Shown piece by piece: positions 1-64,000 of a stretch of DNA of 64,000 nucleotides. The position numbers and the translations under genes were made by a program. This DNA comes from Eledone cirrhosa (taxonomy: Eukaryota). Within the stretch, counting starts at the first letter, position 1. The number at the start of each line of letters is the position of its first letter. The notes beneath the pieces were generated by a model that was not told the origin of the DNA, searched no databases, and saw only the letters and a list, made by a program, of their open reading frames with translations. The stretch covers positions 130,510,001-130,574,000 of the forward strand of contig OZ024744.1 of the NCBI GenBank assembly GCA_964016885.1. Reading direction: 5' to 3'.

Positions 1-2441
1 GTTAATTTGGGGTTAAGTTAAGTTGGGGTTAAGTTAAGTTGGGTTTAAGTTAAGTTGGGGTTAAATTAAGTTGGGGTTAAATTAAGTTGGGGTTAAGTTA
101 AGTTGGGGGTAAGTTAAGTTGGGGGCAAGTTAAGTTGGGGTGAATGTAAGTTGGGGTTAAATTAAGTTGGGGTTACGTTAAGTTGGTGTTAAGTTAAGTT
201 GGGGTTAATTTAAGTTGGGGTTAATTAAGTTGGGGTTAAGTTAAGTTGGGGTTAAGTTAAGTTGGGGCTGAGTTAAGTTGGGGCTGAGTTAAGTTGGAGC
301 TAAGTTAAGTTGGGGTTGAGTTAAGTTGGGGTTAAGTTGGGGTTAAGTTAAGTTAGGTTTAAGTTAAGTTGGGGTTAAGTTAAGTTGGGGTTAAGTTAAG
401 TTGGGGTTAAGTTAAGTTGGGGTTAAGTTAAGTTGGGGTTAAGTTAATTTGTGGTTAAGTTAAGTTGTGGTTAAGTTAAGTTGGGGTTAAGTTAAGTTGG
501 GGTTAAGTTAAGTCGGGGTTAAGTTAAGTTGGGGTTAAGTTAAGTTGGGGTTAATTTAAGTTGGGGTTAAGTTAAGTTGGGGTTATGTTAAGTTGGGTTT
601 AAGTTAAGTTGGGGTTAAGTTAAGTTGAGGTTAAGTTAAGTTGGGGTTAAATTAAGTTGGGGTTAAGTTAAGTTGGGGTAAAGTTAAGTTGGGGTTAAGT
701 TAAGTTGGGGATAAGTTAAGTTGGGGATAATTTAAGTTGGGGTTAAGTTAAGTTGGGTTTAAGTTAAGTTGGGGTTAAGTTAAGTTGGGGTTAAGTTAAG
801 TTGGCTTAAGTTAAGTTGGGGTTAAGTTAAGTTGGGGCTAAGTTAAGTTGGGGCTGAGTTAAGTTGGGGTTAAGTTAAATTGGGGTTAAGTTAAGTTGGG
901 GTTAAGTTAAGTTGGGGTTAAGTTAAGTTGGGGTTTATTTAAGTTGGGGTTAAGTTAAGTTGGGGTTCAGTTAAGTTGGGGTTCAGTTAAGTTGGGGTTA
1001 AGTTAAGTTGGGGTTAAGATGGGGTTAAATTAAGTTGGGGTTAAGTTAAGTTGGGGTTAAGTTAAGTTGGGGTTAAGATAAGTCGGGGTTAAGTTAAGTT
1101 GTGGTTGAGTTAAGTTGGGGTTAATTTAAGTTGGGGCTAAGTTAATTTGTGGTTAAGTTAAGTTGGGGTTAAGTTAAGTTGGGGTTAAGTTAAGTTGGGG
1201 TTGAGTTAAGTTGGGGTTGAGTTAATTTGGGGTTAAGTTAAGTTGGGGTTAAGTTAAGTTGGGTTTAAGTTAAGTTGGGGTTAAATTAAGTTGGGGTTAA
1301 ATTAAGTTGGGGTTAAGTTAAGTTGGGGGTAAGTTAAGTTGGGGGCAAGTTAAGTTGGGGTGAATGTAAGTTGGGGTTAAATTAAGTTGGGGTTACGTTA
1401 AGTTGGTGTTAAGTTAAGTTGGGGTTAATTTAAGTTGGGGTTAATTAAGTTGGGGTTAAGTTAAGTTGGGGTTAAGTTAAGTTGGGGTTAATTTAAGTTG
1501 GGGTTGAGTTAAGTTGGGGTTAAGTTAAGTTGGGGTTATATTAAGTTGGGGTTAAGTTAAGTTGGGGTTCAGTTAAGTTGGGGTTAAGTTAAGTTGGGGT
1601 TAAGTTAAGTTGGGGCTAAGTTAAGTTGGGGCTGAGTTAAGTTGGGGCTGAGTTAAGTTGGAGCTAAGTTAAGTTGGGGTTGAGTTAAGTTGGGGTTAAG
1701 TTGGGGTTAAGTTAAGTTAGGTTTAAGTTAAGTTGGGGTTAAGTTAAGTTGGGGTTAAGTTAAGTTGGGGTTAAGTTAAGTTGGGGTTAAGTTAAGTTGG
1801 GGTTAAGTTAATTTGTGGTTAAGTTAAGTTGTGGTTAAGTTAAGTTGGGGTTAAGTTAAGTTGGGGTTAAGTTAAGTCGGGGTTAAGTTAAGTTGGGGTT
1901 AAGTTAAGTTGGGGTTAATTTAAGTTGGGGTTAAGTTAAGTTGGGGTTATGTTAAGTTGGGTTTAAGTTAAGTTGGGGTTAATTTAAGTTGAGGTTAAGT
2001 TAAGTTGGGGTTAAATTAAGTTGGGGTTAAGTTAAGTTGGGGTAAAGTTAAGTTGGGGTTAAGTTAAGTTGGGGATAAGTTAAGTTGGGGATAATTTAAG
2101 TTGGGGTTAAGTTAAGTTGGGTTTAAGTTAAGTTGGGGTTAAGTTAAGTTGGGGTTAAGTTAAGTTGGCTTAAGTTAAGTTGGGGTTAAGTTAAGTTGGG
2201 GCTAAGTTAAGTTGGGGCTGAGTTAAGTTGGGGTTAAGTTAAATTGGGGTTAAGTTAAGTTGGGGTTAAGTTAAGTTGGGGTTAAGTTAAGTTGGGGTTT
2301 ATTTAAGTTGGGGTTAAGTTAAGTTGGGGTTCAGTTAAGTTGGGGTTCAGTTAAGTTGGGGTTAAGTTAAGTTGGGGTTAAGATGGGGTTAAATTAAGTT
2401 GGGGTTAAGTTAAGTTGGGGTTAAGTTAAGTTGGGGTTAAG
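1..2441 (+). repeat. Tandem duplication of a ~1,364-bp higher-order unit (partial copy 1-1077 lacking 144 bp; full copy 1078-2441)
   Basis: Rare variants recur: TGAATGTAAG at 141 and 1361, GGAGC near 300 and 1664, and TTAGGTTT at 355 and 1719 (offset 1364). The 1220 vs 1364 offsets differ by 144 bp = 9 monomers. Confidence 0.85.
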
Positions 2442-3011
2442 CTAAGTTGGGGTTAAGTTAAGTCGGGGTTAAGTTAAGTCGGGGTTAAGTTAAGTTAGGG
2501 TTCAGTTAAGTTGGGGTTAAGTTAAGTTGGGGTTGAGTTAAGTTGGGGTTGAGTTAAGTTGGGGTTAAGTTAAGTTGGGGTTAAGTTAAGTTGCAGTTAA
2601 GTTAAGTTGAGGTTAAGTTAAGGTGCGATTAAGTTAAGTGGGGGTTAAGTTAAGTTGGGGCTAAGTTAAGTTGGGGCTAAGTTAAGTTGGGGCTAAGTTA
2701 AGTTGGTGTTAAGTTAAGTCGGGGTTAAGTTAAGTTGGGGTTAAGTTAAGTTGGGGTTAATTTAAGTTGGGGTTAAGTTAAGTTGGGGTTAAGTTAAGTT
2801 GGGGTTAAGTTAAGTTGGGGTTGAGTTAAGTTGGGTTTAAGTTAAGTTGGGGTTAAGTTAAGTTGGGGTCAAGTTAAGTTGGGGTTAAGTTAAGTTGGTT
2901 AGTTAAGTTGAGTTTAAGTTAAGTTGGGGTTAATTTATGTTGGGGTTAAGTTAAGTTGGGGTTGAGTTACGTTGGGGTTGAGTGAAGTTGGGGTTAAGTT
3001 AAGTTGGGGTT

Positions 3012-3115
3012 AACCCCAACTTCACTCAACACCAACTTAAGTCAACCCCAACTTAACTTAACCCCAACTTGACTTAACCCCAACTTAAATTAGCCCCAAC
3101 TTAACTTAAGCCCAA
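3012..3115 (-). repeat. Inverted satellite island, short allele A (104 bp, 6.5 monomers in reverse orientation)
   Basis: Sequence switches to AACCCCAACTTCACTC-AACACCAACTTAAGTC-...-AAGCCCAA after the GGGGTT|AACCCC junction at 3011/3012, then returns to G-rich orientation. Confidence 0.97.
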
Positions 3116-6100
3116 AATCGGGGTTAAGTTAAGTTGGCGTTATGTTAAGTCAGGCTTAACTTAAGTTGGGGTTCAGTTAAGTTGGGGGTAAGTTAAGTTG
3201 GGGTTAAGTTAAGTTGCGGTTAAGTTGGGGTTAAGTTAAGTTAGGGTTAAGTTAAGTTGGGGTTGAGTTAAGTTGGGGTTAATTAAGTGGTGGTTATGTT
3301 AAGTTGGGGTTAATTTAAATTGGGGTTAAGTTAACTTTGTGGTTAAGTTAAGTCGGGGTTAAGTTAAGTTGGGGTTAAGTTGGGGTTGAGTTAAGTTGGG
3401 GTTGAGTGAAGTTGGGGTTAAGTTAAGTTGGGGTAAAGTTAAGTTGGGGTAAAGTTAAGTTGGGGTTAATTTAAGTTGGGGCTAAGTTAATTTGTGGTTA
3501 AGTTAAGTTGGGGTTAAGTTAAGTTGGGGTTAAGTTAAGTTGGGGTTGAGTTAAGTTGGGGTTGAGTTAAGTTGGGGTTAAATTAAGTTGGGGTCAAGTT
3601 AAGTTGGGGTTAAGTTGGGGTTAAGTTAAGTTAGGTTTAAGTTAAGTTGGGGTTAAGTTAAGTTGGGGTTAAGTTAAGTTGGGGTTAAGTTAAGTTGGGG
3701 TTAAGTTAATTTGTGGTTAAGTTAAGTTGGGGTTAAGTTAAGTTGGGGTTAAGTTAAGTTGGTGTTAAGTTAAGTTGGGGCTAAGTTAAGTTGGGGCTGA
3801 GTTAAGTTGGGGCTGAGTTAAGTTGGGGCTAAGTTAAGTTGGGGTTGAGTTAAGTTGGGGTTAAGTTGGGGTTAAGTTAAGTTAGGTTTAAGTTAAGTTG
3901 GGGTTAAGTTAAGTTGGGGTTAAGTTAAGTTGGGGTTAAGTTAAGTTGGGGTTAAGTTAAGTTGGGGTTAAGTTAATTTGTGGTTAAGTTAAGTTGTGGT
4001 TAAGTTAAGTTGGGGTTAAGTTAAGTTGGGGTTAAGTTAAGTCGGGGTTAAATTAAGTTGGGGTTAAGTTAAGTTGGGGTTAATTTAAGTTGGGGTTAAG
4101 TTAAGTTGGGGTTAAGTTAAGTTGGGGTTAAGTTAATTGGGGTTAAGTTAAGTTGAGGTTAAGTTAAGTTGGGGTTAAATTAAGTTGGGGTTAAGTTAAG
4201 TTGGGGTTAAGTTAAGTTGGGGTTAAGTTAAGTTGGGGATAAGTTAAGTTGGGGATAATTTAAGTTGGGGTTAAGTTAAGTTGGGTTTAAGTTAAGTTGG
4301 GGTTAAGTTAAGTTGGGGCTAAGTTAAGTTGGGGCTAAGTTAAGTTGGGGTTAAGTTAAGTTGGGGTTAAGTTAAGTCGTGGTTAAGTTATGTTGGGGTT
4401 AAGTTAAGTTGGGGTTAATTTAAGTTGGGGTTGAGTTAAGTTGGTGTTGAGTTAAGTTGGGTTTAAGTTAAGTTGGGGTTAAGTTAAGTTGCAGTTAAGT
4501 TAAGTTGAGGTTAAGTTAAGGTGCGGTTAAGTTAAGTTGGGGTTAAGTTAAGTTGGGGCTAAGTTAAGTTGGGGCTAAGTTACGTTGGGGTTCAGTTAAG
4601 TTGGGGTTAAGTTAAGTCGGGGTTAAGTTAAGTTGGGGTTAAGTTAAGTTGGGGTTAATTTAAGTTGGGGTTAAGTTAAGTTGGGGTTAATTTAAGTTGG
4701 GGTTAAGTTAAGTTGGGGTTAAGTTAAGTCGGGGTTAATTTAAGTCGGGGTTAAGTTAAGTTAGGGTTCAGTTAAGTTGGGGTTAAGTTAAGTTGGGGTT
4801 GAGTTAAGTTGGGGTTGAGTTATATTGGGGTTGAGTTAAGTTGGGGTTGAGTTAAGTTGGTGTTGAGTTAAGTTGGGGTTAAGTTAAGTTGGGGTTAAGT
4901 TAAGTTGCAGTTAAGTTAAGTTGAGGTTAAGTTAAGGTGGGGTTAAGTTAAATCGGGGTTAAGTTAAGTTGTGGTTGAGTTAAGTTGGGGTTAATTTAAG
5001 TTGGGGCTAAGTTAATTTGTGGTTACGTTAAGTTGGGGTTAAGTTAAGTTGGGGTTTATTTAAGTTGGGGTTGAGTTAAGTTGGGGTTGAGTTAATTTGG
5101 GGTTAAGTTAAGTTGGGGTTAAGTTAAGTTGGGTTTAAGTTAAGTTGGGGTTAAATTAAGTTGGGGTTAAATTAAGTTGGGGTTAAGTTAAGTTGGGGTT
5201 AAGTTAAGTTGGGGGCAAGTTAAGTTGGGGTTAATTTAAGTTGGGGTTAAATTATGTTGGGGTTACGTTAAGTTGGTGTTAAGTTAAGTTGGGGTTAATT
5301 TAAGTTGGGGTTAATTAAGTTGGGGTTAAGTTAAGTTGGGGTTAAGTTAAGTTGGGGTTAATTTAAGTTGGGGTTGAGTTAAGTTGGGGTTAAGTTAAGT
5401 TGGGGTTATATTAAGTTGGGGTTAAGTTAAGTTGGGGTTCAGTTAAGTTGGGGATAAGTTAAGTTGGGGTTAAGTTAAGTTGGGGTTAATTAAGTTGGGG
5501 TTAAGTTAAGTTGGGGTTAAGTTAAGTTGGGGCTAAGTTAAGTTGGGGCTGAGTTAAGTTGGGGCTGAGTTAAGTTGGGGTTAAGTTAATTTGGGGTTGA
5601 GTTAAGTTGGGGTTAAGTTAAGTTGGGGTTAAGTTAAGTTGGGGTTAAATTAAGTTGGGGTTAAGTTAAGTTGGGGTTAAGTTAAGTTGGGGTTAAGTTA
5701 AGTCGGGGATAAGTTAAGTTGGGGATAATTTAAGTTGGGGTTAAGTTAAGTTGGGTTTAAGTTAAGTTGGGGTTAAGTTAAGTTGGGGTTAAGTTAAGTT
5801 GGGGCTAAGTTAAGTTGGGGTTCAGTTAAGTTGGGGTTAAGTTAAGTTGGGGTTAAGATGGGGTTAAATTAAGTTGGGGTTAAGTTAAGTTGGGGTTAAG
5901 TTAAGTTGGGGTTAAGTTAAGTTGGGGTTAAGTTAAGTCGGGGTTAAGTTAAGTCGGGGTTAAGTTAAGTTAGGGTTCAGTTAATTGGGGTTAAGTTAAG
6001 TTGGGGTTGAGTTAAGTTGGGGTTGAGTTAAATTGGGGTTGAGTTAAGTTGGGGTTGAGTTAAGTTGGTGTTGAGTTAAGTTGGGGTTAAGTTAAGTTGG

Positions 6101-7228
6101 GGTTAAATTAAGTTGGGGTTAAATTAAGTTGGGGTTAAGTTAAGTTGGGGGTAAGTTAAGTTGGGGGCAAGTTAAGTTGGGGTTAATTTAAGTTGGGGTT
6201 AAATTAAGTTGGGGTTACGTTAAGTTGGTGCTAAGTTAAGTTGGGGTTAATTTAAGTTGGGGTTAATTAAGTTGGGGTTAAGTTAAGTTGGGGTTAAGTT
6301 AAGTTGGGGTTAATTTAAGTTGGGATTGAGTTAAGTTGGGGTTAAGTTAATTTGGGGTTATATTAAGTTGGGGTTAAGTTAAGTTGGGGTTCAGTTAAGT
6401 TGGGGTTAAGTTAAGTTGGGGTTAAGTTAAGTTGAGGTTAAGTTAAGTTGGGGTTAAGTTAAGTTGGTGTTAAGTCAAGTTGGGGCTAAGTTAAGTTGGG
6501 GCTGAGTTAAGTTGGGGCTGAGTTAAGTTGGGGCTAAGTTAAGTTGGGTTGAGTTAAGTTGGGGTTAAGTTGGGGTTAAGTTAAGTTAGGTTTAAGTTAA
6601 GTTGGGGTTAAGTTAAGTTGGGGTTAAGTTAAGTTGGGGTTAAGTTAAGTTGGGGTTAAGTTAAGTTGGGGTTAAGTTAATTTGGGGTTAATTTAATTTG
6701 TGGTTAAGTTAAGTTGTGGTTAAGTTAAGTTGGGGTTAAGTTAAGTTGGGGTTAATTTAAGTTGGGGTTAAGTTAAGTTGGGGTTAAGTTAAGTTGGGGT
6801 TAAGTTAAGTTGGGGTTAAGTTAAGTTGGGGATAATTTAAGTTGGGGTTAAGTTAAGTTTGAGTTTAAGTTAAGTTGGGGTTAAGTTAAGTTGGGGTTAA
6901 GTTAAGTTGGGGTTAAGTTAAGTTGGTTAGTTAAGTTGAGTTTAAGTTAAGTTGGGGTTAATTTAAGTTGGGGTTAATTTAAGCTGGGGTTAAGTTAAGT
7001 TGGGGTTAAGTTAAGTTGGGGTTAATTTAAGTTGGGGTTAAGTTAAGTTGGGGTTAAGTTAAGTCGGGGTTAAGTTAAGCTGGGGTTAAGTTAAGTTGGG
7101 GTTAAGTTAAGTTGGGGTTAAGTTAAGTTGGTTAGTTAAGTTGAGTTTAAGTTAAGTTGGGGTTAATTTAAGTTGGGGTTAAGTTAAGTTGGGGTTAAGT
7201 TAAGTTGGGGTTAAGTTAAGTTGGGGTT

Positions 7229-7403
7229 AACCCCAACTTAACTTAACCCCAACTTCACTCAACCCCAACGTAACTCAACCCCAACTTAACTTAACCCCAA
7301 CTTCACTCAACCCCAACTTAACTTAACCCCAACTTCACTCAACCCCAACTTCCAACTTGACTTAACCCCAACTTAACTTAGCCCCAACTTAACTTAAGCC
7401 CAA
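7229..7403 (-). repeat. Inverted satellite island, long allele B (175 bp), copy 1
   Basis: AACCCCAACTTAACTT-AACCCCAACTTCACTC-AACCCCAACGTAACTC-...-AAGCCCAA, the reverse complement of the monomer. Confidence 0.97.
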
Positions 7404-9885
7404 AGTCGGGGTTAAGTTAAGTTGGCGTTAAGTTAAGTTGGCGTTAAGTTAAGTTAGGCTTAACTTAAGTTGGGGTTCAGTTAAGTTGGGGGTAAGTTAA
7501 GTTGGGGTTAAGTTAAGTTAGGGTTAAGTTAAGTTGGGGTTGAGTTAAGTTGGGGTTAATTAAGTGGTGGTTATGTTAAGTTGGGGTTAAGTTAAGTTGG
7601 GGTTAATTTAAATTGGGGTTAAGTTAACTTTGTGGTTAAGTTAAGTTGGGGTTAAGTTAAGTTGGGGTAAAGTTGGGGTTGAGTTAAGTTGGGGTTGAGT
7701 GAAGTTGGGGTTAAGTTAAGTTGGGGTTAAGTTAAGTTGGGGTTAAGATAAGTCGGGGTTAAGTTAAGTTGTGATTGAGTTAAGTTGGGGTTAATTTAAG
7801 TTGGGGCTAAGTTAATTTGTGGTTAAGTTAAGTTGGGGTTAAGTTAAGTTGGGGTTAAGTTAAGTTGGGGTTGAGTTAAGTTGGGGCTGAGTTAATTTGG
7901 GTTTAAGTTAAGTTGGGGTTAAGTTAAGTTGGGTTTAAGTTAAGTTGGGGTTAAATTAAGTTGGGGTTAAATTAAGTTGGGGTTAAGTTAAGTTGGGGGT
8001 AAGTTAAGTTGGGGGCAAGTTAAGTTGGGGTTAATTTAAGTTGGGGTTAAATTAAGTTGGGGTTACGTTAAGTTGGTGTTAAGTTAAGTTGGGGTTAATT
8101 TAAGTTGGGGTTAATTAAGTTGGGGTTAAGTTAAGTTGGGGTTAAGTTAAGTTGGGGTTAATTTAAGTTGGGGTTGAGTTAAGTTGGGGTTAAGTTAAGT
8201 TGGGGTTATATTAAGTTGGGGTTAAGTTAAGTTGGGGTTCAGTTAAGTTGGGGTTAAGTTAAGTTGGGGTTAAGTTAAGTTGAGGTTAAGTTAAGTTGGG
8301 GTTAAGTTAAGTTGGTGTTAAGTTAAGTTGGGGCTAAGTTAAGTTGGGGCTGAGTTAAGTTGGGGCTGAGTTAAGTTGGGGCTAAGTTAAGTTGGGGTTG
8401 AGTTAAGTTGGGGTTAAGTTGGGGTTAAGTTAAGTTAGGTTTAAGTTAAGTTGGGGTTAAGTTAAGTTGGGGTTAAGTTAAGTTGGGGTTAAGTTAAGTT
8501 GGGGTTAAGTTAAGTTGGGGTTAAGTTAAGTTGGGGTTAAGTTAAGTTGGGGTTAAGTTAATTTGTGGTTAAGTTAAGTTGTGGTTAAGTTAAGTTGGTT
8601 AGTTAAGTTGAGTTTAAGTTAAGTTGGGGTTAAGTTAAGTTGGGGTTAAGTTAAGTTGGGGTTAAGTTAAGTCGGGGTTAAGTTAAGTTATGGTTCAGTT
8701 AAGTTGGGGTTAAGTTAAGTTGGGGTTGAGTTAAGTTGGGGTTGAGTTAAATTGGGGTTGAGTTAAGTTGGGGTTGAGTTAAGTTGGTGTTGAGTTAAGT
8801 TGGGGTTAAGTTAAGTTGGGGTTAAATTAAGTTGGGGTTAAATTAAGTTGGGGTTAAGTTAAGTTGGGGGTAAGTTAAGTTGGGGGCAAGTTAAGTTGGG
8901 GTTAATTTAAGTTGGGGTTAAATTAAGTTGGGGTTACGTTAAGTTGGTGTTAAGTTAAGTTGGGGTTAATTTAAGTTGGGGTTAATTAATGTTGGGGTTA
9001 AGTTAAGTTGGGGTTAAGTTAAGTTGGGGTTAAGTTAAGTTGAGGTTAAGTTAAGTTGGGGTTAAGTTAAGTTGGTGTTAAGTTAAGTTGGGGCTAAGTT
9101 AAGTTGGGGCTGAGTTAAGTTGGGGCTGAGTTAAGTTGGGGCTAAGTTAAGTTGGGGTTGAGTTAAGTTGGGGTTAAGTTGGGGTTAAGTTAAGTTAGGT
9201 TTAAGTTAAGTTGGGTTTAAGTTAAGTTGGGGTTAAGTTAAGTTGGGGTTAAGTTAAGTTGGGGTTAAGTTAAGTTGGGGTTAAGTTAAGTTGGGGTTAA
9301 GTTAAGTTGGGGTTAAGTTAAGTTGGGGTTAAGTTAAGTCGGGGTTAAGTTAAGTTGGGGTTAAGTTAAGTTGGGGTTAAGTTAAGTTGGGGTTAAGTTA
9401 AGTTGGAGTTAAGTTAAGTCGGGGTTAAGTTAAGTTGGGGTTAAGTTAAGTTGGGGTTAAGTTAAGTTGGGTTTAAGTTAAGTTGGGGATAATTTAAGTT
9501 GGGGTTAAGTTAAGTTTGAGTTTAAGTTAAGTTGGGGTTAAGTTAAGTTGGGGTTAAGTTAAGTTGGGGTTAAGTTGAGTTGGTTAGTTAAGTTGAGTTT
9601 AAGTTAAGTTGGGGTTAATTTAAGTTGGGGTTAAGTTAAGCTGGGGTTAAGTTAAGTTGGGGTTAATTTAAGTTGGGGTTAATTTAAGTTGGGGTTAAGT
9701 TAAGTTGGGGTTAAGTTAAGTCGGGGTTAAGTTAAGTTGGGGTTAAGTTAAGTTGGGGTTAAGTTAAGTTGAGGTTAAGTTAAGTTGGTTAGTTAAGTTG
9801 AGTTTAAGTTAAGTTGGGGTTAATTTAAGTTGGGGTTAAGTTAAGTTGGGGTTAAGTTAAGTTGGGGTTAAGTTAAGTTGGGGTT

Positions 9886-10060
9886 AACCCCAACTTAACT
9901 TAACCCCAACTTCACTCAACCCCAACGTAACTCAACCCCAACTTAACTTAACCCCAACTTCACTCAACCCCAACTTAACTTAACCCCAACTTCACTCAAC
10001 CCCAACTTCCAACTTGACTTAACCCCAACTTAACTTAGCCCCAACTTAACTTATGCCCAA
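9886..10060 (-). repeat. Inverted satellite island, allele B, copy 2 (TTATGCCCAA end variant)
   Basis: Same 175-bp sequence with one substitution near the right end. Confidence 0.97.
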
Positions 10061-13000
10061 AGTCGGGGTTAAGTTAAGTTGGCGTTAAGTTAAGTTGGCG
10101 TTAAGTTAAGTTAGGCTTAACTTAAGTTGGGGTTCAGTTAAGTTGGGGGTAAGTTAAGTTGGGGTTAAGTCAAGTTAGGGTTAAGTTAAGTTGGGGTTGA
10201 GTTAAGTTGGGGTTAATTAAGTGGTGGTTATGTTAAGTTGGGGTTAAGTTAAGTTGGGGTTAATTTAAATTGAGGTTAAGTTAACTTTGTGGTTAAGTTA
10301 AGTTGGGGTTAAGTTAAGTTGGGGTAAAGTTGGGGTTGAGTTAAGTTGGGGTTGAGTGAAGTTGGGGTTAAGTTAAGTTGGGGTTAAGTTAAGTTGGGGT
10401 TAAGATAAGTCGGGGTTAAGTTAAGTTGTGGTTGAGTTAAGTTGGGGTTAATTTAAGTTGGGGCTAAGTTAATTTGTGGTTAAGTTAAGTTGGGGTTAAG
10501 TTAAGTTGGGGTTAAGTTAAGTTGGGGTTGAGTTAAGTTGGGGCTGAGTTAATTTGGGTTTAAGTTAAGTTGGGGTTAAGTTAAGTTGGGTTTAAGTTAA
10601 GTTGGGGTTAAATTAAGTTGGGGTTAAATTAAGTTGGGGTTAAGTTAAGTTGGGGGTAAGTTAAGTTGGGGGCAAGTTAAGTTGGGGTTAATTTAAGTTG
10701 GGGTTAAATTAAGTTGGGGTTACGTTAAGTTGGTGTTAAGTTAAGTTGGGGTTAATTTAAGTTGGGGTTAAGTTAAGTTGGGGTTAAGTTAAGTCGGGGT
10801 TAAGTTAAGTTAGGGTTCAGTTAAGTTGGGGTTAAGTTAAGTTGGGGTTGAGTTAAATTGGGGTTGAGTTAAGTTGGGGTTGAGTTAAGTTGGTGTTGAG
10901 TTAAGTTGGGGTTAAGTTAAGTTGGGGTTAAGTTAAGTTGCAGTTAAGTTAAGTTGAGGTTAAGTTAAGGTGGGGTTAAGTTAAGTCGGGGTTAAGTTAA
11001 GTTGTGGTTGAGTTAAGTTGGGGTTAATTTAAGTTGGGGCTAAGTTAATTTGTGGTTAAGTTAAGTTGGGGTTAAGTTAAGTTGGGGTTAATTTAAGTTG
11101 GGGTTGAGTTAAGTTGGGGTTGAGTTAATTTGGGGTTAAGTTAAGTTGGGGTTAAGTTAAGTTGGGTTTAAGTTAAGTTGGGGTTAAATTAAGTTGGGGT
11201 TAAATTAAGTTGGGCTTAAGTTAAGTTGGCGTTAAGTTAAGTTGGGGGCAAGTTAAGTTGGGGTTAATTTAAGTTGGGGTTAAATTATGTTGGGGTTACG
11301 TTAAGTTGGTGTTAAGTTAAGTTGGGGTTAATTTAAGTTGGGGTTAATTAAGTTGGGGTTAAGTTAAGTTGGGGTTAAGTTAAGTTGGGGTTAATTTAAG
11401 TTGGGGTTGAGTTAAGTTGGGGTTAAGTTAAGTTGGGGTTATATTAAGTTGGGGTTAAGTTAAGTTGGGGTTCAGTTAAGTTGGGGATAAGTTAAGTTGG
11501 GGTTAAGTTAAGTTGGGGTTAATTAAGTTGGGGTTAAGTTAAGTTGGGGTTAAGTTAAGTTGGGGCTAAGTTAAGTTGGGGCTGAGTTAAGTTGGGGCTG
11601 AGTTAAGTTGGGGTTAAGTTAATTTGGGGTTGAGTTAAGTTGGGGTTAAGTTAAGTTGGGGTTAAGTTAAGTTGGGGTTAAATTAAGTTGGGGTTAAGTT
11701 AAGTTGGGGTTAAGTTAAGTTGGGGTTAAGTTAAGTCGGGGATAAGTTAAGTTGGGGATAATTTAAGTTGGGGTTAAGTTAAGTTGGGTTTAAGTTAAGT
11801 TGGGGTTAAGTTAAGTTGGGGTTAAGTTAAGTTGGGGTTAAGTTAAGTTGGGGCTAAGTTAAGTTGGGGTTCAGTTAAGTTGGGGTTAAGTTAAGTTGGG
11901 GTTAAGATGGGGTTAAATTAAGTTGGGGTTAAGTTAAGTTGGGGTTAAGTTAAGTTGGGGTTAAGTTAAGTTGGGGTTAAGTTAAGTCGGGGTTAAGTTA
12001 AGTCGGGGTTAAGTTAAGTTAGGGTTCAGTTAATTGGGGTTAAGTTAAGTTGGGGTTGAGTTAAGTTGGGGTTGAGTTAAATTGGGGTTGAGTTAAGTTG
12101 GGGTTGAGTTAAGTTGGTGTTGAGTTAAGTTGGGGTTAAGTTAAGTTGGGGTTAAATTAAGTTGGGGTTAAATTAAGTTGGGGTTAAGTTAAGTTGGGGG
12201 TAAGTTAAGTTGGGGGCAAGTTAAGTTGGGGTTAATTTAAGTTGGGGTTAAATTAAGTTGGGGTTACGTTAAGTTGGTGCTAAGTTAAGTTGGGGTTAAT
12301 TTAAGTTGGGGTTAATTAAGTTGGGGTTAAGTTAAGTTGGGGTTAAGTTAAGTTGGGGTTAATTTAAGTTGGGATTGAGTTAAGTTGGGGTTAAGTTAAT
12401 TTGGGGTTATATTAAGTTGGGGTTAAGTTAAGTTGGGGTTCAGTTAAGTTGGGGTTAAGTTAAGTTGGGGTTAAGTTAAGTTGAGGTTAAGTTAAGTTGG
12501 GGTTAAGTTAAGTTGGTGTTAAGTCAAGTTGGGGCTAAGTTAAGTTGGGGCTGAGTTAAGTTGGGGCTGAGTTAAGTTGGGGCTAAGTTAAGTTGGGTTG
12601 AGTTAAGTTGGGATTAAGTTGGGGTTAAGTTAAGTTAGGTTTAAGTTAAGTTGGGGTTAAGTTAAGTTGGGGTTAAGTTAAGTTGGGGTTAAGTTAAGTT
12701 GGGGTTAAGTTAAGTTGGGGTTAAGTTAATTTGGGGTTAATTTAATTTGTGGTTAAGTTAAGTTGTGGTTAAGTTAAGTTGGGGTTAAGTTAAGTTGGGG
12801 TTAATTTAAGTTGGGGTTAAGTTAAGTTGGGGTTAAGTTAAGTTGGGGTTAAGTTAAGTTGGGGTTAAGTTAAGTTGGGGATAATTTAAGTTGGCGTTAA
12901 GTTAAGTTTGAGTTTAAGTTAAGTTGGGGTTAAGTTAAGCTGGGGTTAAGTTAAGTTGGGGTTAAGTTAAGTTGGGGTTAATTTAAGTTGGGGTTAAGTT

Positions 13001-13184
13001 AAGTTGGGGTTAAGTTAAGTCGGGGTTAAGTTAAGTTGGGGTTAAGTTAAGTTGGGGTTAAGTTAAGTTGGTTAGTTAAGTTGAGTTTAAGTTAAGTTGG
13101 GGTTAATTTAAGTTGGGGTTAAGTTAAGTTGGGGTTAAGTTAAGTTGGGGTTAAGTTAAGTTGGGGTTAAGTTAAGTTGGGGTT

Positions 13185-13359
13185 AACCCCAACTTAACTT
13201 AACCCCAACTTCACTCAACCCCAACGTAACTCAACCCCAACTTAACTTAACCCCAACTTCACTCAACCCCAACTTAACTTAACCCCAACTTCACTCAACC
13301 CCAACTTCCAACTTGACTTAACCCCAACTTAACTTAGCCCCAACTTAACTTAAGCCCAA
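13185..13359 (-). repeat. Inverted satellite island, allele B, copy 3
   Basis: Same 175-bp C-rich sequence and the same flanks. Confidence 0.97.
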
Positions 13360-15905
13360 AGTCGGGGTTAAGTTAAGTTGGCGTTAAGTTAAGTTGGCGT
13401 TAAGTTAAGTTAGGCTTAACTTAAGTTGGGGTTCAGTTAAGTTGGGGGTAAGTTAAGTTGGGGTTAAGTTAAGTTAGGGTTAAGTTAAGTTGGGGTTGAG
13501 TTAAGTTGGGGTTAATTAAGTGGTGGTTATGTTAAGTTGGGGTTAAGTTAAGTTGGGGTTAATTTAAATTGGGGTTAAGTTAACTTTGTGGTTAAGTTAA
13601 GTTGGGGTTAAGTTAAGTTGGGGTAAAGTTGGGGTTGAGTTAAGTTGGGGTTGAGTGAAGTTGGGGTTAAGTTAAGTTGGGGTTAAGTTAAGTTGGGGTT
13701 AAGATAAGTCGGGGTTAAGTTAAGTTGTGATTGAGTTAAGTTGGGGTTAATTTAAGTTGGGGCTAAGTTAATTTGTGGTTAAGTTAAGTTGGGGTTAAGT
13801 TAAGTTGGGGTTAAGTTAAGTTGGGGTTAAGTTAAGTTGGGGTTGAGTTAAGTTGGGGCTGAGTTAATTTGGGTTTAAGTTAAGTTGGGGTTAAGTTAAG
13901 TTGGGTTTAAGTTAAGTTGGGGTTAAATTAAGTTGGGGTTAAATTAAGTTGGGGTTAAGTTAAGTTGGGGGTAAGTTAAGTTGGGGGCAAGTTAAGTTGG
14001 GGTTAATTTAAGTTGGGGTTAAATTAAGTTGGGGTTACGTTAAGTTGGTGTTAAGTTAAGTTGGGGTTAATTTAAGTTGGGGTTAATTAAGTTGGGGTTA
14101 AGTTAAGTTGGGGTTAAGTTAAGTTGGGGTTAATTTAAGTTGGGGTTGAGTTAAGTTGGGGTTAAGTTAAGTTGGGGTTATATTAAGTTGGGGTTAAGTT
14201 AAGTTGGGGTTCAGTTAAGTTGGGGTTAAGTTAAGTTGGGGTTAAGTTAAGTTGAGGTTAAGTTAAGTTGGGGTTAAGTTAAGTTGGTGTTAAGTTAAGT
14301 TGGGGCTAAGTTAAGTTGGGGCTGAGTTAAGTTGGGGCTGAGTTAAGTTGGGGCTAAGTTAAGTTGGGGTTGAGTTAAGTTGGGGTTAAGTTGGGGTTAA
14401 GTTAAGTTAGGTTTAAGTTAAGTTGGGGTTAAGTTAAGTTGGGGTTAAGTTAAGTTGGGGTTAAGTTAAGTTGGGGTTAAGTTAAGTTGGGGTTAAGTTA
14501 AGTTGGGGTTAAGTTAAGTTGGGGTTAAGTTAATTTGTGGTTAAGTTAAGTTGTGGTTAAGTTAAGTTGGTTAGTTAAGTTGAGTTTAAGTTAAGTTGGG
14601 GTTAAGTTAAGTTGGGGTTAAGTTAAGTTGGGGTTAAGTTAAGTCGGGGTTAAGTTAAGTTATGGTTCAGTTAAGTTGGGGTTAAGTTAAGTTGGGGTTG
14701 AGTTAAGTTGGGGTTGAGTTAAATTGGGGTTGAGTTAAGTTGGGGTTGAGTTAAGTTGGTGTTGAGTTAAGTTGGGGTTAAGTTAAGTTGGGGTTAAATT
14801 AAGTTGGGGTTAAATTAAGTTGGGGTTAAGTTAAGTTGGGGGTAAGTTAAGTTGGGGGCAAGTTAAGTTGGGGTTAATTTAAGTTGGGGTTAAATTAAGT
14901 TGGGGTTACGTTAAGTTGGTGTTAAGTTAAGTTGGGGTTAATTTAAGTTGGGGTTAATTAATGTTGGGGTTAAGTTAAGTTGGGGTTAAGTTAAGTTGGG
15001 GTTAAGTTAAGTTGAGGTTAAGTTAAGTTGGGGTTAAGTTAAGTTGGTGTTAAGTTAAGTTGGGGCTAAGTTAAGTTGGGGCTGAGTTAAGTTGGGGCTG
15101 AGTTAAGTTGGGGCTAAGTTAAGTTGGGGTTGAGTTAAGTTGGGGTTAAGTTGGGGTTAAGTTAAGTTAGGTTTAAGTTAAGTTGGGTTTAAGTTAAGTT
15201 GGGATTAAGTTAAGTTGGGGTTAAGTTAAGTTGGGGTTAAGTTAAGTTGGGGTTAAGTTAAGTTGGGGTTAAGTTAAGTTGGGGTTAAGTTAAGTTGGGG
15301 TTAAGTTAAGTCGGGGTTAAGTTAAGTTGGGGTTAAGTTAAGTTGGGGTTAAGTTAAGTTGGGGTTAAGTTAAGTTGGGGTTAAGTTAAGTCGGGGTTAA
15401 GTTAAGTTGGGGTTAAGTTAAGTTGGGGTTAATTTAAGTTGGGGTTAAGTTAAGTTGGGGTTAAGTTAAGTTGGGGTTAAGTTAAGTTGGGGTTAAGTTA
15501 AGTTGGGGATAATTTAAGTTGGGGTTAAGTTAAGTTTGAGTTTAAGTTAAGTTGGGGTTAAGTTAAGTTGGGGTTAAGTTAAGTTGGGGTTAAGTTGAGT
15601 TGGTTAGTTAAGTTGAGTTTAAGTTAAGTTGGGGTTAATTTAAGTTGGGGTTAAGTTAAGCTGGGGTTAAGTTAAGTTGGGGTTAATTTAAGTTGGGGTT
15701 AATTTAAGTTGGGGTTAAGTTAAGTTGGGGTTAAGTTAAGTCGGGGTTAAGTTAAGTTGGGGTTAAGTTAAGTTGGGGTTAAGTTAAGTTGAGGTTAAGT
15801 TAAGTTGGTTAGTTAAGTTGAGTTTAAGTTAAGTTGGGGTTAATTTAAGTTGGGGTTAAGTTAAGTTGGGGTTAAGTTAAGTTGGGGTTAAGTTAAGTTG
15901 GGGTT

Positions 15906-16080
15906 AACCCCAACTTAACTTAACCCCAACTTCACTCAACCCCAACGTAACTCAACCCCAACTTAACTTAACCCCAACTTCACTCAACCCCAACTTAACT
16001 TAACCCCAACTTCACTCAACCCCAACTTCCAACTTGACTTAACCCCAACTTAACTTAGCCCCAACTTAACTTATGCCCAA
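15906..16080 (-). repeat. Inverted satellite island, allele B, copy 4 (TTATGCCCAA end variant)
   Basis: Same 175-bp sequence; shares the ATG variant with copy 2, 6020 bp upstream. Confidence 0.97.
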
Positions 16081-19000
16081 AGTCGGGGTTAAGTTAAGTT
16101 GGCGTTAAGTTAAGTTGGCGTTAAGTTAAGTTAGGCTTAACTTAAGTTGGGGTTCAGTTAAGTTGGGGGTAAGTTAAGTTGGGGTTAAGTCAAGTTAGGG
16201 TTAAGTTAAGTTGGGGTTGAGTTAAGTTGGGGTTAATTAAGTGGTGGTTATGTTAAGTTGGGGTTAAGTTAAGTTGGGGTTAATTTAAATTGAGGTTAAG
16301 TTAACTTTGTGGTTAAGTTAAGTTGGGGTTAAGTTAAGTTGGGGTAAAGTTGGGGTTGAGTTAAGTTGGGGTTGAGTGAAGTTGGGGTTAAGTTAAGTTG
16401 GGGTTAAGTTAAGTTGGGGTTAAGATAAGTCGGGGTTAAGTTAAGTTGTGGTTGAGTTAAGTTGGGGTTAATTTAAGTTGGGGCTAAGTTAATTTGTGGT
16501 TAAGTTAAGTTGGGGTTAAGTTAAGTTGGGGTTAAGTTAAGTTGGGGTTGAGTTAAGTTGGGGCTGAGTTAATTTGGGTTTAAGTTAAGTTGGGGTTAAG
16601 TTAAGTTGGGTTTAAGTTAAGTTGGGGTTAAATTAAGTTGGGGTTAAATTAAGTTGGGGTTAAGTTAAGTTGGGGGTAAGTTAAGTTGGGGGCAAGTTAA
16701 GTTGGGGTTAATTTAAGTTGGGGTTAAATTAAGTTGGGGTTACGTTAAGTTGGTGTTAAGTTAAGTTGGGGTTAATTTAAGTTGGGGTTAAGTTAAGTTG
16801 GGGTTAAGTTAAGTCGGGGTTAAGTTAAGTTAGGGTTCAGTTAAGTTGGGGTTAAGTTAAGTTGGGGTTGAGTTAAATTGGGGTTGAGTTAAGTTGGGGT
16901 TGAGTTAAGTTGGTGTTGAGTTAAGTTGGGGTTAAGTTAAGTTGGGGTTAAGTTAAGTTGCAGTTAAGTTAAGTTGAGGTTAAGTTAAGGTGGGGTTAAG
17001 TTAAGTCGGGGTTAAGTTAAGTTGTGGTTGAGTTAAGTTGGGGTTAATTTAAGTTGGGGCTAAGTTAATTTGTGGTTAAGTTAAGTTGGGGTTAAGTTAA
17101 GTTGGGGTTAATTTAAGTTGGGGTTGAGTTAAGTTGGGGTTGAGTTAATTTGGGGTTAAGTTAAGTTGGGGTTAAGTTAAGTTGGGTTTAAGTTAAGTTG
17201 GGGTTAAATTAAGTTGGGGTTAAATTAAGTTGGGGTTAAGTTAAGTTGGCGTTAAGTTAAGTTGGGGGCAAGTTAAGTTGGGGTTAATTTAAGTTGGGGT
17301 TAAATTATGTTGGGGTTACGTTAAGTTGGTGTTAAGTTAAGTTGGGGTTAATTTAAGTTGGGGTTAATTAAGTTGGGGTTAAGTTAAGTTGGGGTTAAGT
17401 TAAGTTGGGGTTAATTTAAGTTGGGGTTGAGTTAAGTTGGGGTTAAGTTAAGTTGGGGTTATATTAAGTTGGGGTTAAGTTAAGTTGGGGTTCAGTTAAG
17501 TTGGGGATAAGTTAAGTTGGGGTTAAGTTAAGTTGGGGTTAATTAAGTTGGGGTTAAGTTAAGTTGGGGTTAAGTTAAGTTGGGGCTAAGTTAAGTTGGG
17601 GCTGAGTTAAGTTGGGGCTGAGTTAAGTTGGGGTTAAGTTAATTTGGGGTTGAGTTAAGTTGGGGTTAAGTTAAGTTGGGGTTAAGTTAAGTTGGGGTTA
17701 AATTAAGTTGGGGTTAAGTTAAGTTGGGGTTAAGTTAAGTTGGGGTTAAGTTAAGTCGGGGATAAGTTAAGTTGGGGATAATTTAAGTTGGGGTTAAGTT
17801 AAGTTGGGTTTAAGTTAAGTTGGGGTTAAGTTAAGTTGGGGTTAAGTTAAGTTGGGGTTAAGTTAAGTTGGGGCTAAGTTAAGTTGGGGTTCAGTTAAGT
17901 TGGGGTTAAGTTAAGTTGGGGTTAAGATGGGGTTAAATTAAGTTGGGGTTAAGTTAAGTTGGGGTTAAGTTAAGTTGGGGTTAAGTTAAGTTGGGGTTAA
18001 GTTAAGTCGGGGTTAAGTTAAGTCGGGGTTAAGTTAAGTTAGGGTTCAGTTAATTGGGGTTAAGTTAAGTTGGGGTTGAGTTAAGTTGGGGTTGAGTTAA
18101 ATTGGGGTTGAGTTAAGTTGGGGTTGAGTTAAGTTGGTGTTGAGTTAAGTTGGGGTTAAGTTAAGTTGGGGTTAAATTAAGTTGGGGTTAAATTAAGTTG
18201 GGGTTAAGTTAAGTTGGGGGTAAGTTAAGTTGGGGGCAAGTTAAGTTGGGGTTAATTTAAGTTGGGGTTAAATTAAGTTGGGGTTACGTTAAGTTGGTGC
18301 TAAGTTAAGTTGGGGTTAATTTAAGTTGGGGTTAATTAAGTTGGGGTTAAGTTAAGTTGGGGTTAAGTTAAGTTGGGGTTAATTTAAGTTGGGATTGAGT
18401 TAAGTTGGGGTTAAGTTAATTTGGGGTTATATTAAGTTGGGGTTAAGTTAAGTTGGGGTTCAGTTAAGTTGGGGTTAAGTTAAGTTGGGGTTAAGTTAAG
18501 TTGAGGTTAAGTTAAGTTGGGGTTAAGTCAAGTTGGGGCTAAGTTAAGTTGGGGCTGAGTTAAGTTGGGGCTGAGTTAAGTTGGGGCTAAGTTAAGTTGG
18601 GTTGAGTTAAGTTGGGATTAAGTTGGGGTTAAGTTAAGTTAGGTTTAAGTTAAGTTGGGGTTAAGTTAAGTTGGGGTTAAGTTAAGTTGGGGTTAAGTTA
18701 AGTTGGGGTTAAGTTAAGTTGGGGTTAAGTTAATTTGGGGTTAATTTAATTTGTGGTTAAGTTAAGTTGTGGTTAAGTTAAGTTGGGGTTAAGTTAAGTT
18801 GGGGTTAATTTAAGTTGGGGTTAAGTTAAGTTGGGGTTAAGTTAAGTTGGGGTTAAGTTAAGTTGGGGTTAAGTTAAGTTGGGGATAATTTAAGTTGGCG
18901 TTAAGTTAAGTTTGAGTTTAAGTTAAGTTGGGGTTAAGTTAAGTTGGGGTTAAGTTAAGTTGGGGTTAAGTTAAGTTGGTTAGTTAAGTTGAGTTTAAGT

Positions 19001-19281
19001 TAAGTTGGGGTTAATTTAAGTTGGGGTTAAGTTAAGCTGGGGTTAAGTTAAGTTGGGGTTAAGTTAAGTTGGGGTTAATTTAAGTTGGGGTTAAGTTAAG
19101 TTGGGGTTAAGTTAAGTCGGGGTTAAGTTAAGTTGGGGTTAAGTTAAGTTGGGGTTAAGTTAAGTTGGTTAGTTAAGTTGAGTTTAAGTTAAGTTGGGGT
19201 TAATTTAAGTTGGGGTTAAGTTAAGTTGGGGTTAAGTTAAGTTGGGGTTAAGTTAAGTTGGGGTTAAGTTAAGTTGGGGTT

Positions 19282-19456
19282 AACCCCAACTTAACTTAAC
19301 CCCAACTTCACTCAACCCCAACGTAACTCAACCCCAACTTAACTTAACCCCAACTTCACTCAACCCCAACTTAACTTAACCCCAACTTCACTCAACCCCA
19401 ACTTCCAACTTGACTTAACCCCAACTTAACTTAGCCCCAACTTAACTTAAGCCCAA
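19282..19456 (-). repeat. Inverted satellite island, allele B, copy 5
   Basis: Same 175-bp C-rich sequence and the same flanks. Confidence 0.97.
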
Positions 19457-22002
19457 AGTCGGGGTTAAGTTAAGTTGGCGTTAAGTTAAGTTGGCGTTAA
19501 GTTAAGTTAGGCTTAACTTAAGTTGGGGTTCAGTTAAGTTGGGGGTAAGTTAAGTTGGGGTTAAGTTAAGTTAGGGTTAAGTTAAGTTGGGGTTGAGTTA
19601 AGTTGGGGTTAATTAAGTGGTGGTTATGTTAAGTTGGGGTTAAGTTAAGTTGGGGTTAATTTAAATTGGGGTTAAGTTAACTTTGTGGTTAAGTTAAGTT
19701 GGGGTTAAGTTAAGTTGGGGTAAAGTTGGGGTTGAGTTAAGTTGGGGTTGAGTGAAGTTGGGGTTAAGTTAAGTTGGGGTTAAGTTAAGTTGGGGTTAAG
19801 ATAAGTCGGGGTTAAGTTAAGTTGTGATTGAGTTAAGTTGGGGTTAATTTAAGTTGGGGCTAAGTTAATTTGTGGTTAAGTTAAGTTGGGGTTAAGTTAA
19901 GTTGGGGTTAAGTTAAGTTGGGGTTAAGTTAAGTTGGGGTTGAGTTAAGTTGGGGCTGAGTTAATTTGGGTTTAAGTTAAGTTGGGGTTAAGTTAAGTTG
20001 GGTTTAAGTTAAGTTGGGGTTAAATTAAGTTGGGGTTAAATTAAGTTGGGGTTAAGTTAAGTTGGGGGTAAGTTAAGTTGGGGGCAAGTTAAGTTGGGGT
20101 TAATTTAAGTTGGGGTTAAATTAAGTTGGGGTTACGTTAAGTTGGTGTTAAGTTAAGTTGGGGTTAATTTAAGTTGGGGTTAATTAAGTTGGGGTTAAGT
20201 TAAGTTGGGGTTAAGTTAAGTTGGGGTTAATTTAAGTTGGGGTTGAGTTAAGTTGGGGTTAAGTTAAGTTGGGGTTATATTAAGTTGGGGTTAAGTTAAG
20301 TTGGGGTTCAGTTAAGTTGGGGTTAAGTTAAGTTGGGGTTAAGTTAAGTTGAGGTTAAGTTAAGTTGGGGTTAAGTTAAGTTGGTGTTAAGTTAAGTTGG
20401 GGCTAAGTTAAGTTGGGGCTGAGTTAAGTTGGGGCTGAGTTAAGTTGGGGCTAAGTTAAGTTGGGGTTGAGTTAAGTTGGGGTTAAGTTGGGGTTAAGTT
20501 AAGTTAGGTTTAAGTTAAGTTGGGGTTAAGTTAAGTTGGGGTTAAGTTAAGTTGGGGTTAAGTTAAGTTGGGGTTAAGTTAAGTTGGGGTTAAGTTAAGT
20601 TGGGGTTAAGTTAAGTTGGGGTTAAGTTAATTTGTGGTTAAGTTAAGTTGTGGTTAAGTTAAGTTGGTTAGTTAAGTTGAGTTTAAGTTAAGTTGGGGTT
20701 AAGTTAAGTTGGGGTTAAGTTAAGTTGGGGTTAAGTTAAGTCGGGGTTAAGTTAAGTTATGGTTCAGTTAAGTTGGGGTTAAGTTAAGTTGGGGTTGAGT
20801 TAAGTTGGGGTTGAGTTAAATTGGGGTTGAGTTAAGTTGGGGTTGAGTTAAGTTGGTGTTGAGTTAAGTTGGGGTTAAGTTAAGTTGGGGTTAAATTAAG
20901 TTGGGGTTAAATTAAGTTGGGGTTAAGTTAAGTTGGGGGTAAGTTAAGTTGGGGGCAAGTTAAGTTGGGGTTAATTTAAGTTGGGGTTAAATTAAGTTGG
21001 GGTTACGTTAAGTTGGTGTTAAGTTAAGTTGGGGTTAATTTAAGTTGGGGTTAATTAATGTTGGGGTTAAGTTAAGTTGGGGTTAAGTTAAGTTGGGGTT
21101 AAGTTAAGTTGAGGTTAAGTTAAGTTGGGGTTAAGTTAAGTTGGTGTTAAGTTAAGTTGGGGCTAAGTTAAGTTGGGGCTGAGTTAAGTTGGGGCTGAGT
21201 TAAGTTGGGGCTAAGTTAAGTTGGGGTTGAGTTAAGTTGGGGTTAAGTTGGGGTTAAGTTAAGTTAGGTTTAAGTTAAGTTGGGTTTAAGTTAAGTTGGG
21301 GTTAAGTTAAGTTGGGGTTAAGTTAAGTTGGGGTTAAGTTAAGTTGGGGTTAAGTTAAGTTGGGGTTAAGTTAAGTTGGGGTTAAGTTAAGTTGGGGTTA
21401 AGTTAAGTCGGGGTTAAGTTAAGTTGGGGTTAAGTTAAGTTGGGGTTAAGTTAAGTTGGGGTTAAGTTAAGTTGGGGTTAAGTTAAGTCGGGGTTAAGTT
21501 AAGTTGGGGTTAAGTTAAGTTGGGGTTAATTTAAGTTGGGGTTAAGTTAAGTTGGGGTTAAGTTAAGTTGGGGTTAAGTTAAGTTGGGGTTAAGTTAAGT
21601 TGGGGATAATTTAAGTTGGGGTTAAGTTAAGTTTGAGTTTAAGTTAAGTTGGGGTTAAGTTAAGTTCGGGTTAAGTTAAGTTGGGGTTAAGTTAAGTTGG
21701 TTAGTTAAGTTGAGTTTAAGTTAAGTTGGGGTTAATTTAAGTTGGGGTTAAGTTAAGCTGGGGTTAAGTTAAGTTGGGGTTAATTTAAGTTGGGGTTAAC
21801 TTAAGTTGGGGTTAAGTTAAGTTGGGGTTAAGTTAAGTCGGGGTTAAGTTAAGTTGGGGTTAAGTTAAGTTGGGGTTAAGTTAAGTTGAGGTTAAGTTAA
21901 GTTGGTTAGTTAAGTTGAGTTTAAGTTAAGTTGGGGTTAATTTAAGTTGGGGTTAAGTTAAGTTGGGGTTAAGTTAAGTTGGGGTTAAGTTAAGTTGGGG
22001 TT

Positions 22003-22177
22003 AACCCCAACTTAACTTAACCCCAACTTCACTCAACCCCAACGTAACTCAACCCCAACTTAACTTAACCCCAACTTCACTCAACCCCAACTTAACTTAA
22101 CCCCAACTTCACTCAACCCCAACTTCCAACTTGACTTAACCCCAACTTAACTTAGCCCCAACTTAACTTAAGCCCAA
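22003..22177 (-). repeat. Inverted satellite island, allele B, copy 6
   Basis: Same 175-bp C-rich sequence; TTAAGCCCAA end. Confidence 0.97.
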
Positions 22178-25100
22178 AGTCGGGGTTAAGTTAAGTTGGC
22201 GTTAAGTTAAGTTGGCGTTAAGTTAAGTTAGGCTTAACTTAAGTTGGGGTTCAGTTAAGTTGGGGGTAAGTTAAGTTGGGGTTAAGTTAAGTTAGGGTTA
22301 AGTTAAGTTGGGGTTGAGTTAAGTTGGGGTTAATTAAGTGGTGGTTATGTTAAGTTGGGGTTAAGTTAAGTTGGGGTTAATTTAAATTGGGGTTAAGTTA
22401 ACTTTGTGGTTAAGTTAAGTTGGGGTTAAGTTAAGTTGGGGTAAAGTTGGGGTTGAGTTAAGTTAGGGTTGAGTGAAGTTGGGGTTAAGTTAAGTTGGGG
22501 TTAAGTTAAGTTGGGGTTAAGATAAGTCGGGGTTAAGTTAATTTGTGGTTAAGTTAAGTTGGGGTTAAGTTAAGTTGGGGTTAAGTTAAGTTGGGGTTGA
22601 GTTAAGTTGGGGCTGAGTTAATTTGGGTTTAAGTTAAGTTGGGGTTAAGTTAAGTTGGGTTTAAGTTAAGTTGGGGTTAAATTAAGTTGGGGTTAAATTA
22701 AGTTGGGGTTAAGTTAAGTTGGGGGTAAGTTAAGTTGGGGGCAAGTTAAGTTGGGGTTAATTTAAGTTGGGGTTAAGTTAAGTTGGGGTTACGTTAAGTT
22801 GGTGTTAAGTTAAGTTGGGGTTAATTTAAGTTGGGGTTAAATAAGTTGGGGTTAAGTTAAGTGGGGTTAAGTTAAGTTGGGGTTAATTTAAGTTGGGGTT
22901 GAGTTAAGTTGGGGTTAAGTTAAGTTGGGGTTATATTAAGTTGGGGTTAAGTTAAGTTGGGGTTAAGTTAAGTTGGGGTTAAGTTAAGTTGGGGTTAAGT
23001 TAAGTTGAGGTTAAGTTAAGTTGGGGTTAAGTTAAGTTGGTGTTAAGTTAAGTTGGGGCTAAGTTAAGTTGGGGCTGAGTTAAGTTGGGGCTGAGTTAAG
23101 TTGGGGCTAAGTTAAGTTGGGGTTGAGTTAAGTTGGGGTTAAGTTGGGGTTAAGTTAAGTTAGGTTTAAGTTAAGTTGGGGTTAAGTTAAGTTGGGGTTA
23201 AGTTAAGTTGGGGTTAAGTTAAGTTGGGGTTAAGTTAAGTTGGGGTTAAGTTAAGTTGGGGTTAAGTTAATTTGTGGTAAAGTTAAGTTGTGGTTAAGTT
23301 AAGTTGGGGTTAAGTTAAGTTGGGGTTAAGTTAAGTCGGGGTTAAGTTAAGTTGGGGTTAAGTTAAGTTGGGGTTAATTTAAGTTGGGGTTAAGTTAAGT
23401 TGGGGTTAAGTTAAGTTGGGGTTAAGTTAAGTCGGGGTTAAGTTAAGTTGGGGTTAAGTTAAGTTGGGGTTAATTTAAGTTGGGGTTAAGTTAAGTTGGC
23501 GTTAAGTTAAGTTGGGGTTAAGTTAAGTTGGGGTTAAGTTAAGTTGGGGATAATTTAAGTTGGGGTTAAGTTAAGTTTGAGTTTAAGTTAAGTTGGGGTT
23601 AAGTTAAGTTGGGGTTAAGTTAAGTTGGGGTTAAGTTAAGTTGGTTAGTTAAGTTGAGTTTAAGTTAAGTTGGGGTTAATTTAAGTTGGGGTTAATTTAA
23701 GCTGGGGTTAAGTTAAGTTGGGGTTAAGTTAAGTTGGGGTTAATTTAAGTTGGGGTTAAGTTAAGTTGCGGGTAATTTAAGTTGGGGTTAAGTTAAGTTG
23801 GGGTTAAGTTAAGTTGGGGTTAAGTTAAGTTGGGGTTAAGTTAAGTTGGGGTTAAGTTAAGTTGGGGCTAATTTAAGTTGGGGCTGAGTTAAGTTGGGGT
23901 TAAGTTAAGTTGGGGTTAAGTTAAGTTGGGGTTAAGTTAAGTTGGGGTTAAGTTAAGTTGGGGTTTATTTAAGTTGGGGTTAAGTTAAGTTATGGTTCAG
24001 TTAAGTTGGGGTTAAGTTAAGTTGGGGTTGAGTTAAGTTGGGGTTGAGTTAAATTGGGGTTGAGTTAAGTTGGGGTTGAGTTAAGTTGGTGTTGAGTTAA
24101 GTTGGGGTTAAGTTAAGTTGGGGTTAAATTAAGTTGGGGTTAAATTAAGTTGGGGTTAAGTTAAGTTGGGGGTAAGTTAAGTTGGGGGCAAGTTAAGTTG
24201 GGGTTAATTTAAGTTGGTGTTAAATTAAGTTGGGGTTACGTTAAGTTGGTGTTAAGTTAAGTTGGGGTTAATTTAAGTTGGGGTTAATTAATGTTGGGGT
24301 TAAGTTAAGTTGGGGTTAAGTTAAGTTGGGGTTAAGTTAAGTTGAGGTTAAGTTAAGTTGGGGTTAAGTTAAGTTGGTGTTAAGTTAAGTTGGGGCTAAT
24401 TTAAGTTGGGGCTGAGTTAAGTTGGGGCTGAGTTAAGTTGGGGCTAAGTTAAGTTGGGGTTGAGTTAAGTTGGGGTTAAGTTGGGGTTAAGTTAAGTTAG
24501 GTTTAAGTTAAGTTGGGTTTAAGTTAAGTTGGGGTTAAGTTAAGTTGGGGTTAAGTTAAGTTGGGGTTAAGTTAAGTTGGGGTTAAGTTAAGTTGGGGTT
24601 AAGTTAAGTTGGGGTTAAGTTAAGTTGGGGTTAAGTTAAGTCGGGGTTAAGTTAAGTTGGGGTTAAGTTAAGTTGGGGTTAAGTTAAGTTGGGGTTAAGT
24701 TAAGTTGGGGTTAAGTTAAGTCGGGGTTAAGTTAAGTTGGGGTTAAGTTAAGTTGGGGTTAATTTAAGTTGGGGTTAAGTTAAGTTGGGGTTAAGTTAAG
24801 TTGGGGTTAAGTTAAGTTGGGGTTGAGTTAAGTTGGGGCTGAGTTAATTTGGGTTTAAGTTAAGTTGGGGTTAAGTTAAGTTGGGTTTAAGTTAAGTTGG
24901 GGTTAAATTAAGTTGGGGTTAAATTAAGTTGGGGTTAAGTTAAGTTGGGGGTAAGTTAAGTTGGGGGCAAGTTAAGTTGGGGTTAATTTAAGTTGGGGTT
25001 AAATTAAGTTGGGGTTACGTTAAGTTGGTGTTAAGTTAAGTTGGGGTTAATTTAAGTTGGGGTTAATTAAGTTGGGGTTAAGTTAAGTTGGGGTTAAGTT

Positions 25101-26836
25101 AAGTTGGGGTTAATTTAAGTTGGGGTTGAGTTAAGTTGGGGTTAAGTTAAGTTGGGGTTATATTAAGTTGGGGTTAAGTTAAGTTGGGGTTCAGTTAAGT
25201 TGGGGTTAAGTTAAGTTGGGGTTAAGTTAAGTTGAGGTTAAGTTAAGTTGGGGTTAAGTTAAGTTGGTGTTAAGTTAATTGGGGCTAAGTTAAGTTGGGG
25301 CTGAGTTAAGTTGGGGCTGAGTTAAGTTGGGGCTAAGTTAAGTTGGGGTTGAGTTAAGTTGGGGTTAAGTTGGGGTTAAGTTAAGTTAGGTTTAAGTTAA
25401 GTTGGGGTTAAGTTAAGTTGGGGTTAAGTTAAGTTGGGGTTAAGTTAAGTTGGGGTTAAGTTAAGTTGGGGTTAAGTTAAGTTGGGGTTAAGTTAAGTTG
25501 GGGTTAAGTTAATTTATGGTTAAGTTAAGTTGTGGTTAAGTTAAGTTGGTTAGTTAAGTTGAGTTTAAGTTAAGTTGGGGTTAAGTTAAGTTGGGGTTAA
25601 GTTAAGTTGGGGTTAAGTTAAGTCGGGGTTAAGTTAAGTTATGGTTCAGTTAAGTTGGGGTTAAGTTAAGTTGGGGTTGAGTTAAGTTGGGGTTGAGTTA
25701 AATTGGGGTTGAGTTAAGTTGGGGTTGAGTTAAGTTGGTGTTGAGTTAAGTTGGGGTTAAGTTAAGTTGGGGTTAAATTAAGTTGGGGTTAAATTAAGTT
25801 GGGGTTAAGTTAAGTTGGGGGTAAGTTAAGTTGGGGGCAAGTTAAGTTGGGGTTAATTTAAGTTGGGGTTAAATTAAGTTGGGGTTACGTTAAGTTGGTG
25901 TTAAGTTAAGTTGGGGTTAATTTAAGTTGGGGTTAATTAATGTTGGGGTTAAGTTAAGTTGGGGTTAAGTTAAGTTGGGGTTAAGTTAAGTTGAGGTTAA
26001 GTTAAGTTGGGGTTAAGTTAAGTTGGTGTTAAGTTAAGTTGGGGCTGAGTTAAGTTGGGGCTGAGTTAAGTTGGGGCTAAGTTAAGTTGGGGTTGAGTTA
26101 AGTTGGGGTTAAGTTGGGGTTAAGTTAAGTTAGGTTTAAGTTAAGTTGGGTTTAAGTTAAGTTGGGGTTAAGTTAAGTTGGGGTTAAGTTAAGTTGGGGT
26201 TAAGTTAAGTTGGGGTTAAGTTAAGTTGGGGTTAAGTTAAGTTGGGGTTAAGTTAAGTCGGGGTTAAGTTAAGTTGGGGTTAAGTTAAGTTGGGGTTAAG
26301 TTAAGTTGGGGTTAAGTTAAGTTGGGGTTAAGTTAAGTCGGGGTTAAGTTAAGTTGGGGTTTAGTTAAGTTGGGGTTAATTTAAGTTGGGGTTAAGTTAA
26401 GTTGGGGTTAAGTTAAGTTGGGGTTAAGTTAAGTTGGGGTTAAGTTAAGTTGGGGATAATTTAAGTTGGGGTTAAGTTAAGTTTGAGTTTAAGTTAAGTT
26501 GGGGTTAAGTTAAGTTGGGGTTAAGTTAAGTTGGGGTTAAGTTAAGTTGGTTAGTTAAGTTGAGTTTAAGTTAAGTTGGGGTTAATTTAAGTTGGGGTTA
26601 AGTTAAGCTGGGGTTAAGTTAAGTTGGGTTTAATTTAAGTTGGGGTTAATTTAAGTTGGGGTTAAGTTAAGTTGGGGTTAAGTTAAGTCGGGGTTAAGTT
26701 AAGTTGGGGTTAAGTTAAGTTGGGGTTAAGTTAAGTTGAGGTTAAGTTAAGTTGGTTAGTTAAGTTGAGTTTAAGTTAAGTTGGGGTTAATTTAAGTCGG
26801 GGTTAAGTTAAGTTGGGGTTAAGTTAAGTTGGGGTT

Positions 26837-27011
26837 AACCCCAACTTAACTTAACCCCAACTTCACTCAACCCCAACGTAACTCAACCCCAACTTAACTT
26901 AACCCCAACTTCACTCAACCCCAACTTAACTTAACCCCAACTTCACTCAACCCCAACTTCCAACTTGACTTAACCCCAACTTAACTTAGCCCCAACTTAA
27001 CTTAAGCCCAA
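26837..27011 (-). repeat. Inverted satellite island, allele B, copy 7
   Basis: Same 175-bp C-rich sequence and the same flanks. Confidence 0.97.
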
Positions 27012-30000
27012 AGTCGGGGTTAAGTTAAGTTGGCGTTAAGTTAAGTTGGCGTTAAGTTAAGTTAGGCTTAACTTAAGTTGGGGTTCAGTTAAGTTGGGGG
27101 TAAGTTAAGTTGGGGTTAAGTTAAGTTAGGGTTAAGTTAAGTTGGGGTTGAGTTAAGTTGGGGTTAATTAAGTGGTGGTTATCTTAAGTTGGGGTTAAGT
27201 TAAGTTGGGGTTAATTTAAATTGGGGTTAAGTTAACTTTGTGGTTAAGTTAAGTTGGGGTTAAGTTAAGTTGGGGTAAAGTTGGGGTTGAGTTAAGTTGG
27301 GGTTGAGTGAAGTTGGGGTTAAGTTAAGTTGGGGTTAAGTTAAGTTGGGGTTAAGATAAGTCGGGGTTAAGTTAAGTTGTGGTTGAGTTAAGTTGGGGTT
27401 AATTTAAGTTGGGGCTAAGTTAATTTGTGGTTAAGTTAAGTTGGGGTTAAGTTAAGTTGGGGTTAAGTTAAGTTGGGGTTGAGTTAAGTTGGGGCTGAGT
27501 TAATTTGGGTTTAAGTTAAGTTGGGGGTAAGTTAAGTTGGGGGCAAGTTAAGTTGGGGTTAATTTAAGTTGGGGTTAAATTAAGTTGGGGTTACGTTAAG
27601 TTGGTGTTAAGTTAAGTTGGGGTTAATTTAAGTTGGGGTTAATTTAAGTTGGGGTTAATTAAGTTGGGGTTAAGTTAAGTTGGGGTTAAGTTAAGTTGGG
27701 GTTAATTTAAGTTGGGGTTGAGTTAAGTTGGGGTTAAGTTAAGTTGGGGTTATATTAAGTTGGGGTTAAGTTAAGTTGGGGTTAAGTTAAGTTGGGGTTA
27801 AGTTAAGTTGGGGTTAAGTTAAGTTGAGGTTAAGTTAAGTTGGGGTTAAGTTAAGTTGGTGTTAAGTTAAGTTGGGGCTAAGTTAAGTTGGGGCTGAGTT
27901 AAGTTGGGGCTGAGTTAAGTTGGGGCTAAGTTAAGTTGGGGTTGAGTTAAGTTGGGGTTAAGTTGGGGTTAAGTTAAGTTAGGTTTAAGTTAAGTTGGTG
28001 TTAAGTTAAGTTGGGGTTAAGTTAAGTTGGGGTTAAGTTAAGTTGGGGTTAAGTTAAGTTGGGGTTAAGTTAAGTTGGGGTTAAGTTAATTTGTGGTAAA
28101 GTTAAGTTGTGGTTAAGTTAAGTTGGGGTTAAGTTAAGTTGGGGTTAAGTTAAGTCGGGGTTAAGTTAAGTTGGGGTTAAGTTAAGTTGGGGTTAATTTA
28201 AGTTGGGGTTAAGTTAAGTTGGGGTTAAGTTAAGTTGGGGTTAAGCTAAGTCGGGGTTAAGTTAAGTTGGGGTTAAGTTAAGTTGGGGTTAATTTAAGTT
28301 GGGGTTAAGTTAAGTTGGGGTTAAGTTAAGTTGGGGTTAAGTTAAGTTGGGGTTAAGTTAAGTTGGGGATAATTTAAGTTGGGGTTAAGTTAAGTTTGAG
28401 TTTAAGTTAAGTTGGGGTTAAGTTAAGTTGGGGTTAAGTTAAGTTGGGGTTAAGTTAAGTTGGTTAGTTAAGTTGAGTTTAAGTTAAGTTTGGGTTAATT
28501 TAAGTTGGGGTTAATTTAAGCTGGGGTTAAGTTAAGTTGGGGTTAAGCTAAGTTGGGGTTAATTTAAGTTGGGGTTAAGTTAAGTTGCGGGTAATTTAAG
28601 TTGGGGTTAAGTTAAGTTGGGGTTAAGTTAAGTTGGGGTTAAGTTAAGTTGGGGTTAAGTTAATTGGGGTTAAGTTAAATTGGGGCTAATTTAAGTTGGG
28701 GCTGAGTTAAGTTGGGGTTAAGTTAAGTTGGGGTTAAGTTAAGTTGGGGTTAAGTTAAGTTGGGGTTAAGTTAAGTTGGGGTTTATTTAAGTTGGGGTTA
28801 AGTTAAGTTGGGGTTCAGTTAAGTTGGGGTTCAGTTAAGTTGGGGTTCAGTTAAGTTGGGGTTAAAATGGGGTTAAATTACGTTGGAGTTAAGTTAAGTT
28901 GGGGTTAAGTTGGGGTTAAGTTGGGGTTAAGTTAAGTTAGGTTTAAGTTAAGTTGGGGTTAAGTTAAGTTGGGGTTAAGTTAAGTTGTGGTTAAGTTAAG
29001 TTGGGGTTAAGTTAAGTTGGGGTTAAGTTAAGTCGGGGTTAAGTTAAGTTGGGGTTAAGTTAAGTTGGGGTTAATTTAAGTTGGGGTTAAGTTAAGTTGG
29101 GGTTAAGTTAAGTTGGGGTTAAGTTAATTGGGGTTAAGTTAAGTTGGGGTTAAGTTAAGTTGAGGTTAAGTTAAGTTGGGGTTAAATTAAGTTTGGGTTA
29201 AGTTAAGTTGGGGTTAAGTTAAGTTGGGGTTAAGTTAAGTTGGGGTAAGTTAAGTTGGGGATAATTTAAGTTGGGGTTAAGTTAAGTTGGGTTTAAGTTA
29301 AGTTGGGGTTAAGTTAAGTTGGGGTTAAGTTAAGTTGGGGTTAAGTTAAGTTGGGGTTAAGTTAAGTTGGGGCTAAGTTAAGTTGGGGCTGAGTTAAGTT
29401 GGGGTTAAGTTAAGTTGGGGTTAAGTTAAGTTGGGGTTAAGTTAAGTTGGGGTTAATTTAAGTTGAGGTTAAGTTAAGTTGGGGTTCAGTTAAGTTGGGG
29501 TTCAGTTAAGTTGGGGTTAAGTTAAGTTGGGGTTAAGATGGGGTTAAATTACGTTGGAGTTAAGTTAAGTTGGGGTTAAGTTAAGTTGGGGTTAAGTTAA
29601 GTTGGGGTTAAGTTAAGTCGGGGTTAATTTAAGTCGGGGTTAAGTTAAGTTAGGGTTCAGTTAAGTTGGGGTTAAGTTAAGTTGGGGTTGAGTTAAGTTG
29701 GGGTTGAGTTAAATTGGGGTTGAGTTAAGTTGGGGTTGAGTTAAGTTGGTGTTGAGTTAAGTTGGGGTTAAGTTAATTTGTGGTTCAGTTAAGTTGTGGT
29801 TAAGTTAAGTTGGGGTTAAGTTAAGTTGGGGTTAAGTTAAGTCGGGGTTATGTTAAGTTGGGGTTAAGTTAAGTTGGGGTTAATTTAAGTTGGGGATAAT
29901 TTAAGTTGGGGTTAAGTTAAGTTGGGTTTAAGTTAAGTTGGGGTTAAGTTAAGTTGGGGATAAGTTAAGTTGGGGTTAAGTTAAGTTGGGGTTAAGTTAA

Positions 30001-30499
30001 GTTGGGGTTAAGTTAAGTTGGGGCTAAGTTAAGTTGGGGCTGAGTTAAGTTGGGGTTAAGTTAAGTTGGGGTTAAGTTAAGTTGGGGTTAATTTAAGTTG
30101 GGGTTTATTTAAGTTGGGGTTAAGTTAAGTTGGGGTTCAGTTAAGTTGGGGTTAAGTTAAGTTGGGGTTAAGATGGGGTTAAATTAAGTTGGGGTTAAGT
30201 TAAGTTGGGGTTAAGTTAAGTTGGGGTTAAGTTAAGTTGGGGTTAAGTTAAGTCGGGGTTAAGTTAAGTCGGGGTTAAGTTAAGTTAGGGGTAAGTTAAG
30301 TTGGGGGCAAGTTAAGTTGGGGTTAATTTAAGTTGGGGTTAAATTAAGTTGGGGTTAAGTTAAGTTGCTGTTAAGTTAAGTTGGGGTTAATTTAAGTTGG
30401 GGTTAATTAAGTTGGGGTTAAGTTAAGTTGGGGTTAAGTTAAGTTGGGGTTAATTTAAGTTGGGGTTGAGTTAAGTTGGGGTTAAGTTAAGTTGGGGTT

Positions 30500-33400
30500 C
30501 AGTTAAGTTGGGGTTAAGTTAAGTTGGTGTTAAGTTAAGTTGGGGCTAAGTTAAGTTGGGGCTGAGTTAAGTTGGGGCTGAGTTAAGTTGGGGCTAAGTT
30601 AAGTTGGGGTTGAGTTAAGTTGGGGTTAAGTTGGGGTTAAGTTAAGTTAGGTTTAAGTTAAGTTGGGGTTAAGTTAAGTTGGGGTTAAGTTAAGTTGGGG
30701 TTAAGTTAAGTTGGGGTTAAGTTAAGTTGGGGTTAAGTTAAGTTGGGGTTAAGTTAATTTGTGGTTAAGTTAAGTTGTGGTTAAGTTAAGTTGGGGTTAA
30801 GTTAAGTTGGGGTTAAGTTAAGTCGGGGTTAAGTTAAGTTGGGGTTAAGTTAAGTTGGGGTTAATTTAAGTTGGGGTTAAGTTAAGTTGGGGTTAAGTTA
30901 AGTTGGGGTTAAGTTAAGTCGGGGTTAAGTTAAGTTGGGGTTAAGTTAAGTTGGGGTTAAGTTAAGTTGGTTAGTTAAGTTGAGTTTAAGTTAAGTTGGG
31001 GTTAATTTAAGTTGGGGTTAAGTTAAGCTGGGGTTAAGTTAAGTTGGGGTTAAGTTAAGTTGGGGTTAATTTAAGTTGGGGTTAAGTTAAGTTGCGGGTA
31101 ATTTAAGTTGGGGTTAAGTTAAGTTGGGGTTAAGTTAAGTTGGGGTTAAGTTAAGTTGGGGTTAAGTTAATTTGGGGTTAAGTTAAGTTGGGGCTAATTT
31201 AAGTTGGGGCTGAGTTAAGTTGGGGTTAAGTTAAGCTGGGGTTAAGTTAAGTTGGGGTTAAGTTAAGTTAGGGTTTATTTAAGTTGGGGTTAAGTTAAGT
31301 TGGGGTTCAGTTAAGTTGGGGTTCAGTTAAGTTGGGGTTAAGTTAAGTTGGGGTTAATTTAAGTTGGGGTTAAGTTAAGCTGGGGTTAAGTTAAGTTGGG
31401 GTTAAGTTAAGTTGGGGTTAATTTAAGTTGGGGTTAAGTTAAGTTGGGGTTAAGTTAAGTTGGGGTTAAGTTAAGTTGGGGTTAAGTTAAGTTGGGGATA
31501 ATTTAAGTTGGGGTTAAGTTAAGTTTGAGTTTAAGTTAAGTTGGGGTTAAGTTAAGTTGGGGTTAAGTTAAGTTGGGGTTAAGTTAAGTTGGTTAGTTAA
31601 GTTGAGTTTAAGTTAAGTTTGGGTTAATTTAAGTTGGGGTTAATTTAAGCTGGGGTTAAGTTAAGTTGGGGTTAAGTTAAGTTGGGGTTAATTTAAGTTG
31701 GGGTTAAGTTAAGTTGGGGTTAAGTTAAGTTGGGGTTAAGTTAAGTTGGGGTTAAGTTAAGTTGGGGTTCAGTTAAGTTGGGGTTCAGTTAAGTTGGGGT
31801 TAAGTTAAGTTGGGGTTAAGATGGGGTTAAATTACGTTGGAGTTAAGTTAAGTTGGGGTTAAGTTAAGTTGGGGTTAAGTTAATTGGGGTTAAGTTAAGT
31901 TGGGGTTAAGTTAAGTTGAGGTTAAGTTAAGTTGGGGTTAAATTAAGTTTGGGTTAAGTTAAGTTGGGGTTAAGTTAAGTTGGGGTTAAGTTAAGTTGGG
32001 GTAAGTTAAGTTGGGGATAATTTAAGTTGGGGTTAAGTTAAGTTGGGTTTAAGTTAAGTTGGGGTTAAGTTAAGTTGGGGTTAAGTTAAGTTGGGGTTAA
32101 GTTAAGTTGGGGTTAAGTTAAGTTGGGGCTAACTTAAGTTGGGGCTGAGTTAAGTTGGGGTTAAGTTAAGTTGGGGTTAAGTTAAGTTGGGGTTAAGTTA
32201 AGTTGGGGTTAATTTAAGTTGAGGTTAAGTTAAGTTGGGGTTCAGTTAAGTTGGGGTTCAGTTAAGTTGGGGTTAAGTTAAGTTGGGGTTAAGATGGGGT
32301 TAAATTACGTTGGAGTTAAGTTAAGTTGGGGTTAAGTTAAGTTGGGGTTAAGTTAAGTTGGGGTTAAGTTAAGTCGGGGTTAATTTAAGTCGGGGTTAAG
32401 TTAAGTTAGGGTTCAGTTAAGTTGGGGTTAAGTTAAGTTGGGGTTGAGTTAAGTTGGGATTGAGTTAAATTGGGGTTGAGTTAAGTTGGGGTTGAGTTAA
32501 GTTGGTGTTGAGTTAAGTTGGGGTTAAGTTAAATTGAGGTTAAGTTAAGTTGCAGTTAAGTTAAGTTGAGGTTAAGTTAAGGTGCGGTTAAGTTAAGTTG
32601 GGGTTAAGTTAAGTTGGGGTTAAGTTAAGTTGGGGTTAAGTTAAGTTGGGGTTAAGTTAAGTTGGGGTTAAGTTAATTTGTGGTTCAGTTAAGTTGTGGT
32701 TAAGTTAAGTTGGGGTTAAGTTAAGTTGGGGTTAAGTTAAGTCGGGGTTAAGTTAAGTTGGGGTTAAGTTAAGTTGGGGTTAATTTAAGTTGGGGATAAT
32801 TTAAGTTGGGGTTAAGTTAAGTTGGGTTTAAGTTAAGTTGGGGTTAAGTTAAGTTGGGGATAAGTTAAGTTGGGGTTAAGTTAAGTTGGGGTTAAGTTAA
32901 GTTGGGGTTAAGTTAAGTTGGGGCTAAGTTAAGTTGGGGCTGAGTTAAGTTGGGGTTAAGTTAAGTTGGGGTTAAGTTAAGTTGGGGTTAATTTAAGTTG
33001 GGGTTTATTTAAGTTGGGGTTAAGTTAAGTTGGGGTTCAGTTAAGTTGGGGTTAAGTTAAGTTGGGGTTAAGATGGGGTTAAATTAAGTTGGGGTTAAGT
33101 TAAGTTGGGGTTAAGTTAAGTTGGGGTTAAGTTAAGTTGGGGTTAAGTTAAGTCGGGGTTAAGTTAAGTCGGGGTTAAGTTAAGTTAGGGGTAAGTTAAG
33201 TTGGGGGCAAGTTAAGTTGGGGTTAATTTAAGTTGGGGTTAAATTAAGTTGGGGTTAAGTTAAGTTGCTGTTAAGTTAAGTTGGGGTTAATTTAAGTTGG
33301 GGTTAATTAAGTTGGGGTTAAGTTAAGTTGGGGTTAAGTTAAGTTGGGGTTAATTTAAGTTGGGGTTGAGTTAAGTTGGGGTTAAGTTAAGTTGGGGTTA

Positions 33401-36400
33401 TATTAAGTTGGGGTTAAGTTAAGTTGGGGTTCAGTTAAGTTGGGGTTAAGTTAAGTTGGGGTTAAGTTAAGTTGAGGTTAACTTAAGTTGGGGTTAAGTT
33501 AAGTTGGTTAGTTAAGTTAAGTTGGGGCTAAGTTAATTTGGGGCTGAGTTAAGTTGGGGCTGAGTTAAGTTGGGGCTAAGTTAAGTTGGGGTTGAGTTAA
33601 GTTGGGGTTAAGTTGGGGTTAAGTTAAGTTAGGTTTAAGTTAAGTTGGGGTTAAGTTAAGTTGGGGTTAAGTTAAGTTGGGGTTAAGTTAAGTTGGGGTT
33701 AAGTTAAGTTGGGGTTAAGTTAAGTTGGGGTTAAGTTAATTTGTGGTTAAGTTAAGTTGTGGTTAAGTTAAGTTGGGGTTAAGTTAAGTTGGGGTTAAGT
33801 TAAGTCGGGGTTAAGTTAAGTTGGGGTTAAGTTAAGTTGGGGTTAATTTAAGTTGGGGTTAAGTTAAGTTGGGGTTAAGTTAAGTTGGGGTTAAGTTAAG
33901 TCGGGGTTAAGTTAAGTTGGGGTTAAGTTAAGTTGGGGTTAAGTTAAGTTGGTTAGTTAAGTTGAGTTTAAGTTAAGTTGGGGTTAATTTAAGTTGGGGT
34001 TAAGTTAAGCTGGGGTTAAGTTAAGTTGGGGTTAAGTTAAGTTGGGGTTAATTTAAGTTGGGGTTAAGTTAAGTTGCGGGTAATTTAAGTTGGGGTTAAG
34101 TTAAGTTGGGGTTAAGTTAAGTTGGGGTTAAGTTAAGTTGGGGTTAAGTTAATTTGGGGTTAAGTTAAGTTGGGGCTAATTTAAGTTGGGGCTGAGTTAA
34201 GTTGGGGTTAAGTTAAGCTGGGGTTAAGTTAAGTTGGGGTTAAGTTAAGTTGGGGTTAAGTTAAGTTGGGGTTTATTTAAGTTGGGGTTAAGTTAAGTTG
34301 GGGTTCAGTTAAGTTGGGGTTCAGTTAAGTTGGGGTTAAGTTAAGTTGGGGTTAAGATGGGGTTAAATTACGTTGGAGTTAAGTTAAGTTGGGGTTAAGT
34401 TAAGTTGGGGTTAAGTTAAGTTGGGGTTAAGTTAAGTCGGGGTTAATTTAAGTCGGGGTTAAGTTAAGTTAGGGTTCAGTTAAGTTGGGGTTAAGTTAAG
34501 TTGGGGTTGAGTTAAGTTGGGGTTGAGTTAAATTGGGGTTGAGTTAAGTTGGGGTTGAGTTAAGTTGGTGTTGAGTTAAGTTGGGGTTAAGTTAAATTGG
34601 GGTTAAGTTAAGTTGCAGTTAAGTTAAGTTGAGGTTAAGTTAAGGTGCGGGTAAGTTAAGTTGGGCTTAAGTTAAGTTGGGGCTAAGTTAAGTTGGGGCT
34701 CAGTTAAGTTGGGGCTAAGTTAAGTTGGGGTTAAGTTCAGTTGGGGTTAAGTTAAGTCGGGGTTAAGTTAAGTTGGGGTTAAGTTAAGTTGGGGTTAATT
34801 TAAGTTGGGGTTAAGTTAAGTTGGGGTTAAGTTAAGTTGGGGTTAAGTTAAGTTGGGTTTAAGTTAAGTTGGGGTTAAGTTAAGTTGGGGTTGAGTTAAG
34901 TTGGGGCTGAGTTAATTTGGGGTTAAGTTAAGTTGGGGTTAAGTTAAGTTGGGTTTAAGTTAAGTTGGGGTTAAATTAAGTTGGGGTTAAATTAAGTTGG
35001 GGTTAAGTTAAGTTGGGGGTAAGTTAAGTTGGGGGCAAGTTAAGTTGGGGTTAATTTAAGTTGGGGTTAAATTAAGTTGGGGTTACGTTAAGTTGGTGTT
35101 AAGTTAAGTTGGGGTTAATTTAAGTTGGGGTTAATTAAGTTGGGGTTAAGTTAAGTTGGGGTTAAGTTAAGTTGGGGTTAATTTAAGTTGGGGTTGAGTT
35201 AAGTTGGGGTTAAGTTAAGTTGGGGTTATATTAAGTTGGGGTTAAGTTAAGTTGGGGTTCAGTTAAGTTGGGGTTAAGTTAAGTTGGGGTTAAGTTAAGT
35301 TGAGGTTAAGTTAAGTTGGGGATAAGTTAAGTTGGTGTTAAGTTAAGTTGGGGCTAAGTTAAGTTGGGGTTGAGTTAAGTTGGGGTTAAGTTGGGGTTAA
35401 GTTAAGTTACGTTTAAGTTAAGTTGGGGTTAAGTTAAGTTGGGGTTAAGTTAAGTTGTGGTTAAGTTAAGTTGGGGTTAAGTTAAGTTGGGGTTAAGTTA
35501 AGTCGGGGTTAAGTTAAGTTGGGGTTAATTTAAGTTGGGGTTAATTTAAGTTGGGGTTAAGTTAAGTTGGGGTTAAGTTAAGTTGGGGTTAAGTTAATTG
35601 GGGTTAAGTTGGGGTTAAGTTAAGTTGAGGTTAAGTTAAGTTGGGGTTAAATTAAGTTTGGGTTAAGTTAAGTTGGGGTTAAGTTAAGTTGGGGTTAAGT
35701 TAAGTTGGGGATAAGTTAAGTTGGGGATAATTTAAGTTGGGGTTAAGTTAAGTTGGGTTTAAGTTAAGTTGGGGTTAAGTTAAGTTGGGGTTAAGTTAAG
35801 TTGGGGTTAAGTTAAGTTGAGGTTAACTTAAGTTGGGGTTAAGTTAAGTTGGTGTTAAGTTAAGTTGGGGCTAAGTTAAGTTGGGGCTGAGTTAAGTTGG
35901 GGCTGAGTTAAGTTGGGGCTAAGTTAAGTTGGGGTTGAGTTAAGTTGGGGTTAAGTTGGGGTTAAGTTAAGTTAGGTTTAAGTTAAGTTGGGGTTAAGTT
36001 AAGTTGGGGTTAAGTTAAGTTGGGGTTAAGTTAAGTTGGGGTTAAGTTAAGTTGGGGTTAAGTTAAGTTGGGGTTAAGTTAATTTGTGGTTAAGTTAAGT
36101 TGTGGTTAAGTTAAGTTGGGGTTAAGTTAAGTTGGGGTTAAGTTAAGTCGGGGTTAAGTTAAGTTGGGGTTAAGTTAAGTTGGGGTTAATTTAAGTTGGG
36201 GTTAAGTTAAGTTGGGGTTAAGTTAAGTTGGGGTTAAGTTAAGTCGGGGTTAAGTTAAGTTGGGGTTAAGTTAAGTTGGGGTTAAGTTAAGTTGGTTAGT
36301 TAAGTTGAGTTTAAGTTAAGTTGGGGTTAATTTAAGTTGGGGTTAAGTTAAGCTGGGGTTAAGTTAAGTTGGGGTTAAGTTAAGTTGGGGTTAATTTAAG

Positions 36401-39400
36401 TTGGGGTTAAGTTAAGTTGCGGGTAATTTAAGTTGGGGTTAAGTTAAGTTGGGGTTAAGTTAAGTTGGGGTTAAGTTAAGTTGGGGTTAAGTTAATTTGG
36501 GGTTAAGTTAAGTTGGGGCTAATTTAAGTTGGGGCTGAGTTAAGTTGGGGTTAAGTTAAGCTGGGGTTAAGTTAAGTTGGGGTTAAGTTAAGTTAGGGTT
36601 TATTTAAGTTGGGGTTAAGTTAAGTTGGGGTTCAGTTAAGTTGGGGTTCAGTTAAGTTGGGGTTAAGTTAAGTTGGGGTTAATTTAAGTTGGGGTTAAGT
36701 TAAGCTGGGGTTAAGTTAAGTTGGGGTTAAGTTAAGTTGGGGTTAATTTAAGTTGGGGTTAAGTTAAGTTGGGGTTAAGTTAAGTTGGGGTTAAGTTAAG
36801 TTGGGGTTAAGTTAAGTTGGGGATAATTTAAGTTGGGGTTAAGTTAAGTTTGAGTTTAAGTTAAGTTGGGGTTAAGTTAAGTTGGGGTTAAGTTAAGTTG
36901 GGGTTAAGTTAAGTTGGTTAGTTAAGTTGAGTTTAAGTTAAGTTTGGGTTAATTTAAGTTGGGGTTAATTTAAGCTGGGGTTAAGTTAAGTTGGGGTTAA
37001 GTTAAGTTGGGGTTAATTTAAGTTGGGGTTAAGTTAAGTTGGGGTTAAGTTAAGTTGGGGTTAAGTTAAGTTGGGGTTAAGTTAATTGGGGTTAAGTTAA
37101 GTTGGGGCTAATTTAAGTTGGGGCTGAGTTAAGTTGGGGTTAAGTTAAGTTGGGGTTAAGTTAAGTTGGGGTTAAGTTAAGTTGGGGTTAAGTTAAGTTG
37201 GGGTTTATTTAAGTTGGGGTTAAGTTAAGTTGGGGTTCAGTTAAGTTGGGGTTCAGTTAAGTTGGGGTTAAGTTAAGTTGGGGTTAAGATGGGGTTAAAT
37301 TACGTTGGAGTTAAGTTAAGTTGGGGTTAAGTTAAGTTGGGGTTAAGTTAATTGGGGTTAAGTTAAGTTGGGGTTAAGTTAAGTTGAGGTTAAGTTAAGT
37401 TGGGGTTAAATTAAGTTTGGGTTAAGTTAAGTTGGGGTTAAGTTAAGTTGGGGTTAAGTTAAGTTGGGGTAAGTTAAGTTGGGGATAATTTAAGTTGGGG
37501 TTAAGTTAAGTTGGGTTTAAGTTAAGTTGGGGTTAAGTTAAGTTGGGGTTAAGTTAAGTTGGGGTTAAGTTAAGTTGGGGTTAAGTTAAGTTGGGGCTAA
37601 CTTAAGTTGGGGCTGAGTTAAGTTGGGGTTAAGTTAAGTTGGGGTTAAGTTAAGTTGGGGTTAAGTTAAGTTGGGGTTAATTTAAGTTGAGGTTAAGTTA
37701 AGTTGGGGTTCAGTTAAGTAGGGGTTCAGTTAAGTTGGGGTTAAGTTAAGTTGGGGTTAAGATGGGGTTAAATTACGTTGGAGTTAAGTTAAGTTGGGGT
37801 TAAGTTAAGTTGGGGTTAAGTTAAGTTGGGGTTAAGTTAAGTCGGGGTTAATTTAAGTCGGGGTTAAGTTAAGTTAGGGTTCAGTTAAGTTGGGGTTAAG
37901 TTAAGTTGGGGTTGAGTTAAGTTGGGGTTGAGTTAAATTGGGGTTGAGTTAAGTTGGGGTTGAGTTAAGTTGGTGTTGAGTTAAGTTGGGGTTAAGTTAA
38001 ATTGAGGTTAAGTTAAGTTGCAGTTAAGTTAAGTTGAGGTTAAGTTAAGGTGCGGTTAAGTTAAGTTGGGGTTAAGTTAAGTTGGGGTTAAGTTAAGTTG
38101 GGGTTAAGTTAAGTTGGGGTTAAGTTAAGTTGGGGTTAAGTTAATTTGTGGTTCAGTTAAGTTGTGGTTAAGTTAAGTTGGGGTTAAGTTAAGTTGGGGT
38201 TAAGTTAAGTCGGGGTTAAGTTAAGTTGGGGTTAAGTTAAGTTGGGGTTAATTTAAGTTGGGGATAATTTAAGTTGGGGTTAAGTTAAGTTGGGTTTAAG
38301 TTAAGTTGGGGTTAAGTTAAGTTGGGGATAAGTTAAGTTGGGGTTAAGTTAAGTTGGGGTTAAGTTAAGTTGGGGTTAAGTTAAGTTGGGGCTAAGTTAA
38401 GTTGGGGCTGAGTTAAGTTGGGGTTAAGTTAAGTTGGGGTTAAGTTAAGTTGGGGTTAATTTAAGTTGGGGTTTATTTAAGTTGGGGTTAAGTTAAGTTG
38501 GGGTTCAGTTAAGTTGGGGTTAAGTTAAGTTGGGGTTAAGATGGGGTTAAATTAAGTTGGGGTTAAGTTAAGTTGGGGTTAAGTTAAGTTGGGGTTAAGT
38601 TAAGTTGGGGTTAAGTTAAGTCGGGGTTAAATTAAGTCGGGGTTAAGTTAAGTTAGGGGTAAGTTAAGTTGGGGGCAAGTTAAGTTGGGGTTAATTTAAG
38701 TTGGGGTTAAATTAAGTTGGGGTTAAGTTAAGTTGCTGTTAAGTTAAGTTGGGGTTAATTTAAGTTGGGGTTAATTAAGTTGGGGTTAAGTTAAGTTGGG
38801 GTTAAGTTAAGTTGGGGTTAATTTAAGTTGGGGTTGAGTTAAGTTGGGGTTAAGTTAAGTTGGGGTTATATTAAGTTGGGGTTAAGTTAAGTTGGGGTTC
38901 AGTTAAGTTGGGGTTAAGTTAAGTTGGGGTTAAGTTAAGTTGAGGTTAACTTAAGTTGGGGTTAAGTTAAGTTGGTTAGTTAAGTTAAGTTGGGGCTAAG
39001 TTAATTTGGGGCTGAGTTAAGTTGGGGCTGAGTTAAGTTGGGGCTAAGTTAAGTTGGGGTTGAGTTAAGTTGGGGTTAAGTTGGGGTTAAGTTAAGTTAG
39101 GTTTAAGTTAAGTTGGGGTTAAGTTAAGTTGGGGTTAAGTTAAGTTGGGGTTAAGTTAAGTTGGGGTTAAGTTAAGTTGGGGTTAAGTTAAGTTGGGGTT
39201 AAGTTAATTTGTGGTTAAGTTAAGTTGTGGTTAAGTTAAGTTGGGGTTAAGTTAAGTTGGGGTTAAGTTAAGTCGGGGTTAAGTTAAGTTGGGGTTAAGT
39301 TAAGTTGGGGTTAATTTAAGTTGGGGTTAAGTTAAGTTGGGGTTAAGTTAAGTTGGGGTTAAGTTAAGTCGGGGTTAAGTTAAGTTGGGGTTAAGTTAAG

Positions 39401-41280
39401 TTGGGGTTAAGTTAAGTTGGTTAGTTAAGTTGAGTTTAAGTTAAGTTGGGGTTAATTTAAGTTGGGGTTAAGTTAAGCTGGGGTTAAGTTAAGTTGGGGT
39501 TAAGTTAAGTTGGGGTTAATTTAAGTTGGGGTTAAGTTAAGTTGCGGGTAATTTAAGTTGGGGTTAAGTTAAGTTGGGGTTAAGTTAAGTTGGGGTTAAG
39601 TTAAGTTGGGGTTAAGTTAATTTGGGGTTAAGTTAAGTTGGGGCTAATTTAAGTTGGGGCTGAGTTAAGTTGGGGTTAAGTTAAGCTGGGGTTAAGTTAA
39701 GTTGGGGTTAAGTTAAGTTGGGGTTAAGTTAAGTTGGGGTTTATTTAAGTTGGGGTTAAGTTAAGTTGGGGTTCAGTTAAGTTGGGGTTCAGTTAAGTTG
39801 GGGTTAAGTTAAGTTGGGGTTAAGATGGGGTTAAATTACGTTGGAGTTAAGTTAAGTTGGGGTTAAGTTAAGTTGGGGTTAAGTTAAGTTGGGGTTAAGT
39901 TAAGTCGGGGTTAATTTAAGTCGGGGTTAAGTTAAGTTAGGGTTCAGTTAAGTTGGGGTTAAGTTAAGTTGGGGTTGAGTTAAGTTGGGGTTGAGTTAAA
40001 TTGGGGTTGAGTTAAGTTGGGGTTGAGTTAAGTTGGTGTTGAGTTAAGTTGGGGTTAAGTTAAATTGGGGTTAAGTTAAGTTGCAGTTAAGTTAAGTTGA
40101 GGTTAAGTTAAGGTGCGGGTAAGTTAAGTTGGGCTTAAGTTAAGTTGGGGCTAAGTTAAGTTGGGGCTCAGTTAAGTTGGGGCTAAGTTAAGTTGGGGTT
40201 AAGTTAAGTTGGGGTTAAGTTAAGTCGGGGTTAAGTTAAGTTGGGGTTAAGTTAAGTTGGGGTTAATTTAAGTTGGGGTTAAGTTAAGTTGGGGTTAAGT
40301 TAAGTTGGGGTTAAGTTAAGTTGGGTTTAAGTTAAGTTGGGGTTAAGTTAAGTTGGGGTTGAGTTAAGTTGGGGCTGAGTTAATTTGGGGTTAAGTTAAG
40401 TTGGGGTTAAGTTAAGTTGGGTTTAAGTTAAGTTGGGGTTAAATTAAGTTGGGGTTAAATTAAGTTGGGGTTAAGTTAAGTTGGGGGTAAGTTAAGTTGG
40501 GGGCAAGTTAAGTTGGGGTTAATTTAAGTTGGGGTTAAATTAAGTTGGGGTTACGTTAAGTTGGTGTTAAGTTAAGTTGGGGTTAATTTAAGTTGGGGTT
40601 AATTAAGTTGGGGTTAAGTTAAGTTGGGGTTAAGTTAAGTTGGGGTTAATTTAAGTTGGGGTTGAGTTAAGTTGGGGTTAAGTTAAGTTGGGGTTATATT
40701 AAGTTGGGGTTAAGTTAAGTTGGGGTTCAGTTAAGTTGGGGTTAAGTTAAGTTGGGGTTAAGTTAAGTTGAGGTTAAGTTAAGTTGGGGATAAGTTAAGT
40801 TGGTGTTAAGTTAAGTTGGGGCTAAGTTAAGTTGGGGTTGAGTTAAGTTGGGGTTAAGTTGGGGTTAAGTTAAGTTACGTTTAAGTTAAGTTGGGGTTAA
40901 GTTAAGTTGGGGTTAAGTTAAGTTGTGGTTAAGTTAAGTTGGGGTTAAGTTAAGTTGGGGTTAAGTTAAGTCGGGGTTAAGTTAAGTTGGGGTTAATTTA
41001 AGTTGGGGTTAATTTAAGTTGGGGTTAAGTTAAGTTGGGGTTAAGTTAAGTTGGGGTTAAGTTAATTGGGGTTAAGTTGGGGTTAAGTTAAGTTGAGGTT
41101 AAGTTAAGTTGGGGTTAAATTAAGTTTGGGTTAAGTTAAGTTGGGGTTAAGTTAAGTTGGGGTTAAGTTAAGTTGGGGATAAGTTAAGTTGGGGATAATT
41201 TAAGTTGGGGTTAAGTTAAGTTGGGTTTAAGTTAAGTTGGGGTTAAGTTAAGTTGGGGTTAAGTTAAGTTGGGGTTAAGT
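30500..41280 (+). repeat. Two tandem copies of a ~5.3-5.5-kb higher-order unit
   Basis: Markers GCTAACTT (32133/37601), TTGCTG (33268/38736) and TTACGTTT (35410/40878) are all at offset 5468. TTAGGGTTTATTT (31270/36595) is at offset 5325. Boundaries are approximate. Confidence 0.85.
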
Positions 41281-44200
41281 TAAGTTGGGGTTAATTTAAG
41301 TTGGGGTTAAGTTAAGTTGCGGGTAATTTAAGTTGGGGTTAAGTTAAGTTGGGGTTAAGTTAAGTTGGGGTTAAGTTAAGTTGGGGTTAAGTTAAGTTGG
41401 GGTTAAGTTAAGTTGGGGCTAATTTAAATTGGGGCTGAGTTAAGTTGGGGTTAAGTTAAGTTGGGGTTAAGTTAAGTTGGGGTTAAGTTAAGTTGGGGTT
41501 AAGTTAAGTTGGGGTTTATTTAAGTTGGGGTTAAGTTAAGTTGGGGTTCAGTTAAGTTGGGGTTCAGTTAAGTTGGGGTTAAGTTAAGTTGGGGTTAAGA
41601 TGGGGTTAAATTACGTTGGAGTTAAGTTAAGTTGGGGTTAAGTTAAGTTGGGGTTAAGTTGGGGTTAAGTTAAGTTAGGTTTAAGTTAAGTTGGGGTTAA
41701 GTTAAGTTGGGGTTAAGTTAAGTTGTGGTTAAGTTAAGTTGGGGTTAAGTTAAGTTGGGGTTAAGTTAAGTCGGGGTTAAGTTAAGTTGGGGTTAAGTTA
41801 AGTTGGGGTTAATTTAAGTTGGGGTTAAGTTAAGTTGGGGTTAAGTTAAGTTGGGGTTAAGTTAATTGGGGTTAAGTTAAGTTGGGGTTAAGTTAAGTTG
41901 AGGTTAAGTTAAGTTGGGGTTGAATTAAGTTTGGGTTAAGTTAAGTTGGGGTTAAGTTAAGTTGGGGTTAAGTTAAGTTGGGGTAAGTTAAGTTGGGGAT
42001 AATTTAAGTTGGGGTTAAGTTAAGTTGGGTTTAAGTTAAGTTGGGGTTAAGTTAAGTTGGGGTTAAGTTAAGTTGGGGTTAAGTTAAGTTGGGGTTAAGT
42101 TAAGTTGGGGCTAAGTTAAGTTGGGGCTGAGTTAAGTTGGGGTTAAGTTAAGTTGGGGTTAAGTTAAGTTGGGGTTAAGTTAAGTTGGGGTTAATTTAAG
42201 TTGGGGTTAAGTTAAGTTGGGGTTCAGTTAAGTTGGGGTTCAGTTAAGTTGGGGTTAAGTTAAGTTGGGGTTAAGATGGGGTTAAATTACGTTGGAGTTA
42301 AGTTAAGTTGGGGTTAAGTTAAGTTGGGGTTAAGTTAAGTTGGGGTTAAGTTAAGTCGGGGTTAATTTAAGTCGGGGTTAAGTTAAGTTAGGGTTCAGTT
42401 AAGTTGGGGTTAAGTTAAGTTGGGGTTGAGTTAAGTTGGGGTTGAGTTAAATTGGGGTTGAGTTAAGTTGGGGTTGAGTTAAGTTGGTGTTGAGTTAAGT
42501 TGGGGTTAAGTTAAATTGAGGTTAAGTTAAGTTGCAGTTAAGTTAAGTTGAGGTTAAGTTAAGGTGCGGTTAAGTTAAGTTGGGGTTAAGTTAAGTTGGG
42601 GTTAAGTTAAGTTGGGGTTAAGTTGGGGTTAAGTTAAGTTAGGTTTAAGTTAAGTTGGGTTTAAGTTAAGTTGGGGTTAAGTTAAGTTGGGGTTAAGTTA
42701 AGTTGGGGTTAAGTTAAGTTGGGGTTAAGTTAAGTTGGGGTTAAGTTAAGTTGGGGTTAAGTTAAGTTGGGGTTAAGTTAAGTCGGGGTTAAGTTAAGTT
42801 GGGGTTAAGTTAAGTTGGGGTTAAGTTAAGTTGGGGTTAAGTTAAGTTGGGGTTAAGTTAAGTCGGGGTTAAGTTAAGTTGGGGTTAAGTTAAGTTGGGG
42901 TTAATTTAAGTTGGGGTTAAGTTAAGTTGGGGTTAAGTTAAGTTGGGGTTAAGTTAAGTTGGGGTTGAGTTAAGTTGGGGCTGAGTTAATTTGGGTTTAA
43001 GTTAAGTTGGGGTTAAGTTAAGTTGGGTTTAAGTTAAGTTGGGGTTAAATTAAGTTGGGGTTAAATTAAGTTGGGGTTAAGTTAAGTTGGGGGTAAGTTA
43101 AGTTGGGGGCAAGTTAAGTTGGGGTTAATTTAAGTTGGGGTTAAATTAAGTTGGGGTTACGTTAAGTTGGTGTTAAGTTAAGTTGGGGTTAATTTAAGTT
43201 GGGGTTAATTAAGTTGGGGTTAAGTTAAGTTGGGGTTAAGTTAAGTTGGGGTTAATTTAAGTTGGGGTTGAGTTAAGTTGGGGTTAAGTTAAGTTGGGGT
43301 TATATTAAGTTGGGGTTAAGTTAAGTTGGGGTTCAGTTAAGTTGGGGTTAAGTTAAGTTGGGGTTAAGTTAAGTTGAGGTTAAGTTAAGTTGGGGTTAAG
43401 TTAAGTTGGTGTTAAGTTAATTGGGGCTAAGTTAAGTTGGGGCTGAGTTAAGTTGGGGCTGAGTTAAGTTGGGGCTAAGTTAAGTTGGGGTTGAGTTAAG
43501 TTGGGGTTAAGTTGGGGTTAAGTTAAGTTAGGTTTAAGTTAAGTTGGGGTTAAGTTAAGTTGGGGTTAAGTTAAGTTGGGGTTAAGTTAAGTTGGGGTTA
43601 AGTTAAGTTGGGGTTAAGTTAAGTTGGGGTTAAGTTAAGTTGGGGTTAAGTTAATTTATGGTTAAGTTAAGTTGTGGTTAAGTTAAGTTGGTTAGTTAAG
43701 TTGAGTTTAAGTTAAGTTGGGGTTAAGTTAAGTTGGGGTTAAGTTAAGTTGGGGTTAAGTTAAGTCGGGGTTAAGTTAAGTTATGGTTCAGTTAAGTTGG
43801 GGTTAAGTTAAGTTGGGGTTGAGTTAAGTTGGGGTTGAGTTAAATTGGGGTTGAGTTAAGTTGGGGTTGAGTTAAGTTGGTGTTGAGTTAAGTTGGGGTT
43901 AAGTTAAGTTGGGGTTAAATTAAGTTGGGGTTAAATTAAGTTGGGGTTAAGTTAAGTTGGGGGTAAGTTAAGTTGGGGGCAAGTTAAGTTGGGGTTAATT
44001 TAAGTTGGGGTTAAATTAAGTTGGGGTTACGTTAAGTTGGTGTTAAGTTAAGTTGGGGTTAATTTAAGTTGGGGTTAATTAATGTTGGGGTTAAGTTAAG
44101 TTGGGGTTAAGTTAAGTTGGGGTTAAGTTAAGTTGAGGTTAAGTTAAGTTGGGGTTAAGTTAAGTTGGTGTTAAGTTAAGTTGGGGCTGAGTTAAGTTGG

Positions 44201-47200
44201 GGCTGAGTTAAGTTGGGGCTAAGTTAAGTTGGGGTTGAGTTAAGTTGGGGTTAAGTTGGGGTTAAGTTAAGTTAGGTTTAAGTTAAGTTGGGTTTAAGTT
44301 AAGTTGGGGTTAAGTTAAGTTGGGGTTAAGTTAAGTTGGGGTTAAGTTAAGTTGGGGTTAAGTTAAGTTGGGGTTAAGTTAAGTTGGGGTTAAGTTAAGT
44401 CGGGGTTAAGTTAAGTTGGGGTTAAGTTAAGTTGGGGTTAAGTTAAGTTGGTTAGTTAAGTTGAGTTTAAGTTAAGTTGGGGTTAAGTTAAGTTGGGGTT
44501 AAGTTAAGTTGGGGTTAAGTTAAGTCGGGGTTAAGTTAAGTTATGGTTCAGTTAAGTTGGGGTTAAGTTAAGTTGGGGTTGAGTTAAGTTGGGGTTGAGT
44601 TAAATTGGGGTTGAGTTAAGTTGGGGTTGAGTTAAGTTGGTGTTGAGTTAAGTTGGGGTTAAGTTAAGTTGGGGTTAAATTAAGTTGGGGTTAAATTAAG
44701 TTGGGGTTAAGTTAAGTTGGGGGTAAGTTAAGTTGGGGGCAAGTTAAGTTGGGTTTAATTTAAGTTGGGGTTAAATTAAGTTGGGGTTACGTTAAGTTGG
44801 TGTTAAGTTAAGTTGGGGTTAATTTAAGTTGGGGTTAATTAATGTTGGGGTTAAGTTAAGTTGGGGTTAAGTTAAGTTGGGGTTAAGTTAAGTTGAGGTT
44901 AAGTTAAGTTGGGGTTAAGTTAAGTTGGTGTTAAGTTAAGTTGGGGCTGAGTTAAGTTGGGGCTGAGTTAAGTTGGGGCTAAGTTAAGTTGGGGTTGAGT
45001 TAAGTTGGGGTTAAGTTGGGGTTAAGTTAAGTTAGGTTTAAGTTAAGTTGGGTTTAAGTTAAGTTGGGGTTAAGTTAAGTTGGGGTTAAGTTAAGTTGGG
45101 GTTAAGTTAAGTTGGGGTTAAGTTAAGTTGGGGTTAAGTTAAGTTGGGGTTAAGTTAAGTCGGGGTTAAGTTAAGTTGGGGTTAAGTTAAGTTGGGGTTA
45201 AGTTAAGTTGGGGTTAAGTTAAGTTGGGGTTAAGTTAAGTCGGGGTTAAGTTAAGTTGGGGTTAAGTTAAGTTGGGTTTAATTTAAGTTGGGGTTAAGTT
45301 AAGTTGGGGTTAAGTTAAGTTGGGGTTAAGTTAAGTTGGGGTTAAGTTAAGTTGGGGATAATTTAAGTTGGGGTTAAGTTAAGTTTGAGTTTAAGTTAAG
45401 TTGGGGTTAAGTTAAGTTGGGGTTAAGTTAAGTTGGGGTTAAGTTAAGTTGGTTAGTTAAGTTGAGTTTAAGTTAAGTTGGGGTTAATTTAAGTTGGGGT
45501 TAAGTTAAGCTGGGGTTAAGTTAAGTTGGGTTTAATTTAAGTTGGGGTTAATTTAAGTTGGGGTTAATTAAGTTGGGGTTAAGTTAAGTTGGGGTTAAGT
45601 TAAGTTGGGGCTAAGTTAAGTTGGGGCTGAGTTAAGTTGGGGCTGAGTTAAGTTGGGGTTAAGTTAAGTTGGGGTTGAGTTAAGTTGGGGTTAAGTTAAG
45701 TTGGGGTCAAGTTAAGTTGGGGTTAAGTTGGGGTTAAGTTAAGTTGGGGTTAAGTTAAGTTGGGGCTAAGTTAAGTTGGGGCTGAGTTAAGTTGGGGCTG
45801 AGTTAAGTTGGGGTTAAGTTAAGTTGGGGTTGAGTTAAGTTGGGGTTAAGTTAAGTTGGGGTCAAGTTAAGTTGGGGTTAAGTTGGGGTTAAGTTAAGTT
45901 AGGTTTAAGTTAAGTTGGGGTTAAGTTAAGTTGGGGTTAAGTTAAGTTGGGGTTAAGTTAAGTTGGGGTTAAGTTAAGTTGGGGTTAAGTTAATTTGTGG
46001 TTTAGTTAAGTTGGGTTTAAGTTAAGTTGGGGTTAAGTTAAGTTGGGGTTAAGTTAAGTCGGGGTTAAGTTAAGTTGGGGTTAAGTTAAGTTGGGGTTAA
46101 GTTAAGTTGGGGTTAAGTTAAGTTGGGGTTAAGTTAAGTTGGGGTTAAGTTAAGTTGAGGTTAAGTTAAGTTGGGGTTAAATTAAGTTGGGGTTAAGTTA
46201 AGTTGGGGTTAAGTTAAGTTGGGGTTAAGTTAAGTTGGGGATAAGTTAAGTTGGGGATAATTTAAGTTGGGGTTAAGTTAAGTTGGGTTTAAGTTAAGTT
46301 GGGTTTAAGTTAAGTTGGGGTTAAGTTAAGTTGGGGTTAAGTTAAGTTGGGGCTAAGTTAAGTTGGGGCTGAGTTAAGTTGGGGTTAAGTTAAGTTGGGG
46401 TTAAGTTAAGTTGGGGTTAATTTAAGTTGGGGTTTATTTAAGTTGGGGTTAAGTTAAGTTGGGGTTCAGTTAAGTTGGGGTTAAGTTAAGTTGGGGTTAA
46501 GATGGGGTTAAATTAAGTTGGGGTTAAGTTAAGTTGGGGTTAAGTTAAGTTGGGGTTAAGTTAAGTCGGGGTTAAGTTAAGTCGGGGTTAAGTTAAGTTA
46601 GGGTTCAGTTAAGTTGGGGTTAAGTTAAGTTGGGGTTGAGTTAAGTTGGGGTTGAGTTAAATTGGGGTTGAGTTAAGTTGGGGTTGAGTTAAGTTGGTGT
46701 TGAGTTAAGTTGGGGTTAAGTTAAGTTGGGGTTAAATTAAGTTGGGGTTAAATTAAGTTGGGGTTAAGTTAAGTTGGGGGTAAGTTAAGTTGGGGGCAAG
46801 TTAAGTTGGGGTTAATTTAAGTTGGGGTTAAATTAAGTTGGGGTTACGTTAAGTTGGTGTTAAGTTAAGTTGGGGTTAATTTAAGTTGGGGTTAATTAAG
46901 TTGGGGTTAAGTTAAGTTGGGGTTAAGTTAAGTTGGGGTTAATTTAAGTTGGGGTTGAGTTAAGTTGGGGTTAAGTTAAGTTGGGGTTATATTAAGTTGG
47001 GGTTAAGTTAAGTTGGGGTTCAGTTAAGTTGGGGTTAAGTTAAGTTGGGGTTAAGATGGGGTTAAATTACGTTGGAGTTAAGTTAAGTTGGGGTTAAGTT
47101 AAGTTGGGGTTAAGTTAATTGGGGTTAAGTTAAGTTGGGGTTAAGTTAAGTTGAGGTTAAGTTAAGTTGGGGTTAAATTAAGTTTGGGTTAAGTTAAGTT

Positions 47201-50200
47201 GGGGTTAAGTTAAGTTGGGGTTAAGTTAAGTTGGGGTAAGTTAAGTTGGGGATAATTTAAGTTGGGGTTAAGTTAAGTTGGGTTTAAGTTAAGTTGGGGT
47301 TAAGTTAAGTTGGGGTTAAGTTAAGTTGGGGTTAAGTTAAGTTGGGGTTAAGTTAAGTTGGGGCTAACTTAAGTTGGGGCTGAGTTAAGTTGGGGTTAAG
47401 TTAAGTTGGGGTTAAGTTAAGTTGGGGTTAAGTTAAGTTGGGGTTAATTTAAGTTGAGGTTAAGTTAAGTTGGGGTTCAGTTAAGTAGGGGTTCAGTTAA
47501 GTTGGGGTTAAGTTAAGTTGGGGTTAAGATGGGGTTAAATTACGTTGGAGTTAAGTTAAGTTGGGGTTAAGTTAAGTTGGGGTTAAGTTAAGTTGGGGTT
47601 AAGTTAAGTCGGGGTTAATTTAAGTCGGGGTTAAGTTAAGTTAGGGTTCAGTTAAGTTGGGGTTAAGTTAAGTTGGGGTTGAGTTAAGTTGGGGTTGAGT
47701 TAAATTGGGGTTGAGTTAAGTTGGGGTTGAGTTAAGTTGGTGTTGAGTTAAGTTGGGGTTAAGTTAAATTGAGGTTAAGTTAAGTTGCAGTTAAGTTAAG
47801 TTGAGGTTAAGTTAAGGTGCGGTTAAGTTAAGTTGGGGTTAAGTTAAGTTGGGGTTAAGTTAAGTTGGGGTTAAGTTAAGTTGGGGTTAAGTTAAGTTGG
47901 GGTTAAGTTAATTTGTGGTTCAGTTAAGTTGTGGTTAAGTTAAGTTGGGGTTAAGTTAAGTTGGGGTTAAGTTAAGTCGGGGTTAAGTTAAGTTGGGGTT
48001 AAGTTAAGTTGGGGTTAATTTAAGTTGGGGATAATTTAAGTTGGGGTTAAGTTAAGTTGGGTTTAAGTTAAGTTGGGGTTAAGTTAAGTTGGGGATAAGT
48101 TAAGTTGGGGTTAAGTTAAGTTGGGGTTAAGTTAAGTTGGGGTTAAGTTAAGTTGGGGCTAAGTTAAGTTGGGGCTGAGTTAAGTTGGGGTTAAGTTAAG
48201 TTGGGGTTAAGTTAAGTTGGGGTTAATTTAAGTTGGGGTTTATTTAAGTTGGGGTTAAGTTAAGTTGGGGTTCAGTTAAGTTGGGGTTAAGTTAAGTTGG
48301 GGTTAAGATGGGGTTAAATTAAGTTGGGGTTAAGTTAAGTTGGGGTTAAGTTAAGTTGGGGTTAAGTTAAGTTGGGGTTAAGTTAAGTCGGGGTTAAATT
48401 AAGTCGGGGTTAAGTTAAGTTAGGGGTAAGTTAAGTTGGGGGCAAGTTAAGTTGGGGTTAATTTAAGTTGGGGTTAAATTAAGTTGGGGTTAAGTTAAGT
48501 TGCTGTTAAGTTAAGTTGGGGTTAATTTAAGTTGGGGTTAATTAAGTTGGGGTTAAGTTAAGTTGGGGTTAAGTTAAGTTGGGGTTAATTTAAGTTGGGG
48601 TTGAGTTAAGTTGGGGTTAAGTTAAGTTGGGGTTATATTAAGTTGGGGTTAAGTTAAGTTGGGGTTCAGTTAAGTTGGGGTTAAGTTAAGTTGGGGTTAA
48701 GTTAAGTTGAGGTTAACTTAAGTTGGGGTTAAGTTAAGTTGGTTAGTTAAGTTAAGTTGGGGCTAAGTTAATTTGGGGCTGAGTTAAGTTGGGGCTGAGT
48801 TAAGTTGGGGCTAAGTTAAGTTGGGGTTGAGTTAAGTTGGGGTTAAGTTGGGGTTAAGTTAAGTTAGGTTTAAGTTAAGTTGGGGTTAAGTTAAGTTGGG
48901 GTTAAGTTAAGTTGGGGTTAAGTTAAGTTGGGGTTAAGTTAAGTTGGGGTTAAGTTAAGTTGGGGTTAAGTTAATTTGTGGTTAAGTTAAGTTGTGGTTA
49001 AGTTAAGTTGGGGTTAAGTTAAGTTGGGGTTAAGTTAAGTCGGGGTTAAGTTAAGTTGGGGTTAAGTTAAGTTGGGGTTAATTTAAGTTGGGGTTAAGTT
49101 AAGTTGGGGTTAAGTTAAGTTGGGGTTAAGTTAAGTCGGGGTTAAGTTAAGTTGGGGTTAAGTTAAGTTGGGGTTAAGTTAAGTTGGTTAGTTAAGTTGA
49201 GTTTAAGTTAAGTTGGGGTTAATTTAAGTTGGGGTTAAGTTAAGCTGGGGTTAAGTTAAGTTGGGGTTAAGTTAAGTTGGGGTTAATTTAAGTTGGGGTT
49301 AAGTTAAGTTGCGGGTAATTTAAGTTGGGGTTAAGTTAAGTTGGGGTTAAGTTAAGTTGGGGTTAAGTTAAGTTGGGGTTAAGTTAATTTGGGGTTAAGT
49401 TAAGTTGGGGCTAATTTAAGTTGGGGCTGAGTTAAGTTGGGGTTAAGTTAAGCTGGGGTTAAGTTAAGTTGGGGTTAAGTTAAGTTGGGGTTAAGTTAAG
49501 TTGGGGTTTATTTAAGTTGGGGTTAAGTTAAGTTGGGGTTCAGTTAAGTTGGGGTTCAGTTAAGTTGGGGTTAAGTTAAGTTGGGGTTAAGATGGGGTTA
49601 AATTACGTTGGAGTTAAGTTAAGTTGGGGTTAAGTTAAGTTGGGGTTAAGTTAAGTTGGGGTTAAGTTAAGTCGGGGTTAATTTAAGTCGGGGTTAAGTT
49701 AAGTTAGGGTTCAGTTAAGTTGGGGTTAAGTTAAGTTGGGGTTGAGTTAAGTTGGGGTTGAGTTAAATTGGGGTTGAGTTAAGTTGGGGTTGAGTTAAGT
49801 TGGTGTTGAGTTAAGTTGGGGTTAAGTTAAATTGGGGTTAAGTTAAGTTGCAGTTAAGTTAAGTTGAGGTTAAGTTAAGGTGCGGGTAAGTTAAGTTGGG
49901 CTTAAGTTAAGTTGGGGCTAAGTTAAGTTGGGGCTCAGTTAAGTTGGGGCTAAGTTAAGTTGGGGTTAAGTTAAGTTGGGGTTAAGTTAAGTCGGGGTTA
50001 AGTTAAGTTGGGGTTAAGTTAAGTTGGGGTTAATTTAAGTTGGGGTTAAGTTAAGTTGGGGTTAAGTTAAGTTGGGGTTAAGTTAAGTTGGGTTTAAGTT
50101 AAGTTGGGGTTAAGTTAAGTTGGGGTTGAGTTAAGTTGGGGCTGAGTTAATTTGGGGTTAAGTTAAGTTGGGGTTAAGTTAAGTTGGGTTTAAGTTAAGT

Positions 50201-53200
50201 TGGGGTTAAATTAAGTTGGGGTTAAATTAAGTTGGGGTTAAGTTAAGTTGGGGGTAAGTTAAGTTGGGGGCAAGTTAAGTTGGGGTTAATTTAAGTTGGG
50301 GTTAAATTAAGTTGGGGTTACGTTAAGTTGGTGTTAAGTTAAGTTGGGGTTAATTTAAGTTGGGGTTAATTAAGTTGGGGTTAAGTTAAGTTGGGGTTAA
50401 GTTAAGTTGGGGTTAATTTAAGTTGGGGTTGAGTTAAGTTGGGGTTAAGTTAAGTTGGGGTTATATTAAGTTGGGGTTAAGTTAAGTTGGGGTTCAGTTA
50501 AGTTGGGGTTAAGTTAAGTTGGGGTTAAGTTAAGTTGAGGTTAAGTTAAGTTGGGGATAAGTTAAGTTGGTGTTAAGTTAAGTTGGGGCTAAGTTAAGTT
50601 GGGGTTGAGTTAAGTTGGGGTTAAGTTGGGGTTAAGTTAAGTTACGTTTAAGTTAAGTTGGGGTTAAGTTAAGTTGGGGTTAAGTTAAGTTGTGGTTAAG
50701 TTAAGTTGGGGTTAAGTTAAGTTGGGGTTAAGTTAAGTCGGGGTTAAGTTAAGTTGGGGTTAATTTAAGTTGGGGTTAATTTAAGTTGGGGTTAAGTTAA
50801 GTTGGGGTTAAGTTAAGTTGGGGTTAAGTTAATTGGGGTTAAGTTGGGGTTAAGTTAAGTTGAGGTTAAGTTAAGTTGGGGTTAAATTAAGTTTGGGTTA
50901 AGTTAAGTTGGGGTTAAGTTAAGTTGGGGTTAAGTTAAGTTGGGGATAAGTTAAGTTGGGGATAATTTAAGTTGGGGTTAAGTTAAGTTGGGTTTAAGTT
51001 AAGTTGGGGTTAAGTTAAGTTGGGGTTAAGTTAAGTTGGGGTTAAGTTAAGTTGGGGTTAATTTAAGTTGGGGTTAAGTTAAGTTGCGGGTAATTTAAGT
51101 TGGGGTTAAGTTAAGTTGGGGTTAAGTTAAGTTGGGGTTAAGTTAAGTTGGGGTTAAGTTAAGTTGGGGTTAAGTTAAGTTGGGGCTAATTTAAATTGGG
51201 GCTGAGTTAAGTTGGGGTTAAGTTAAGTTGGGGTTAAGTTAAGTTGGGGTTAAGTTAAGTTGGGGTTAAGTTAAGTTGGGGTTTATTTAAGTTGGGGTTA
51301 AGTTAAGTTGGGGTTCAGTTAAGTTGGGGTTCAGTTAAGTTGGGGTTAAGTTAAGTTGGGGTTAAGATGGGGTTAAATTACGTTGGAGTTAAGTTAAGTT
51401 GGGGTTAAGTTAAGTTGGGGTTAAGTTGGGGTTAAGTTAAGTTAGGTTTAAGTTAAGTTGGGGTTAAGTTAAGTTGGGGTTAAGTTAAGTTGTGGTTAAG
51501 TTAAGTTGGGGTTAAGTTAAGTTGGGGTTAAGTTAAGTCGGGGTTAAGTTAAGTTGGGGTTAAGTTAAGTTGGGGTTAATTTAAGTTGGGGTTAAGTTAA
51601 GTTGGGGTTAAGTTAAGTTGGGGTTAAGTTAATTGGGGTTAAGTTAAGTTGGGGTTAAGTTAAGTTGAGGTTAAGTTAAGTTGGGGTTGAATTAAGTTTG
51701 GGTTAAGTTAAGTTGGGGTTAAGTTAAGTTGGGGTTAAGTTAAGTTGGGGTAAGTTAAGTTGGGGATAATTTAAGTTGGGGTTAAGTTAAGTTGGGTTTA
51801 AGTTAAGTTGGGGTTAAGTTAAGTTGGGGTTAAGTTAAGTTGGGGTTAAGTTAAGTTGGGGTTAAGTTAAGTTGGGGCTAAGTTAAGTTGGGGCTGAGTT
51901 AAGTTGGGGTTAAGTTAAGTTGGGGTTAAGTTAAGTTGGGGTTAAGTTAAGTTGGGGTTAATTTAAGTTGGGGTTAAGTTAAGTTGGGGTTCAGTTAAGT
52001 TGGGGTTCAGTTAAGTTGGGGTTAAGTTAAGTTGGGGTTAAGATGGGGTTAAATTACGTTGGAGTTAAGTTAAGTTGGGGTTAAGTTAAGTTGGGGTTAA
52101 GTTAAGTTGGGGTTAAGTTAAGTCGGGGTTAATTTAAGTCGGGGTTAAGTTAAGTTAGGGTTCAGTTAAGTTGGGGTTAAGTTAAGTTGGGGTTGAGTTA
52201 AGTTGGGGTTGAGTTAAATTGGGGTTGAGTTAAGTTGGGGTTGAGTTAAGTTGGTGTTGAGTTAAGTTGGGGTTAAGTTAAATTGAGGTTAAGTTAAGTT
52301 GCAGTTAAGTTAAGTTGAGGTTAAGTTAAGGTGCGGTTAAGTTAAGTTGGGGTTAAGTTAAGTTGGGGTTAAGTTAAGTTGGGGTTAAGTTGGGGTTAAG
52401 TTAAGTTAGGTTTAAGTTAAGTTGGGTTTAAGTTAAGTTGGGGTTAAGTTAAGTTGGGGTTAAGTTAAGTTGGGGTTAAGTTAAGTTGGGGTTAAGTTAA
52501 GTTGGGGTTAAGTTAAGTTGGGGTTAAGTTAAGTTGGGGTTAAGTTAAGTCGGGGTTAAGTTAAGTTGGGGTTAAGTTAAGTTGGGGTTAAGTTAAGTTG
52601 GGGTTAAGTTAAGTTGGGGTTAAGTTAAGTCGGGGTTAAGTTAAGTTGGGGTTAAGTTAAGTTGGGGTTAATTTAAGTTGGGGTTAAGTTAAGTTGGGGT
52701 TAAGTTAAGTTGGGGTTAAGTTAAGTTGGGGTTGAGTTAAGTTGGGGCTGAGTTAATTTGGGTTTAAGTTAAGTTGGGGTTAAGTTAAGTTGGGTTTAAG
52801 TTAAGTTGGGGTTAAATTAAGTTGGGGTTAAATTAAGTTGGGGTTAAGTTAAGTTGGGGGTAAGTTAAGTTGGGGGCAAGTTAAGTTGGGGTTAATTTAA
52901 GTTGGGGTTAAATTAAGTTGGGGTTACGTTAAGTTGGTGTTAAGTTAAGTTGGGGTTAATTTAAGTTGGGGTTAATTAAGTTGGGGTTAAGTTAAGTTGG
53001 GGTTAAGTTAAGTTGGGGTTAATTTAAGTTGGGGTTGAGTTAAGTTGGGGTTAAGTTAAGTTGGGGTTATATTAAGTTGGGGTTAAGTTAAGTTGGGGTT
53101 CAGTTAAGTTGGGGTTAAGTTAAGTTGGGGTTAAGTTAAGTTGAGGTTAAGTTAAGTTGGGGTTAAGTTAAGTTGGTGTTAAGTTAATTGGGGCTAAGTT

Positions 53201-56200
53201 AAGTTGGGGCTGAGTTAAGTTGGGGCTGAGTTAAGTTGGGGCTAAGTTAAGTTGGGGTTGAGTTAAGTTGGGGTTAAGTTGGGGTTAAGTTAAGTTAGGT
53301 TTAAGTTAAGTTGGGGTTAAGTTAAGTTGGGGTTAAGTTAAGTTGGGGTTAAGTTAAGTTGGGGTTAAGTTAAGTTGGGGTTAAGTTAAGTTGGGGTTAA
53401 GTTAAGTTGGGGTTAAGTTAATTTATGGTTAAGTTAAGTTGTGGTTAAGTTAAGTTGGTTAGTTAAGTTGAGTTTAAGTTAAGTTGGGGTTAAGTTAAGT
53501 TGGGGTTAAGTTAAGTTGGGGTTAAGTTAAGTCGGGGTTAAGTTAAGTTATGGTTCAGTTAAGTTGGGGTTAAGTTAAGTTGGGGTTGAGTTAAGTTGGG
53601 GTTGAGTTAAATTGGGGTTGAGTTAAGTTGGGGTTGAGTTAAGTTGGTGTTGAGTTAAGTTGGGGTTAAGTTAAGTTGGGGTTAAATTAAGTTGGGGTTA
53701 AATTAAGTTGGGGTTAAGTTAAGTTGGGGGTAAGTTAAGTTGGGGGCAAGTTAAGTTGGGGTTAATTTAAGTTGGGGTTAAATTAAGTTGGGGTTACGTT
53801 AAGTTGGTGTTAAGTTAAGTTGGGGTTAATTTAAGTTGGGGTTAATTAATGTTGGGGTTAAGTTAAGTTGGGGTTAAGTTAAGTTGGGGTTAAGTTAAGT
53901 TGAGGTTAAGTTAAGTTGGGGTTAAGTTAAGTTGGTGTTAAGTTAAGTTGGGGCTGAGTTAAGTTGGGGCTGAGTTAAGTTGGGGCTAAGTTAAGTTGGG
54001 GTTGAGTTAAGTTGGGGTTAAGTTGGGGTTAAGTTAAGTTAGGTTTAAGTTAAGTTGGGTTTAAGTTAAGTTGGGGTTAAGTTAAGTTGGGGTTAAGTTA
54101 AGTTGGGGTTAAGTTAAGTTGGGGTTAAGTTAAGTTGGGGTTAAGTTAAGTTGGGGTTAAGTTAAGTCGGGGTTAAGTTAAGTTGGGGTTAAGTTAAGTT
54201 GGGGTTAAGTTAAGTTGGTTAGTTAAGTTGAGTTTAAGTTAAGTTGGGGTTAAGTTAAGTTGGGGTTAAGTTAAGTTGGGGTTAAGTTAAGTCGGGGTTA
54301 AGTTAAGTTATGGTTCAGTTAAGTTGGGGTTAAGTTAAGTTGGGGTTGAGTTAAGTTGGGGTTGAGTTAAATTGGGGTTGAGTTAAGTTGGGGTTGAGTT
54401 AAGTTGGTGTTGAGTTAAGTTGGGGTTAAGTTAAGTTGGGGTTAAATTAAGTTGGGGTTAAATTAAGTTGGGGTTAAGTTAAGTTGGGGGTAAGTTAAGT
54501 TGGGGGCAAGTTAAGTTGGGTTTAATTTAAGTTGGGGTTAAATTAAGTTGGGGTTACGTTAAGTTGGTGTTAAGTTAAGTTGGGGTTAATTTAAGTTGGG
54601 GTTAATTAATGTTGGGGTTAAGTTAAGTTGGGGTTAAGTTAAGTTGGGGTTAAGTTAAGTTGAGGTTAAGTTAAGTTGGGGTTAAGTTAAGTTGGTGTTA
54701 AGTTAAGTTGGGGCTGAGTTAAGTTGGGGCTGAGTTAAGTTGGGGCTAAGTTAAGTTGGGGTTGAGTTAAGTTGGGGTTAAGTTGGGGTTAAGTTAAGTT
54801 AGGTTTAAGTTAAGTTGGGTTTAAGTTAAGTTGGGGTTAAGTTAAGTTGGGGTTAAGTTAAGTTGGGGTTAAGTTAAGTTGGGGTTAAGTTAAGTTGGGG
54901 TTAAGTTAAGTTGGGGTTAAGTTAAGTCGGGGTTAAGTTAAGTTGGGGTTAAGTTAAGTTGGGGTTAAGTTAAGTTGGGGTTAAGTTAAGTTGGGGTTAA
55001 GTTAAGTCGGGGTTAAGTTAAGTTGGGGTTAAGTTAAGTTGGGTTTAATTTAAGTTGGGGTTAAGTTAAGTTGGGGTTAAGTTAAGTTGGGGTTAAGTTA
55101 AGTTGGGGTTAAGTTAAGTTGGGGATAATTTAAGTTGGGGTTAAGTTAAGTTTGAGTTTAAGTTAAGTTGGGGTTAAGTTAAGTTGGGGTTAAGTTAAGT
55201 TGGGGTTAAGTTAAGTTGGTTAGTTAAGTTGAGTTTAAGTTAAGTTGGGGTTAATTTAAGTTGGGGTTAAGTTAAGCTGGGGTTAAGTTAAGTTGGGTTT
55301 AATTTAAGTTGGGGTTAATTTAAGTTGGGGTTAATTAAGTTGGGGTTAAGTTAAGTTGGGGTTAAGTTAAGTTGGGGCTAAGTTAAGTTGGGGCTGAGTT
55401 AAGTTGGGGCTGAGTTAAGTTGGGGTTAAGTTAAGTTGGGGTTGAGTTAAGTTGGGGTTAAGTTAAGTTGGGGTCAAGTTAAGTTGGGGTTAAGTTGGGG
55501 TTAAGTTAAGTTGGGGTTAAGTTAAGTTGGGGCTAAGTTAAGTTGGGGCTGAGTTAAGTTGGGGCTGAGTTAAGTTGGGGTTAAGTTAAGTTGGGGTTGA
55601 GTTAAGTTGGGGTTAAGTTAAGTTGGGGTCAAGTTAAGTTGGGGTTAAGTTGGGGTTAAGTTAAGTTAGGTTTAAGTTAAGTTGGGGTTAAGTTAAGTTG
55701 GGGTTAAGTTAAGTTGGGGTTAAGTTAAGTTGGGGTTAAGTTAAGTTGGGGTTAAGTTAATTTGTGGTTTAGTTAAGTTGGGTTTAAGTTAAGTTGGGGT
55801 TAAGTTAAGTTGGGGTTAAGTTAAGTCGGGGTTAAGTTAAGTTGGGGTTAAGTTAAGTTGGGGTTAAGTTAAGTTGGGGTTAAGTTAAGTTGGGGTTAAG
55901 TTAAGTTGGGGTTAAGTTAAGTTGAGGTTAAGTTAAGTTGGGGTTAAATTAAGTTGGGGTTAAGTTAAGTTGCGGTTAAGTTAAGTTGGGGTTAAGTTAA
56001 GTTGGGGATAAGTTAAGTTGGGGATAATTTAAGTTGGGGTTAAGTTAAGTTGGGTTTAAGTTAAGTTGGGTTTAAGTTAAGTTGGGGTTAAGTTAAGTTG
56101 GGGTTAAGTTAAGTTGGGGCTAAGTTAAGTTGGGGCTGAGTTAAGTTGGGGTTAAGTTAAGTTGGGGTTAAGTTAAGTTGGGGTTAATTTAAGTTGGGGT

Positions 56201-56822
56201 TTATTTAAGTTGGGGTTAAGTTAAGTTGGGGTTCAGTTAAGTTGGGGTTAAGTTAAGTTGGGGTTAAGATGGGGTTAAATTAAGTTGGGGTTAAGTTAAG
56301 TTGGGGTTAAGTTAAGTTGGGGTTAAGTTAAGTCGGGGTTAAGTTAAGTCGGGGTTAAGTTAAGTTAGGGTTCAGTTAAGTTGGGGTTAAGTTAAGTTGG
56401 GGTTGAGTTAAGTTGGGGTTGAGTTAAATTGGGGTTGAGTTAAGTTGGGGTTGAGTTAAGTTGGTGTTGAGTTAAGTTGGGGTTAAGTTAAGTTGGGGTT
56501 AAATTAAGTTGGGGTTAAATTAAGTTGGGGTTAAGTTAAGTTGGGGGTAAGTTAAGTTGGGGGCAAGTTAAGTTGGGGTTAATTTAAGTTGGGGTTAAAT
56601 TAAGTTGGGGTTACGTTAAGTTGGTGTTAAGTTAAGTTGGGGTTAATTTAAGTTGGGGTTAATTAAGTTGGGGTTAAGTTAAGTTGGGGTTAAGTTAAGT
56701 TGGGGTTAATTTAAGTTGGGGTTGAGTTAAGTTGGGGTTAAGTTAAGTTGGGGTTATATTAAGTTGGGGTTAAGTTAAGTTGGGGTTCAGTTAAGTTGGG
56801 GTTAAGTTAAGTTGGGGTTAAG
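37239..56822 (+). repeat. Near-perfect tandem duplication of a 9,767-bp unit (~37239-47005 and ~47006-56772)
   Basis: Private markers AAGTAGGGG (37720/47487) and GTGGTTTAG (46004/55771) are both at offset 9767, and the variants between them are collinear. Confidence 0.92.
43690..45209 (+). repeat. 760-bp tandem duplication nested in the 9.77-kb unit (also present at ~53457-54976)
   Basis: GTTAGTTAAG at 43691/44451, TTATGGTTCA at 43781/44541 and AATGTTGGGG at 44081/44841, all at offset 760. Confidence 0.88.
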
Positions 56823-57073
56823 TTAAGTTGAGGTTAAGTTAAGTTGGGGTTAAGTTAAGTTGGTGTTAAGTTAAGTTGGGGCTAAGTTAAGTTGGGGCTG
56901 AGTTAAGTTGGGGCTGAGTTAAGTTGGGGCTAAGTTAAGTTGGGGTTGAGTTAAGTTGGGGTTAAGTTGGGGTTAAGTTAAGTTAGGTTTAAGTTAAGTT
57001 GGGGTTAAGTTAAGTTGGGGTTAAGTTAAGTTGGGGTTAAGTTAAGTTGGGGTTAAGTTAAGTTGGGGTTAAG

Positions 57074-59801
57074 ATAAGTCGGGGTTAAGTTAAGTTGTGG
57101 TTGAGTTAAGTTGGGGTTAATTTAAGTTGGGGCTAAGTTAATTTGTGGTTAAGTTAAGTTGGGGTTAAGTTAAGTTGGGGTTAAGTTAAGTTGGGGTTGA
57201 GTTAAGTTGGGGTTGAGTTAATTTGGGGTTAAGTTAAGTTGGGGTTAAGTTAAGTTGGGTTTAAGTTAAGTTGGGGTTAAATTAAGTTGGGGTTAAATTA
57301 AGTTGGGGTTAAGTTAAGTTGGGGGTAAGTTAAGTTGGGGGCAAGTTAAGTTGGGGTGAATGTAAGTTGGGGTTAAATTAAGTTGGGGTTACGTTAAGTT
57401 GGTGTTAAGTTAAGTTGGGGTTAATTTAAGTTGGGGTTAATTAAGTTGGGGTTAAGTTAAGTTGGGGTTAAGTTAAGTTGGGGTTAATTTAAGTTGGGGT
57501 TGAGTTAAGTTGGGGTTAAGTTAAGTTGGGGTTATATTAAGTTGGGGTTAAGTTAAGTTGGGGTTCAGTTAAGTTGGGGTTAAGTTAAGTTGGGGTTAAG
57601 TTAAGTTGGGGCTAAGTTAAGTTGGGGCTGAGTTAAGTTGGGGCTGAGTTAAGTTGGAGCTAAGTTAAGTTGGGGTTGAGTTAAGTTGGGGTTAAGTTGG
57701 GGTTAAGTTAAGTTAGGTTTAAGTTAAGTTGGGGTTAAGTTAAGTTGGGGTTAAGTTAAGTTGGGGTTAAGTTAAGTTGGGGTTAAGTTAAGTTGGGGTT
57801 AAGTTAATTTGTGGTTAAGTTAAGTTGTGGTTAAGTTAAGTTGGGGTTAAGTTAAGTTGGGGTTAAGTTAAGTCGGGGTTAAGTTAAGTTGGGGTTAAGT
57901 TAAGTTGGGGTTAATTTAAGTTGGGGTTAAGTTAAGTTGGGGTTATGTTAAGTTGGGTTTAAGTTAAGTTGGGGTTAAGTTAAGTTGAGGTTAAGTTAAG
58001 TTGGGGTTAAATTAAGTTGGGGTTAAGTTAAGTTGGGGTAAAGTTAAGTTGGGGTTAAGTTAAGTTGGGGATAAGTTAAGTTGGGGATAATTTAAGTTGG
58101 GGTTAAGTTAAGTTGGGTTTAAGTTAAGTTGGGGTTAAGTTAAGTTGGGGTTAAGTTAAGTTGGCTTAAGTTAAGTTGGGGTTAAGTTAAGTTGGGGCTA
58201 AGTTAAGTTGGGGCTGAGTTAAGTTGGGGTTAAGTTAAATTGGGGTTAAGTTAAGTTGGGGTTAAGTTAAGTTGGGGTTAAGTTAAGTTGGGGTTTATTT
58301 AAGTTGGGGTTAAGTTAAGTTGGGGTTCAGTTAAGTTGGGGTTCAGTTAAGTTGGGGTTAAGTTAAGTTGGGGTTAAGATGGGGTTAAATTAAGTTGGGG
58401 TTAAGTTAAGTTGGGGTTAAGTTAAGTTGGGGTTAAGATAAGTCGGGGTTAAGTTAAGTTGTGGTTGAGTTAAGTTGGGGTTAATTTAAGTTGGGGCTAA
58501 GTTAATTTGTGGTTAAGTTAAGTTGGGGTTAAGTTAAGTTGGGGTTAAGTTAAGTTGGGGTTGAGTTAAGTTGGGGTTGAGTTAATTTGGGGTTAAGTTA
58601 AGTTGGGGTTAAGTTAAGTTGGGTTTAAGTTAAGTTGGGGTTAAATTAAGTTGGGGTTAAATTAAGTTGGGGTTAATTTAAGTTGGGGGTAAGTTAAGTT
58701 GGGGGCAAGTTAAGTTGGGGTGAATGTAAGTTGGGGTTAAATTAAGTTGGGGTTACGTTAAGTTGGTGTTAAGTTAAGTTGGGGTTAATTTAAGTTGGGG
58801 TTAATTAAGTTGGGGTTAAGTTAAGTTGGGGTTAAGTTAAGTTCGGGTTAATTTAAGTTGGGGTTGAGTTAAGTTGGGGTTAAGTTAAGTTGGGGTTATA
58901 TTAAGTTGGGGTTAAGTTAAGTTGGGGTTCAGTTAAGTTGGGGTTAAGTTAAGTTGGGGTTAAGTTAAGTTGGGGCTAAGTTAAGTTGGGGCTGAGTTAA
59001 GTTGGGGCTGAGTTAAGTTGGAGCTAAGTTAAGTTGGGGTTGAGTTAAGTTGGGGTTAAGTTGGGGTTAAGTTAAGTTAGGTTTAAGTTAAGTTGGGGTT
59101 AAGTTAAGTTGGGGTTAAGTTAAGTTGGGGTTAAGTTAAGTTGGGGTTAAGTTAAGTTGGGGTTAAGTTAATTTGTGGTTAAGTTAAGTTGTGGTTAAGT
59201 TAAGTTGGGGTTAAGTTAAGTTGGGGTTAAGTTAAGTCGGGGTTAAGTTAAGTTGGGGTTAAGTTAAGTTGGGGTTAATTTAAGTTGGGTTTAAGTTAAG
59301 TTGGGGTTATGTTAAGTTGGGTTTAAGTTAAGTTGGGGTTAATTTAAGTTGAGGTTAAGTTAAGTTGGGGTTAAATTAAGTTGGGGTTAAGTTAAGTTGG
59401 GGTAAAGTTAAGTTGGGGTTAAGTTAAGTTGGGGATAAGTTAAGTTGGGGATAATTTAAGTTGGGGTTAAGTTAAGTTGGGTTTAAGTTAAGTTGGGGTT
59501 AAGTTAAGTTGGGGTTAAGTTAAGTTGGCTTAAGTTAAGTTGGGGTTAAGTTAAGTTGGGGCTAAGTTAAGTTGGGGCTGAGTTAAGTTGGGGTTAAGTT
59601 AAATTGGGGTTAAGTTAAGTTGGGGTTAAGTTAAGTTGGGGTTAAGTTAAGTTGGGGTTTATTTAAGTTGGGGTTAAGTTAAGTTGGGGTTCAGTTAAGT
59701 TGGGGTTCAGTTAAGTTGGGGTTAAGTTAAGTTGGGGTTAAGATGGGGTTAAATTAAGTTGGGGTTAAGTTAAGTTGGGGTTAAGTTAAGTTGGGGTTAA
59801 G
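57074..59801 (+). repeat. Two tandem copies of the 1,364-bp unit
   Basis: AAGATAAGTCGGGG at 57074/58438, TGAATGTAAG at 57357/58721 and GGAGC at 57660/59024, all at offset 1364. Confidence 0.9.
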
Positions 59802-62800
59802 CTAAGTTGGGGTTAAGTTAAGTCGGGGTTAAGTTAAGTCGGGGTTAAGTTAAGTTAGGGTTCAGTTAAGTTGGGGTTAAGTTAAGTTGGGGTTGAGTTA
59901 AGTTGGGGTTGAGTTAAGTTGGGGTTAAGTTAAGTTGGGGTTAAGTTAAGTTGCAGTTAAGTTAAGTTGAGGTTAAGTTAAGGTGCGATTAAGTTAAGTT
60001 GGGGTTAAGTTAAGTTGGGGCTAAGTTAAGTTGGGGCTAAGTTAAGTTGGGGCTAAGTTAAGTTGGTGTTAAGTTAAGTCGGGGTTAAGTTAAGTTGGGG
60101 TTAAGTTAAGTTGGGGTTAATTTAAGTTGGGGTTAAGTTAAGTTGGGGTTAAGTTAAGTTGGGGTTAAGTTAAGTTGGGGTTGAGTTAAGTTGGGTTTAA
60201 GTTAAGTTGGGGTTAAGTTAAGTTGGGGTCAAGTTAAGTTGGGGTTAAGTTAAGTTGGTTAGTTAAGTTGAGTTTAAGTTAAGTTGGGGTTAATTTATGT
60301 TGGGGTTAAGTTAAGTTGGGGTTGAGTTACGTTGGGGTTGAGTGAAGTTGGGGTTAAGTTAAGTTGGGGTTAACCCCAACTTCACTCAACACCAACTTAA
60401 GTCAACCCCAACTTAACTTAACCCCAACTTGACTTAACCCCAACTTAAATTAGCCCCAACTTAACTTAAGCCCAAAATCGGGGTTAAGTTAAGTTGGCGT
60501 TATGTTAAGTCAGGCTTAACTTAAGTTGGGGTTCAGTTAAGTTGGGGGTAAGTTAAGTTGGGGTTAAGTTAAGTTGCGGTTAAGTTGGGGTTAAGTTAAG
60601 TTAGGGTTAAGTTAAGTTGGGGTTGAGTTAAGTTGGGGTTAATTAAGTGGTGGTTATGTTAAGTTGGGGTTAATTTAAATTGGGGTTAAGTTAACTTTGT
60701 GGTTAAGTTAAGTCGGGGTTAAGTTAAGTTGGGGTTAAGTTGGGGTTGAGTTAAGTTGGGGTTGAGTGAAGTTGGGGTTAAGTTAAGTTGGGGTAAAGTT
60801 AAGTTGGGGTTAAGTTAAGTCGGGGTTAAGTTAAGTTATGGTTGAGTTAAGTTGGGGTTAATTTAAGTTGGGGCTAAGTTAATTTGTGGTTAAGTTAAGT
60901 TGGGGTTAAGTTAAGTTGGGGTTAAGTTAAGTTGGGGTTGAGTTAAGTTGGGGTTGAGTTAAGTTGGGGTTAAATTAAGTTGGGGTCAAGTTAAGTTGGG
61001 GTTAAGTTGGGGTTAAGTTAAGTTAGGTTTAAGTTAAGTTGGGGTTAAGTTAAGTTGGGGTTAAGTTAAGTTGGGGTTAAGTTAAGTTGGGGTTAAGTTA
61101 AGTTGGGGTTAAGTTAATTTGTGGTTAAGTTAAGTTGGGGTTAAGTTAAGTTGGGGTTAAGTTAAGTCGGGGTTAATTTAAGTTGGGGTTAAGTTAAGTT
61201 GGGGTTAATTTAAGTTGGGGTTAAGTTAAGTTGGGGTTAAGTTAAGTTGGGGTTAAGTTAAGTTGGGGTTAAGTTAAGTTGGGGTTAAATTAAGTTGGGG
61301 TTAAGTTAAGTTGGGGTTAAGTTAAGTTGGTGTTAAGTTAAGTTGGGGCTAAGTTAAGTTGGGGCTGAGTTAAGTTGGGGCTGAGTTAAGTTGGGGCTAA
61401 GTTAAGTTGGGGTTGAGTTAAGTTGGGGTTAAGTTGGGGTTAAGTTAAGTTAGGTTTAAGTTAAGTTGGGGTTAAGTTAAGTTGGGGTTAAGTTAAGTTG
61501 GGGTTAAGTTAAGTTGGGGTTAAGTTAAGTTGGGGTTAAGTTAATTTGTGGTTAAGTTAAGTTGTGGTTAAGTTAAGTTGGGGTTAAGTTAAGTTGGGGT
61601 TAAGTTAAGTCGGGGTTAAATTAAGTTTGGGTTAAGTTAAGTTGGGGTTAATTTAAGTTGGGGTTAAGTTAAGTTGGGGTTAAGTTAAGTTGGGGTTAAG
61701 TTAATTGGGGTTAAGTTAAGTTGAGGTTAAGTTAAGTTGGGGTTAAATTAAGTTGGGGTTAAGTTAAGTTGGGGTTAAGTTAAGTTGGGGTTAAGTTAAG
61801 TTGGGGATAAGTTAAGTTGGGGATAATTTAAGTTGGGGTTAAGTTAAGTTGGGTTTAAGTTAAGTTGGGGTTAAGTTAAGTTGGGGCTAAGTTAAGTTGG
61901 GGCTAAGTTAAGTTGGGGTTAAGTTAAGTTGGGGTTAAGTTAAGTCGTGGTTAAGTTAAGTTGGGGTTAAGTTAAGTTGGGGTTAATTTAAGTTGGGGTT
62001 GAGTTAAGTTGGTGTTGAGTTAAGTTGGGTTTAAGTTAAGTTGGGGTTAAGTTAAGTTGCAGTTAAGTTAAGTTGAGGTTAAGTTAAGGTGCGGTTAAGT
62101 TAAGTTGGGGTTAAGTTAAGTTGGGGCTAAGTTAAGTTGGGGCTAAGTTACGTTGGGGTTCAGTTAAGTTGGGGTTAAGTTAAGTCGGGGTTAAGTTAAG
62201 TTGGGGTTAAGTTAAGTTGGGGTTAATTTAAGTTGGGGTTAAGTTAAGTTGGGGTTAATTTAAGTTGGGGTTAAGTTAAGTTGGGGTTAAGTTAAGTCGG
62301 GGTTAATTTAAGTCGGGGTTAAGTTAAGTTAGGGTTCAGTTAAGTTGGGGTTAAGTTAAGTTGGGGTTGAGTTAAGTTGGGGTTGAGTTATATTGGGGTT
62401 GAGTTAAGTTGGGGTTGAGTTAAGTTGGTGTTGAGTTAAGTTGGGGTTAAGTTAAGTTGGGGTTAAGTTAAGTTGCAGTTAAGTTAAGTTGAGGTTAAGT
62501 TAAGGTGGGGTTAAGTTAAATCGGGGTTAAGTTAAGTTGTGGTTGAGTTAAGTTGGGGTTAATTTAAGTTGGGGCTAAGTTAATTTGTGGTTAAGTTAAG
62601 TTGGGGTTAAGTTAAGTTGGGGTTTATTTAAGTTGGGGTTGAGTTAAGTTGGGGTTGAGTTAATTTGGGGTTAAGTTAAGTTGGGGTTAAGTTAAGTTGG
62701 GTTTAAGTTAAGTTGGGGTTAAATTAAGTTGGGGTTAAATTAAGTTGGGGTTAAGTTAAGTTGGGGTTAAGTTAAGTTGGGGGCAAGTTAAGTTGGGGTT

Positions 62801-64000
62801 AATTTAAGTTGGGGTTAAATTATGTTGGGGTTACGTTAAGTTGGTGTTAAGTTAAGTTGGGGTTAATTTAAGTTGGGGTTAATTAAGTTGGGGTTAAGTT
62901 AAGTTGGGGTTAAGTTAAGTTGGGGTTAATTTAAGTTGGGGTTGAGTTAAGTTGGGGTTAAGTTAAGTTGGGGTTATATTAAGTTGGGGTTAAGTTAAGT
63001 TGGGGTTCAGTTAAGTTGGGGATAAGTTAAGTTGGGGTTAAGTTAAGTTGGGGTTAATTAAGTTGGGGTTAAGTTAAGTTGGGGTTAAGTTAAGTTGGGG
63101 CTAAGTTAAGTTGGGGCTGAGTTAAGTTGGGGCTGAGTTAAGTTGGGGTTAAGTTAATTTGGGGTTGAGTTAAGTTGGGGTTAAGTTAAGTTGGGGTTAA
63201 GTTAAGTTGGGGTTAAATTAAGTTGGGGTTAAGTTAAGTTGGGGTTAAGTTAAGTTGGGGTTAAGTTAAGTCGGGGATAAGTTAAGTTGGGGATAATTTA
63301 AGTTGGGGTTAAGTTAAGTTGGGTTTAAGTTAAGTTGGGGTTAAGTTAAGTTGGGGTTAAGTTAAGTTGGGGCTAAGTTAAGTTGGGGTTCAGTTAAGTT
63401 GGGGTTAAGTTAAGTTGGGGTTAAGATGGGGTTAAATTAAGTTGGGGTTAAGTTAAGTTGGGGTTAAGTTAAGTTGGGGTTAAGTTAAGTTGGGGTTAAG
63501 TTAAGTCGGGGTTAAGTTAAGTCGGGGTTAAGTTAAGTTAGGGTTCAGTTAATTGGGGTTAAGTTAAGTTGGGGTTGAGTTAAGTTGGGGTTGAGTTAAA
63601 TTGGGGTTGAGTTAAGTTGGGGTTGAGTTAAGTTGGTGTTGAGTTAAGTTGGGGTTAAGTTAAGTTGGGGTTAAATTAAGTTGGGGTTAAATTAAGTTGG
63701 GGTTAAGTTAAGTTGGGGGTAAGTTAAGTTGGGGGCAAGTTAAGTTGGGGTTAATTTAAGTTGGGGTTAAATTAAGTTGGGGTTACGTTAAGTTGGTGCT
63801 AAGTTAAGTTGGGGTTAATTTAAGTTGGGGTTAATTAAGTTGGGGTTAAGTTAAGTTGGGGTTAAGTTAAGTTGGGGTTAATTTAAGTTGGGATTGAGTT
63901 AAGTTGGGGTTAAGTTAATTTGGGGTTATATTAAGTTGGGGTTAAGTTAAGTTGGGGTTCAGTTAAGTTGGGGTTAAGTTAAGTTGGGGTTAAGTTAAGT
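57217..64000 (+). repeat. Long-range direct repeat of window positions 1-~6432 (period ~57.2-57.6 kb)
   Basis: Printed lines 301-3420 match 57661-60780 at offset 57360 apart from a few substitutions. The offset is 57216 before that block and 57568 after it (GTCGTGG 4378/61946; GGTGCT 6231/63799). Confidence 0.92.
60372..60475 (-). repeat. Inverted satellite island, short allele A, copy 2
   Basis: Appears identical to 3012-3115 at offset 57360. Confidence 0.97.

What the first reader, a model, noticed from the sequence alone, without database searches (positions are those of the whole stretch)
2948..3115. The two island alleles differ by an exact 64-bp flip: an invertible segment inside a satellite
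Seen: 2948-3011 (AAGTTAAGTTGGGGTTGAGTTACGTTGGGGTTGAGTGAAGTTGGGGTTAAGTTAAGTTGGGGTT), just left of the allele-A junction, is the exact reverse complement of 7229-7292, the first 64 bp of allele B. It includes the rare variants GAGTTACG and GAGTGAAG. In both alleles the segment is preceded by ...GTTGGGGTT and followed by AACCCCAACTTCACTCAAC, and both share the upstream TTGGTTAG-TTGAGTTT marker and the downstream flank. Inference: the segment was inverted between flanking inverted repeats (stem-loop flip or template switching). This would move the strand-switch boundary by four monomers while regenerating the same GGGGTT|AACCCC junction, giving a way for orientation boundaries to migrate in satellite arrays. 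The exact breakpoints are ambiguous by whole monomers.
Basis: partly seen in the sequence, partly recalled or inferred. Interest (0 to 1): 0.75.

Follow-up and report, generated by a model that had tools for sequence, protein, structure and literature searches.

The report
Hairpin flips nudge a satellite boundary
In a long array of a 16-letter DNA repeat, 3 of about 490 copies of a small back-to-front patch carry a short stretch turned around across the patch's edge, likely through rare copying slips at a hairpin rather than a built-in switch, which moves the edge by one or two repeat units.

Summary
The 64/64 reverse-complement match is real (84 bp at full extent; only four sites differ from consensus). 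But A and B do not differ by that flip: turning 7229-7292 round leaves 68 edits to A. Allele A (2 copies) descends from a third allele, C, found elsewhere in the array: one switch-and-return that copies 46-84 bp backwards and loses 80 bp rebuilds the island and its left arm exactly. A second flipped allele, 35 kb left of A, is an exact, length-neutral 64-bp inversion of a common B form between perfect 27-bp inverted arms. The turned piece spans the junction, so the boundary moves by +1 or +2 monomers, not 4. Flipped copies are 3 of about 491. This is likely the known inverted-repeat spacer inversion by template switching, a rare mutation and not a switch; A may instead have received the tract from the second allele by gene conversion. 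No reads were checked.

The parts
2895..2915 (+). Higher-order-repeat landmark used as the fixed ruler upstream of the island; not island-specific
   Evidence: 34 copies on + in the window
2932..2947 (+). Variant monomer F*, shared by allele A and its nearest C-type relatives; it ends the left inverted-repeat match
   Evidence: F* also occurs on other tails, so it is a weak marker (58 matches; 30 of them read)
2939..3022 (+). Largest extent (84 bp) of the reverse-copied tract in allele A, including 25 bp and 13 bp of microhomology at the two inferred switch points
2948..3011 (+).
2964..3009 (+). Smallest reverse-copied tract (46 bp) holding the four informative sites 2964, 2970, 2980, 2984
3012..3118 (-). 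Allele A island (x z n w f v and distal junction): the C-type tail, six monomers shorter than the C island
7229..7406 (-). Allele B island (n x y n x n x, 25-bp internal deletion, n v); further copies start at 9886, 13185, 15906, 19282, 22003 and 26837
7218..7301 (-). Counterpart in allele B of the 84-bp match; crosses the B junction at 7228/7229
60308..60478 (+). Second copy of allele A (flipped tract and island), 57,360 bp from the first
   Evidence: identical for 372 bp left and 439 bp right of the junction, 4 differences in 2,499 bp upstream

Best explanation
Allele A carries on its forward side the exact reverse complement of monomers that normally open the island, and it likely arose from allele C, not B, by a rare replication template switch across the hairpin-like junction, likely independently of a second flipped allele 35 kb away. 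Each island start is an imperfect palindrome: forward monomers, the junction, then reversed monomers. A polymerase copying a forward monomer just left of the junction would find a perfect partner for its 3' end on the opposite strand a few monomers right of the junction (25-27 bp of identity), copy back across the junction in reverse, and return. An in-register return gives a length-neutral inversion of the spacer between the arms (second allele: [N | n x y] becomes [Y X N | n], boundary +2 monomers). A return five monomers too far gives allele A (46-84 bp copied backwards, 80 bp lost, boundary +1 monomer); a clean inversion followed by an ordinary 80-bp slippage deletion would give the same product. 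Shown: the sequences, the exact reconstructions, the counts. Inferred: the direction of change, the parents, the mechanism, the independence of the two events. It is a passenger mutation with no sign of a function.
For: Second allele = exact single inversion of a B form held by 16 sampled islands; shortest 64 bp, longest 118 bp, arms 27 bp and identical. Allele A = C* (C28:130325603, 130505792) under 364 equivalent four-point solutions, all of order 1-3-2-4, net -80 bp; the C* copy at 130505792 lies 7.2 kb left of A. A's island plus 60 bp of flank is 0-2 edits from three C-type copies and 20 from B at 7229. Gain of Y X on the left comes with loss of y on the right in both flipped types, while y is lost by other routes in 24 of the other 299 islands of that family. 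The unflipped state is the bulk (443 reverse and 43 forward matches), and x lies on the island side in the diverged sub-arrays read at 124.6, 131.4 and 132.0 Mb, which sets the direction. Island-internal deletions of whole monomers recur without any flip. Type 1-3-2-4 made up 45% of human-chimp template-switch events (PMC5453318, passages); spacer inversion between perfect arms longer than 9 bp recurs and reverses in yeast (PMC8604942, passages).
Against: No sampled parent matches A at every marker: the F* C copies differ from A at one upstream and one downstream site, and the C copies that match there lack F*. Both flipped types share the same left half (N Y X N), which a single flip plus transfer explains more simply. 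The intermediate (clean inversion on the C background) is absent from this assembly: the pattern found F* followed by N Y only in the two A copies. The second allele is a single copy and no reads were laid on it. Sequence alone cannot separate template switching from break repair or from recombination between the arms.
Confidence: 0.6

Rival explanations
1. Only one flip happened (the clean one on the B background); allele A received the flipped tract from that allele or a lost copy of it by non-allelic gene conversion into a C* copy, with an out-of-register return that dropped the first six island monomers.
For: The left halves are identical at all four informative sites. F* and other markers sit on several tails, so the copies are mosaics or the marker arose more than once. 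Conversion tracts in Arabidopsis centromeres average 58.5 bp (10.1101/2025.06.02.657473, passages), the size needed here. The donor is 35 kb away.
Against: Both tract ends must fall in narrow windows (25 bp left if F* was inherited, 13 bp right) with a five-monomer misregister; the donor is 1 of about 490 copies today; reported donors lay a median of 16 repeat units away. A's flanks are C-type on both sides.
Confidence: 0.27
2. One reading: A and B are the two orientations of one 64-bp island-internal segment, and the boundary moves by four monomers.
For: The 64/64 match and the flanking words are as described.
Against: 68 edits remain after that flip; the boundary differs by one monomer; no marker-bearing island with at most 2 monomers between marker and junction among the 320 read; A's tail is C-type.
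Confidence: 0.03
3. The flipped alleles are sequencing or assembly artefacts at a strong hairpin.
For: The junction regions fold into long hairpins (-72 to -89 kcal/mol for 192 nt); the second allele is a single copy; no read check was made.
Against: The two A copies have the same flipped core inside flanks that differ (4 substitutions in 2,499 bp upstream; monomer indels downstream), so the flip predates a duplication; an artefact of the hairpin should touch more than 3 of about 491 near-identical junctions.
Confidence: 0.06
4. Y X arose on the forward side by point mutation or by copying the forward E X pair from the downstream flank, and the match to the island is coincidence.
For: A junction-free forward Y X exists once, in the downstream-flank context at C28:131413632; x-to-y and y-to-x replacements occur inside islands.
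Against: It needs four substitutions, or a transfer plus one, next to the junction and, separately, loss of x y from the island in both types; the second allele is length-neutral and exact under one inversion.
Confidence: 0.03
5. A programmed or frequently toggling switch, like bacterial invertons or flip/flop viral ends (both recalled, not looked up), with a role in the array.
For: Perfect 27-bp inverted arms flank the clean flip, and the flip leaves them intact.
Confidence: 0.01

Closest known systems
Inverted-repeat spacer inversion and four-point template switch, type 1-3-2-4 (PMC5453318; PMC8604942; passages seen)
   Same: A segment is replaced by the exact reverse complement of nearby sequence; flanked by inverted arms; switch order 1-3-2-4; can recur and reverse.
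   Different: Those studies used unique or coding DNA, with spacers of 2-5 bp in yeast genes. Here the arms are satellite monomers, the spacer is 64 bp and holds the orientation junction, so the event moves a strand-switch boundary by whole monomers.
Human-chimpanzee microinversions flanked by inverted repeats, proposed MMBIR origin (PMC8755829; abstract and outline seen)
   Same: Exact copying of the inverted piece between perfect or near-perfect inverted repeats.
   Different: 17-33 nt there against 46-118 bp here; here hundreds of paralogues let the likely parent be read from the same genome.
Hairpin-linked, homoplastic microinversions of chloroplasts and bird intron hotspots (PMC3123225; passages seen)
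   Same: Repeated inversion at one hairpin-forming site.
   Different: The bird hotspots showed no stem-loops; chloroplast cases sit in conserved regulatory stem-loops, whereas this hairpin is a by-product of an older inversion.
Conserved inversion sites of Tribolium madens satellites TmSat1 and TmSat2 (PMC13081366; passages seen); strand switches in human beta-satellite and HSat3 (10.64898/2026.07.22.740206; passages seen); microinversions proposed for Hieracium HintCl-18 arrays (PMC11566620; passages seen)
   Same: Amplified orientation junctions inside satellite arrays, able to form hairpins on paper.
   Different: In the passages I saw, junctions are described as conserved or as by-products of array growth; none traces a secondary flip across a junction to its parent allele.

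Membership tests
Inverted-repeat spacer inversion | Derived allele equals the parent with one segment reverse-complemented and nothing else changed | tested here: met
   Met for the second allele at C28:130478317. Not met for window allele A, which also lacks 80 bp.
Inverted-repeat spacer inversion | Perfect or near-perfect inverted arms flank the inverted piece in the parent | tested here: met
   27-bp identical arms for the second allele; 25 bp and 13 bp of microhomology at the two switches of allele A.
Four-point template switch (1-3-2-4) | One switch-and-return with the middle piece copied in reverse from nearby sequence, switch order among the observed types | tested here: met
   364 of 364 solutions for A from C* have order 1-3-2-4; parent inferred from paralogues.
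Four-point template switch (1-3-2-4) | Arises during replication in one step, by an inter-strand switch | not testable with these tools
   Inversion followed by deletion, break repair and gene conversion give the same sequence.
Programmed invertible element (inverton; features recalled) | Both orientations common, with one fixed pair of breakpoints | tested here: not met
   3 of about 491 copies and two different products.
Programmed invertible element (inverton; features recalled) | A dedicated recombinase and specific recognition sites | not tested
   The arms are consensus satellite monomers and the window is satellite from end to end; no recombinase search was made.
Amplified satellite inversion sites (Tribolium type) | One junction sequence repeated in many copies within the array | tested here: met
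   777 forward and 783 reverse matches of the junction word; shared marker and distal junction in diverged sub-arrays.
Amplified satellite inversion sites (Tribolium type) | Multi-kilobase symmetric arms (macro-dyads) | tested here: not met
   Islands here are about 100-430 bp inside one-directional array.

The most novel reading that the evidence does not exclude
Orientation junctions in satellite arrays are self-remodelling hotspots: asymmetric flips across the junction recur independently, regenerate the same junction word and let the boundary random-walk in both directions by whole monomers, mostly invisibly because consensus monomers leave no trace. The spread of junction positions among island families (0, 1 or 2 plain monomers before x) would then be partly the record of that walk, and the array would serve as a natural mutation-accumulation panel for measuring hairpin template-switch rates (roughly 1-2 flips against about 70 point variants at this locus).
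Probability: 0.35. Interest if true: 0.55.

Novelty: new variant of a known kind. Interest (0 to 1): 0.32.

Why it matters
It gives a base-exact example, with the likely parent in the same genome, of how a strand-switch boundary in a satellite can move while keeping its junction sequence. That warns against reading a 'conserved' junction word as a fixed or functional site. It also offers a rough rate: 1-2 flips against 67-74 distinct point variants over about 270 bp in 273 islands, so a flip per junction would be some 4-8 times as likely as a substitution per base; the variant count is a lower bound, so the ratio is an upper bound. No function is indicated, and the mechanism class is established.

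Tried and rejected
Simple B-to-A flip: rejected. My own first count that A and B have the junction at the same distance from the marker (note) was wrong and was corrected. Longer flips carrying X N Y or X N X to the forward side: 0 matches, and 0 forward with 6 reverse matches that proved ordinary islands of older families. The pattern gave 14 matches: 3 flipped alleles, 1 unflipped C variant and 10 without a junction in the stretch read; it would miss flips with other upstream variants. F* as a clean lineage marker: rejected, it sits on several tails and on island-free copies (30 of 58 read). Flank identity did not single out a two-N parent for the second allele: the best flank matches have 1 to 5 N, the longest downstream match has 4, so an inversion with a small indel is also possible. 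Hairpin energies are confounded by how far each 192-nt window reaches upstream; not used as evidence of stabilisation. Literature: seven searches showed no title or abstract start on secondary flips across a satellite orientation junction; the library lacks most subscription journals and I read no supplements. Earlier-findings look-ups by words and by near place returned nothing. I did not identify the species.

Full report
Setting. The window is one 16-bp satellite from end to end, on contig C28 of a 3.0-Gb genome. It holds nine short reversed islands: allele A at 3012 and 60372, allele B seven times between 7229 and 26837. The junction word has 777 forward and 783 reverse matches in the genome, all listed places on C28. 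I write monomers as letters: N consensus forward, n reversed; X and Y the variants holding GAGTGAAG and GAGTTACG, x and y reversed; M the upstream landmark; F the next variant, F* with one more change; a bar for the junction.

Observation. 2948-3011 is the exact reverse complement of 7229-7292, and the match extends to 84 bp. Four positions differ from consensus.

B is not the parent. A reads M N F* N Y X N | x z n w f v; B at 7229 reads M N F N N N | n x y n x n x, a 25-bp deletion, n v. Turning 7229-7292 round gives M N F N N N N Y X N | x n x..., still 68 edits from A (77 without the flip). The junction lies 96 bp from the landmark in A and 80 bp in B, one monomer apart, not four. An island-only flip would need a parent with at most two monomers after the landmark; none of the marker-bearing islands among 320 read in 794 kb has that.

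The parent is allele C. The first genome search showed islands with B's start and A's end: M N F* N N N | n x y n x n x z n w f v, one copy 7.2 kb left of A. A's island and 60 bp of flank are 0-2 edits from three C copies and 20 from B. From C* one switch-and-return rebuilds A exactly from landmark to distal junction: 57 bp kept, 46 bp copied backwards from across the junction, return 80 bp further on. All 364 equivalent solutions have order 1-3-2-4, with 25 bp and 13 bp of microhomology at the switches. A clean inversion followed by a five-monomer deletion gives the same product; such island deletions occur without flips, but the intermediate is not in this assembly. No sampled C copy matches A at all three nearby markers, so the true parent is inferred.

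A clean flip exists 35 kb to the left. At C28:130478317 the allele reads M N F N Y X N | n n x n x with B's tail. It equals a B form with two N, held by 16 sampled islands, after one inversion and no other change; the shortest solution is 64 bp, [N | n x y] to [Y X N | n], between identical 27-bp inverted arms. The junction moves by two monomers and the arms survive, so the flip is reversible on paper. Flank identity does not prove that the parent had two N.

Frequency. Flipped alleles are 3 of 320 islands in the 794-kb census, none more with Y or X in 152 junctions from a further 599 kb or in 74 partly overlapping junctions of an older family, and 3 of 491 Y X matches genome-wide. Longer flips were not found. 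Of 302 islands in the y-bearing family, 27 lack y: the 3 flips and 24 others, so the pairing of gain on the left with loss on the right is not what chance would give. Against 67-74 distinct point variants in the same 270 bp of 273 islands, one or two flips is a modest hotspot, not a toggle.

A third remodelling, in the other direction. At C28:132065772 seven monomers that normally end the left arm, including a private 15-bp monomer, stand mirrored at the start of the island. That monomer abuts the junction on the array side in 46 of 47 matches, judged by strand and by the copies read, and on the island side only here. The left side comes from another part of the repeat and the tail from a sister island type, so this is a mosaic, not a clean flip; it fits the island's first monomer acting as a landing site.

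Real or artefact. The two A copies share the flipped core but differ at 4 of 2,499 upstream bases and by monomer indels downstream, so the flip predates a duplication. The second allele is single-copy and unchecked. Run search was uninformative.

Mechanism and rivals. Most likely an inter-strand template switch between inverted monomers that flank the junction, twice independently (0.60). The main rival is one flip plus gene conversion into C* (0.27): the left halves are identical, and conversion tracts near 58 bp are documented in Arabidopsis centromeres (10.1101/2025.06.02.657473, passages). Artefact 0.06; island-only flip 0.03; point mutation 0.03; programmed switch 0.01. Break repair (MMBIR, PMC8755829 abstract) and recombination between the arms cannot be told from template switching by sequence.

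Comparison with what is known. The event type is established: 1-3-2-4 was 45% of human-chimp switch events (PMC5453318, passages), and spacer inversions between arms longer than 9 bp recur and reverse in yeast (PMC8604942, passages). Amplified junctions in satellites are known (PMC13081366; 10.64898/2026.07.22.740206; PMC11566620; passages only). Seven searches showed no paper tracing a secondary flip across such a junction; supplements were not read and could bear on this. Earlier scan notes on this genome describe the island family as one old inversion copied hundreds of times and as a seed of larger inversions (8 of 573 notes shown); none of those shown describes this flip.

Verdict. Observation partly confirmed, interpretation partly supported. 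A real, rare, junction-spanning microinversion that shifts a satellite orientation boundary by one or two monomers: a new variant of a known mutation type, no sign of function. Interest 0.32.

Noticed in passing
   Followed up: yes
L188:5772 (G000:C28:132065772): Seven left-arm monomers with a private variant stand mirrored at the island start; left side and tail come from other sources, like a multi-template event.
   Followed up: partly
G000:C28:130418253 and 130422462: Truncated islands (n x y, 58 bp) with a new distal junction, each followed about 240 bp later by a full island.
   Followed up: no
G000:C28:130247642, 131043549, 131147521: Island families with two, one or no plain reversed monomers before x; could be slippage or invisible one-monomer flips.
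   Followed up: partly
G000:C28:130931171, 130934116: Islands in which y is replaced by x or x by y at the same slot: monomer-level slippage or conversion inside the island.
   Followed up: no
L071 (G000:C28:131413632): Forward Y X without a junction, at the place where the downstream flank usually has E X; likely an independent A-to-C change.
   Followed up: partly
window 26837-60372: About 33 kb of the same satellite without any island between the last B and the second A copy.
   Followed up: no
L189 near G000:C28:132084700-132084900: AT-rich non-satellite patch adjoining the array just upstream of an island-bearing repeat.
   Followed up: no
L171 (G000:C28:131325349): An island-bearing stretch in reversed orientation inside the forward part of the array; its extent was not mapped.
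   Followed up: no
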